Part shown: piece after piece, positions 1 through 41,687 of the stretch
Layout of the letters: each line of letters starts with the position of its first letter
How positions within the stretch are numbered: position 1 is the first letter of the stretch
Assembly: GCA_947384015.1 (NCBI GenBank)
Contig: CANDFN010000001.1
Location: forward strand, 1-41,687
DNA length: 41,687 nt
DNA from: an uncultured Clostridia bacterium
Lineage (GTDB): Bacteria; Bacillota; Clostridia; Christensenellales; UBA1242
Direction of reading: 5' to 3'
Notes under the pieces: generated by a model
Told to the model about the DNA's origin: nothing
The model's database searches: none
What the model saw: the letters and a program-made list of their open reading frames with translations, nothing else
Translations under genes and position numbers: made by a program

Positions 1-102
1 CCCCCCCCCCCCCCCCCCCCCCCCCCCCACACACCCCCCCCCCCCCCCCCCAAACCAACAATACCAACGACACTCTTTCCCTACACGACGCTCTTCCGAT
101 CT
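1..102. other. Sequencing/assembly artefact: poly-C tract (with a short acaca interruption) and degraded adapter-like bases, then the Illumina TruSeq universal adapter ACACTCTTTCCCTACACGACGCTCTTCCGATCT at 70-102
   Basis: Exact 33-nt match to the adapter at 70-102. The preceding poly-C is the reverse complement of the poly-G tail of two-colour Illumina read-through. Confidence 0.9.
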
Positions 103-141
103 AATGGTCTTGTTTAATAAAAAAGGGCAGTCTTGCCCTTT

Positions 142-1968
142 CTATTTAAATTCTTTTTTTCGCTTTGCTGGTTTTGTAGGTTTCTTTTCTTCTATAAGAT
201 TATTGCCTAACGACACATTAAATTGTTGTAACAAACAGAAATTGTTGTTATCGTTTATATCTATATCTACAATCATACCTTCATCTATGCAATAAGTAGT
301 TTTAGCTATTTGACGATATTCGTCTGTATGAGTAAATAAAATTATTGTTTTATGTTTACTTAGTTGCCATAAAATAGAAGTAATTCTATCCTTATCTTTT
401 TGAGTTAAAGAGTTTGGTATTTCATAAATCAACAAAGTGCTACAATTTGTAAGCAATGCCCTTGCCAATCCTATTAAGAATTTTTGCGCACGGCTAAAGC
501 TAGCATTTATTTCACTTTTAAAGCCTTTAGGTTTGCTCATTATATCATCATAAATATCTACACGTTTGCAAACCTTGTAAATTTTTTGTTTGTTGCGTTC
601 TATGGCTGTAAAGTTCTCCATAATAGTGCCGTCTATAAAATCTGGTTTTGCTGTGCAATAATATACATTAGAATTAAAACCTTTTGGATTATATTCCTTA
701 ATATTAATATTATTTAAAAGCACCACACCACTATCCGGTTCTATGCGTCTTCTTAACATATTAAATATTAAGCGCTTGCCACACCATTTACTACCATAAA
801 CCAAGTTTATGCTATTTTGGGCAAAAGAAATATCAACATCATTAAGTTCGCCATAATAAGGACTTTTTTTGTTTTTGTTTAAATAATTAACGCCAACAAA
901 ACTTATGTTTGTTGCACCATTATTTATATTAATGTTACCGAACTTGTTTATTTCTTCATCTGTAAAATTTAAAATTGTGCTTACACGTGACAACGCAACG
1001 TTTTTATCTGCCAAATTTTGTGTAATATTAAAGAAACTATTAAATTGCTCTGTTATGGTTAAAAAGTATGGAACTACAATTAAATAAAGTTCTACTGAAC
1101 ATAAATTTTTAGAAACCAAAAATATCATAACAGCAGTTAACAAAGATATAACCGCACTATAGTAAACAAAATACCACACATCTTTTTTTGCAGCTTGTGT
1201 ATAACGCCTCTTATCCGATAAGGTGTATTTTTTACAAGCTTTTAAATATTTTTTTTCATATTCACCATTGGCATCAAACTCGTTAATAACATCCTTGCTT
1301 TCTAATATTCTATTTACAGCCTCGTAAACTCCTTCTTTTGCCTCAAATTGTTTTTCTTTGGTTTTAGAATATGCAGTGTTTAAATGCTTTAAAATAAAAT
1401 AATTAATTGTGCAGAATACCACCGTAATTAAAGCAACCAACCAACTTGCCTTTGCAACAATAACCAAACATACAATCGCTTGTAAAACTTTACTGATGTT
1501 CTGCGTTAGATTATCGCTTATATAAGAAAGTGTGTCAACATCTCCAAGCATTATGTTTTGGATTTTTTCGTTGCTGGTTTTTGTAAAATTAGAAGTTTTA
1601 GAATGCAATAATTTATCTATAAGTTTTGTAGAAGCCTTTATAAAACTTTTATTAAATGATTTATTGTAAAGAACATACGTTAAATAACTAAAAATATTAC
1701 GCGCAACTAGAAACGTTAGTTCTAAAATAAGGTTAAAATATGCATAGGAAAAATCTCCTGGAGTAGAACCCATAGGCAAACCATTATAAACACCAACAAT
1801 TATACGTGCTGTAAAAATTGCCCCCACTGCTTTAAGCACATAATGAATAATGTAACATAATAATTGCAAAAAAATTAAACCCTTACCTGGGCTTGCAAGT
1901 TCTTTATAGGTCATATTTGTAGATTTGGTTTTTACCTTTTTAGTATTTTCTTCTTTTGTTTTTAACAT
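142..1968 (-). CDS. ABC exporter, fused transmembrane domain plus nucleotide-binding domain; NBD motifs degenerate
   Basis: 608 aa. The N-terminal half is hydrophobic with type-I exporter TM helices. The C-terminal NBD has a Walker-A-like GSKWCGKR, a signature-like FSRAQ, a Walker-B-like LLIYEI and an H-loop FTHT. AGGAG lies 5 nt upstream of the ATG at 1968. Confidence 0.75.
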   Translation of the reverse strand: MLKTKEENTKKVKTKSTNMTYKELASPGKGLIFLQLLCYIIHYVLKAVGAIFTARIIVGVYNGLPMGSTPGDFSYAYFNLILELTFLVARNIFSYLTYVLYNKSFNKSFIKASTKLIDKLLHSKTSNFTKTSNEKIQNIMLGDVDTLSYISDNLTQNISKVLQAIVCLVIVAKASWLVALITVVFCTINYFILKHLNTAYSKTKEKQFEAKEGVYEAVNRILESKDVINEFDANGEYEKKYLKACKKYTLSDKRRYTQAAKKDVWYFVYYSAVISLLTAVMIFLVSKNLCSVELYLIVVPYFLTITEQFNSFFNITQNLADKNVALSRVSTILNFTDEEINKFGNININNGATNISFVGVNYLNKNKKSPYYGELNDVDISFAQNSINLVYGSKWCGKRLIFNMLRRRIEPDSGVVLLNNINIKEYNPKGFNSNVYYCTAKPDFIDGTIMENFTAIERNKQKIYKVCKRVDIYDDIMSKPKGFKSEINASFSRAQKFLIGLARALLTNCSTLLIYEIPNSLTQKDKDRITSILWQLSKHKTIILFTHTDEYRQIAKTTYCIDEGMIVDIDINDNNNFCLLQQFNVSLGNNLIEEKKPTKPAKRKKEFK

Positions 1969-2103
1969 AAAAGCTCCTATATGTTAAAATATTAACATAA
2001 TTTAGCATAATTTGACAATCAAATAAATAATCAACAACTGATAATCCTAAAATTTTTATTGTTTACCAAGCCTACTGTTTGGTTTTTTGCCTTTCTAAAT
2101 TGT

Positions 2104-2132
2104 TTGACATAACCCAAAATTTAATATATAAT
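2104..2132 (+). promoter_or_regulatory. Consensus sigma-A type promoter upstream of dnaA (TTGACA-N17-TATAAT)
   Basis: TTGACA at 2104-2109, 17-nt spacer, TATAAT at 2127-2132. GGAG RBS at about 2143 and ATG at 2153. Confidence 0.55.
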
Positions 2133-2152
2133 TATTAGGTTTAGGAGAAAGC

Positions 2153-3487
2153 ATGTTACTAGATGACCAATGGAAAAGAGTTTTAAATAAGTTAGAAAAT
2201 GAAGTTACTGCGGTAACTTTTGATTTATGGTTAAGCACACTTACCCCTATTGTTTATTCTAATGACGAACTTATTTTACTAGCCCCAAGCATTACGGCTA
2301 AAAATCAAGTTAATCAACCAGCAATATATAATAAGCTAACCAAATGTGTTAGAGAAGAATTTACACTTTACACCACTGTGCGTGTAACAGACAATCAAGA
2401 GTATGAAGAAAGCTTAAAAGCAAAAACGCAAAAAGCAGAAGAAAAGGCTGCACCTAGTAAATTTAATAAAAAATATACTTTTGACAATTTTGTTGTAGGT
2501 AAATCTAACCAAGTTGTGTATGCTGCAATGAAAAATGTTGCAGAACGTCCAAGTAGCAAGTTTAACCCTCTATTTATTTATGGTGGTGTTGGGCTTGGCA
2601 AAACCCACTTGTTGCATGCTGTTGGAAACTATCTTTGGGAAAGTAGACCAGACCTTAATGTTATATATGTAACTTGCGAAAAGTTTACAAACGATTATGT
2701 AGACTATCTTAGAAACAGTAAAGACAAATTAAACAGCGAATTTAGAGATAAATACCGCACAGTAGATGTGCTTATGATTGACGATATTCAATTTATATCT
2801 AACCGTATGGGTATTCAGGAAGAATTTTTCCACACTTTTAACGACCTTTATCAAAGCAACAAACAAATTATAATAGCATCAGACCGCCCACCAAAAGAGA
2901 TGAGCGCCTTAGAAGAGCGTTTGCGCAGTAGATTTTCTAGCGGACTTATTCAAGATATTCAAGAACCAGACTATGAAACCAAGGTTGCAATTATTAAAAA
3001 GAAATGTAGTCAAGACGGCTATTTAGTGGACGAAGATGTTGTTGACTTCATTGCACAAAGAACAGGAACCAACATCCGTGAAATGGAAGGGATTTTATCT
3101 AAGGTTGTATTCTATTCTAGCCTACTTGGTAAAACACATGCCACAATGGAAGATGCAAAAGAAGCACTTAAAGATTATGGCGAAAGTGAACGCACAAACT
3201 TAGACGCAAACAAAATCATTACCACCGTATGCGATTTCTTTAAAGTTACTAAAGACGATTTACTTGGCAAAAAGAAAAACAAAGAGATTGTAGAACCAAG
3301 ACAGATGTGTATCTACTTAATTAACGACATGTTAAACATTCCGCTTACCGCTATTGGCGAACTTATGGGCGGACGCGACCATACAACAATAATGCATGCA
3401 CGCGATAAAATTAGCAATCAAATAAAAATTAATCCACATGTAAAAACATTGGTTAACGATATAAAATCAAGATTATTACAATATTAA
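2153..3487 (+). CDS. dnaA: Chromosomal replication initiator protein DnaA
   Basis: 444 aa. Walker A GGVGLGKTHLLHA, Walker B LMIDDIQF, sensor region, and C-terminal DNA-binding helix (MGGRDHTTIMHARDKI). Confidence 0.97.
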   Translation: MLLDDQWKRVLNKLENEVTAVTFDLWLSTLTPIVYSNDELILLAPSITAKNQVNQPAIYNKLTKCVREEFTLYTTVRVTDNQEYEESLKAKTQKAEEKAAPSKFNKKYTFDNFVVGKSNQVVYAAMKNVAERPSSKFNPLFIYGGVGLGKTHLLHAVGNYLWESRPDLNVIYVTCEKFTNDYVDYLRNSKDKLNSEFRDKYRTVDVLMIDDIQFISNRMGIQEEFFHTFNDLYQSNKQIIIASDRPPKEMSALEERLRSRFSSGLIQDIQEPDYETKVAIIKKKCSQDGYLVDEDVVDFIAQRTGTNIREMEGILSKVVFYSSLLGKTHATMEDAKEALKDYGESERTNLDANKIITTVCDFFKVTKDDLLGKKKNKEIVEPRQMCIYLINDMLNIPLTAIGELMGGRDHTTIMHARDKISNQIKINPHVKTLVNDIKSRLLQY

Positions 3488-3516
3488 AAAAGCGGTGATA
3501 ACCGCTTGTTTTTTTA
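3488..3516 (+). terminator. Rho-independent terminator after dnaA
   Basis: AAGCGGT-GATA-ACCGCTT stem-loop followed by a T-run. Confidence 0.7.
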
Positions 3517-3539
3517 CTAATCTAATCTCTATCAATATA

Positions 3540-3818
3540 CTAATCTATTTCATACATTATTTCTTTATAATCCATGCCTATTTTTATACCAATATTCAAG
3601 GTTGTAGAAGCAACAATATATTCTTTTTCATCTAAATAATTAATTAAATCAAATTCAACTTTTTTCAATAAGTCTTTTAACTCTTTATTTAGTTTAGTTA
3701 AAAATAGTTTATAGTTTTTAGCATATTCGCTTTCTTCAAAAGGTTTTACATTCATATATCTATCAAAAAAACCTGATTGCAGCACCATGTCATAAAGAAT
3801 AGAAGATCTATCTATCAT
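3540..3818 (-). CDS. Small helical hypothetical protein, resembling small proteins that accompany XRE regulators in clostridial mobile elements
   Basis: The ORF track starts at GTG 3836. ATG 3818 is preferred because GGGAGG lies 5 nt upstream. 92 aa with no TM segment. It is divergent from the tandem-HTH gene. Confidence 0.5.
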   Translation of the reverse strand: MIDRSSILYDMVLQSGFFDRYMNVKPFEESEYAKNYKLFLTKLNKELKDLLKKVEFDLINYLDEKEYIVASTTLNIGIKIGMDYKEIMYEID

Positions 3819-3936
3819 TTTTACCTCCCTTTTCACATTATATACTACATAAATGACTTATGTTAATCTTTTTTTAATATATTTTATATGAATGACTTAA
3901 ATAGGTTTCAAGTAATTTATATAGTATATTGTTAAT

Positions 3937-4368
3937 ATGATAAAAATTGGTAAACGTCTTCAAGAGCTAATAGAAATAGAAAATGTTGAAAATAAAAATC
4001 TTGCCAGTGCTTTGGGTTTGACAGATAGTTCTTTGATTTCAAAATGGATTTACGCTGACACAATCCCCTCTTTTGAGCATTCTATAAAAATAGCCGATTA
4101 TTTTAATGTTTCGCTGGATTATCTTTTTGGACGCACGGATGATTATTCCAAATGCAACTTTAAAACAACTCCTCCCTTTTATGAACAACTTTTAAAAGTT
4201 ATGAAAGAGCATAAAAAAACACAATACCAACTCATAAAAGATAAAGTTGTGCTAGTTAACAGCTTCCATATGTGGAATAAACAAAAACGTTTACCTAAAA
4301 TGGAAACTCTAATCAAACTTGCAGACTATCTAGGTATTACACTTGATTACCTAGTAGGTAGAGAATAA
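3937..4368 (+). CDS. Tandem helix-turn-helix (XRE-family) transcriptional regulator
   Basis: 143 aa with two HTH_3-like repeats, each ending in the typical motif (ADYFNVSLDYLFGRTD and ADYLGITLDYLVGRE). Confidence 0.75.
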   Translation: MIKIGKRLQELIEIENVENKNLASALGLTDSSLISKWIYADTIPSFEHSIKIADYFNVSLDYLFGRTDDYSKCNFKTTPPFYEQLLKVMKEHKKTQYQLIKDKVVLVNSFHMWNKQKRLPKMETLIKLADYLGITLDYLVGRE

Positions 4369-4370
4369 TA

Positions 4371-4396
4371 AAAAAGAGTTCTAGTAACTCTTTTTT
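4371..4396. terminator. Bidirectional terminator between the convergent HTH gene and recF
   Basis: A5-GAGTT-CTAGT-AACTC-T6 hairpin. Confidence 0.6.
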
Positions 4397-4411
4397 GTTT
4401 ATATTTACAAA

Positions 4412-5488
4412 CTATTCCACATTACCATTTTTTACATTTATTGTTGTGTATTTAATTTCTGTGTTTGGCACGGCGGTGCAAGTTATAAGTGTTTGAAATT
4501 TTTGGCACATATTAAGCAAACGGTTTTGTCTGCCAGCATCTAACTCGCTTAACACATCGTCCAAAAGCAAAATTGGATATTCTCCAATTTCTTCTTTAAC
4601 AACCTCCATAAGCGCAAGCTTTAACACAAGTGCTACCGTCCTCTGTTGCCCTTGGCTTGCAAATGCACGGCAATCCTTTCCGTCTATTTTAAACACAATA
4701 TCATCCCTATGCGGGCCAAGGCAAGTATAACCCAACTCTAACTCTTTGTCTATAATACGCTCAAACCCTAAAGCCAAATCTTCGCTAATTGTTTTATCTT
4801 GCTTAGGTGTGTAACTGTAAGCAATTTCCAGCTCTTCTGTTAAAGTTATCTCTTTATGAATTGCAACCGCATAAGCCTTTAACTTTTCTATAAATTTTAG
4901 TCTCTTTTCTATTATTCGGGTGGCGGTTTCTATAAGTTGAGGTGTAAATAATTGCAGTTGCTCCTTCTTAGCCTCTGTGCTTGCAAAATCCTTTAAAATT
5001 GCGTTGCGTTGTTTTAAAATTTTATCGTATTTTAAAAGATCGTATAAATAAACCTTATCAAACTGGCTAATAGAAATATCTAAAAAATTACGCCTATCTT
5101 CTGGCACTTCCTTAATAAGCTTTAACTCGTCTGGGCTAAAGTATACTACCGACAATACCCCCACAAGTTCGGTTAGCTTAAGCACATTTAGGTTGTTTAT
5201 TTTTATATATTTTTTGTTGCTTACATCTAAATAAATTTGTATATTTTTTTTACCAGCGCTTGTAACAAAGCTTAAATCTATTTTACTGCGCTGTTCGTTA
5301 AACTTAACAATCTGTTTATCTTTACTGTTTTTAGGGCTTCTACCAACGCTTGTTAAATATACACTTTCTAGCATATTTGTTTTGCCCTGAGCATTGCTTC
5401 CAACAACAAAATTAACCCCTTCGTTAAAATTGACATTAGAAGAAGTATAGTTTCTAAAATTTGTTAAGTTTAATGTGGTGAGCCTCAT
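4412..5488 (-). CDS. recF: DNA replication and repair protein RecF
   Basis: 358 aa. N-terminal LTNFRNY...GSNAQGKTNMLE Walker A, signature-like SQGQQRT, and Walker B LLLDDVLSELD. Confidence 0.93.
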   Translation of the reverse strand: MRLTTLNLTNFRNYTSSNVNFNEGVNFVVGSNAQGKTNMLESVYLTSVGRSPKNSKDKQIVKFNEQRSKIDLSFVTSAGKKNIQIYLDVSNKKYIKINNLNVLKLTELVGVLSVVYFSPDELKLIKEVPEDRRNFLDISISQFDKVYLYDLLKYDKILKQRNAILKDFASTEAKKEQLQLFTPQLIETATRIIEKRLKFIEKLKAYAVAIHKEITLTEELEIAYSYTPKQDKTISEDLALGFERIIDKELELGYTCLGPHRDDIVFKIDGKDCRAFASQGQQRTVALVLKLALMEVVKEEIGEYPILLLDDVLSELDAGRQNRLLNMCQKFQTLITCTAVPNTEIKYTTINVKNGNVE

Positions 5489-5543
5489 AAAAGGATTATA
5501 TAATTTTACATTTATTTTGTCAAGGTAGTTGCCGAATTATAAT

Positions 5544-5572
5544 TTGACTAAACATTAAATTTGTTGTATAAT
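5544..5572 (+). promoter_or_regulatory. Near-consensus promoter (TTGACT-N17-TATAAT) placing the rsmG ATG at about +1
   Basis: TTGACT at 5544-5549 and TATAAT at 5567-5572. The ATG at 5579 lies 6 nt after the -10 box, and there is no SD. Confidence 0.45.
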
Positions 5573-5578
5573 AAAAAT

Positions 5579-6280
5579 ATGAATATTATAACTAACACCC
5601 AGCAAGAGATAGATAATTGCAACAGCCTATTAAACAATAATTTATTGGACTTTGAAAGTTATTATAATTTTTTAATTGAATATAACCAAAAAGTAAACCT
5701 AACAGCAATTACCAAAAAAGAAGAAGTCTTTAGCAAACATTTTTTAGACAGTATCCTTGCTGAAAACGAAATACCTCTTGGCGCAAGTGTTGTTGATATT
5801 GGCACCGGGGCAGGTTTCCCCAGCCTACCATTAAAAATTGTTAGAGACGATATTAATCTTTGTATGGTAGACAGTTTAAACAAACGCATAACCTTTTTAA
5901 ACCAGTTGTGTAAATTGCTTAATGCGGAAGCCTCCAAAATTCATGCTCGTGCAGAAGAATTTGCAAAAGACCAACGAGAAGTTTTTGATGTTGCACTTGC
6001 ACGCGCGGTTGCAAAAACCAACACTTTGGTAGAATATTTGTTACCTCTTGTTAAAGTTGGCGGTAAAGTAATTTTATATAAAAGCGGAAACTATGAGGAA
6101 GAGCTAAAAGACGCTGAACATGCTATTAAAATTTTAGGCGGTAATATTAACGCTGTAAAATTATATACCTTGCCAAACGATATGGGAGAGCGTTCTTTAA
6201 TAGTAATAGAAAAAGTTAAAAAAACACCGCGCATCTACCCAAGAGGCAAAAACCTACCAAAACTACAACCTTTACAATAG
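5579..6280 (+). CDS. rsmG: 16S rRNA (guanine527-N7)-methyltransferase RsmG (GidB)
   Basis: SAM motif VVDIGTGAGFPSLPLKI and RsmG-like length. The ORF-track TTG start at 5561 falls inside the -10/spacer of the predicted promoter, so ATG 5579 is preferred. Confidence 0.9.
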   Translation: MNIITNTQQEIDNCNSLLNNNLLDFESYYNFLIEYNQKVNLTAITKKEEVFSKHFLDSILAENEIPLGASVVDIGTGAGFPSLPLKIVRDDINLCMVDSLNKRITFLNQLCKLLNAEASKIHARAEEFAKDQREVFDVALARAVAKTNTLVEYLLPLVKVGGKVILYKSGNYEEELKDAEHAIKILGGNINAVKLYTLPNDMGERSLIVIEKVKKTPRIYPRGKNLPKLQPLQ

Positions 6281-6333
6281 CAAAAACATCATCTTGCCTT
6301 ATACATAAGGCTTGTTACAATTTAAGGAGCAGT

Positions 6334-6963
6334 ATGCTAAACGATGCATTTAAATATTATTACACAGCCACCACGTTAAAAGACTCTTTGCGTGAAGGTG
6401 CTGTTCAATGGCAAGTAAATAAAGAAAGAAAAGAAAGTATTGCCGAGCATACCTTTGGTTGTTTAATTTTGGCAACAGCTTTATATGATGAGCTTAAACT
6501 AACACTAAACCTAGACCGTGTTTTAAGCATGCTTGCTATACACGAGCTTGAAGAAGTTTGCATTGGGGACATCACTCCACTAAGCCACCAAGATAAAAAC
6601 GACTTAAAGCAAATTGCACGACAAGGGGTTGAAAGCATGCTATCCAACACCCAATGTAAAACTCGTATAATGTTATTAACGGATGAGTATAATGCAAACA
6701 TTACTCCAGAAGCCCGTTTTGCAAAAGCAATAGACAAATTAGAATGTGTGTTAGAATTTAAAAAATATCAGGACTTGGGTCAAGTAAGTTTAAAAAATCT
6801 AACCGAAGACATGTTGCAAAATAAACTCCTTAAAAATTTTGTAGACGCCGGTAAATATGACCTTGCAGATATATTCTTTATTTATCACATGCCTGCCTAT
6901 TCCTATTTGGGCATAGATGAAAATTATTGGTTTAACAACTTAAAACCATTAAAGATAAAATAA
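6334..6963 (+). CDS. HD-domain metal-dependent phosphohydrolase (YfbR-like 5'-deoxynucleotidase family)
   Basis: 209 aa with ESIAEHTF...HELEEVCIGDITP...AKAIDKLE, the H...HE/HD...D pattern. AAGGAG RBS. Confidence 0.7.
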   Translation: MLNDAFKYYYTATTLKDSLREGAVQWQVNKERKESIAEHTFGCLILATALYDELKLTLNLDRVLSMLAIHELEEVCIGDITPLSHQDKNDLKQIARQGVESMLSNTQCKTRIMLLTDEYNANITPEARFAKAIDKLECVLEFKKYQDLGQVSLKNLTEDMLQNKLLKNFVDAGKYDLADIFFIYHMPAYSYLGIDENYWFNNLKPLKIK

Positions 6964-6974
6964 CAACTTAACAA

Positions 6975-7011
6975 CAAAAAACATTCTATTGATTTAATAG
7001 AATGTTTTTTT
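6975..7011. terminator. Bidirectional terminator between the HD gene and the convergent TetR gene
   Basis: 10-bp perfect stem ACATTCTATT/AATAGAATGT with a 5-nt loop, flanked by an A-run and a T-run. Confidence 0.65.
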
Positions 7012-7026
7012 ACAATTAAAATGTTG

Positions 7027-7599
7027 TTATGTTTTATTTCTTTTATTCTCATTAACATCTTCAAATGGTCTAACACATTTTATAATAATGTTAGAAATAA
7101 AATCAATTTCTTCTTTACAGCCATTGTTTATCCACTCTTCAATAACCGCGTATACACCATTTATATAATATGCAGAATAATAACCTCTTTCCTTTTCATT
7201 AATACTGAATTTGTTAAATATAGGAAATAAGATGTTCGCTTTTAAATAGTTATATTTATTTAACGATTGCATTATATATGGGTGTTTTACAGAAACCTGA
7301 AAAACCACTTTGTTTTCCTTAATATAATTTAAATAAGGTAATAAGTATTCTGGCGTTATAAAAATTAATTCGTTTTTGTTATTAGTATTTATCTTTTTTG
7401 TTATTGAGTTATGATTTTCGGTAAAATATGACAAAAAGTTTTTATTAATGTTTTCTATTGTTTCTAATAACAAATCTTCAACATTGTCATAATGCAGATA
7501 AAAGGTAGAGCGATTTACACCCGCCTTTTTACAAATTTCTTTTATTGTTATAAATTCGTAATCCTTCTTGTTTAATAGTTCTATAAGTGCTTGATTCAT
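7027..7599 (-). CDS. TetR/AcrR family transcriptional regulator
   Basis: N-terminal HTH ITIKEICKKAGVNRSTFYLHYDNVEDLL. Start is ATG 7599, or TTG 7605 as in the ORF track. Confidence 0.85.
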   Translation of the reverse strand: MNQALIELLNKKDYEFITIKEICKKAGVNRSTFYLHYDNVEDLLLETIENINKNFLSYFTENHNSITKKINTNNKNELIFITPEYLLPYLNYIKENKVVFQVSVKHPYIMQSLNKYNYLKANILFPIFNKFSINEKERGYYSAYYINGVYAVIEEWINNGCKEEIDFISNIIIKCVRPFEDVNENKRNKT

Positions 7600-7651
7600 A
7601 AGCAAAGCCGTATTATAGTATTTGCTTTCTTATTCATAGCACTTCTCCTTT

Positions 7652-8005
7652 TTATTCTTCATCACTAATTTCTTTTGCAAGTTTCATAATATCAGAACCA
7701 TACTTTGCTTTGCCATTTTCACGCATCTTTTTGTATATGATATAGTTAACTGAACATCCTATTATTCCAATCACACCAACCACTATGCCAATTACCATTG
7801 CAATCACACCAGAGCCAATTACCTTCATTGCCAAACACATACCAGTGCCTAAAATTAAAGCACAAACAACACCAAAAGTGTAAGCAAATATCATTGCTGG
7901 AAGCTTAGCTTTTTTATCTAACTTTTTTAATTGTTTAACCTTTGTTGTGTTTTTTTGCGCATATTCGTTTGCAATATGCTCTGCATAAATTTTATCTGTA
8001 TTCAT
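7652..8005 (-). CDS. Small membrane protein (two Gly-rich TM helices), co-oriented upstream of the TetR gene
   Basis: 117 aa. Hydrophobic core AMIFAYTFGVVCALILGTG...VIGIIGCSV. GGAGG RBS. Confidence 0.5.
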   Translation of the reverse strand: MNTDKIYAEHIANEYAQKNTTKVKQLKKLDKKAKLPAMIFAYTFGVVCALILGTGMCLAMKVIGSGVIAMVIGIVVGVIGIIGCSVNYIIYKKMRENGKAKYGSDIMKLAKEISDEE

Positions 8006-8187
8006 CTCTATACCTCCTTTATGAATTACAACTAAATTATAGCAGAGATAAATAGATAATCACACAACACAAAATTTAAAAAATGTTGATTTAAAAAAGT
8101 TTATTGCATTTTTATTATAACGCAAAGTTTATTATTCATATACCTATTTATATTATTTAAATAAATAAAAAAAGGCTATAGAGCCTT

Positions 8188-8724
8188 TTATACGGTTGCA
8201 TTACTAGAATCTAAGTAATCAAACTCAGTTTCATCTGCGCTTGTTTTTTTATTTTTAGTAATGCCAACACTAGTTCTTTCAACTGGTGCAACCTTATTTT
8301 GTTTTTCTGCCAAGTATGCATCACGGTCATCTCTATATTTTTGACTAAACCAATATTCTCTCATTAGCTTGTCATATTTCTTCCATTGATGTGCCTTTTT
8401 TAGTTCTTTAAAATTTCTCTCTGCCTGAGCATAATCTTCTTTTGTTGGTTTAGGTTGAGTTTCGTCATCTGCCGCACCAAAACCTGCAAACAAAGACAAG
8501 CCAGAAGTTAAAATGCTGCAACCGGCAAGAATTGCTAAACCAATAGCCGCACCACCGCCCAAAATAACTGCACCTGCTATAGCCGCACTTCCAAATAGTG
8601 CGAAAATTGCAGCAACAACACTCATTCTTCTCTTATTGCTAATATTACATTCTACTGTAGCCATGGTTTCATATTCTAACCAATCGTTATAAGTAATTTC
8701 GTTAATAGAATTAAAGACTTTCAT
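8188..8724 (-). CDS. Hypothetical membrane protein (Gly/Ala-zipper TM pair with a charged C-terminal tail)
   Basis: 178 aa, GGGAG RBS, terminator hairpin at about 8168-8190. Confidence 0.45.
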   Translation of the reverse strand: MKVFNSINEITYNDWLEYETMATVECNISNKRRMSVVAAIFALFGSAAIAGAVILGGGAAIGLAILAGCSILTSGLSLFAGFGAADDETQPKPTKEDYAQAERNFKELKKAHQWKKYDKLMREYWFSQKYRDDRDAYLAEKQNKVAPVERTSVGITKNKKTSADETEFDYLDSSNATV

Positions 8725-8845
8725 ATAATCTCCCTTTTATGCAAAAATAATAACACCGGTTTAACGGTTTGTCAATAGCTAAATTTTAATTTTTAAAATA
8801 AAAAATCGCATATAAAACAAAAAATCCGCGTTTTTGCGGATCTTT

Positions 8846-9592
8846 CTATCTATTAAAAACTGGTTTAACTACAACATGTCGTTTTTCACCTTCCCCAGTA
8901 GATTCTGTTGTAACATCATCTCTTTCTTGAAGGGTTGTGTGAATAATACGTCTATCATAAGCGTTCATAGGGTCTAGATGAATATTTCTTTCTATGCTTA
9001 CAGCTTGGTCTGCAGTTTTATTTGCAAGAGCTATAATTGCAGTTTGTCTATCAGCTTTGTAACCATTAACATCAAGGTAAATGCGAATAACATTTTCTGC
9101 TTTTCTTTTTAAGCCACTTAACAAAACTTGTAATGCTTTTAAGTTGTCGCCATGGTAACCAATTAATCGGCTTAAACCTTTTTCTGTGCCCGTTACGGTA
9201 AAACTTAATTCATTTTCGCCTGCATCGCAAGTTACTTTTGCTTCCTTATCTATAAAGCCAACCAAACCGGTTAAAAATTCTTCACAACGTTTTTGCAAAG
9301 CCGCGCTATCAACAACACGAACTTTTTTAACTTTTGCAGGCACGGTTTTCTCTTCCTTTACTTCCTCAGTTTGTTCTACCTTTGGAATATCTTCTGGTTG
9401 GATTTCTTCTTTAACAACTTCTTCAACTGCAGTTTCTAAATCTTCACCCCAAGCAAGTTGAACTTTAGCCTTTTTAAAAAGTCCACCTTCTTCTAACACT
9501 TTAACTTCAACTTCATCGCGGGTAAGCCCACATTCTAACAATCCGTTTTGAATTGCGATTTCTACACTTTTACCAGTTGCTGTAATTTTCAT
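8846..9592 (-). CDS. jag: RNA-binding protein Jag/KhpB (Jag_N, KH and R3H domains)
   Basis: 248 aa. Jag_N start MKITATGKSVEIAIQNGL, E/K-rich linker, C-terminal R3H motif (DRRIIHTTLQ). Sits downstream of yidC as in other Firmicutes. Confidence 0.88.
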   Translation of the reverse strand: MKITATGKSVEIAIQNGLLECGLTRDEVEVKVLEEGGLFKKAKVQLAWGEDLETAVEEVVKEEIQPEDIPKVEQTEEVKEEKTVPAKVKKVRVVDSAALQKRCEEFLTGLVGFIDKEAKVTCDAGENELSFTVTGTEKGLSRLIGYHGDNLKALQVLLSGLKRKAENVIRIYLDVNGYKADRQTAIIALANKTADQAVSIERNIHLDPMNAYDRRIIHTTLQERDDVTTESTGEGEKRHVVVKPVFNR

Positions 9593-9670
9593 CTTTTCCT
9601 CCTACTTTGTGTTACCAAAAGTCTTTTAAACTTTTTACTTCCCCTTTTGTTTATAGTTTATACATAACCC

Positions 9671-10744
9671 CTATTTTTTGTAATTTCTGCTATATTCAAC
9701 TACTTCTGTGCTTTTCTTTTTCATTAGTTTTTGAACATCTTTTTTGCCAACACCTTTCATTATTAAAGATATAATAAATGATAACAAGGTTGTCATAATA
9801 GAGTTAGTTATAATATATAGTGTAAACAACGCATTAGATGTCCAAGCAAATATAAACATCGCTACAGGCATTGCAAGCATCATGATTTTATTCATCATGT
9901 TCATCTTTTGCCCTTTTTGTTGCATTGTTTTAGCCGAAATAAATTGTGCAAGGAATGATACTAACACGCAGGCAATAATTAAACCAAAATAACCATTTGC
10001 ATCTTTACCTTCACCCACAATAGATGAGGTTATGGCTTCATAACGCTCGGTTATTGCTCTACCCTCTGCGCTATCAGCTGCAATATTGTAATGTTTAAGG
10101 TAATCTTCTAATTTTACAAACTGACTTTCGTAACTTTTATCTGCCTTAAATACGTTTTTAACCCATAGCCATTTTGTTTTTTCGCTTAATGTTTTGTTTG
10201 CTTCAATTACAGCTTCTTTTGCTTTATTTTTTGCATAATCAGTTAATGAGATTGCTTCTTTTTCATCCTCTGGCAATAGTTCATAATCCTCGGCAGCTCT
10301 ATTATAGGTTTGTTCATATGCAGTGTCTAGTTCTTTATAAGATTCATACATCTTTTCGTTACCATAACTGCGGATGCTTCCGTATAAGGTAAAGAACACT
10401 ACCATAGATACAACCATTGTTACCAACATTATAATGCAACTGCCACCCAAACCTGTGTTATACTTTTTGTAAAGCTTGTTGGTTTCTGCATTAATGCGTT
10501 CTTTATCTCCCGCATATTTTTCGTTAATAGCATTTATTTCTGGTTGCATATAAGCCATTACTCGTTGTTGTTTAGTGGTAGAAAACCTTTGCATTAAATC
10601 TAGTGGGCTTAACACTAGTTTTAACAAGATAGTAAAAACTATGATTGTCCATCCATAATTGACAATCCATTTTGCAAATATATTTAATAAAGTAGCCCAA
10701 AGGTTGCCCGAAAGTAATAGGCTAAAAGAGTTTAACATTTCCAT
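9671..10744 (-). CDS. yidC: Membrane protein insertase YidC/Oxa1 family
   Basis: 357 aa, multi-TM with a basic C-terminal tail. Position is the conserved rnpA-yidD-yidC-jag order. Confidence 0.9.
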   Translation of the reverse strand: MEMLNSFSLLLSGNLWATLLNIFAKWIVNYGWTIIVFTILLKLVLSPLDLMQRFSTTKQQRVMAYMQPEINAINEKYAGDKERINAETNKLYKKYNTGLGGSCIIMLVTMVVSMVVFFTLYGSIRSYGNEKMYESYKELDTAYEQTYNRAAEDYELLPEDEKEAISLTDYAKNKAKEAVIEANKTLSEKTKWLWVKNVFKADKSYESQFVKLEDYLKHYNIAADSAEGRAITERYEAITSSIVGEGKDANGYFGLIIACVLVSFLAQFISAKTMQQKGQKMNMMNKIMMLAMPVAMFIFAWTSNALFTLYIITNSIMTTLLSFIISLIMKGVGKKDVQKLMKKKSTEVVEYSRNYKK

Positions 10745-11004
10745 TTATAATTCCCTAATAAATTTGGTTGAGGCAAATCGTATTCGCCCTTTATCTTGTG
10801 GCAACGAAGCAATCTTTTTAAAGCTATAAAGCATCCCCAAATTGCACCATAATATTTAATTACTGCAAAAGCAAAACTGCTACAGGTTGGTATTGAATTA
10901 CAATTTCTACCAATAAATTTGCTTAAAGTTGCTTTATATAGCAAAATAAGCGCAAGTGCAATTAAGGTGAGTGGATAGGTGACAATATAATAAATTTTAA
11001 ACAT
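10732..11004 (-). CDS. yidD: Membrane protein insertion efficiency factor YidD
   Basis: 90 aa with CNSIPTCSSF, matching the YidD C-x-x-x-P-[ST]-C-S motif. Overlaps both rnpA and yidC. Confidence 0.85.
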   Translation of the reverse strand: MFKIYYIVTYPLTLIALALILLYKATLSKFIGRNCNSIPTCSSFAFAVIKYYGAIWGCFIALKRLLRCHKIKGEYDLPQPNLLGNYKWKC

Positions 11005-11344
11005 CTTGCCCCTTTAACAACTTATACTTTTTTAACATTGCAATAAGTTGACGTTCTATATCTACAGAACTTTTACCCACAATAGATTCGCGTGCTGTAA
11101 ACACATAATTTTTTACAGCAAACTTATCTATATTTAACCTACAAGCCTCGCTTATTATGCGTTTTGTTCTACTACGAACAACGCTGTTTCCCACTTGTTT
11201 ACTAACCGAAATACCAATTTGAGGATAAGGTTTGTAAGCACGCACATAATGCACAAAGAAATCTTGAGCATGTGCCACCTGACCTTTACGATAAACAAAA
11301 TTAAATTCTTTACGTTTTTTTAAGCGATTTACTTTGTTTAACAT
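10997..11344 (-). CDS. rnpA: Ribonuclease P protein component
   Basis: 115 aa, basic, N-terminal RLKKRKEFNFVYRKG. Lies immediately downstream of rpmH. Confidence 0.9.
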   Translation of the reverse strand: MLNKVNRLKKRKEFNFVYRKGQVAHAQDFFVHYVRAYKPYPQIGISVSKQVGNSVVRSRTKRIISEACRLNIDKFAVKNYVFTARESIVGKSSVDIERQLIAMLKKYKLLKGQDV

Positions 11345-11351
11345 AATATTC

Positions 11352-11486
11352 CTACGCTGTTAATTCTTTTTTACCTTTGTTTCTACGTCTTTTTAAAACC
11401 TTTCTACCAGATAGAGTTTTCATTCTTGCCCTGAAGCCGTGCACTCTGCTACGGTGTTTCTTTTTAGGTTGATAAGTTCTTTTCAT
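11352..11486 (-). CDS. rpmH: 50S ribosomal protein L34
   Basis: Hand translation gives [44 protein letters not shown] (44 aa). GGAGA RBS. Missing from the ORF track because it is under 60 aa. Confidence 0.95.
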
Positions 11487-11593
11487 TGTTGTCTCCTTTT
11501 AATTATTTGTTTTGTTGAGTTGGGATAGCCAAAACTGGCAAGGTGCAATTTTGCACAAGGAAATACTCAACCGCCGATATAACTATCTTTTTA

Positions 11594-11622
11594 ATAATAA
11601 CAAAAAAACAAAATCTTGTCAA
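11594..11622 (-). promoter_or_regulatory. Putative promoter of the rpmH operon (TTGACA-N17-TATTAT on the minus strand)
   Basis: Minus-strand TTGACA corresponds to 11617-11622 and TATTAT to 11594-11599. This leaves a leader of about 100 nt before rpmH. Confidence 0.5.
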
Positions 11623-11670
11623 TAATTTATTTAACATTTTGTCTTTTACTTAATTTTATTGTTTTTTTCG

Positions 11671-12285
11671 TCAATTATTTTTTGTAATATTTATATTTTC
11701 TTCTGTTTTTTGAGGTTGTGTTTTAACCACCTTTGCATTTTCCATCAACCTGATTGTGTTACGCAAAACATCTAGTTCCTCTCTAATGGCTTTTATTAAA
11801 CTTTTATGACTTGGACTTAGTTTTTTGTGGAACCTTAAATAATTTATAATCTGCTTAGTTTGATGATATAAATTTTTTTGTTTTTCTAATGGCAGATTTA
11901 CACTGTCCATAATGTTGGCAAGCCTATCTGCAAGCTTTATTACCAATGCATAACTAGACATATTTGCCATTTTTCTTTCTAAATACTGAGCCTTACCCAT
12001 ATATCTACAATAATAAGAAGCTGTAGTTAATTCAAGCACCAAACTTGCAACAATTTCGCCAAATTCATCTTCAATTTCTTTATAAGAGGTGTAGGTGTCT
12101 TCAATGGTATCATGCAAAAGCGCAGCCGCCACCAACACGTCTATTTGCTTACTTTTTTTGTAAGTTCGCACAAGTTCTGCCACCTTTTTAGGATGTTCTA
12201 TATACGGGGTTACTCCGTCTGCCCTAAACTGACCTTGGTGTTTTTTAGTAGCAAATTCTAAAACATTATTATAATCTAATTTCAT
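11671..12285 (-). CDS. Small alarmone hydrolase-like HD protein (RelA/SpoT-type (p)ppGpp hydrolase domain only)
   Basis: 204 aa with HQGQFRADGVTPYIEHPKKVA...AALLHDTIEDT, the SpoT/Mesh1 hydrolase-domain pattern. No synthetase domain. Confidence 0.8.
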   Translation of the reverse strand: MKLDYNNVLEFATKKHQGQFRADGVTPYIEHPKKVAELVRTYKKSKQIDVLVAAALLHDTIEDTYTSYKEIEDEFGEIVASLVLELTTASYYCRYMGKAQYLERKMANMSSYALVIKLADRLANIMDSVNLPLEKQKNLYHQTKQIINYLRFHKKLSPSHKSLIKAIREELDVLRNTIRLMENAKVVKTQPQKTEENINITKNN

Positions 12286-12370
12286 TTTTTACTCCTTAAT
12301 AAACCATATTATTTATCCGCATGCCAAAAACCTTTTTATAAAAACAAAAGGCATAATTGCCCTTTGCTTT

Positions 12371-13387
12371 TTAGTTATTTGTAGGTTTACCGTCCACCAT
12401 TGTTTCGGTTGATACTACATTAAATATTTCTAATAACCTATCTTTTATTTGTTCTGCAGTATATCCGCTACCTTTTGTGTTAAATACAATGTTTGTAGAT
12501 TTATCTGCAGTAACTATGTTTACATTATTATTTTTGCTAGTTACAATAACTTCTGGCAAAACAGTGTTGTCTATCACAACCGCTTTTTCTGCTGTTGGTT
12601 TTTTATCTGCAAGGTTAAATGCTAGTATTTTATCTTTACCTAAAATGAAGTTGCATCTAACACCAGAGCCATAAACACGATATGCTCCAACCCCCAAGAA
12701 TGCGGCAGATAACGCTCCACCCATTGCTGAAGCTATGCTTTTACCCAAATTTTTTGCTGCGTCTTTTTTACTTGTTAAAATTCCACTAACAACCATTGCA
12801 TCAGGGACATTGTTTGTAGCATGCTCTATAACTTTATTTTGAGCTTTTGCAGTGTTAGCGCTACCAATTAACAAGCAAACTGCTAATAGTGCAAATGTTC
12901 CAGCCGCAATAAATAGAACTATTGAAACTGTGTTGCCAGCCGTTAAATTGTATGTATTGCCATTTACAGTCATTTTAAAGCTGTTCATTGATGAGTAATA
13001 AGCAATTATTTCTCTATCAAGAGTAGGCACAGTTGAAAGGTCTAGTTCTTCACCCGGTGCAAGTTCCTCTGGGAAGTAATAAGAAATAGTATGCCCAGCA
13101 TAACCACCATGAAAGTGAAAATCTTGTGTTCCATTCTCTACTTTGTATGTCAAGGTAAATGTATCGTTATCAATAACAATTGTTTCGTTAGAAGTATTTT
13201 TTATTCTACCACCCATATTGTATCTACCGCTACCTTCATAAGTTTCTGTAAAGGTTATGCGTGAGGTAACTGATATTGGCCAACTCTTTTGATAAGTTGC
13301 CATATAAATTCCGCCACCTAAAGCAAATGCAACCGCGATAACCGCCATAATTATAAAGCTAGTTAATTTTACTTTTGTTTTTTTCAT
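12371..13387 (-). CDS. Hypothetical membrane protein (N-terminal TM, beta-rich extracytoplasmic segment, central TM, C-terminal domain)
   Basis: 338 aa. No motif recognised. Confidence 0.45.
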   Translation of the reverse strand: MKKTKVKLTSFIIMAVIAVAFALGGGIYMATYQKSWPISVTSRITFTETYEGSGRYNMGGRIKNTSNETIVIDNDTFTLTYKVENGTQDFHFHGGYAGHTISYYFPEELAPGEELDLSTVPTLDREIIAYYSSMNSFKMTVNGNTYNLTAGNTVSIVLFIAAGTFALLAVCLLIGSANTAKAQNKVIEHATNNVPDAMVVSGILTSKKDAAKNLGKSIASAMGGALSAAFLGVGAYRVYGSGVRCNFILGKDKILAFNLADKKPTAEKAVVIDNTVLPEVIVTSKNNNVNIVTADKSTNIVFNTKGSGYTAEQIKDRLLEIFNVVSTETMVDGKPTNN

Positions 13388-13455
13388 TTTTTCTCATTTC
13401 CTTATTAATAAAATTTTTATCTATTATTTTAAGTTTAACGATGTTCCGTTATGTT

Positions 13456-14109
13456 TTAATCTGCTTGCCATAGATAATACAAAGTTTGTTCTATTGTAAT
13501 ATCTTCTGGTATAAAAGTATTCTCTATGGTTTGGCTTAGTGCAGACCTCTTTTCACACATAAGCATTTCATTGCTATTAAAGGTTGTATTAGAAGTCAAT
13601 CTTTCTTCAAATGGGCTAAAACTAACCTTTAAACAATTTTTTAGTTTTTTACTTGCAGATTTAGCTATTATTTCAGCCTTTCCTTTTGCTTGATTAAATA
13701 CCAGCGATAGAACCTCATTTTTTGCATCCTCTTCATTCCGCAAACCAAACCTTATTGTGTATTTAGGTGCATTTTTTATTTGAGTTATTTTTTCCATTAA
13801 GGTAGCCATTAATTTTACATCATAATCCAAAGTTAAATTACATACCTGACTATACACAAAACCAACAAACACATCTTTTTTTAATTTATAATCGTATTCA
13901 TTTTTCTTGTATAGTCTAAAGTTAGTAGTTTTTAAATCTTCCTTATTTATTTTAAAAGTATTTAGTAATTTAACAAACTCTTCAACTGCTAAAGCCCCGT
14001 TTTTTAACGCCGTCTCGTAAGTTTTACTTAACACCTCAAAGTTAAAACTTAAGTTAACAATGTTTGGCTTATAGGCTTTTTCTGCTGTTGCTTGAACATA
14101 AATATCCAT
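13456..14109 (-). CDS. SIMPL/DUF541-like protein
   Basis: ATG 14109 with a GGAG RBS is preferred over the upstream ORF-track start at 14136. The alternating pattern and the AKGKAEIIAKSASKKL segment resemble the SIMPL family. Confidence 0.5.
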   Translation of the reverse strand: MDIYVQATAEKAYKPNIVNLSFNFEVLSKTYETALKNGALAVEEFVKLLNTFKINKEDLKTTNFRLYKKNEYDYKLKKDVFVGFVYSQVCNLTLDYDVKLMATLMEKITQIKNAPKYTIRFGLRNEEDAKNEVLSLVFNQAKGKAEIIAKSASKKLKNCLKVSFSPFEERLTSNTTFNSNEMLMCEKRSALSQTIENTFIPEDITIEQTLYYLWQAD

Positions 14110-14151
14110 AAAAACTCCTTTATAAAATTTAAACAAAAAAGCGGAAGAAAG

Positions 14152-14409
14152 TTAACCTTTCTCTCCGCGTGCTTGCCTTATCATATCTTCAACTACAATG
14201 TCAAAAATTTCGCCTAAACTTGCGCAATATTCTAACACTTGCCAAGGCTCGTTGGTGTGAAAATGAATTTTTATAAGTTCAGGGTCCCCAACTGCAATTA
14301 AGCAATCTCCTTTAAAGTGTGTCATAAAATAGTCATGAATTGCATCTTCATCTAAACCCTTGCCTTCTATTAAAAGTTGAGTGTCGTATCTAAATTCAAT
14401 AGGTTCCAT
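14152..14409 (-). CDS. 85-aa stand-alone ORF matching only the central segment of DAK2-domain YloV-family proteins (fragment or minimal domain)
   Basis: GDCLIAVGDPELIKIHFHTNEPWQVLEYCASLGEIFDIVVEDMIRQ parallels the GDSLVVV...VKVHVHT..PG.VL...G.L..IKIENMREQ block of YloV. Strong AAGGAG RBS. Confidence 0.45.
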   Translation of the reverse strand: MEPIEFRYDTQLLIEGKGLDEDAIHDYFMTHFKGDCLIAVGDPELIKIHFHTNEPWQVLEYCASLGEIFDIVVEDMIRQARGEKG

Positions 14410-14448
14410 ATCTTCTCCTTAAAAAGAATTATAAAAAAAACTAAAAAA

Positions 14449-14478
14449 TTTGTAAAGCATTTTTTAGTTCTTTACAAA
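14449..14478 (-). terminator. Rho-independent terminator downstream of the 56-aa ORF
   Basis: 9-bp stem TTTGTAAAG/CTTTACAAA, followed on the minus strand by TTTTTTAGTTTTTTTT. Confidence 0.55.
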
Positions 14479-14505
14479 TAAAAATAATTTTCCAAAATAT
14501 AACAA

Positions 14506-14676
14506 CTAGCTATTAACATTCCAGTTGTCGTATGTAATTTTTAACAAACAAAACAATTGTTGTAGTTGTTGTTTAGACAACGCCGCAAAAAGCTGATTAA
14601 CATTTAAATTATTACTGTGATGTAAATAATGACCACATTTTCTTAATAAACTTAAAACCTTTTCTTTATCACTCAT
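14506..14676 (-). CDS. 56-aa ORF (MSDKEKVLSLLRKCGHYLHHSNN...), possibly the surviving part of a decayed regulator gene
   Basis: Hand translation. It shares a frame with an upstream stop-interrupted reading frame and has its own terminator. The RBS is weak. Confidence 0.3.
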   Translation of the reverse strand: MSDKEKVLSLLRKCGHYLHHSNNLNVNQLFAALSKQQLQQLFCLLKITYDNWNVNS

Positions 14677-15187
14677 AAGTTCAAAAGGTTTTTCTTCCCT
14701 TTGTTGATGATTGAGATGTGTGCTCTGCCCCTGCCTTCCTTACATATTTTCCTCTTTGCCTTGCACACCAAAATACGCTCTGCCACGCGGACATCTTAAT
14801 TCTTGCTTAGAACAATGATTTGCATTGTGGACAAAACTCTTCTTTCATAAAACTTCCTAAAAACAGAAAAGCGCAAGCCCATTAAGTTGGACTTACGCTT
14901 TTGATGCTCACTTGTATTAAGTATAATGTTTTAAAAATTTTTAGTCAACAATTTTTATTTCAAAACAATTAAACTGATAAAATTGATATTTTAACAAAAT
15001 AAAAAATCAATACTTTTGCCAATTTGTCCACCCCACAATTAATTGACAATTATTGTATAACTTGTTATACTATAAAACGAAATAGATAAATATTTATTTA
15101 AACCGAATAGATATATTTGTTAAGTTTCAAAAACTAGCAACCTCTAATTTTTTTGTTTAGGTTGCAAAATAATAAGGAGATATATAC

Positions 15188-16714
15188 ATGGAACAAAATG
15201 AAATGAGCGAATTTGACATTAAGGTAGCAAAAGTTAAAAAGTTAGAAGAAAGTGGGGAAAAGGCTTATAAAGCGAAATACAACAAAACTCACGAGATTCA
15301 CAATCTAGACAGCGTTGAACTTGGCACACATGTTAGCGTGGCTGGACGTATGATTTTTAAACGCACATTTGGTAAGCTTATTTTTGCTAAAATTTATGCC
15401 ATTGGCGACAATGCAGATTTTGACCTTACCCAACCTATTAGAACAAGCGTGCAAATAAGTTTGTCTTTAAACATTGTTGGTGAGGAACGCTTAAAATACT
15501 TTAAAGACTTCTGTGACGTTGGCGACTTTGTTGGTTGCGAAGGGGAATTAGTTCGCACACAAACTGGCGAACTAACTGTGCAAGTTAGCACCTTTGAACT
15601 TCTTTCTAAAGCATTACGTGGCTTACCAGAAAAGTTCCACGGTTTAACCGATACCGAACTAAGATATCGTCAACGTTATTTGGACATCGTCTCTAACGAA
15701 AAAAGCAGAAACGCTGTTTTGGTTCGTTTTAAAGTTACACAGTTTTTACGCGACTTCTATATTAAACATGGCTTCTTAGAAGTAGAAACCCCAATTTTAC
15801 AAAACGCAGTTGGTGGTGCTTTAGCTAAACCTTTTAACACCCACCACAACGCACTAGATTTAGATATGAATTTACGTATCTCTCCAGAAACCTTCTTAAA
15901 AAGAACCATTGCTTGCGGATTTGACAAAGTGTTTGAAATTGCAAAAGACTTCCGTAACGAAGGCTTATGTGTAGACAAGTTACAAGAATTTACCATGTTA
16001 CAAAGCTATGCTGCTTATTGGGATTTTGAAGATAGTATTAAGTTCTACACCGAATTATTTAGAGAGGTATGCTACTATGTGTTTGGCAAATACGAATTTG
16101 TATCTCAAGGAAGAACTGTTGTTTTACCAGAAGTTTTCCCAAGAATGGACTATGTTGGCACATTAAACGAAATTTTAGGCTTTAATGTTTTAGACATTAC
16201 CGATGTGGACGAATTTAAAAATTTAATCCGTAAAAAGAACTTGCTAGAAGAGTTTGAGTTGACTGACCAATACACTGTTGGAGGTTTAATAGACTTATTA
16301 TATAAACGTAAAATGCGCCCTAACATTATAGAACCAACCATTCTTTATAACTACCCTAATGTTGTGCCATTAGTTAGATATAACGATAATGATGACCGTT
16401 TAATTGAAATGTTCCAACTTGTTATTGACGGACAAGAAATGATTAAAGGTTACAGCGAGCTTGTAAACCCAATTCAACAAAAAGCCGGTTTTGAAGAACA
16501 AGCAAAAGCAAAACAACGCGGGGATGCAGAAGCTATGGATTATGATAGCGAATATGTGTTGGCTATGGAACATGGTTTCCCACCAATTTCTGGTATCGGT
16601 TTTGGTATAGACGTTTTCATATATCACCTATTAGACCTTGAAAACATCCGTGATACAATCTTATTCCCTATTACAAAACCAACTGAAAAAGCAGGCGATA
16701 ATGAAAAAAATTAG
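15188..16714 (+). CDS. lysS: Lysine--tRNA ligase (class II)
   Basis: 508 aa. OB-fold N-terminal domain and class II motifs (FLEVETPILQ; FRNEG; GFGIDVFIYHL...RDTILFP). AAGGAG RBS. Confidence 0.95.
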   Translation: MEQNEMSEFDIKVAKVKKLEESGEKAYKAKYNKTHEIHNLDSVELGTHVSVAGRMIFKRTFGKLIFAKIYAIGDNADFDLTQPIRTSVQISLSLNIVGEERLKYFKDFCDVGDFVGCEGELVRTQTGELTVQVSTFELLSKALRGLPEKFHGLTDTELRYRQRYLDIVSNEKSRNAVLVRFKVTQFLRDFYIKHGFLEVETPILQNAVGGALAKPFNTHHNALDLDMNLRISPETFLKRTIACGFDKVFEIAKDFRNEGLCVDKLQEFTMLQSYAAYWDFEDSIKFYTELFREVCYYVFGKYEFVSQGRTVVLPEVFPRMDYVGTLNEILGFNVLDITDVDEFKNLIRKKNLLEEFELTDQYTVGGLIDLLYKRKMRPNIIEPTILYNYPNVVPLVRYNDNDDRLIEMFQLVIDGQEMIKGYSELVNPIQQKAGFEEQAKAKQRGDAEAMDYDSEYVLAMEHGFPPISGIGFGIDVFIYHLLDLENIRDTILFPITKPTEKAGDNEKN

Positions 16715-17723
16715 TATTTTAGGTATGGGAAGGTGGGCAAGTTGTATTGCCTACATCCTAGATTGTAGCAAACATAAAATAACCATGTGGGAACGCGGAA
16801 GCGAAGGTGGAAGTGAACTATTCAAAACCCACAAAAATCAATACCTAACCTTGTCTGAAAAAACAACCTTTACTCACGATTTAAAACAAGCGGTGCAGTC
16901 TGCAGATGTTGTTGTAATTTCTATATTAAGTCAAAATTTACAAAATTTAACCGAACAACTAAAGCAGGTGGACGGTTATAACAAAAAGTGCTATTGCATA
17001 GCAATGAAAGGAATAGAAGCAACAACTGGCAGACGTTTAAGCGAAGTATTAATAGACGCAGGTATACCAAGAGATAATATTGCCGTTTGGGCTGGCCCTG
17101 GTCATGTTCAAGCACTTGCAAATGGCGGTGTTACAAACATGTTAATTAGTGCTTATAACACTAATTTTGCAAAAGATTTAGCAACTTCGTTTTCCTCTAA
17201 AAATGTTGCAATTACAGTATCTTACGATATTCTTGGCACAGAACTTTGTGCGGCTTGTAAAAATGTTTATGGTATTGCTGCTGGTGTATTACATGCAAAC
17301 GCTAAATATAATCATTGTATAGGTTCACTTATGGTAGCCTCGGTTAAAGAGTTGGCTACTTTAATAGACGCATTGGGTGGAAACCCACAATCTGCAAATG
17401 GACTTGCCTTGCTTGGAGATTATCAGGCAACAATGTTTGATGAATATAGCAAAAACTTAACCTTTGGAAAACTTATTATAGAACATAAAACTTTAGACGA
17501 ACAAACTTTAAATAAGTTTATAAAAGTATGTTCGGTAGAAGGAATAAAAACATCCGAAGCAATTTTAAAATTAAGAGATGCTTACAACCTAAAAGTAAGC
17601 GATGCACAAAAGCTAGAATTACATATTATAAGCACAGTGCATAAAATAGTTACAGGCAAGATAGCTTTAGAAAAAGCTGGCGACTCCTTATTTGAACAAA
17701 TTTGCAAAGTTTTAGAAAAATAA
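16701..17723 (+). CDS. gpsA: NAD(P)H-dependent glycerol-3-phosphate dehydrogenase (divergent)
   Basis: Start at ATG 16701 (MKKISILGMGRWAS, Rossmann GxGxxA), overlapping the lysS stop by 14 nt. GPGHVQAL and CKNVYGIAAGV match GpsA blocks. The ORF-track start at 16638 is an in-frame read-back into lysS. Confidence 0.8.
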   Translation: MKKISILGMGRWASCIAYILDCSKHKITMWERGSEGGSELFKTHKNQYLTLSEKTTFTHDLKQAVQSADVVVISILSQNLQNLTEQLKQVDGYNKKCYCIAMKGIEATTGRRLSEVLIDAGIPRDNIAVWAGPGHVQALANGGVTNMLISAYNTNFAKDLATSFSSKNVAITVSYDILGTELCAACKNVYGIAAGVLHANAKYNHCIGSLMVASVKELATLIDALGGNPQSANGLALLGDYQATMFDEYSKNLTFGKLIIEHKTLDEQTLNKFIKVCSVEGIKTSEAILKLRDAYNLKVSDAQKLELHIISTVHKIVTGKIALEKAGDSLFEQICKVLEK

Positions 17724-17752
17724 AAAAGCGCACAAATCTATGCGCTTTTTTA
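17723..17752 (+). terminator. Rho-independent terminator after gpsA
   Basis: AGCGCA-loop-TGCGCT followed by T6. Confidence 0.7.
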
Positions 17753-17857
17753 TTTTAAATTTATCATGATATTAAATTATATAACCATATTTCAATAACT
17801 ACCTATAAGTTTAGGAATACCCACTTCTTATTTAAAGTTGATTATTTAAAAACCACA

Positions 17858-19360
17858 CTATCTTTTTATAATAATTTTTTCGCCACCTTCCATAACTGGA
17901 GGAAGATTGTTGTTTAATTTTGATAATTCGTCTGGTGTTACTTTTGTGCGCTTGCACAAATCCCACATGGTTTCGTTTGGTTTTGCTATAAAAATTTGAT
18001 AATCATATCCACCAAAATCTATAGGTTTACCCAAGGTAAAATTGTTTAACAATTCTCTACTTGAAAGCTCTCTATAACAAACGCATATCTTTACATTATA
18101 ATCTAACTCTATAATTGTTCCACGTTTAGATTTTGCTCTACAGTCTGTTAATGAAATATCTGCTCTAACATAGTCTAAATTTTCCAACTTAATTTTAGTA
18201 TTAATAATAAATGGCAACTCTGTTTGCTTTTGTTTATATTCTCTGTTTTCGTCAATATATACCACTCGTGAAGAGATTATACCTTCTATTGTTAAGTTCC
18301 CGTCCTTTATGTATGTGTTAGTTATTTCTGGACAAACGTTTAAGTTGGCAACTATTTTATCTATAGCAGTTTCGTCTTCTTCAATTTCAACATCTCCAGA
18401 CACATTTTCATCCAACCTTGTGCAAATAGCGTTTTGACAGTAATCTCTTTTTGTTTTGTTTAATTCTACTTCATTTTCCACAGAATACATGTCGTCAACA
18501 ACATCAACTGTCACAGTTTTTAAACTTACGCCTTTCATAACGATGTTATGGGCCACAGTGATAGTAACTCCGTCTGCATCTGTTTCTGTTGTTATGTTTT
18601 CTTTAGATTTATCTATATTAAACAATATATCTAAAACATCTTCTTCATCCACATTTGCTTCAACCGCTGTTTTTAAAGCAAAAGTATCTGTTAACTCTTT
18701 TATTTCACTTTCATCGCCCGCAGTTTCATAAATTAATGTGCTAAAAAGTTTACCTTCTACCACAACTTTTCCCTGTTCTGCTTCCACACTTGTAGGAGAA
18801 AAAGAAGAATTATACATTAGGATTTTAGCAACCGGCTCTTTTGTTTCAAAATTTACAGAATAATCAAAAGCGGTATCAACCACGCTATCAATAGCGCATG
18901 TGTTTATTTCACTTTTCTTAACTATTAGATTTTCAAAATTGCCTGTGCCCGATGCAAGAGCAACATTCATACTCATAATTGGATTTATGCTAATTTCGCA
19001 GGATATTTTTAAACTGCCATCTCTACCCAAAATTGTGTTTGCTATGTTATAGTTATAAGCATTTATTATTGCATCGGTTGTTATACTTGTATCTGTTAAA
19101 GTTTCAGTCCATGTTTGATTATCTGTTAAAGTGTTTGTTATATTATCTGTATCTATATATAAAACTTTAACACCCAATCTGCCAGAAACAACAGCCTTTC
19201 CGCTGCCCGCTTCAACCTTAATATCGTATAAATAACTTTCGGTATCTAAAACAGTTTTAATATTAGCATTAGCATCCACATTTAATGCAACAACAGATGT
19301 CCAGCTTAGTTTATTTAAATTTTTTGTTAAACTTGTCTTCGTGGTTATATTTTCTTCCAT
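17858..19360 (-). CDS. SPOCS/DUF3794-repeat protein with a C-terminal LysM domain (SipL/SpoVID-like spore-coat morphogenesis candidate)
   Basis: 500 aa, acidic and beta-rich with repeats. C-terminal LysM-like YQIFIAKPNETMWDLCKRTKVTPDELSKLNN...GEKIIIKR. Confidence 0.65.
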   Translation of the reverse strand: MEENITTKTSLTKNLNKLSWTSVVALNVDANANIKTVLDTESYLYDIKVEAGSGKAVVSGRLGVKVLYIDTDNITNTLTDNQTWTETLTDTSITTDAIINAYNYNIANTILGRDGSLKISCEISINPIMSMNVALASGTGNFENLIVKKSEINTCAIDSVVDTAFDYSVNFETKEPVAKILMYNSSFSPTSVEAEQGKVVVEGKLFSTLIYETAGDESEIKELTDTFALKTAVEANVDEEDVLDILFNIDKSKENITTETDADGVTITVAHNIVMKGVSLKTVTVDVVDDMYSVENEVELNKTKRDYCQNAICTRLDENVSGDVEIEEDETAIDKIVANLNVCPEITNTYIKDGNLTIEGIISSRVVYIDENREYKQKQTELPFIINTKIKLENLDYVRADISLTDCRAKSKRGTIIELDYNVKICVCYRELSSRELLNNFTLGKPIDFGGYDYQIFIAKPNETMWDLCKRTKVTPDELSKLNNNLPPVMEGGEKIIIKR

Positions 19361-19656
19361 AAATCCTCCGTCTTAAATAATGTATAAGCCAAAGTGTAGA
19401 TTTATTCTTATTTTATTTTTTTATTTTAAATTTTTGTTTAAAATTAACATATTATGCACACAACTAACACTACTATATGTTGTATTTATATAAAAACAGC
19501 CTACAAATAACAATAATTTTGTTAAAAATTTTTACAAATAATTGTTAAATTTAGTAGACAAATATCATGTTAAAAATTATAATATACTAGGCAATAAAAA
19601 GCCAAAAGTTATATTATTGTTTATACAAAGCAATTACTTAATAAGAAGGAGATATT

Positions 19657-20169
19657 ATGGCAAAATCAAAACCAGTATGGATTATCTGTCCTAGATGCGA
19701 ATTAAACTATATTAAAAAATCCGCAGGCTATTGCGATGTGTGCAAAAAAGAACTAAAATTAATCGCACCAAGCGAAGATGATATTGATGACCTTGAACTA
19801 TGCCCAATTTGCAAATTAAACTTTGTTCAGAGCGACCAAGAAATATGCGACAGTTGCAGACAAGAAATGGGTATGAATGTAGATCAAGATGAACTAGATA
19901 AAGAAATTTCAGATTGGCACAAATATATTGACGATGATGATAAGGAAGACGAAGACGATGACGAGTTGGATGATTTTTCAACAACCGATGAAGACACCAC
20001 CGGGACTATAGACGACTTTGACTTTGTTGACAATATAGATAAAGATTTGGACGACGAAGATGACGACGAAGACTTTGACCCAGGTGAAGAATTTGATGAA
20101 ATTGATGAAGACGACGAAGATGATGACGATGACTTTGACGATGATTTTGATGATGACGATGACGACTAG
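19657..20169 (+). CDS. Double zinc-ribbon protein with an extremely acidic D/E tail
   Basis: 170 aa. Four CxxC pairs (CPRC, CDVC, CPIC, CDSC) in the first about 70 aa. The last about 80 aa are almost entirely D/E. AAGGAG RBS. Confidence 0.6.
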   Translation: MAKSKPVWIICPRCELNYIKKSAGYCDVCKKELKLIAPSEDDIDDLELCPICKLNFVQSDQEICDSCRQEMGMNVDQDELDKEISDWHKYIDDDDKEDEDDDELDDFSTTDEDTTGTIDDFDFVDNIDKDLDDEDDDEDFDPGEEFDEIDEDDEDDDDDFDDDFDDDDDD

Positions 20170-20177
20170 AATTTAAT

Positions 20178-20207
20178 AAAAAACACCCTAAATTGGGTGT
20201 TTTTTTA
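20178..20207. terminator. Bidirectional terminator between convergent genes
   Basis: A-run, ACACCC-TAAATT-GGGTGT, T-run. Confidence 0.7.
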
Positions 20208-20210
20208 TTA

Positions 20211-21077
20211 TTACTTTTGTTGTTTTGCCCCACAGTTGCTACATTTCTTTTTGCCATTTTCCAGCTCTGCGCCACAATACTGGCAATAGGTTGGTTTTGG
20301 GGTGTTTTCTACTTCTTTGTTGTTTGTAGAATTGTCAGAAGTATTGCTAGAAGTTCCTACATCGTTAGGATGTTCTTGAACCCTAACTTTATTAAAAAAT
20401 GCAGTAAGAACAGCAATAATCACAATTCCACCAGTTACAGAGATACATACAATTAAAGCAATGTTTGCACCTTTCTTTTGACTTAAAAAAGTTTGATATT
20501 CGCCATCTCTTTCAATAGGCATATCTCCGTAATCCATAGGCACACTATCAGTATCTCTAGTTAAAGGTAATCCGTCAACCGCAAGCAAAATTTTATCTCC
20601 AGCTCTAATATCTTTTATATCTTCAAAATCGTATACACTAAAAGTATAACCCTCAACTCTATAACCATCTTCGGTGGTAAAATAATATGTAATATACCAC
20701 TTTTTATAGGTTTCTTTATAATACTTAGTAATTACCGTTCCTTCTATTTGATAGTCTTCGTGCAGTTTAGCATAATCAACCATATCTTGATAATAAATAT
20801 AGTCTTGCTGAATAGTTCTAATAGTGCTATTAGCACCAGATTTTAATACTGCAGAAGTAAAAATTCCAAAAATTGCAAAAAACAGCAACACAACTAAAAA
20901 ACTGATAAAACGGCTAGCACCCATGCGCACAACGTATCTTGTTCTGCCAAAGTGCATAATCATAGGGCCTCTTGGACGATATCCTCCTCCACCACTGCCT
21001 CCAAAGTGAGAGCCTCCACCTCCGTGTGAACCTCCGCCATGGCTGCCGCCACCTCCTCCATGTGAACCTGATGGCAT
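20211..21077 (-). CDS. Membrane protein with an N-terminal Gly/His-rich repeat, a DUF3592-like domain between two TM helices, and a C-terminal zinc ribbon
   Basis: 288 aa. N-terminus is SHGGGGGSHGGGSHGGGGSH. Two TM segments flank a beta-rich domain. C-terminus is CQYCGAELENGKKKCSNCG. Confidence 0.5.
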   Translation of the reverse strand: MPSGSHGGGGGSHGGGSHGGGGSHFGGSGGGGYRPRGPMIMHFGRTRYVVRMGASRFISFLVVLLFFAIFGIFTSAVLKSGANSTIRTIQQDYIYYQDMVDYAKLHEDYQIEGTVITKYYKETYKKWYITYYFTTEDGYRVEGYTFSVYDFEDIKDIRAGDKILLAVDGLPLTRDTDSVPMDYGDMPIERDGEYQTFLSQKKGANIALIVCISVTGGIVIIAVLTAFFNKVRVQEHPNDVGTSSNTSDNSTNNKEVENTPKPTYCQYCGAELENGKKKCSNCGAKQQK

Positions 21078-21104
21078 AAAATCCTCCTTTCTTATATATA
21101 TTTT

Positions 21105-21488
21105 TTATTTTAAAACAAAGTTAGCATAAGCATTAAGCAACACTTTAAAATCGTCTACCTTGTCTTTACTAAAATTAATTATAAACTTTATTTCTGTTTT
21201 TGTCAAATCTTTTGTTTCGTCTACAATTAAGCCAACACTTTCTTTATCTATAATTAAGCGCCTGTTTAAATTATTTTCATCTACTATAACATTCTCGCCC
21301 TCTTTAAAATCAAATTGCCAACATGCCATTTCTGTAAAAGTTGTTGAAAAATTATATTCCCCTACTTGCACACTAACATCAAATGCAACGTGTAGTTTTA
21401 TATTATCTTCGGGGTAGTCTGCACATCTAAAATTTGTAATTTTAAAACACCCCTCTGGACTATCAATAGAAACAACATCATCAAGCAT
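21105..21488 (-). CDS. Hypothetical protein, last gene of the ABC-2 operon
   Basis: 127 aa, acidic, no motif recognised. Co-oriented 24 nt downstream of the permease. Confidence 0.4.
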   Translation of the reverse strand: MLDDVVSIDSPEGCFKITNFRCADYPEDNIKLHVAFDVSVQVGEYNFSTTFTEMACWQFDFKEGENVIVDENNLNRRLIIDKESVGLIVDETKDLTKTEIKFIINFSKDKVDDFKVLLNAYANFVLK

Positions 21489-21512
21489 TATTCATATCTC
21501 CTTTTTTAGAAA

Positions 21513-22439
21513 TTATTTTGCTAATTTACCTTTTTTTATTTTTGAAGGTTTTTTACTATGTAACATCTTACTTATTAATAAGCTTGCAATAATTACACAT
21601 GCCAAGGCAAAAACAACTCCTAGCAAAACATTTAACCAAAGCGGACTATTCATACCTAAAAGACCAACCTTTTGTGCCGAGAACATTTTTTCTTTAATAA
21701 TTAGCACAATATCCGAATTAAGCCCAAATCCTTTTAAGATATTATTTAGCACAATATTTTTTAACCAAACCGTTAAATGTGTAAAAGGCAACAAAGAACC
21801 CACAATCTTAGTTCCTTTACCCATCATGGAAAAAGGCATGTAAATGCCACATAAGAAACCAAGCAATGTCCCTAGCACACCGTTTATTACACTAATAGCA
21901 TTAGAAGATTTTACAATTGTCGTAAACATTAACATAATAGAACAACTTATAAATGTAGTTATAGCAAGCACCCCAATAACCGCCATAACTGCACCAAAGC
22001 CTATCCAAACCCCTGTTGTTACCCCAATTATTATAACAGACGCAATCCACATTAATAGGTTTAAGCCAAAACTTACAACCACAGAAGAAATTAAATAAGA
22101 GGCTAAAAATTTAATAGGTTTTATGTTTGTTAACAGAAATGCATCTGTTTTTCTATTTTCAAAATCGTTTGCTAGAAAGCTAAACATGCCTGTAGAAAGA
22201 GATACCGAGTTTACAACTAAAACTCCAACAATCATTTGCGCATAAATTGCACTATTAAGTTGTTTGCCAGAAAGCATTAATCCCTCTATCTCTCCAAACC
22301 CCTGTGCGTAAGATTTTGCTATAAACAAAAAGTATAATGCTATTAAAATAATACTAGAAAAAAAAGATAAAAATACTGTAGCTCTGCTTCTAAAAAACAA
22401 CAAACAATTTCTTTTACTTAATGCCACTACCTTGTTCAT
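21513..22439 (-). CDS. ABC-2 type transporter permease
   Basis: 308 aa with about 6 TM helices. Its start codon (22437-22439) overlaps the stop codon (22439-22441) of the upstream ATPase gene by 1 nt. Confidence 0.75.
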   Translation of the reverse strand: MNKVVALSKRNCLLFFRSRATVFLSFFSSIILIALYFLFIAKSYAQGFGEIEGLMLSGKQLNSAIYAQMIVGVLVVNSVSLSTGMFSFLANDFENRKTDAFLLTNIKPIKFLASYLISSVVVSFGLNLLMWIASVIIIGVTTGVWIGFGAVMAVIGVLAITTFISCSIMLMFTTIVKSSNAISVINGVLGTLLGFLCGIYMPFSMMGKGTKIVGSLLPFTHLTVWLKNIVLNNILKGFGLNSDIVLIIKEKMFSAQKVGLLGMNSPLWLNVLLGVVFALACVIIASLLISKMLHSKKPSKIKKGKLAK

Positions 22440-23347
22440 TAGTTTTTCCCTCCTAAAATATTTTCTCCAACCGCATTGAGGAACACGTCATCCATACTTC
22501 CTTTAATTAGTTCAAAAAATTTAATCTCTTTTTTTAGTTGATTAATAAGAGATATCTCTTTTTCCGTATCTTTTACCTTAATCTCATAATAGTCTGCCGT
22601 TTTTACCCAAACAATGCCAGCCTTATTTAAAACTTCCTCAAAGCTTTTTTCATCTTTTGGCACAATCTTCAATCTATCTGTGGAATATTTTTCTTTTAGC
22701 TCTGCGGGAGTGCCTTCTGCTATTTTACATCCATTATGTATAATAACAACCCTATCAGCATCAGCAGTTTCTTCCATGTAGTGTGTTGTTAAAAAAACTG
22801 TCATACCAGTTTTATTTCTAACTTTATTTATAACATTCCATACATCTATTCTTGTTTTTGGATCTAAGCCTGTTGTCGGCTCATCTAAAAACAAAATTTT
22901 TGGTGAATTAAATAAAGCGCGGGCAATTTCAATCCTTCGTTTTTGGCCACCAGATAAAGTTTTAAATCTTTTTTTCTCAAAACTTTTAAAATCTAACAAG
23001 TTCGCAATTTCTTCGTATCTCTCATTTACATTTTTTTTAGAATATAATTTCCCATATAATTTTAAATTTTCTTCAACTGTAAGGACATTGTCTAAAATAT
23101 TGTTTTGGAATACAACACCTATATTTTCTTTAAATTGCTCAAAGTTATCTTTTTCTGCGTAAACTATGGTTCCATTGTCTTTAAGCAGTGTTCCTATTAA
23201 CATGTTTATAGTTGTGCTTTTCCCTGCGCCATTTTGCCCTAAAAAAGCAAACAGTTCACCCGCTTTAACTTCAAAACTTAAATTGTTTACAGCTTTTAAT
23301 TCTGCAAAATTTTTACATAAACCTTTTACTTCAATTATATTATTCAT
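22439..23347 (-). CDS. ABC transporter ATP-binding protein (DrrA/ABC-2 subfamily)
   Basis: Walker A GQNGAGKST, signature LSGGQKRR, Walker B ILFLDEPTTGLD, H-loop TTHYM. Confidence 0.92.
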   Translation of the reverse strand: MNNIIEVKGLCKNFAELKAVNNLSFEVKAGELFAFLGQNGAGKSTTINMLIGTLLKDNGTIVYAEKDNFEQFKENIGVVFQNNILDNVLTVEENLKLYGKLYSKKNVNERYEEIANLLDFKSFEKKRFKTLSGGQKRRIEIARALFNSPKILFLDEPTTGLDPKTRIDVWNVINKVRNKTGMTVFLTTHYMEETADADRVVIIHNGCKIAEGTPAELKEKYSTDRLKIVPKDEKSFEEVLNKAGIVWVKTADYYEIKVKDTEKEISLINQLKKEIKFFELIKGSMDDVFLNAVGENILGGKN

Positions 23348-23446
23348 AATGTCCTTTTAATTAATACTCTTATATATCATTAATATAAGATATTATAACT
23401 CTTCTCCCCATTTAAGATTGTCTAATAAAATTATTACTTTACTTTA

Positions 23447-23746
23447 TTATTTTTTTACCAACAAATCTTTGCATGTTAATATAATAATTTCTTTGTTTTT
23501 CTCTTTATTTTCTATATCTTCTATCATAAGCATAGGCTTTGCTCCTGTATATGGAATGGACTCTAAAAGACAACACTCTTTGTTATGTTTTGTTTGTTTA
23601 ATAAGTAATCTATTATCATAAATTCCACCAAACAAACAACCTTTATAATACAATAAATATTCTCCCATCATAGACCTACTTGTAACATCTTCAAGTAAGG
23701 TCAATTGCTCTAAAACATAATCTCTAAAATCTTTTGTTGTTGCCAT
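23447..23746 (-). CDS. TfoX N-terminal domain protein
   Basis: 99 aa with FRDYVLEQL...RSMMGEYLLYYKGCLFGGIYDNRLLIK, the TfoX_N pattern. Confidence 0.7.
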   Translation of the reverse strand: MATTKDFRDYVLEQLTLLEDVTSRSMMGEYLLYYKGCLFGGIYDNRLLIKQTKHNKECCLLESIPYTGAKPMLMIEDIENKEKNKEIIILTCKDLLVKK

Positions 23747-23836
23747 AAAAATATTATAGCATAAATCTATATATTTTGTTTTAATTTTTTTTGTTTTATA
23801 AAAAAATAAAAGCCCTACTAATTTAAGGCTTTTAGT

Positions 23837-23913
23837 TGGTGCGTCCAGAGAGATTCGAACTCCCGACCTTTGGTTCCGTAGACCAACGCTCTATCCAGCT
23901 GAGCTATGAACGC
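23837..23913 (-). tRNA. tRNA-Arg (anticodon ACG), CCA encoded
   Basis: Hand-folded cloverleaf: acceptor GCGTTCA/TGGACGC, D arm GCTC/GAGC, anticodon arm TTGGT-CTACGGA-ACCAA, T arm GGGAG-TTCGAAT-CTCTC. A terminator hairpin lies at about 23809-23833. Confidence 0.92.
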
Positions 23914-24080
23914 ATAAACGCATATATGTATTTTGGTTTAGTCTTTATAAAAAGCAATTTTTTATATCAAATTTCTTCAGTTTTTATTTAAACTTTAAAA
24001 TAAGCATTATTATTATATCATAAAAAAAATAAATTGTAAACCCATTTTTTAAAGTTTACAATTATTTTATAATATTTAAT

Positions 24081-24743
24081 CTATTTCCCTTCATCTGCTG
24101 TATTATTTTTTGTTTTATTCTTTTTTATAAAATGTTTTATAATCTCTATTATTATAAACACCAAAAGCAAACCTAAGAAAATCCATATCAACCAATTATT
24201 AAGCCATGGGAAGAATTGTAATATCAATGCTATAAGCAGTCCAGCAATTACATTTCCAGTTATTACTGTTGTGCATGTTGTTAAATAATCTAAACCTAAA
24301 AACACTGCAACACAAGTTCCTGTCCACACGCCTGTAAGCGGCAGAGGGATTGCAACAAAAACAAAAACTGCTAAAACTTTTTTCCAATATGCTCGGGAAA
24401 ACTTTTTAAATTTTTCTTCTGCGCCACCAATTCCTTCAGCTTTATTTTTTATGCGCTGTTCTATTGATGTTGCCAACTTTCCAAACAGTTTTGTTTTCTT
24501 TAACCAATTAATAATAGGTATAAATATTAAGGCGATGATAGGAACCACCAAGGAACTTCCCAGCAAACTCCATCCAAAAGCTGTCCAATTATTTAAAGCT
24601 ACACTTCCCCATAATTCATGAACACCTATAGGTATTGCTCCTCTTAATTCAAAAATTGGAACCATAGAAATTAAAACAGTTGCTAACACCACATTGTTCC
24701 CAAAAATATTTACAAGTATTCCACTAATCCAATCAGTCATCAT
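24081..24743 (-). CDS. Integral membrane protein (small multidrug-export-like, COG2426 type)
   Basis: 220 aa, multi-TM, with a conserved-looking FELRGAIPIG segment near the N-terminus. Confidence 0.45.
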   Translation of the reverse strand: MMTDWISGILVNIFGNNVVLATVLISMVPIFELRGAIPIGVHELWGSVALNNWTAFGWSLLGSSLVVPIIALIFIPIINWLKKTKLFGKLATSIEQRIKNKAEGIGGAEEKFKKFSRAYWKKVLAVFVFVAIPLPLTGVWTGTCVAVFLGLDYLTTCTTVITGNVIAGLLIALILQFFPWLNNWLIWIFLGLLLVFIIIEIIKHFIKKNKTKNNTADEGK

Positions 24744-24918
24744 TTTCCTTTTATTCGTCTTTAATTAATATACTAAAAGCATATTATTTTGTCAACTTCT
24801 TGCGTCTGCTTTATTTTTATAAAATTTAATTATATATATTATTAATTTACTAATTTGTCTATAAAATTATTGCAAAAATTTTAAAAAAGTTCTATTATAA
24901 TATTAATTAGGAGTTTTT

Positions 24919-25698
24919 ATGGCTAAAATAATTTCCGTAACTAATCAAAAAGGCGGCGTTGGCAAAACAACCACCTGTGTAAATTTAGCAGCTTATCTTG
25001 CCAATGCAGGTAAAAAGGTTTTAATGATAGACATGGACCCTCAAGGCAATGCTTGCCAGAGCGTTGGTGTAGAAGTAGAAAAAAACAAAAATACAATTTA
25101 CGAAGTTTTGATTGGCGAAACTGATATAAAGTCTGTAACCTATAAATCTGTTCAAAAAGGTCTAGACGTTGTTCCTTCAACTGTAGATTTGGCTGGTGCA
25201 GAGATTGACTTAGTATATGTTGATGATAGGGAGCGCGTTCTAAAAGAGGCATTGCAAAATGTGCGCCCTGACTATGATTTCATCTTTATAGATTGCCCAC
25301 CTTCATTAGGATTATTAACCGTTAACGCCTTAACTGCTAGTGATTCTATTCTAATTCCTATTCAATGCGAATATTTTGCTTTGGTTGGCTTAGGTCAATT
25401 AATGAATACTGTTAGATTAATAAAGATGAATCCTAACCTTAACCCAAATATTGAAATAGAGGGTGTCTTGCTTACAATGAAAGAAAACAGAAGCAATCTT
25501 GTTTCTCAAGTGTCTAGCGAAATTAGAAAGTATTTTGAAACAAAAGTCTTTAATGTAACAATTCCAAGAAATATTCGTTTAGCTGAAAGTCCAAGCCATG
25601 GTTTACCAATAGTCATGTATGACCCAAAAAGTAAAGGGGCTTTAGCTTACAAAGAATTATGTGAAGAATTTTTAAAGAATCAACAGCCACAAGCTTAA
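24919..25698 (+). CDS. soj: Chromosome partitioning ATPase ParA/Soj
   Basis: 259 aa. Deviant Walker A NQKGGVGKTTT, MIDMDPQGN, and FIFIDCPPSLG. Confidence 0.93.
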   Translation: MAKIISVTNQKGGVGKTTTCVNLAAYLANAGKKVLMIDMDPQGNACQSVGVEVEKNKNTIYEVLIGETDIKSVTYKSVQKGLDVVPSTVDLAGAEIDLVYVDDRERVLKEALQNVRPDYDFIFIDCPPSLGLLTVNALTASDSILIPIQCEYFALVGLGQLMNTVRLIKMNPNLNPNIEIEGVLLTMKENRSNLVSQVSSEIRKYFETKVFNVTIPRNIRLAESPSHGLPIVMYDPKSKGALAYKELCEEFLKNQQPQA

Positions 25699-25722
25699 AC
25701 TCGGTATACTGCCGAGTTTTTT
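25697..25722 (+). terminator. Rho-independent terminator directly after parA
   Basis: AAACTCGG-TATACTG-CCGAGTTT followed by T-rich sequence. Confidence 0.65.
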
Positions 25723-25843
25723 CTTACTTATTACCCACAGTAGATTATTATTAAATTAATATTATTGCTCTTTCTCTTGTATAGAATTGTTATCACTTCT
25801 AATCTTTCATTTGTGTAATTTTATTGTCGTCTAGATATAGTAT

Positions 25844-25859
25844 TGTTCCACATGGAACA
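25844..25859. promoter_or_regulatory. parS-like site 1 (TGTTCCACATGGAACA)
   Basis: Two differences from the Firmicutes parS consensus TGTTCCACGTGAAACA. The palindrome arms extend to 25839-25864 (AGTATTGTTCCA..TGGAACAATACT). Confidence 0.75.
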
Positions 25860-26041
25860 ATACTATTTTATTTAATCACCTACAGTTAATCAAGACTTTA
25901 ACCTTTCATTTACTTATTCAACATCTGTTTTAACAGCTTGAAATCAAACAAGAATCAAAGTTCAGCTTTCAAATTTTTATATCCCTTTATTATTTTGTTA
26001 TTATATCATTACACTTAGAGCAATCATTCTACATTTAGTAT

Positions 26042-26057
26042 TGTTCCACGTGGAACA
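26042..26057. promoter_or_regulatory. parS-like site 2 (TGTTCCACGTGGAACA, perfect 16-bp palindrome)
   Basis: One difference from TGTTCCACGTGAAACA. It is preceded by the same AGTAT as site 1. Confidence 0.82.
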
Positions 26058-26140
26058 CCACTAAAAGAAATTTTGTTTCTTAAAAATCATTATATATTGT
26101 AGAAAAAATTAAAGATTTATAGTATATCGCTTTATTTTGT

Positions 26141-26169
26141 TTGACATATGCAAGCCAATAAGTTAAAAT
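26141..26169 (+). promoter_or_regulatory. Putative parB-specific promoter (TTGACA-N17-TAAAAT)
   Basis: TTGACA at 26141-26146 and TAAAAT at 26164-26169. AAGGAG RBS before ATG 26194. Confidence 0.5.
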
Positions 26170-26193
26170 AATAATGTAACAAAAGGAGAAATT

Positions 26194-27081
26194 ATGAAAC
26201 CAGGATTAGGCAGAGGTTTAGATAGCATTTTAAGGGCTTACGATGAAGAAAGCCAATCAGGAGCAAAAGCAAGTTCCGAAACAAGCAAGTTTGCAATGAG
26301 ACAAGGAGATGTTCAAAAGATATCCATATCTAAAGTTTATGCAAACCCAAACCAACCACGTAAAATATTTGATAAAGAAAGTTTAAATGAATTAGCTGAA
26401 AGCATTCGCATTCACGGCTTAATTCAACCAATCATCGTTAATCAAATGGATGACGGCTATATGATTATAGCTGGTGAAAGAAGATATCGTGCAAGCAAGA
26501 TATGCGGCTTAACAGAGATTGATGCAATAGTAAAAAACTACACATCAAAACAAATAGCTGAAATCACCATTATTGAAAACCTCCAACGTGAAGATCTTAA
26601 TCCAGTAGAATTAGCAAAGGGTATAAAACGTTTAATGGACGAACATGGCTTAACACAAGAAAAAGTTGCAGAACGTTTAGGCATGTCTAGACCTGCAGTT
26701 GCCAACACAATTAGGCTTCTAGCTTTATATCCTGAAGTATTAGAACTAATAGAAAAAGGTAAAGTATCATTTGGCCATGCAAAAATATTAGTAGCAGTTT
26801 CAGATTATGCGACACAACTACTGCTAGCAAAAAAGGTTGCTAAGGACAAACTAACAGTCAGAGATCTAGAAAGAGAAGTTAATGCTTTACTAGGAAACAA
26901 AAAACGTAAAAAGGTTGCAAAATTACCAAGCGGTGAATTACAAGAGTTCGTTAGTGAACTTCAACGTAAATTAGGAACAAAAGTCTCTCTAATTGGTAAC
27001 GATGCTAAAGGGCGTATTTATATAGACTATTATTCTCAAGACGATTTAGACAGAATCTACGACATAGTTCTAAGAAGATAA
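26194..27081 (+). CDS. spo0J: Chromosome partitioning protein ParB/Spo0J
   Basis: 295 aa. ParB box IAGERRYRAS, HTH region LTQEKVAERLGMSRPAVANTIRLL, and a C-terminal dimerisation region. Confidence 0.93.
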   Translation: MKPGLGRGLDSILRAYDEESQSGAKASSETSKFAMRQGDVQKISISKVYANPNQPRKIFDKESLNELAESIRIHGLIQPIIVNQMDDGYMIIAGERRYRASKICGLTEIDAIVKNYTSKQIAEITIIENLQREDLNPVELAKGIKRLMDEHGLTQEKVAERLGMSRPAVANTIRLLALYPEVLELIEKGKVSFGHAKILVAVSDYATQLLLAKKVAKDKLTVRDLEREVNALLGNKKRKKVAKLPSGELQEFVSELQRKLGTKVSLIGNDAKGRIYIDYYSQDDLDRIYDIVLRR

Positions 27082-27083
27082 AA

Positions 27084-27113
27084 TAAAAAAAGCGGCAGTT
27101 GCCGTTTTTTTTT
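27084..27113. terminator. Bidirectional terminator between parB and the convergent DHH gene
   Basis: A-run, CGGC-AGTT-GCCG, T9. Confidence 0.7.
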
Positions 27114-27134
27114 ACAATAAGCTGATATTGACCA

Positions 27135-28112
27135 CTAAAACAATTTTTCTTCAACAACAGTTACGTTTTTCAACTGTTGCTTAAAGGCTTTTTCCACATC
27201 CTTAACAATAACGTCCAAACTTTTGCTTGAAACAAAAGCAGCAGCCCCTTGATGACCACCTCCTCCAAACTTTTTAGCTATTAAAGAAACATCGTAACCT
27301 TTCTTTGCTCTAAAACTAACATACCAATTATTTCCTTTAGGAGAAATAAAGCAGATAAGCTTTGAAGTATATATAGAATTAAGCTGATTGGCTATGCCAA
27401 ATTCATCTTCTTCTTTTGCCTTTAATTCGTCAAGTTGTTCTTTCTTTATGTATGTAATTAAAAAACCCTCTTTATATTCTTTGGTATTAGAAATTGCTTT
27501 GGCATAAAGCTGTTGATTTAACAGTGTATTATGCTTTAAAAAGTTTGTATAGACATCTTCCACTTTAACCACATCCGCACAAGCGCTAGCGATTTTGTAA
27601 GTGTTAGAATTTATAGCGCCTACAGAAAAGCCATCAGTATCGGTTAATAAGGCAGCATATATTTTACCTAGCTGAACAGCAGAAAATTTATAACCATAAT
27701 ATGACAACAATTCATAAACAATTTCGCAGCTAGAACTAACTACATCAAAGTAAGAAATACAATCTTTAAAAATATTTGTTGCATGATGATCAATATTAAT
27801 CTTAACTGCCGCATTCTGATAAAGCGAAGCATACCTCCCCACCCTATCCAAATTAGGACAATCCATAATTATAGCAGCATCATAATTTTGTTTAGGCTGA
27901 GGATTAATTGTTTTATCTTCTATAATTTCTAAGCAGTTATCAGGAATATTTCCTTCAGCAAAAATGTCAACACAAGAGATTTTGAATTTTTCAATTAAAA
28001 AATCCTGCATAATAACCATACTGCTTAAAGCATCAGCATCTGGATCTATATGTGCTATTAAACACACCGAATTCACATTCTTTATTTTTTTCAATTTTTT
28101 AAAACTATCCAT
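27135..28112 (-). CDS. DHH/DHHA1 family phosphoesterase (NrnA-like oligoribonuclease/pAp phosphatase)
   Basis: 325 aa. IAHIDPDADALSS (DHH motifs I-II), DHH-like INIDHH, and DHHA1 GGGH (FGGGGHQGAAAF). Confidence 0.85.
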   Translation of the reverse strand: MDSFKKLKKIKNVNSVCLIAHIDPDADALSSMVIMQDFLIEKFKISCVDIFAEGNIPDNCLEIIEDKTINPQPKQNYDAAIIMDCPNLDRVGRYASLYQNAAVKINIDHHATNIFKDCISYFDVVSSSCEIVYELLSYYGYKFSAVQLGKIYAALLTDTDGFSVGAINSNTYKIASACADVVKVEDVYTNFLKHNTLLNQQLYAKAISNTKEYKEGFLITYIKKEQLDELKAKEEDEFGIANQLNSIYTSKLICFISPKGNNWYVSFRAKKGYDVSLIAKKFGGGGHQGAAAFVSSKSLDVIVKDVEKAFKQQLKNVTVVEEKLF

Positions 28113-28218
28113 AAAATAATTATATCATAATTTTTGTTTTAAAGTTACCATTTTTTTAATCTAATTAAACTTATTTTTGTTTTTTACACGCTTGCTATTA
28201 CATGCTTAAAAAGACACT

Positions 28219-28273
28219 TTGTCCACACGCTGTGGACAAAATTGTGGAAAACTTGTGGATTGAATGTGGAAAA
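28219..28273. promoter_or_regulatory. Cluster of five DnaA-box-like 9-mers (candidate oriC element or DnaA-box cluster)
   Basis: TTGTCCACA (28219-27), TGTGGACAA (28231-39), TGTGGAAAA (28243-51), TGTGGATTG (28254-62) and TGTGGAAAA (28265-73). Each has 1-2 mismatches to TTATCCACA/TGTGGATAA. The four same-strand boxes start 12, 11 and 11 bp apart. Confidence 0.65.
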
Positions 28274-28382
28274 CGACAAAATAAACACTGTTTATACAAA
28301 CAAATTTTACAGAATGTGTAATAAAATAAATTTACGTTCTATTAAAAAGCTTTAAATTATAAAATAAAACTAAGGGCAAACT

Positions 28383-29081
28383 GTGATTTTTTCTTTAAAC
28401 AAAAAAGTAATTATTTGTGTTTTAATAAGTATTTTTATTATTAGCGCCTGCTGCGCTACATGTTTTTCTGTAAAGCTGGCAAAATCTCCAAATTTTTCCT
28501 ATACTATTGTTATTGATGCTGGACATGGAGGCAGAGACGGCGGAAGCGTAGGAAAAAACGGAACTATAGAAAAAGTAATAAACCTAAAATACGCCAAAGC
28601 TTTAGAAAAAAAGCTAACAGAATTAGGCTACAACGTTATTATGACAAGAACTAACGACAACGGCCTTTATGACGAAAATGCAAAAAACAAGAAATTAAGC
28701 GATATGAATGCGCGACTTAAAATTATAGAAAAAGCAAATCCTGCGCTTGTTATAAGCTTGCATATGAATAGTTTTCCAAATCAATCAGCGCATGGCGCAA
28801 GCACCTATTATAGAGAAGGTGACAGTGCAAGCGAAACCTGCGCCAACTTAATACAGCGTGCGCTAAACAATTACTGCGATGCACCAAGCATAAAAGGTAA
28901 ACCAGCAGACTACTATATGGTAAAGTGCAGTTATTACACTTCTGTTTTGGTAGAGTGCGGTTTTATATCAAATCCAGAAGAAGAAGCATTGCTAAACAGT
29001 GATGCCTATCAAGAAAAAATAATATATGCAATATATTCAGGTATTCAATTATATTTTGGACAATTTGCAAGCTCAATATAA
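28383..29081 (+). CDS. cwlD: N-acetylmuramoyl-L-alanine amidase (Amidase_3, CwlD-like)
   Basis: 232 aa with a GTG start. N-terminal TM, IVIDAGHGGRDGGSVG, ISLHMNS, and ECGFISNPEE. Size and architecture fit germination-specific CwlD. Confidence 0.85.
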   Translation: MIFSLNKKVIICVLISIFIISACCATCFSVKLAKSPNFSYTIVIDAGHGGRDGGSVGKNGTIEKVINLKYAKALEKKLTELGYNVIMTRTNDNGLYDENAKNKKLSDMNARLKIIEKANPALVISLHMNSFPNQSAHGASTYYREGDSASETCANLIQRALNNYCDAPSIKGKPADYYMVKCSYYTSVLVECGFISNPEEEALLNSDAYQEKIIYAIYSGIQLYFGQFASSI

Positions 29082-29124
29082 ATGATTTATAAAATATTTT
29101 TCTTTATATTAATATAAAAAAGTT

Positions 29125-29865
29125 TTAAACTTCAACAGTAAAACCATTTCTACTCCAAAGCCAAAAAGGCGTATGAATATCTATTGGTTGAATATCTGTA
29201 TCTTTTAAAATATCCGCCCACCTTTGCGCCACAACTTCTCTTATGTTAGATTTTAACATTTCATCTTTATTTATTACCCCTAATTTTAAACTTGCTTGAA
29301 TTACATGTGTGTCTGGCGCCACAGTTATCGCATGACTGTTTTTTAATTTTGTATTACTATATTGTGTAATAACGTAAAGCCAATAATTTAAAATTTTTGT
29401 GCCAGATAAATATGGAAAATCTTTTTTATTTTTTAATATGTGTTCCTTAATTTTTATAATATCATTGTTACATTCATTAAACAAAATCCTAACATCACTT
29501 TTGTAATTACTATAAAATGTTTGGCATAATTTTTGCCAAATTAAAGGTTGTTTGTTTTGTTGTAGTGCAAGTTTGTATTTAGTAAGTTTTTGCTGTAGCT
29601 CTTTAATAGACATGTTAACAACTTCTTCTGGAGCAAAAATATCCCTACATTCTTTATCTTCCCAAGTAAGAAGGGCAGACTCCCACAAATTATACGAGTT
29701 TCGTTGATAATTTAATGCCATAGGCAAAGTAAAATAGATTAGATTTTCGCGTGAATTTTTATCAAAGCCAGGGTTGCTATCTTCTGGCATTTTATCTCCA
29801 CCCAATTTACCTTGTTTATGCAAGTCTATAAGTTTAGAAACCTTTATTAATAATTCCTCTTTCAT
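29125..29865 (-). CDS. Hypothetical protein, possibly an HhH-GPD-like base-excision repair superfamily member
   Basis: 246 aa. ITVAPDTHVIQASLKLGVI resembles the VDTHV.R...RLG helix-hairpin-helix block. This is a weak, motif-only call. Confidence 0.35.
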   Translation of the reverse strand: MKEELLIKVSKLIDLHKQGKLGGDKMPEDSNPGFDKNSRENLIYFTLPMALNYQRNSYNLWESALLTWEDKECRDIFAPEEVVNMSIKELQQKLTKYKLALQQNKQPLIWQKLCQTFYSNYKSDVRILFNECNNDIIKIKEHILKNKKDFPYLSGTKILNYWLYVITQYSNTKLKNSHAITVAPDTHVIQASLKLGVINKDEMLKSNIREVVAQRWADILKDTDIQPIDIHTPFWLWSRNGFTVEV

Positions 29866-29929
29866 ATTAGCATTATATCACAAGCTACAACTTATGTAAA
29901 ATCAAAAAATAGGCAAAATTATGCACTCA

Positions 29930-30472
29930 TTAAAAACAGTTCATATAAACTTTTCCATTTTCAAAATTTATACCGCTTTTTGAAAGGGCGTCATACAAAT
30001 GTTCGTTTTCTTTTATATAAACTTTTTCGTATCCTAATTTTTCTATTATTTCGTGACATTGTTTAAAATCATTTCTTCGTCTTTCAACAAACTCTTCACT
30101 AGTTCCTCTTTGTTTAAAACTTTTTGCCAAATTTTCAAAAAAATTTTTATCTTGGATGGCAAAAACAACTATCACATTTTTTAACTTATCTACATAATCA
30201 AATATTCTATTAATGACACTGCAAATGGAATTAAAACAATTTCTCTTTTTGCCAACTCTTCATCAAGTGCATGAAAAAATTTTAACAGCCATTCTGGATT
30301 TAATTTACGAATATCAGTTCTTCCATTTATCTTTTCTAATGGTAATTTCTTATATCTTCCGTAATTAAACGATAATGTTGAAATTCAAAATCACTTACTC
30401 CTAAAAAATGTCAGCAAGATATGTTTTGCCTGAACCCAGATACTCTAAAACTAAAATTTTTCCTTGTTTCAT
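29930..30472 (-). pseudogene. Multiply frameshifted P-loop NTPase/kinase-like gene
   Basis: Hand translation shows MKQGKILVLEYLGSGKTYLADIF (Walker A-like). The reading frame then continues in three other frame segments (LGVSDFEF..., ...KLPLEKINGRTDIRKLNPEWLLKFFHALDEELAKREIVLIPF..., ...DYVDKLKNVIVVFAIQDKNFF... to stop 29930). The first shift is at a T6 run. Confidence 0.6.
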
Positions 30473-30504
30473 AACTATCCTAAAAAATTTTTTATATAAT
30501 TTTT

Positions 30505-30579
30505 TGGTGCTCCCGTCAGGATTTGAACCCGAACTAATGGTTCCGAAGACCATTGTGCTATCCATTACACCACGAAAGC
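30505..30579 (-). tRNA. tRNA-Arg (anticodon TCG), CCA encoded
   Basis: Hand-folded: acceptor GCTTTCG/CGGGAGC (two G-U pairs), D arm GTGT/GCAC, anticodon arm ATGGT-CTTCGGA-ACCAT, T arm TCGGG-TTCAAAT-CCTGA, discriminator A. Confidence 0.85.
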
Positions 30580-30666
30580 TTATTAGAGAAACAAATCTCT
30601 TTATAATATTATAGCACATTTTTTTATCAATCTAACCATATATAACAAAAAACACCAGATAAAATT

Positions 30667-31695
30667 CTAGTGTTTTTTATTTGATTTTTCTTTATTATTA
30701 ATTCTTAAAAATCCTACAATCAGCAAAACTAAACCAATAAACAGAAAACTTAAAAATACAATAAAATTACAATTTCCATTTACGCAAGTTTTCCAGTTTG
30801 AAAAATCTATATTATAGCTATCGTTAGGGATCCTTAGCACTTTTGAAACAACTAAGTTTGTTAAGTAAAAAAATGTTGTTAATGTAAACACTATCTCACT
30901 GGCTTTTAGCAATTTATTTTGTTTTGTTAAACCCAACAATGCGCAAATAATTAGCGCAGCAAAACAATATAAACAAATTAATATAGCATTTAATAATCTA
31001 TAGTTATAATAAACTCTTATTACACACATCATCAAAATTGTAATAAGTCCCGCCAAAACAATAGATATTAAAAATTTCAGTTTTTTAATTATTGTAGACG
31101 TGTTATACTTTTCAATGCAAATAGGAATAAACACTAATACATAACCAATCAAAATGCCTAATATCGCAGTTATATATGCCAGTATATTTCCATATAGCAT
31201 TCCGCACACCAAAAGCAATAAGGCAAGTGCACTAAAACTTGTTGTTAAAAATATTAACAGTTTGTATTTGTTAAAGAAGATAGAAAAAGTTGGAACAAAA
31301 GCATATGCACAAATTAGCGATGCTAACACAGTCCAAAACCAAGACAGAGTATGATTAACCGCCAAGTTACAAATAAAACAGGTTATTAAGGCTATAGCAT
31401 AACATATTGTAGGAATTAGAAACCAAGCACTTTTAATTGTTCTAAAGTTTTTTGCTTCCGCCTTTTCTTTTCTATACGCATGGTCTGTAGACGCTGTTAT
31501 TAACTCGTGCTCACTTATCTCTAAAGTTTTACACAAATTTGCCACCATTGTTATATCTGGATAAGACAAGCCTCTTTCCCATTTAGACACTGCCGATTCA
31601 GTTACAAACAGGATATCTGCCAGTTCTTTTTGAGACAAACTTTTTTCTGTTCGTTTACTTTTTATAAACAAGCCAAAATCTTTTTTATTGTTCAT
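30667..31695 (-). CDS. Membrane-anchored XRE-family HTH regulator (N-terminal HTH plus about 8 TM helices)
   Basis: ATG 31695 with a GGAGG RBS 5 nt upstream is preferred over the ORF-track TTG at 31740. SQKELADILFVTESAVSKWERG is an HTH_3 motif. Confidence 0.8.
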   Translation of the reverse strand: MNNKKDFGLFIKSKRTEKSLSQKELADILFVTESAVSKWERGLSYPDITMVANLCKTLEISEHELITASTDHAYRKEKAEAKNFRTIKSAWFLIPTICYAIALITCFICNLAVNHTLSWFWTVLASLICAYAFVPTFSIFFNKYKLLIFLTTSFSALALLLLVCGMLYGNILAYITAILGILIGYVLVFIPICIEKYNTSTIIKKLKFLISIVLAGLITILMMCVIRVYYNYRLLNAILICLYCFAALIICALLGLTKQNKLLKASEIVFTLTTFFYLTNLVVSKVLRIPNDSYNIDFSNWKTCVNGNCNFIVFLSFLFIGLVLLIVGFLRINNKEKSNKKH

Positions 31696-31885
31696 TTCAA
31701 CCTCCAAAACAAGTATATATAACCTCATGTAATATGTCAATGGACTGTTGCGCCACCTTGTAAAGTTTAAAAATTCTACTAATTTTAGAACTTTTCTTTT
31801 ACAATTTAGCCCGTTTTAAATTATTACTATATTTAATTATAACACAAATTGACAAAATTTTTAGGTTTTGCTAAACTAGTTTTTA

Positions 31886-33714
31886 ATGAAAAATAACAAA
31901 ACAGATTCAATAAGAACAACTAAAAATAAAAAAAGAGCATAACCGAATATCTGTCAAAATATAAGTTTGCTATCTTTTGCTATGTCCTATGTGTGATAAG
32001 TGCTGGAGCCTGCACATTTTTATATACAATATCCATAGCTTATTCTATAGAATGTATAACCACCACAAGATACAAAACCGCAGTTTATTGCCTTATTGCA
32101 GTAATGGCCTTTGCAGTTTTAGAACGTATTATTACTTTCTTTTCTAATTACTTTTACCATAAATATTCAAACAAGATTATGGAAGAATTAAACTTAGATT
32201 TAGCCAAACAAGCTTTTAAATTAAACTCTGAAACTTACAACAATCATAATACTGGAGAGTTTGTTCAAAGAATTGTTACCGACCCTGAAAAAATTGTAAA
32301 CAGCCTTGCCTCAATAATTGACTATTTAGCAGACGTGATTGTTGCTGCGGTAATGGTAATTTACCTTATGACATTAAATGTTTGGATTGCGTTAGTTTTG
32401 CTTGTGGCAATTGTTATTGGTAGCATTATAGAAATTAATAGAACTAAAGTGTTTGGAAAAAACAGCTACAAACAAAGAAAGACTTTAGATGAAATAAATT
32501 CACTTACAACCGAAATTGTTAGAAGTGAGAAAGATGTTAAGTCCCTTGGCCTAGAAAGCAGATTAACAACAGTATCTAACAAAAATTATAATAGATACCG
32601 AAAAATAAGATATAAAACAAACATTGTTGATGTTGGCTTTTGGACTGTTAGAGATATTATAATAAAGATATTTTCTATAGCGATGTTAATACTAGGCGTC
32701 TACCTAATTAATGGTGCATTAATAACTTTAGCCACCTTTATGATTGTTTATACGAACAACGATTCACTTATAAACCTTGTAAGGAATATTGGCAGAATAA
32801 GCACTAATTTAGTAGAAGTAAAAGTATCTAGCAAACGCATGTTCTCATTGTTTGATGAAAATGAATTTTCAACCGAATGGTTTGGCGATGTAAATCTAAA
32901 CAACATTCGCGGTGAAATAGAATTTAAAAAAGTTCGTTTTTCTTTTAAAGAATATAAACTTGAACCAATTAAAAGCACAAATAAAAATAAAACAAAAAAT
33001 CCAAACTTAGAAAAAGTTTTAGTTAACAAAAATACTGTTTTAGATAATTTATCGTTCAAAATAAAACCCAATACAACAGTTGCTTTTGTTGGTAAATCTG
33101 GTAGCGGGAAATCTACAATATTGAATTTGATGAGCAAAATGTATGAAGTAGATTCGGGCGAAGTGTTAATTGATGGTATTAATATTAATTCTTTAAACAA
33201 GCATACTTTACGTAATTCAATTTCCTTGGTCAATCAATTTCCTTACATATTTGATATGACAATAAAAGAAAACCTATTGCTAGCAAAAGAAGACGCTACT
33301 GACGATGAAATTAAACTAGCTATCAAAAAGGCTTCTTTAGATGAGTTCGTTTCAAGTTTACCAGAAGGACTTAATACAAAAGTTGGTGAAAGTGGTATTA
33401 AACTAAGTGGCGGACAAAAACAAAGACTAGCAATAGCTCGCGCATTGCTTAGAAATTCTAGTATATTAGTTTTTGACGAAAGCACAAGCTCTTTAGACAA
33501 TTTTGCTCAGGATGAAGTGAAAAAGAGCATAGATTCATTAAAAGGGGAAAGCACAATAGTTATTGTTGCTCATCGTTTAAGCACAATTAAAAACGTAGAC
33601 CATATTTTCTTTTTAGATGATGGCAAAATTTGCGACGAGGGTAGTTTTGACAAATTGTTTAAAACCAATAAAGAATTTAAAGAAATGTTTTTAACAGAAA
33701 ACATAAAAAAATAA
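31886..33714 (+). CDS. ABC exporter (fused TMD-NBD, canonical NBD), N-terminus interrupted by a frameshift in an A7 run (31928-31934). The uninterrupted part runs 31993-33714.
   Basis: Walker A GKSGSGKST, signature LSGGQKQR, Walker B ILVFDESTSSLD, H-loop VAHRLS. ATG 31886 opens MKNNKTDSIRTTKNKKRA and then hits a stop. The main frame is open from 31930 (KKSITEYLSKYKFAIF...) but has no start codon before GTG 31993. Confidence 0.8.
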
Positions 33715-33776
33715 TAGGAGTAACATCCTATTATTTTTTATTTATACTATCTGAAAATACTAAAATAAATTTTAAT

Positions 33777-36131
33777 TTATTTCCAGCGCCAGTTTTCAAT
33801 TTCTGGCAAATCTACACCATATTCTTCAATAAATTCTTTATGATGCTCTAATTTTAATTTGATTATTTTGCCTATTTTCTTTTTATCATTTTCTGGTATG
33901 TTTATATATTTTAAAACCTTTTCAAGCAAATGAAAGCGGTCCGCTTTATTTTTTACACGCATATCAAAAGAGGTTGTAATTGTTCCTTCCTCTAAATAAC
34001 CAGAAACGTGTAATTCTTGATTTTTGCGTTTATAAGCAAGCATATGAATTAGCTGTGGATATCCGTGGAAATTAAATATTATAGGTTTATCTGTTGTAAA
34101 TAATTTATCATATTCTTTGTCTGATAATCCATGTGGGTGAGCATAATCTGGCACCATCTTCATTAAGTCTACAACATTTACAAAGCGAACATTTAAATTT
34201 GGTATATATTGTTTTATAAGTGTTACGGTAGCCAAACTCTCTATTGTTGCAGTATCTCCGCAAGATGCAATTACTATATCTGGGTTAGTTGTATCTCCAA
34301 CGCCTGCCCATTTCCATTCGCTTATACCTTTAGCACAATGCTTTTTTGCATCTGCCATATTTAACCATTGATAAGAAGGGTGTTTAGAAGCAACAATTAC
34401 ATTTACATAGTTTTTACTTTTTGCGCAATGGTCATAGCAAGATAGTAGGCAGTTTGCATCTGCTGGAAGATATATTCTAACAACATCAGCATTCTTGTTT
34501 ACAATATGGTCTAAAAAGCCTGGGTCTTGGTGGGTAAAACCATTATGGTCTTGTTGCCAAACATTACTTGTTAATATTAGGTTAAGCGATGATATTGGTT
34601 GTCTCCAATTAATCTCGTTACAAACTTTTAGCCATTTCGCGTGCTGTGCAACCATGCTATCTACAACACGAATAAAAGCCTCGTAACTGTTAAACATTCC
34701 ATGCCTACCAGTTAAAAGATAACCCTCCAACAATCCTTCACACAAATGCTCTGAAAGATAAGAATCCATAATTCTGCCGTCTATAGATAACTTATCATCA
34801 TAAGGTAAAGTTTTTGCATTAAAGGCTCTGTTTTCTACTTCAAAAGCCTTGTATAAGCGGTTACTCATTGCTTCGTCTGGGCTAAAAATGCGGTAGTTTT
34901 TATTCTTTTTATTTAGACTAAATAGATCGCGAATATAACCACTTAGTTCCAACATGTCTTGAGTTTTGATAGTTCCATGACCACGGAACTTAACTGCATA
35001 ATCATCTATGTTTGGAGTTATTAATTCTTTTAACAATTTTCCACCGTTTGCATATGGGCTAGCAGTCATGCGTTTGTCGCCTTTTGGAACAACAGACAAA
35101 TACTCTTTTTTAAGTTTGTAGTCTTTATCAAAAAGTTCATCTGGCTTATAACTTAAAAGCCAATCTTTAAGCAATTTTAGATGATTTTCTTTGCTCATAG
35201 AAATAGGAATTTGATGCGCCTTAAAATAATCTTCAATCTTTACGCCATCAACCTCTTTTGGACCAGTCCAGCCCTTTGGTGTGCGCAAAATAATCATTGG
35301 TATTGGTGCACGTTCACATCCTTTATTTAAGCGAGCTTTTGTTTGAATTTCTTTTATTTGTTCAATACACTTATCCATAGCTTCCGCCATAAGCACATGC
35401 ATTTTTTGAGGGTCGTTACCTTCTACAAAATAAGGAGTGTAGCCATAACCTTCAAACAACTTTTTTAATTCAGTTTTGCTAATACGTGCAAGAACTGTGG
35501 GGTTGTTAATTTTATAACCATTAAGATGAAGAATAGGTAACACAGCACCATCTCTTGATGGGTCTATAAATTTATTTGCATGCCAAGAAGTTGCAAGCGG
35601 TCCTGTTTCAGCTTCTCCATCACCAACAACAGTTACTGCAATTAACTTTGGATTGTCTAACACTGCACCATATGCGTGGGCGAGAGAGTATCCTAATTCG
35701 CCACCTTCATGTAATGAGCCTGGAGTTTCTGGCACAGCATGAGAGCCAATTCCGCCTGGGAAAGAGAATTGTTTACATAATCTTTTCATTCCTTCTCTAT
35801 CTTGAGAAATAGTTGGGTAGTATTCGCTGTAAACACCTTCTAAATAACTGTTGGCAGTTAAAAAGTTACCGCCATGTCCTGGGCCCGAAATAAAAATCAT
35901 ATCGCAATTATATTTGTTTATAACTCTGTTACAGTGCGCATACACAAAGTTTTGTCCAGGCACAGTTCCCCAGTGTCCAACTAACTTTTTCTTAATATCT
36001 TCAGCACACAATTCATGGTCACGTAACAGTGGATTATCTAATAAATAAAGTTGTGCTGCTGATAGATAATTTGCAGCCCTCCAATATCCATCTAATTTAT
36101 TTAAATATTCTGTTGTTGAAAATTTATCCAT
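33777..36131 (-). CDS. xfp: Xylulose-5-phosphate/fructose-6-phosphate phosphoketolase
   Basis: 784 aa. N-terminal YWRAANYLSAAQLYL, GHWGT.PG, EGGELGY and the thiamine-diphosphate motif GDGEAETG, all characteristic of the XFP family. Confidence 0.95.
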   Translation of the reverse strand: MDKFSTTEYLNKLDGYWRAANYLSAAQLYLLDNPLLRDHELCAEDIKKKLVGHWGTVPGQNFVYAHCNRVINKYNCDMIFISGPGHGGNFLTANSYLEGVYSEYYPTISQDREGMKRLCKQFSFPGGIGSHAVPETPGSLHEGGELGYSLAHAYGAVLDNPKLIAVTVVGDGEAETGPLATSWHANKFIDPSRDGAVLPILHLNGYKINNPTVLARISKTELKKLFEGYGYTPYFVEGNDPQKMHVLMAEAMDKCIEQIKEIQTKARLNKGCERAPIPMIILRTPKGWTGPKEVDGVKIEDYFKAHQIPISMSKENHLKLLKDWLLSYKPDELFDKDYKLKKEYLSVVPKGDKRMTASPYANGGKLLKELITPNIDDYAVKFRGHGTIKTQDMLELSGYIRDLFSLNKKNKNYRIFSPDEAMSNRLYKAFEVENRAFNAKTLPYDDKLSIDGRIMDSYLSEHLCEGLLEGYLLTGRHGMFNSYEAFIRVVDSMVAQHAKWLKVCNEINWRQPISSLNLILTSNVWQQDHNGFTHQDPGFLDHIVNKNADVVRIYLPADANCLLSCYDHCAKSKNYVNVIVASKHPSYQWLNMADAKKHCAKGISEWKWAGVGDTTNPDIVIASCGDTATIESLATVTLIKQYIPNLNVRFVNVVDLMKMVPDYAHPHGLSDKEYDKLFTTDKPIIFNFHGYPQLIHMLAYKRKNQELHVSGYLEEGTITTSFDMRVKNKADRFHLLEKVLKYINIPENDKKKIGKIIKLKLEHHKEFIEEYGVDLPEIENWRWK

Positions 36132-36353
36132 ATTTACCCTCTCTTTTATCTTTCCCTTTGATTTTTATATTTATTATTAAGCCTAAGTTTTAAGGTTAAG
36201 TTTTATGTAAGTTTACACATGCAACAAAATTTTACCTTTAAAAATATTATATCATATTGTTAAAATTTTTGTATCAATTTTATAACAAAAAAACACCCTT
36301 ATTAATAATTAATAAAAGTGTAAGTATGTTGGGAATTATTGTTGTAAATCCTA

Positions 36354-36797
36354 TTATTTTATTAAATCCCATCTATTAAGAAATAGATCATTATAATCAT
36401 TAAACTTCCTCATAGGATTATCTTGATGAATATAACCTTTTCTACCTGGAGTATTGAGCCATTCTTTGTGTCCGTTTGTAATAGCTTCCGCAACAATGGC
36501 GCTTGGAACTATATGGTATTCTGGCGAACTCAGTCCATTCATGCTAACAAAAACATAAAATATATTAAGATTATTTATTGTCTCATTCTTTTTTGATAAA
36601 GTCCATTCTTTTTTGTTTAAATGTGTAGTTTTAACTTGAATTGCAAAAATAGATTTTGTTTTTCTGTTTAAAGCCAAGATATCAAATAATTCCGTATTTG
36701 ACATAGGTATAGCAACACTAAAACCGTTTCTTTCTAGTTCTCCAGCAACAAAATATCCACCCGCATTTCCAACACTAATATTATTAACTTTTTTCAT
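36354..36797 (-). CDS. Small stand-alone PD-(D/E)xK-like (Hjc/restriction-endonuclease-fold) protein
   Basis: 147 aa. GNAGGYFVAGELERNGFSV...ELFDILAL...FAIQVKTT fits the alpha-beta-beta-beta core with D...Q-V-K in place of D...E-x-K. Confidence 0.45.
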   Translation of the reverse strand: MKKVNNISVGNAGGYFVAGELERNGFSVAIPMSNTELFDILALNRKTKSIFAIQVKTTHLNKKEWTLSKKNETINNLNIFYVFVSMNGLSSPEYHIVPSAIVAEAITNGHKEWLNTPGRKGYIHQDNPMRKFNDYNDLFLNRWDLIK

Positions 36798-36875
36798 TTG
36801 AAATCCTTTTTTACTATAAAATAAATATTTAAAAATCCAACAGAGACGTTCTTATTGTAAACATTTGTGATAAAT

Positions 36876-37253
36876 CTACCTTCTTTCTTTTATCTTAGAC
36901 CATATCATAAGTATAACAATAATTAAAAAGAAACCACCTAAACCCACGCCCATTAAAACAAAGCCAATTATTTGTGTTGTATGTAAAACTAAATATTTAC
37001 CAATATTTGCAAGTAAAATTCCAACAAAACCTAAAACAAAAGTAGCAACAAGTGGTAAAAATATTGCAAGTATTGTAGTTTTATCTTTGCGCGAAGCTTG
37101 TTTGTAAGATTTTTTATAATCGTTAAAAATGTCTACAACAGCATTTATTGCATCACGTTTTGTAATCTCTTCATAATCATCTTCTATTGATTGTTCTACA
37201 TTGTCTTTTTTATTATTGTTCACATTTCTTCCTTTATTTGTCTTATATAACAA
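36876..37253 (-). CDS. Small membrane protein (charged N-terminal region plus two C-terminal TM helices)
   Basis: The ORF-track start is TTG 37253. The alternative GTG 37223 has an AGGAAG RBS. No motif recognised. Confidence 0.4.
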   Translation of the reverse strand: MLYKTNKGRNVNNNKKDNVEQSIEDDYEEITKRDAINAVVDIFNDYKKSYKQASRKDKTTILAIFLPLVATFVLGFVGILLANIGKYLVLHTTQIIGFVLMGVGLGGFFLIIVILMIWSKIKERR

Positions 37254-37365
37254 AGTTTTTTTACATTAATTTGTGTCTTTTAAGAAAACCATCTCTTTAT
37301 TTTTTCTTTAAACTTTAGCAAAAAATTTTAATTGTATTGGCGGAGCAAGTGTAACCTAAATCGAA

Positions 37366-38376
37366 TTAGATTCTATCTCCATAAGGCAATGATTTTATAT
37401 AGTTTTCTATATAGTCCCAATCTGGGTTATTATTTTTTGTAGGCAATTTTATTATAGTTGATTTTATTAAATCCATTTTGAACGCTCTTCCATAACTGTA
37501 TCTATATCTTTCTCTTTCTAAGATAGACTTTAAAAATAAAGCAGTGTATTTATTTATCCATTTCGCCCTACATACAACTATATGGTCTCCTGCAACAAAT
37601 TTATTTGGTTGATAATAAATTGTTGATGTAGTGTCGCCAATTATAATCGCATTTCCTTTTTCTATACCTGAAATATCCTTTTCGTTAACATAACAATCAC
37701 AGCCATTGTTTGTGTCTGTTCTTGTAATAAATTCAATCTTTTCAGAACCAAAGTGTTCGAAATTTTCTATATCATTTTTCACATGAGCTTTAGCTTTATA
37801 AATATGCTCAAATAATGAACCTAATTTATATTCTTTCCAATTTTTCGATTCAAGAATAGGCAATTTACTCTTTATATTATTTTTTGTCGTAATTGACTTA
37901 TAATTTAGTGACTTCATATAATCTTCCATAAATTGCCAATCTGGCTCATTATTTTCTGTCACAGGTAATTTGATAGCCATTCTTGTTATTTCGTTACTAT
38001 ACACCGCACGACCATAAGAATATTTAAATCTTTCTTTGTTTATTAAAGTAACAATAAATAAGGCAATCAAATTAGTCATTTTAAATTTAGGTGTTAGTAT
38101 ATTTACTCTACCATGACTAACGCTATAAAACTCTTGATACTGATAGAAAGCATTACAAAACATATCAACAGTTATTTTGTTTTTATCAAAAATTTGAGCC
38201 TTTCCATCTCCAGCTTGAGATATATAAGCAACAATACCATTGTCAGTTTGGCCAGAAGACACTAAAGGTATATATCCATCGTCACATTCATCTACCTTCA
38301 AATCTCCTGAAGATAATGATATTTCAAATAAAGCACCGAGCATAAACTCTTGCCATTTTTCAACTTTAAGATTCAT
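37366..38376 (-). CDS. Restriction-modification specificity subunit (HsdS/BcgIB-like, two target-recognition domains)
   Basis: 336 aa. Two repeats each begin W(Q/K)E(F/Y).LG.LFE and end in a conserved spacer (YSYGRA...KLP...N.PDW.(F/Y).E.Y.KSL). Overlaps the upstream methylase gene by 11 nt. Confidence 0.85.
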   Translation of the reverse strand: MNLKVEKWQEFMLGALFEISLSSGDLKVDECDDGYIPLVSSGQTDNGIVAYISQAGDGKAQIFDKNKITVDMFCNAFYQYQEFYSVSHGRVNILTPKFKMTNLIALFIVTLINKERFKYSYGRAVYSNEITRMAIKLPVTENNEPDWQFMEDYMKSLNYKSITTKNNIKSKLPILESKNWKEYKLGSLFEHIYKAKAHVKNDIENFEHFGSEKIEFITRTDTNNGCDCYVNEKDISGIEKGNAIIIGDTTSTIYYQPNKFVAGDHIVVCRAKWINKYTALFLKSILERERYRYSYGRAFKMDLIKSTIIKLPTKNNNPDWDYIENYIKSLPYGDRI

Positions 38377-40198
38377 AAACTTTTCCTTCCTTTACAAGAT
38401 AGGCGAGATAATCATTGATTGTTTGCTGAAAGTCATTTTCATTCAAAGTAGAATAATCTGTCTTCATATAGGCTTCACAAAGCCATTCATCACTTCCACT
38501 AACTTTATGTGTGGCAGATAATCCATCTACTGATTTTCTAGTTCTATATAACTCTATCCATTGATTTTCAATCTCTACCCAACGACTGTTTCCATTAGTA
38601 TTGACTTGCTCAACTCTACCAAGATTCTTTTTCTTTTTAAAGCCATCATCTTTGTAATAACCAAAGAATGTGTCGGGATTTGTTATATCCGAGTGTTTTT
38701 TGCCAACCTTAAAGACCATACAACAAGCAGATGCAGATGCACCTGGATAAAAGACTTCATTTGGTAAAGTGAATACTGCATCCAAAGTATTTTCTTTTAA
38801 TATTTCACTTTTTATGTCTGAAATTTCTTTACTTGTGCCAATAGCACAAGAAACAGGTAATAGCACTGCTAATATAGCAGGCTGATTAATAGAATTTAAA
38901 ATATCAGAAATATATTTCACAAAGTAAAAACCTTTAGTTGGATCTTCTTTTTTATCTTTTTTCCAAGTTCTTGTAAATCTATCTGGCATTTGGTTTCTTT
39001 GTGCGTTATATGGAGGATTCATTAGAATCACATTTGGTTTATTTCTTATTATCCAATCTTTATAATCAAAACAACTTCCACATACGATATGGGAATTTCC
39101 ATCACTATGAATAAGCATATTTGTAGCAGCAAGGCCGTAAACATCTTCATCAAATTCTATTCCGAAAATTTGTTGTCTTTTTATCGCCAATTGCTCTTTT
39201 TCGGTAGAGCAATCATCTAATGCTTGGGTCATTGCTCTAACTAGAAAAGATCCACTACCACAACAAGGATCTAGAACGACTGAGTGTTTATTTACGCCTG
39301 AAATTTTTGCCATAAAATCAGTTATATGATCAGGCGTAAATGCTTGATTTTTATCAGCCTTTCCAACATATTTGTTAAATGTTACAAAAAATAAGTTTAA
39401 TAAATCTTGCCCAGCTGTTGTTTTATCATTGATATAAGGCAAAATATTTTCTTCTATGAAACTTAATATCTCTCTAAAATCTGCAACCTTTAGGGATCTG
39501 ATGACTTGATTTTTAAGGATTCTATCATCAAGCAAACCCAATTTTTTTGCTTTCTCTAAATCTCCATTTTGATTAAACAATTCTTCAAGAGTATCTTTAA
39601 TCGCAGCTCTTATTTGTGAGTTTGTAAGTGAAACACTTTTATATTCTAAACCATTTTTTAAAGCTAATAAACAAGTTCCAACAAATTGACTTCTTAATTT
39701 TTCTTTTACACCATGCTTGTGTAACAACTCATTAAGTTTATATGTGTTTGACATTACTTTTTCTTTATTGTTGATTTTAGTTGTGTAAAAATCAATATAT
39801 TCATCAATTGTTCTTAAAGAATTTTCATTTGGCATAAAGTCACTATCTGAAACAACACCTCTCCAAACCATAATTTTATCGTTTGCTGTATTGGCTAAAA
39901 TTGCAACAATTTTATTTTTACTAATTTGTTTTTCATATTCTACATATGCAGACAATTGTTCTTTTGCCGATTCTAAATCATTGCTAAAATCAACTTTAGT
40001 TTCCACTAAAATAGCCACATTATCTTTAACAAATTTAATATCAAGTTTTTCAAACTTTCTACCATTTTTAGAACTAACTATAGGCACAAATTGTAATGAT
40101 TGGTTCTTAAACTCTTTAGGATAACTAAATTCATCATTTTCAATATTGCTAACCAAATAATCACTACCTATTGTTGATATAATATCATTTCTTTTCAT
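38366..40198 (-). CDS. Fused PD-(D/E)xK nuclease-like N-terminal domain plus gamma-class N6-adenine DNA methyltransferase (BcgIA-like type IIB/IIG RM protein)
   Basis: 610 aa. N-terminal LDIKFV...AILVETKV...QLSAYVEY...ILANTANDKIMVW (HSDR_N-like nuclease core). MTase motifs: X FTPDHITDFM, I VLDPCCGSGSFLV, IV LMNPPYN. Confidence 0.85.
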   Translation of the reverse strand: MKRNDIISTIGSDYLVSNIENDEFSYPKEFKNQSLQFVPIVSSKNGRKFEKLDIKFVKDNVAILVETKVDFSNDLESAKEQLSAYVEYEKQISKNKIVAILANTANDKIMVWRGVVSDSDFMPNENSLRTIDEYIDFYTTKINNKEKVMSNTYKLNELLHKHGVKEKLRSQFVGTCLLALKNGLEYKSVSLTNSQIRAAIKDTLEELFNQNGDLEKAKKLGLLDDRILKNQVIRSLKVADFREILSFIEENILPYINDKTTAGQDLLNLFFVTFNKYVGKADKNQAFTPDHITDFMAKISGVNKHSVVLDPCCGSGSFLVRAMTQALDDCSTEKEQLAIKRQQIFGIEFDEDVYGLAATNMLIHSDGNSHIVCGSCFDYKDWIIRNKPNVILMNPPYNAQRNQMPDRFTRTWKKDKKEDPTKGFYFVKYISDILNSINQPAILAVLLPVSCAIGTSKEISDIKSEILKENTLDAVFTLPNEVFYPGASASACCMVFKVGKKHSDITNPDTFFGYYKDDGFKKKKNLGRVEQVNTNGNSRWVEIENQWIELYRTRKSVDGLSATHKVSGSDEWLCEAYMKTDYSTLNENDFQQTINDYLAYLVKEGKVYES

Positions 40199-40397
40199 TA
40201 TTTTTCTCCTTTTTAATCGTGGTTTTCTTATTTATATTCTTTAATTTAAGACTTATATTTTTAGTGCTAGTCAATTTAATTTCATTGTCTTCTACAAAGA
40301 AAACAACATCATCCCCCTTATCAATTTCTAAAAGTTTTCTAACTTCTTTTGGGATTGTTATTTGGCATTTGTTTGACAATTTTGCTTGTTTTATCAT
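40185..40397 (-). CDS. AbrB/MazE/SpoVT-family small DNA-binding protein, first gene of the RM operon
   Basis: 70 aa. KCQITIPKEVRKLLEIDKGDDVVFFVEDNEIKL is a swapped-hairpin SpoVT-AbrB motif. Overlaps the RM gene start by 14 nt. GAGAGG RBS. Confidence 0.85.
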   Translation of the reverse strand: MIKQAKLSNKCQITIPKEVRKLLEIDKGDDVVFFVEDNEIKLTSTKNISLKLKNINKKTTIKKEKNNEKK

Positions 40398-40436
40398 CTA
40401 ATAAACCTCTCAAAAATTCTTTACTTTCTTTACTTT

Positions 40437-40465
40437 AGTATAGCAAAAAAATATATTTTTTGCAA
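40437..40465 (-). promoter_or_regulatory. Putative promoter of the abrB-like/RM operon (TTGCAA-N17-TATACT on the minus strand)
   Basis: TTGCAA at 40460-40465 and minus-strand TATACT at 40437-40442. A tandem 9-mer (AAAGTAAAG x2, 40419-40436) lies directly downstream. Confidence 0.45.
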
Positions 40466-40510
40466 ACATATTGAAAAAATTTTATAAAATTATTACAATT
40501 TGGCATTTAG

Positions 40511-40585
40511 GCGTGTGCTTGTATTTATACAAGTAATACACAAATTGCAACCCTAGCGTGTGCTTGTCTTGAAACAAGTGAACGC
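40511..40585. repeat. Two tandem imperfect palindromes sharing the 12-mer GCGTGTGCTTGT
   Basis: The 12-mer occurs at 40511-40522 and 40556-40567. Each copy is followed by a short loop and ACAAGT..AC(A/G)C, forming hairpins of about 30 nt. Confidence 0.7.
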
Positions 40586-40629
40586 AAAAATTAACTTGTC
40601 TTTCGCCAGCGAAGTGTAAATGAAAACTC

Positions 40630-40679
40630 TTTTTAGTCAAGGTTAAAGTGTATTGCTTTTCGCAAACCTTGACTAAAAA
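40630..40679. repeat. Perfect 15-bp inverted repeat with a 20-nt spacer
   Basis: TTTTTAGTCAAGGTT (40630-40644) and AACCTTGACTAAAAA (40665-40679). Confidence 0.85.
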
Positions 40680-40779
40680 AACAACAACAATAAAATTTAA
40701 AAATTAAAATCCGTTTCCGTTTCTTTCGCCGGTGTCGAAAGACAAATAAAAAATAAATTAAAAGGAGTTAAGAAAAAAT

Positions 40780-41687
40780 ATGAATGAAACATATAAACAT
40801 CATTCGCTCACAAATAGTCCTGCAAGCAGTCCAGCTTGTTCGACTCATTCGTTTATGAAAACAGCAGTTATATACGCTAGATATAGCAGTGATAACCAAA
40901 CAGAACAATCTATCGAAGGACAATTAAGAGTCTGTGAAGAGTATGCACAGAAAAATAACATACTCATATTAGACACCTACATTGATAGGGCTATGACTGG
41001 CACAAATGATTTGCGGCCAGACTTTCAAAGAATGATTAAAGATTCTTCTAAGAAAGAATGACAACATATTATTGTTTATAAAATAGACAGATTTAGTAGA
41101 AACAAATATGAAACTGCCAAATACAAAAAAAATATTAAAAGACAATGGCGTTAAGTTATTGTCTGCTATGGAAAACATACCGGATACACCAGAAGGAATA
41201 ATATTAGAAAGTTTGCTTGAAGGAATGGCAGAATACTATTCAGCAGAATTAAGTCAAAAAGTAAAACGAGGAATGAATGAAACAAGACTTAAAGGAAACT
41301 TTACAGGTAGACATTTAATATATGGCTACACAAAAGAAAATCACAAACTATTGATAAATGAAGAACATGCCGAAGTTGTGAGATATATTTACAAACAATA
41401 TTCGCTCGGAACTTATGTAAAAGATATTATTGCAACTCTCACTGAAAATCATATTTACAATCACGGAAAACCATTTGCAAGAAATACAATCTATAACATA
41501 CTTAAAAACGAGAAGTATTTCGGAATTTATAGATTTAATGATGAAATTTTTGAAAATATGTATCCAGCAATCGTGCCAGCAGATATTTATTACAAAGTGC
41601 GAGATAAAATAAACTTAAACAAGTATGGTAAGAGAAGTGTTGAAGTCGTATATTTACTTAGAAATAAACTTAAATGTGGCTATTGTG
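40780..41687 (+). pseudogene. Large serine recombinase (resolvase catalytic domain plus recombinase domain plus zinc ribbon), disrupted by an in-frame TGA and a +1 frameshift; runs off the window end
   Basis: AVIYARYSSDNQ..SIEGQ (catalytic Ser motif), then TGA at 41059-41061. It continues in the same frame as QHIIVYKIDRFSRNKYETAKYKK, shifts frame at the A8 run 41125-41132, then reads LKDNGVKLLSAMENIPDTPEGIILESLLEGMAEYYSAELSQKVKRG...LKCGYC. Confidence 0.85.

Follow-up and report, generated by a model that had tools for sequence, protein, structure and literature searches.

A conserved, phased array of DnaA boxes between a DHH phosphoesterase gene and an amidase gene in a clostridial genus is probably an origin-proximal DnaA sink and not the replication origin

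The DNA analysed here (the window, 41,687 nt) is the entire contig C1 of the genome bin G000, which comprises 957 kb in 103 contigs with 31% GC. It carries pieces of a scrambled Firmicute origin region, among them recF (minus strand) and rsmG (plus strand), together with jag, yidC, yidD and rnpA (8.8–11.3 kb, minus strand) and dnaA (2153–3487, plus strand), which lies apart from dnaN (contig C64). Further to the right are parA (24919–25698, plus strand) and parB (26194–27081, plus strand), and the palindromes at 25844–25859 and 26042–26057 bear out the nearby parS sites reported in the first-pass annotation of this DNA. Gene parB is convergent with a gene for a DHH/DHHA1 phosphoesterase (NrnA-like; 27135–28112, minus strand), and this gene is in turn divergent from one for an Amidase_3 protein (CwlD-like N-acetylmuramoyl-L-alanine amidase; 28383–29081, plus strand). 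The intergenic region of 270 bp between the divergent genes (28113–28382) holds the array that is the subject of this work, in the position given by the earlier annotation. Also in agreement with that annotation, no DnaA box with up to one mismatch flanks dnaA on either side or precedes rpmH, and these positions contain almost nothing even at two mismatches; the gap of 184 bp upstream of dnaA (1969–2152) is free of boxes.

The array consists of five 9-mers resembling the DnaA box within 55 bp (28219–28273), all of them where they had first been noticed. Box 1 (28219–28227, plus strand) reads TTGTCCACA, with one mismatch to the consensus TTATCCACA, and is the sole box in its orientation. Box 2 (28231–28239, minus strand) reads TGTGGACAA on the plus strand, that is, TTGTCCACA on the minus strand, so that Boxes 1 and 2 form the perfect palindrome described previously, being exact reverse complements separated by the spacer CGC. 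Box 2 is also the first of four direct boxes, followed by Box 3 (28243–28251, minus strand; TGTGGAAAA), Box 4 (28254–28262, minus strand; TGTGGATTG, two mismatches) and Box 5 (28265–28273, minus strand; TGTGGAAAA). Each of these starts 12, 11 and 11 bp, respectively, past the start of the preceding one, which confirms the spacing given previously. The window as a whole contains 24 DnaA boxes, against 14 expected. Four boxes with up to one mismatch within 55 bp did not occur in any of 400 first-order Markov simulations, and three boxes occurred in one of the 400; these results indicate that the array is real and non-random, and exclude chance.

The remainder of the intergenic region was examined for other elements. 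A promoter scan of the gap found nothing overlapping the boxes, and the search for an RNA gene in it returned Rfam matches at chance level only. A putative extended -10 element of the DHH gene, TGATATAAT (28119–28127, minus strand), could be read from the sequence about 95 bp from Box 1. This motif is situated exactly 6 nt ahead of the ATG of the DHH gene, with no Shine-Dalgarno sequence, and the same motif is found at the orthologues in relatives; because the extended -10 lies only 6 nt before the ATG, the DHH mRNA is probably leaderless. The array lies 45–110 bp outside the putative promoters of both neighbours, where a classical operator would not be expected. The DNA to the left of the boxes, which also holds this extended -10, had been singled out in the first-pass annotation as very AT-rich and a possible unwinding element. 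Its AT content is indeed 84%, but the other intergenic regions of the window range from 69 to 84%, so that the AT content of the left flank is ordinary for the intergenic DNA of the window.

Orthologues of the DHH gene were found in 15 of 18 sampled genomes of the genus, and the array is present upstream of this gene in nine of the eleven genus loci inspected, mostly with perfect TTATCCACA boxes and with identical spacing. A 30-nt pattern spanning Boxes 1 to 3 had matches, typically a single one, in 40 of 61 genus genomes and none in the remaining 21; the reversed pattern, used as a control, gave no match across the same genus genome search. The array is a single-copy element. Its plan in the genus is AAAAG, Box 1, N3, inverted Box 2, CTN, Box 3, CT, Box 4, NN, Box 5, about 12 nt, and Box 6. 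The last of these, 12 bp beyond Box 5, is present in most relatives and was lost in G000, whose copy is the most eroded, with no perfect box at all. Since its boxes are degenerate and the sixth is lost, the array of G000 may be weaker than those of its relatives. The array of G017 is reduced to three direct boxes, and G005 and G016 retain an intact DHH-amidase gap with no boxes in it. Given its absence from G005 and G016, and the lack of a match in 21 of the 61 genomes, any role of the array must be dispensable.

The alignment of 16 arrays from the genus showed nearly invariant Boxes 1 to 4, a freely varying first spacer and flanks without conservation. Because of this distribution of variation, the pattern reads as the signature of a protein-binding array rather than of an RNA hairpin. 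This bears on the idea that the inverted pair is the hairpin of an intrinsic terminator for the minus strand and that the remaining boxes are coincidental, to which we assign almost no probability. Such a terminator would agree with the terminator-like score that ATTTTGTCCACAGCGTGTGGACAAAGT followed by GTCTTTTTAA obtained in a scan, and with the CTTTT found after the pair in 13 of 16 relatives. Nevertheless, both arms of the stem keep the DnaA consensus and do not covary; no gene on the minus strand reads into the pair, the right-hand gene being on the plus strand; the same pair occurs in other families without a T-run; and phased boxes follow it. The palindrome was for these reasons rejected as a terminator.

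The first-pass annotation had proposed the array as a candidate displaced oriC. In this reading, the array would be the replication origin of the chromosome, displaced from dnaA, and a DnaA oligomer on the phased boxes would open the AT-rich DNA to their left; the dense phased array, the divergent genes, the vicinity of parB and parS, and the lack of boxes around dnaA in the window are all in keeping with it. We therefore evaluated GC skew, which had been put forward as a check, with a per-gene model in which the skew of the coding strand is set by co-direction with the replication fork, and scanned for the switch point. No switch exists in the window, in either skew or gene strand, and placing one at the array (28.2 kb) has a cost of dLL -7.3. 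Genes on the minus strand are of leading type on both sides of the array, with a coding skew of about 0.1–0.35, whereas those on the plus strand are of lagging type, with about 0–0.09 and the single exception of a 513-bp ORF near 19.9 kb (0.21). This distribution on both sides of the array indicates that the fork crosses the window from right to left.

The same model was applied to relatives. The best switch of G017 falls within 1 kb of the gap between dnaA and dnaN, and the array, 14 kb away, is rejected with dLL -56.6. Likewise, the best switch of G072 (118.6–121.6 kb) coincides with dnaN/dnaA and that of G018 lies at 73–79 kb, the array being rejected with dLL -24.1 and -23.5, respectively. 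The distance from the array to the dnaA/dnaN switch is 14–15 kb in G017 and G072. In G046 the best switch is upstream of parA, and the array costs 7.0 log-likelihood units, versus 5.6 for dnaN/dnaA; G005, which has no array, also has its best switch upstream of parA, and the skew of G013 is too weak for placing a switch. Skew is consequently not decisive in every genome, although the result for the array is ambiguous only in G046. The switches of G005 (C1, 420–426 kb) and G046 (C1, 71–73 kb) immediately precede parA, some 10 kb away from the dnaA/dnaN gap, on the stretch that separates this gap from the DHH-amidase locus; the latter contains the array in G046 and lacks it in G005. No cluster of DnaA boxes was found at this switch point in either genome, and its position may be due to noise in the model or to a recent inversion.

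Other features of the locus also argue against an origin. Neither a run resembling a DnaA-trio nor a GC cluster adjoins any of the 16 genus arrays. The orientation for this search was fixed from the control locus L065 and from the E. coli R1/DUE arrangement; L065 does show a trio-like run, with a box, a weak box, CCCC and then CTACTACGACTACGACGA. In addition, the direct boxes of the array point into the opposed box, the flank that would have to be opened has an ordinary AT content, and G005 and G016 retain an intact DHH-amidase gap without boxes, whereas an origin could not be lost in this way. A better candidate exists outside the window. The densest box cluster of the genome, with seven boxes in 300 bp, lies on contig C64 directly upstream of the only dnaN gene, and both divergent arms of this contig have a leading-type skew. 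The region (C64, 848–1703) contains the seven boxes and a module in which AAAAAC-TTGTCCACA is followed by a weak box, an A-rich run and then a GC cluster. This module is conserved upstream of dnaN in G000 and in the four relatives compared, with the arrangement AAAAAG-TTATCCACA, weak second box, A-rich run, GC cluster and further AT-rich DNA; a canonical DnaA-trio (CTA repeats) was not seen in the region upstream of dnaN of G000 or its relatives. These results place the oriC of G000 most likely upstream of dnaN on C64, and allow us to reject with good confidence the oriC reading of the array, which we regard as very unlikely. The window's densest array of DnaA boxes, tempting as that annotation was, is accordingly not an origin, and the likely origin of the genus can be placed in front of dnaN despite the flipping or displacement of dnaA.

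The organization of dnaA and dnaN varies in the genus. In most species they are divergent and share a box-rich gap, as in G005, G013, G017, G007, G046 and G072 (for example, locus L042, G017:C1:203877–205857), they are in tandem in G018, and in G000 dnaA is detached from dnaN altogether. A divergent dnaA/dnaN pair is unusual for Firmicutes.

A core of three boxes with the topology of Boxes 1 to 3 was identified in 12 of 200 other genomes of the order, and in nine of these 12 loci it is situated 90–230 bp upstream of dnaA. Those nine loci have the canonical order rnpA, core, dnaA, dnaN, recF, gyrB, and the direct boxes read toward dnaA. Of the other three, one is between dnaA and dnaN, one is upstream of an Amidase_3 homologue (in G076) and one is elsewhere. 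The core of this dnaA-promoter/oriC1 region in other families is identical to that of the array (TTATNCACA, N3, TGTGGATAA, N3, TGTGGATA) and often also shares the spacers GGC and CTT, as in TTATGCACA-GGC-TGTGGATAA-CTT-TGTGGATA. Unlike it, the array has five to six boxes in the genus and is located, in G000, in the gap between the DHH and amidase genes, 25 kb from dnaA and not between rpmH and dnaA. In sister genera of the same family, the parB region showed no such array and dnaA was not preceded by boxes. The simplest reading of these comparisons would be that the genus kept and expanded an ancestral dnaA-promoter/oriC1 core while dnaA flipped or moved away, leaving a regular, conserved array that is apparently derived from that core and now uncoupled from dnaA.

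The core is present twice in G087 (L056 on C6, locus positions 4756–4811), upstream of dnaA and at an unrelated locus, and this second copy implies that duplication or relocation of the core occurs in other lineages too. In G076, which belongs to another family and has a canonical dnaA-dnaN region, a dense box cluster (L064 on C29, locus positions 4912–5043) precedes an Amidase_3 homologue by about 180 bp; there may be a recurrent link of DnaA boxes with this gene.

The topology of the core is that of the DARS elements of E. coli, in whose core box II is inverted relative to box I and followed by box III in direct orientation (Sugiyama et al., 2019, PMC6868365). The DARS1 core, as read from the MG1655 sequence, is TTATCCACT, N5, TGTGGATAA, N3, TGTGTATTA. 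The array thus resembles the core of DARS1 and DARS2 in its three-box topology and in the 3-bp spacer between the direct boxes II and III; it differs in carrying extra direct boxes and in the first spacer, which has 3 bp throughout the 16 genus arrays and the loci of other families, against 5 bp in DARS1. From the difference in the first spacer, membership in the DARS family is not supported. DARS, which promote the release of ADP from ADP-DnaA, are not known outside E. coli and its relatives. It is improbable, in our judgement, that the array is a DARS-like element, the first outside the E. coli group, that would reset the nucleotide state of DnaA, or else a relocated half of oriC, oriC1, that would still aid the firing of oriC2 through a long DnaA-bridged loop.

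The array also shares its co-oriented 9-mers with gaps of 2–3 bp with the arrays of E. coli oriC, whose sites are spaced by 2 bp, and with the basal unwinding system of Firmicutes (Pelliciari et al., 2021, PMC8287927), although, unlike these, it has no adjacent trios or GC cluster and no unwinding element that stands out by AT content, and is not at the replication switch. Another element of comparison is oriCII of P. aeruginosa, located upstream of gidA, which controls the gidAB-parAB operon and is bound by DnaA without initiating replication (PMC13438810). The array is likewise a DnaA-box cluster near par genes; in this case, however, the par genes are not downstream of it.

Clusters of DnaA boxes proximal to the origin are already known as a class, and those of B. 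subtilis are the closest analogues of the array among the experimentally studied systems. B. subtilis has six oriC-proximal DnaA-box clusters (DBCs) whose deletion leads to early initiation, with a restraint that depends on dosage and position, and the authors expected DBCs to be widespread among Firmicutes (Okumura et al., 2012, PMC3245932). Like these, the array is an intergenic cluster of consensus boxes outside oriC, in a Firmicute, tens of kb from oriC in relatives and by the soj-spo0J region. It differs from them in being compact (55–85 bp), with a rigid repeat of 11–12 bp and one opposed box, and in being a single element, in contrast to six DBCs, that some species of the genus lack and that has a predicted function.

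We consider it probable that the array is, jointly with not being an origin, an origin-proximal DnaA-box cluster acting as a sink or buffer for DnaA. The proposal of a DnaA-titrating cluster in the first-pass annotation is in this respect well founded as regards a conserved, single-copy and origin-proximal element with close-packed consensus boxes, the binding of DnaA being a prediction; the array is 14–44 kb from dnaA/dnaN in the five relatives G017, G018, G072, G046 and G013. With spacers of 2–3 bp, direct 9-mers are placed such that adjacent DnaA molecules can make head-to-tail contact, and 9-mers spaced in this way in one orientation guide cooperative DnaA oligomers. On this basis, DnaA would form a short head-to-tail oligomer on the four or five direct boxes, separated by 2–3 bp, and the one opposed box would cap the oligomer on the DHH side. 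Lying a few tens of kb from oriC, as judged by the relatives, the array would be duplicated soon after initiation and, by buffering DnaA or acting as a sink for it, would exert a negative feedback on initiation, as the DBCs of B. subtilis do. Secondarily, the array may also tune the divergent promoters of its two neighbours. That DnaA occupies the sites, oligomerizes on them and affects initiation is inferred from their arrangement. For Clostridia, the array would be a small, naturally occurring substrate on which to test how DnaA oligomers are shaped by the spacing and orientation of boxes.

The context of the array in relatives is informative about a possible role in transcription. The DHH gene is its usual neighbour on the side of Box 1 and the Amidase_3 gene on that of the direct repeats, and the distance from Box 1 to the start of the DHH gene is fairly constant in relatives, at 80–107 bp. 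This constancy and the position of the array in a divergent promoter region could mean that it mainly controls transcription, with DnaA activating or repressing one or both of the genes for the NrnA-like DHH protein and the CwlD-like Amidase_3 protein, and so coupling them to the replication cycle. The DnaA-box cluster upstream of the Amidase_3 homologue of G076, in another family, and the location of the ancestral core at the dnaA promoter, where it is presumably autoregulatory, would be consistent with such control, and there are precedents in the DnaA-regulated promoters of B. subtilis (PMC3245932) and in oriCII of P. aeruginosa (PMC13438810). However, in G072 a distance of 1.1 kb separates the array from the DHH gene, in G012 the two are on different contigs, and no amidase gene adjoins the array in G007, G013, G014 and G047. 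Its persistence when either neighbour is displaced suggests that the array has an independent role and is not the operator of one particular promoter. Besides, neither putative promoter is overlapped by the boxes, and six consensus sites exceed the need of simple regulation. Mainly transcriptional control is therefore an unlikely explanation, albeit the strongest of the alternatives to a DnaA sink or buffer.

A few smaller clusters of DnaA boxes were found outside the DHH-amidase locus. In G005, which lacks the array, three boxes lie upstream of a gene for a DnaD/DnaB-like protein (C1, 327153–327206), in an element that is distinct from the array. A box cluster also precedes a DnaD/DnaB-like gene in G072, and the orthologue of this gene in G000 is on C12 (13666–15105). 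G000 itself contains two small clusters, one near a contig end (C26, 11700–11820) and one upstream of gyrB (C38, 1–380). Taken as a group, all these clusters suggest a small DnaA regulon of replication genes.

Follow-up and report, generated by a model that had tools for sequence, protein, structure and literature searches.

In classical restriction-modification (RM) systems, the rationale for controller proteins is that restriction (R) is delayed relative to modification (M), and the C-box activation sites are located upstream of or over the -35 element. MazE and VapB antitoxins, in turn, neutralize their toxins through direct protein-protein binding. Small repressors encoded upstream of hsdM and binding direct repeats in the promoter are represented by HsdC (PMC5282649) and RptR (PMC12255303). 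Cleavage by BcgI depends on a catalytic glutamate, Glu53, in its PD...EXK motif (PMC3592470).

Here, we analyzed a window of 41,687 nucleotides, the whole stretch of contig CANDFN010000001.1 under study, from an uncultured Clostridia bacterium. Taken as a whole, we consider it probable that the locus described below is a Type IIB RM cassette, headed by an AbrB-like autorepressor derived from a toxin-antitoxin (TA) system and followed by unrelated genes.

Organization of the locus

The features of the region are as follows:

40780–41687, plus strand: large serine recombinase, divergent pseudogene (alignment and translation)
40484–40534, minus strand: conserved non-coding element ACTTGTAT..ACAAGCACACGCCTAAATGCCAAATT, upstream edge of the cassette (alignments)
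40437–40466, minus strand: abrB-RM-S promoter (consensus scan and direct sequence reading)
40418–40435, minus strand: candidate operator, tandem direct repeat AAGTAAAGA AAGTAAAGA (conservation)
40185–40397, minus strand: abrB-like gene, 70 aa, first gene of the operon
38366–40198, minus strand: RM (A) subunit gene, 610 aa
37366–38376, minus strand: S (B) specificity subunit gene, 336 aa
36876–37223, minus strand: two-TM gene, 115 aa, GTG start, RBS AAAGGAAG
36354–36797, minus strand: small nuclease-fold gene, 147 aa

The ORF map bears out the original prediction of five minus-strand genes, with overlaps of exactly 14 nt (40185–40198) between the abrB-like and RM genes and exactly 11 nt (38366–38376) between RM and S. 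The AAGGAG Shine-Dalgarno sequence of the RM gene sits within the 3' end of abrB. For the two-TM gene, the longest ORF spans 36876–37253, but the GTG start at 37223 is preferred by gene callers and by the RBS. As had been predicted, no HsdR/helicase gene was found in the neighborhood within the window, and none was seen in the 80 genome loci.

The Type IIB subunits

Judging from profiles, conserved residues and fold, genes 2 and 3 encode a BcgI/BsaXI-like Type IIB pair with predicted enzyme activity. The RM protein matches N6_Mtase (E = 7e-33) and PADLOC REase_MTase_IIG (E = 2e-52) and consists of an N-terminal PD-(D/E)xK nuclease, a helical linker and a gamma-class N6-adenine methyltransferase. 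In an alignment of 21 sequences, D53 (LDIKF) and E66-T-K68 (ILVETKV) are invariant, as are methyltransferase motifs I (DPCCGSGSFL, residues 310–319) and IV (NPPY, residues 394–397). The modeled N-terminal domain shows the alpha-beta-beta-beta-alpha-beta topology of a nuclease core (pLDDT 77–91), while confidence in the full-length model is only moderate (mean pLDDT 63.6). The protein's best PDB match in fold is the BsaXI RM subunit (8w2p_A, E = 6e-13). All nuclease and methyltransferase motifs quoted beforehand were recovered, and retention of D53, E66 and K68 across the 21 homologs speaks against a protein that is a methylase only. Together with the nuclease-core topology and the BsaXI match, these residues uphold the BcgI-like assignment.

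The S protein matches Methylase_S in two stretches (E = 2e-24) and PADLOC Specificity_II (E = 8.5e-26), as expected for the proposed subunit with two target-recognition domains (TRDs). A 60-nt direct repeat within the gene (37381–37440 and 37900–37959) marks two conserved spacer regions. Of the 80 genome loci, 76 have an S gene downstream of RM, and the contigs of the remaining four stop right after the RM gene; thus, S is present wherever the contig continues. Compared with the L095 cassette, which is otherwise 98.7% identical, the second half of the gene (below ~37605) differs, and this homology breakpoint at 37605 indicates, at the level of sequence comparison, that TRD2 has been swapped relative to L095.

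The predicted AbrB-like regulator and its candidate operator

The first protein of the operon matches PF04014 (MazE/AbrB, E = 2e-12) and TIGR01439 (AbrB family, E = 5e-11). Its residues 4–46 make up a swapped-hairpin (SpoVT/AbrB/MazE) DNA-binding domain, and its C-terminal tail of 25 residues is Lys-rich (10 K/R vs. 2 D/E). Profile searches agree with the domain calls for the abrB-like, RM and S genes alike. All seven AbrB-family members looked up (58–100% identity) are encoded directly upstream of RM operons, five of them BcgI-like and two classical Type I (hsdM-hsdS-hsdR), so that the conservation of the neighborhood asked about at the outset was found, in loci that are mostly close relatives from gut metagenomes and represent few independent evolutionary events. 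The junction with the first RM gene takes four forms (overlap of 14, 8 or 1 nt, or a 1-nt gap). Among family members, abrB shows dN/dS values of 0.07–0.21, which implies strong purifying selection, with synonymous differences of 0.55–0.90 per site, i.e., near saturation. On these comparative grounds, the position of the abrB-like gene next to RM genes is judged not to be coincidental.

The promoter comprises the -35 element TTGCAA (40465–40460), a 17-nt spacer and the extended -10 TGcTATACT (TG at 40445–40444, TATACT at 40442–40437). The same spacing of -35, TGn and -10 elements is seen in nine independent types of AbrB-RM locus with otherwise unrelated flanks. The candidate operator begins 1 nt past the -10 hexamer, spans the expected transcription start and is located upstream of the RBS GAGAGG (40411–40406); directly 3' of TGnTATACT, it occupies the place expected of a repressor site, to which the regulator would bind. 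There is one exact copy of the 18-mer in the window and one in each of the 14 AbrB-bearing loci first compared, vs. none in the 91 other loci of that set. L324 and L327 (AbrB 65% and 58% identical, respectively), two loci picked by protein similarity and with unrelated flanks, also carry it without mismatch. None of the 18 positions has changed, although synonymous sites of abrB are near saturation. The exact 18-mer is likewise present in more than 200 unrelated metagenomic and viral contigs and its AAGTAAAGA 9-mer is A-rich and of low complexity; therefore, the sequence alone is not diagnostic.

In the sister cassette L084, whose RM protein is 92% identical, an RHH-like gene fills the slot with the 14-nt overlap; the far-upstream element and the Shine-Dalgarno/RM start are conserved relative to the window, while regulator and promoter have been exchanged. 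RHH-like genes whose promoters bear two TGATATCA boxes were found in at least 12 further loci, the RHH label of sister regulators being based on sub-threshold Pfam matches and the sequence pattern. An XRE-type HTH gene occupies the slot in at least three loci (L039, L043, L068) and a winged-HTH gene in L033. These DNA-binding folds are unrelated, and DNA binding is the sole property that they have in common. The AbrB module itself seems portable, driving BcgI-like as well as classical Type I operons, with the slot in sister BcgI-like cassettes filled by RHH-like or HTH genes with operators of their own.

Probable toxin-antitoxin ancestry

In five loci retrieved by the 18-mer alone, an AbrB homolog starts 20–40 nt downstream (~115 nt in L117); as these loci were found through the operator, operator identity is circular here and only the co-occurrence of AbrB is independent. 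The homolog is followed by a Pfam-confirmed PIN_3 toxin in L149 and L197, and by a PIN-like gene, judged by sequence only, in L117. These distant AbrB-PIN pairs carry the 18-mer in equal position and share the -10/operator/RBS layout. Pairing with an unrelated toxin elsewhere is thus seen only for distant homologs (29–32% identity overall, 34–43% over the N-terminal domain) but not for the close family. Regulator and operator of the window appear to have been borrowed together from a TA system, and the best reading is exaptation, through which a DNA-binding module of VapB type came to serve RM cassettes as a non-HTH autorepressor.

Cassette limits and mobility

The upstream non-coding element has a second copy at 40556–40579 and is found in loci with AbrB or RHH regulators and with BcgI-like or Type I systems. 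Homology with other cassettes repeatedly breaks off at position 40534 (L104, L084 and L101 in BLAST), and at the other end DNA homology to every related cassette ceases ~10–30 nt past the S stop codon. A compact, horizontally mobile RM cassette spanning 40534–37335 is part of our best reading.

A divergent serine recombinase gene neighbors most AbrB-RM loci. In the window, this region and the intact 498-aa recombinase gene of L095 share 92% identity, but the window copy contains a 75-nt insertion (40780–40854) that separates the original ATG (40855) from the upstream region, a stop at W69 (41059–41061), a +1 frameshift near 41125 and a further stop beyond the window end; gene callers break it into 93, 212 and 187 aa. 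The cassette would usually travel with the large serine recombinase and, with that gene dead here, may have become stranded.

Alternative readings

The original prediction had offered either an unconventional, non-HTH controller or an antitoxin-like module wired to an RM toxin. Were the AbrB-like protein a true antitoxin that neutralizes the RM enzyme by direct binding, the locus would be a hybrid TA/RM addiction module. Its best profiles are antitoxin families (PF04014 and PrlF, with doc_partner below threshold), distant relatives with the same operator partner PIN toxins, and abrB is translationally coupled to the RM gene. Yet, the RM-linked proteins are devoid of the ~40-residue acidic C-terminal region (43 residues in the PIN-linked homologs), having the short Lys-rich tail instead, and sister slots hold unrelated folds, each with its own operator. 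Moreover, an 84% identical AbrB with the same tail precedes a Type I HsdM. Since this HsdM and the BcgI-like A subunit have no N-terminal domain in common, partner-specific binding is disfavored. We regard direct neutralization as quite unlikely: the antitoxin idea stands as regards ancestry, given the layout preceding AbrB-PIN pairs, whereas the wiring looks transcriptional. Derivation from TA loci, the frequent recombinase neighbor and an apparently solitary abrB in one 18-mer locus (L200) could also mean that abrB is a leftover solo antitoxin or a recombinase regulator, downstream of which RM genes merely inserted. This is unlikely in view of the purifying selection on abrB and the coupling kept in all four junction forms. 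In addition, L104 and L327 retain abrB, operator and RM with no recombinase seen within the available DNA, the operator lies at the abrB/RM promoter, ~250–350 nt from the recombinase start, and the window combines an intact abrB with a dead recombinase gene. The analogy with the PvuII, Esp1396I and AhdI controllers, also encoded by the first gene of their operons (PMC12707154), would suggest a classical C protein that activates its own promoter at low concentration and represses it only at high concentration, thereby delaying the enzyme. This we find highly improbable, since there is a single conserved site, downstream of the -10, a good extended -10 leaves no obvious need for an activator, and with nuclease and methylase on one polypeptide an R-vs.-M delay cannot arise in this way.

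The fourth alternative concerns the two downstream genes, whose products were correctly foreseen as a two-TM protein and a stand-alone nuclease-fold protein. The former has hydrophobic peaks at residues ~50–72 and ~85–108 and a charged N-terminal half; it gave no significant match in Pfam, NCBIfam, PADLOC or PHROG, and tblastn across related loci gave none either. A single marginal viral match was noted. The 147-aa protein is modeled confidently (pLDDT 86.5), with the PD-(D/E)xK nucleases Hjc and I-Ssp6803I as best PDB folds; it matches PF11645 below the family threshold (E = 1.3e-4), is related to PDDEXK_5 and keeps D39 and Q54-V-K56. In this reading, both genes would join abrB, RM and S in the proposed five-gene composite defense unit and serve as an abortive-infection back-up or effector arm of the RM system; shared strand, short gaps (142 and 78 nt), low GC throughout (27%), the finding of no terminator-like site between the five genes and the commonness of the nuclease family on mobile elements are compatible with this. 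However, neither gene has a homolog in any of the 80 genome loci or in any other AbrB-RM locus (L095–L105, L324–L330), and the genes were found in none of more than 100 other related RM loci examined. Homology to related cassettes ends right after S, and in L095–L099 a housekeeping aldehyde dehydrogenase gene directly follows the 98.7% identical cassette. The nuclease has 311 homologs, and family members elsewhere lie in conjugative elements, mobilizable elements and prophages, without RM or TM partners and often beside a gene with an HI_0787_N domain; furthermore, the window protein carries Gly in place of the family's nearly invariant E14. The composite unit is thus very unlikely, and the two genes are probably horizontally acquired neighbors outside the RM cassette.

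Proposed mechanism

We favor the AbrB-like protein as a predicted autorepressor and most likely the controller of the RM operon, a non-HTH role that comparative genomics supports through the RM linkage of the family and the perfectly conserved operator. Most likely, the 70-aa AbrB/MazE-fold protein would bind AAGTAAAGA-AAGTAAAGA as a dimer or tetramer, and its occupancy over the transcription start would place the abrB-RM-S transcript under negative autoregulation. Upon entry into a naive cell the promoter would fire freely; as the regulator builds up, the potentially self-toxic nuclease-methylase would be clamped at a low steady state, with translational coupling through the 14-nt overlap and internal Shine-Dalgarno linking enzyme output to regulator output. 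Because nuclease and methylase are fused, the R-vs.-M delay rationale does not apply, so that dosage control is assumed to be what the cassette gains from regulation. The 610-aa A subunit, a nuclease and N6-adenine methyltransferase in a single polypeptide, and the 336-aa B subunit, with its two TRDs, presumably assemble as A2B and methylate a bipartite site, whereas unmodified sites would be excised through cuts on both sides.

Comparison with known systems

Among PDB entries, the BsaXI RM subunit gives the best fold match to the window RM protein, and BcgI offers a parallel for its PD-(D/E)xK nuclease. In contrast to classical Type I systems with their hsdM-S-R organization, the cassette is without HsdR. 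The abrB-like gene is the first gene of its operon, as in PvuII, Esp1396I and AhdI, but its site lies downstream of the -10; precedent for such a gene is found rather in HsdC and RptR, the direct-repeat-binding repressors encoded upstream of hsdM. Finally, while the distant PIN-linked AbrB homologs bear a longer acidic toxin-binding tail, the RM-linked AbrB proteins would have had this tail replaced by a short basic one.

Gene Content of the Locus

The five minus-strand open reading frames described in the original prediction are all present in the window, the overlaps of 14 nt (abrB-like/RM) and 11 nt (RM/S) are exact, and the profile searches (Pfam, NCBIfam, PADLOC) uphold the AbrB, N6_Mtase/Type IIG and Methylase_S domain calls. 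The features of the locus are the following:

40780–41687 (+), large serine recombinase pseudogene, divergent; the 92%-identical gene of comparison locus L095 is intact
40185–40397 (−), abrB-like gene, 70 aa (PF04014, E 2e-12; TIGR01439, E 5e-11)
38366–40198 (−), RM gene (nuclease and methylase in one polypeptide), 610 aa (N6_Mtase, E 7e-33; PADLOC REase_MTase_IIG, E 2e-52)
37366–38376 (−), S gene (specificity subunit), 336 aa (Methylase_S in two stretches; PADLOC Specificity_II, E 8.5e-26)
36876–37253 (−) as the longest ORF, two-TM protein gene, no significant profile match
36354–36797 (−), small nuclease gene, 147 aa, sub-threshold PDDEXK_5 match

For the two-TM (TM) gene, a GTG start at 37223 is preferred by gene callers and by the RBS, giving a protein of 115 aa.

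The RM and S Genes

The family of the RM protein is very large (more than 5,600 matches at E ≤ 1e-10) and has members in Bacillota, Bacteroidota, Actinomycetota, Fusobacteriota, Pseudomonadota and a Methanobrevibacter. Residues D53, E66, T67 and K68, the SAM motif DPCCGSGSF and the NPPY motif are invariant in a 21-sequence alignment of RM homologues; the predicted nuclease catalytic residues D53, E66 and K68 are thus not lacking. Cleavage by BcgI depends on Glu53 of its PD...EXK motif (PMC3592470). The AlphaFold model of the RM protein is confident over residues 1–120 (pLDDT 77–91) and places there an alpha-beta-beta-beta-alpha-beta nuclease core, in which D53 leads into strand 54–58 and E66/K68 end strand 61–68. 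In a fold search of the PDB, the model best matched the RM subunit of the Type IIB enzyme BsaXI (E 6e-13), with low TM-scores (0.40, 0.28), the model itself having a mean pLDDT of 63.6. A PDB sequence search retrieved Type I M subunits only, BsaXI surfacing through the fold search alone, so the relationship to solved BsaXI is a distant one.

The S gene of the window contains an internal repeat of conserved regions. An S gene comes right after RM in 76 of the 80 genome loci, i.e., wherever the contig continues, usually with an overlap of 8 nt, and no HsdR was detected in these 80 loci. Neither the window nor its source contigs show a ResIII/helicase gene among the neighbors, whereas the Type I loci L100–L103 do. 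By gene content and motifs, the assignment of the RM and S pair as a predicted BcgI-like Type IIB system stands: the nuclease and MTase motifs are invariant, the S partner carries two TRDs and HsdR is missing, which bears out what had been proposed.

Linkage of the AbrB-like Gene to RM Operons

The swapped-hairpin domain of the AbrB-like protein lies at its N-terminus (PF04014 across residues 4–46); only AbrB/MazE-type families were matched, and no HTH profile in Pfam or NCBIfam. Close and moderately distant homologs were looked up on their own contigs. A homolog identical to the window protein over its first 63 residues (P0244) occurs on at least 199 contigs and, like the more distant P0252 (79%), P0262 (65%) and P0263 (58%), is encoded directly upstream of a 610–641-aa BcgI-like RM gene and an S gene. 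Two further members, P0257 (84%) and P0260 (79%), are encoded directly upstream of classical Type I hsdM-hsdS-hsdR genes, and loci L100–L103 and L328–L329 represent this Type I arrangement. All of these abrB-like genes are coupled to the first RM gene or abut it, with an overlap of 14, 8 or 1 nt or a gap of 1 nt. The downstream gene was thus an RM subunit in 7/7 AbrB-family members looked up, which excludes coincidental adjacency for this family. The abrB genes show dN/dS values of 0.07–0.21 at 0.55–0.90 synonymous differences per site.

The promoter common to AbrB-RM loci consists of a TTGCAA-like −35 box, a 17-nt spacer and an extended −10 box (TGnTATACT or TATATT), with AAGTAAAGAAAGTAAAGA immediately after it, then the RBS and the ATG. 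A single site is conserved, two direct copies of AAGTAAAGA in tandem lying immediately 3' of the −10 box, and we regard it as the candidate operator. This exact 18-mer is found once in each of the 14/14 AbrB-bearing loci and in 0/91 other comparison loci, as well as in L324 and L327, which were picked by protein similarity and have unrelated flanking DNA. It shows no change across AbrB-RM loci despite the synonymous divergence of their abrB genes. Since the candidate operator begins one base past the −10 hexamer and covers the predicted transcription start, binding of the AbrB-like protein at this site would be expected to repress transcription. We therefore consider it probable, judging from sequence, that the AbrB-like protein is an autorepressor of the RM operon. 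An unconventional, non-HTH controller had been one of two roles originally suggested for it, and this reading holds as a prediction, given the RM-linked family and the invariant promoter operator.

An Interchangeable Slot for Putative Regulators Upstream of RM

The closest relative of the RM protein (P0001, 92% identical) is encoded in locus L084, where a 57-aa RHH-like gene occupies the same 14-nt-overlapping slot. When the window and L084 DNA are aligned, an element lying far upstream, AAGCACACGCCTAAATGCCAAATT, is common to both, as is the SD/RM start; between these two points, promoter and regulator gene are unrelated.

The upstream region was readable in 72 of the 80 genome loci. A small RHH-like gene is coupled to the RM start in about 20 of these 72, with two TGATATCA boxes over the promoter in 12 of the approximately 20 by a strict count; HTH genes fill the slot in at least four, and AbrB in none of the 72. 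In about ten BcgI-like loci among them, the gene immediately upstream of RM, of ~298–305 aa, is by its look what we take to be an AbiEii/nucleotidyltransferase-type toxin gene. It ends between 4 nt inside and 17 nt before the RM start (L006, L007, L009, L012, L013, L016, L029, L030, L037), and fragments of it are found in L008, L010 and L069.

RHH-like genes of 57–61 aa, overlapping the RM start by 4–14 nt, precede many BcgI-like RM operons. About 130 nt ahead of the RM start, two TGATATCA palindromes lie across the −10 box and directly behind it in L003, L011, L015, L017, L020, L023, L024, L036, L041, L044, L051 and L064; the palindromes of L084, L002 and L004 are GGTATCA or GATACCA variants.

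In Pfam, the small proteins encoded upstream of RM in sister loci match RHH_1, Arc and HicB below threshold only, and it is from these matches and the sequence pattern that we infer their RHH identity. So qualified, the RHH-like genes look like a second, commoner class of non-HTH RM controller. The fact that different DNA-binding folds, each with its own operator, share one coupled slot argues for transcriptional control as its presumed function.

Relationship to Toxin–Antitoxin Modules

A scan of metagenome and viral collections with the 18-mer yielded at least 217 matches, of which 212 are unrelated, giant-virus contigs included, and at least five have an adjacent AbrB gene. The repeat being of low complexity, the 18-mer lacks specificity as a probe. 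Among the matches listed, the distant AbrB homologs downstream of the 18-mer are 68–105 aa long and 34–43% identical in the N-terminal domain. Their start codons lie 20–40 nt from the 18-mer in four loci and about 115 nt in the fifth (L117), and the −10/operator/RBS layout is the same in all five as in the RM-linked loci. The next, overlapping gene encodes a Pfam-confirmed PIN_3-domain toxin in L149 and L197; in L117, it is PIN-like as judged from sequence alone. The C-terminal tails of the two groups differ: PIN-linked AbrB proteins carry an acidic extension of 43 residues, whereas RM-linked ones carry a Lys-rich tail of 25 residues that is kept with BcgI-like and Type I partners alike.

Because the PIN-linked homologs share the −10/operator/RBS layout but carry a different tail, this comparison supports the exaptation of a VapB-type DNA-binding domain and its operator as a putative RM controller. 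The tail difference also argues against neutralization of the RM enzyme by the AbrB-like protein at the protein level. The second suggested role, an antitoxin-like module wired to an RM toxin, is consequently retained for its ancestry, to which the shared AbrB-PIN layout points, but not for neutralization, as the acidic tail is absent.

A further idea, that the AbrB/operator module is a regulatory currency shared between TA loci and RM cassettes, appears doubtful to us at present. As VapB-type and RM-linked AbrB proteins sit behind identical AAGTAAAGA pairs, an RM cassette entering a cell might be repressed, or left unrepressed, by a TA module already present there, and the converse might occur as well. 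If this were true, incompatibility or immunity groups would exist as they do for C proteins, but across two classes of selfish and defense elements, and the slot, whether filled by AbrB, RHH or HTH with the operator belonging to it, would act as an exchangeable establishment module that sets the range of hosts open to a mobile RM cassette.

Boundaries and Mobility of the Cassette

The window is 98.7% identical to L095–L099 from 40779 to 37605, a stretch comprising the intergenic region, abrB, RM and the first 770 nt of S; the serine recombinases are 92% identical. The S homology to L095 ends at 37605, beyond which the sequences are unrelated (window 37366–37605 versus L095 7794–8270), and the S proteins differ in length (336 aa in the window versus 415 aa in L095). 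The second TRD of the window resembles that of L001, with 79% identity over 37365–37944. Since the L095 homology stops inside S, the S gene is, by its sequence, a mosaic, with an apparent recent swap of the second TRD, and thus of specificity, by recombination in the central conserved region.

Homology to the cassettes of L084, L002 and L104 repeatedly begins at 40534 and ends at 37335–37359, just after the S stop codon. The serine recombinase is intact (498–568 aa) in L095–L103, L324 and L328–L329, forming what we group descriptively as mobile RM cassettes with an intact recombinase. The window lies outside this grouping, its recombinase being broken by a 75-nt insertion with a hairpin ahead of the original ATG (40780–40854), a stop codon at W69 (41059–41061) and a +1 frameshift at about 41125, with a further stop past the window end. 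Apart from the upstream conserved element, a search for repeats, inverted or direct, at the cassette ends gave nothing convincing, and no att sites were assignable.

This conserved non-coding element, ACTTGTAT..ACAAGCACACGCCTAAATGCCA, lies at 40484–40534, upstream of the regulator gene, with a second copy at 40556–40579. Cassettes that differ in regulator and in RM type carry it alike, and in L084 (646–705), L101 (4825–4885) and L102 it occurs as an inverted pair. A perfect 15-bp inverted repeat (40630–40644 and 40665–40679) is located near it. Possible roles for the element are those of a recombination site, an insulator/terminator or a control region of the recombinase. In the Type I versions L101 and L102 (3041–3946), a gene for a REP_ORF2-G2P rolling-circle replication initiator is located between the serine recombinase gene and abrB, which hints at a plasmid-like or integrative-replicative origin of the cassette platform.

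The Two Downstream Genes

The five genes had also been proposed to act as a composite defense unit. In tblastn searches with the five proteins, homologs of the TM and nuclease genes were found in none of the 80 genome loci or the further comparison loci, only on the window's own contigs. As the neighborhood survey found neither gene beside any related RM, the five-gene unit is rejected, and recognizing the two genes as bystanders averts a false call of a new five-gene defense system.

The compact family of the 147-aa protein (311 matches) consists of proteins of ~145 aa, with D39 and Q54-V-K56 invariant; the nearly invariant E14 is replaced by Gly in the window copy. Its model (pLDDT 86.5) matches the folds of Hjc and the homing endonuclease I-Ssp6803I. 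In loci L085–L094, members of the family are encoded behind the MobL relaxase of conjugative elements, within an integrase/Mob_Pre element and in the replication module of a prophage, often adjoining a gene with an HI_0787_N domain (PF27257) and never RM. This suggests that the genes for the 147-aa PD-(D/E)xK protein and the HI_0787_N-domain protein may form an uncharacterized two-gene module; the window copy is without this partner. The TM protein gave no significant family match in four libraries, only sub-threshold Pfam/NCBIfam matches and one marginal viral match.

Because no terminator-like site was found in the window between S and these genes, transcription may read through from S into them. 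The neighboring phosphoketolase gene (33777–36131) has its own strong-looking promoter at 36245–36275 on the minus strand (TTGATA, 17 nt, TGaTATAAT) and for this reason probably does not rely on transcription reading in from the island.

Comparison With Known RM and TA Regulators

RM controllers described in textbooks are HTH proteins. The AbrB-like protein would be kin to such controllers, and on comparative evidence we rate it as a putative RM controller that departs from them in fold, operator logic and TA ancestry. Like BcgI and BsaXI, the system it precedes consists of an A (nuclease and N6A methyltransferase) and B (two-TRD specificity) gene pair without a translocase (PMC3592470, PMC11997821), with an N-terminal PD...ExK nuclease motif and an NPPY methylase motif. 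Its subunits are comparable in size to the matching PADLOC profiles (Type IIG, 614 positions; Specificity_II, 341 positions). In contrast, the RM family described here has an upstream regulator gene, and none is mentioned for BcgI/BsaXI (PMC3592470, PMC11997821).

Like the C proteins C.PvuII, C.AhdI, C.Esp1396I and C.Csp231I, the AbrB-like protein is a small DNA-binding protein encoded by the first gene of a nuclease operon, upstream of the nuclease-bearing gene with a 14-nt overlap; it is presumed to autoregulate and to set the nuclease level, and the slot can be exchanged between systems. The C proteins, HTH dimers of the lambda-cI kind, first activate and then repress from inverted-repeat C-boxes that lie over the −35 box or upstream of it (PMC12707154, PMC3874152); the first of these sources, a 2025 review, still has them act through HTH motifs. 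The AbrB-like protein differs in its swapped hairpin, in its candidate site, a direct repeat in tandem on the 3' side of the −10 box, and in the expectation of repression only. With no HTH match and no inverted-repeat C-box over or upstream of −35, it does not look like a classical C protein. A parallel in layout is found in HsdC of Mycoplasma gallisepticum and RptR of E. coli, whose small repressor genes lie immediately upstream of hsdM and whose products bind direct repeats in the operon promoter and repress the whole RM operon (PMC5282649; PMC12255303). The AbrB family, too, precedes Type I hsdM-S-R genes. Yet, HsdC is a member of the C-protein family (PMC12707154) and RptR an all-helical, HTH-like protein (PMC12255303); neither is described as AbrB-fold or RHH, and no TA-antitoxin origin or Type IIB use is reported for them (PMC5282649, PMC12255303, PMC12707154).

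With VapB/MazE antitoxins, represented by the AbrB-PIN loci L149 and L197, the AbrB-like protein shares the swapped-hairpin PF04014 domain, the order of −10 box, AAGTAAAGA pair and RBS, and the first position in a translationally coupled operon with a potentially toxic downstream product. Unlike them, RM-linked AbrB proteins lack the acidic C-terminal toxin-binding extension and a PIN, MazF or Doc partner; they are only 29–43% identical to PIN-linked ones and are followed by the RM methylase-containing gene. The AbrB-like protein thus has the domain of a type II TA antitoxin, but neither the toxin-binding tail nor a cognate toxin gene. In its predicted role, the AbrB-like protein would resemble Omega (RHH; omega-epsilon-zeta) and PaaR (paaR-paaA-parE), dedicated small repressors apart from the neutralizing component, which bind repeats in their own promoter and are strictly repressors of the toxin-containing operon (PMC3874152). 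The AbrB-like protein differs from both in fold (theirs being RHH), cargo (a TA pair there, RM here) and type of repeat.

Our literature searches found no AbrB- or RHH-type RM controllers, an absence that is not proof that none has been described, and the regulation of Type I and fused-enzyme RM systems is only now emerging (RptR, 2025). The locus offers a concrete case of an RM cassette placed, by all appearances, under an AbrB-fold protein, with regulator and operator apparently lifted from a VapBC-like TA module. The same AbrB module serves Type IIB and Type I systems, and sister cassettes put RHH-like regulators in that slot. This supports the view that RM and TA systems trade regulatory parts and suggests that there may be cross-talk between them, for which the locus supplies a defined 18-bp candidate operator and a 70-aa protein.
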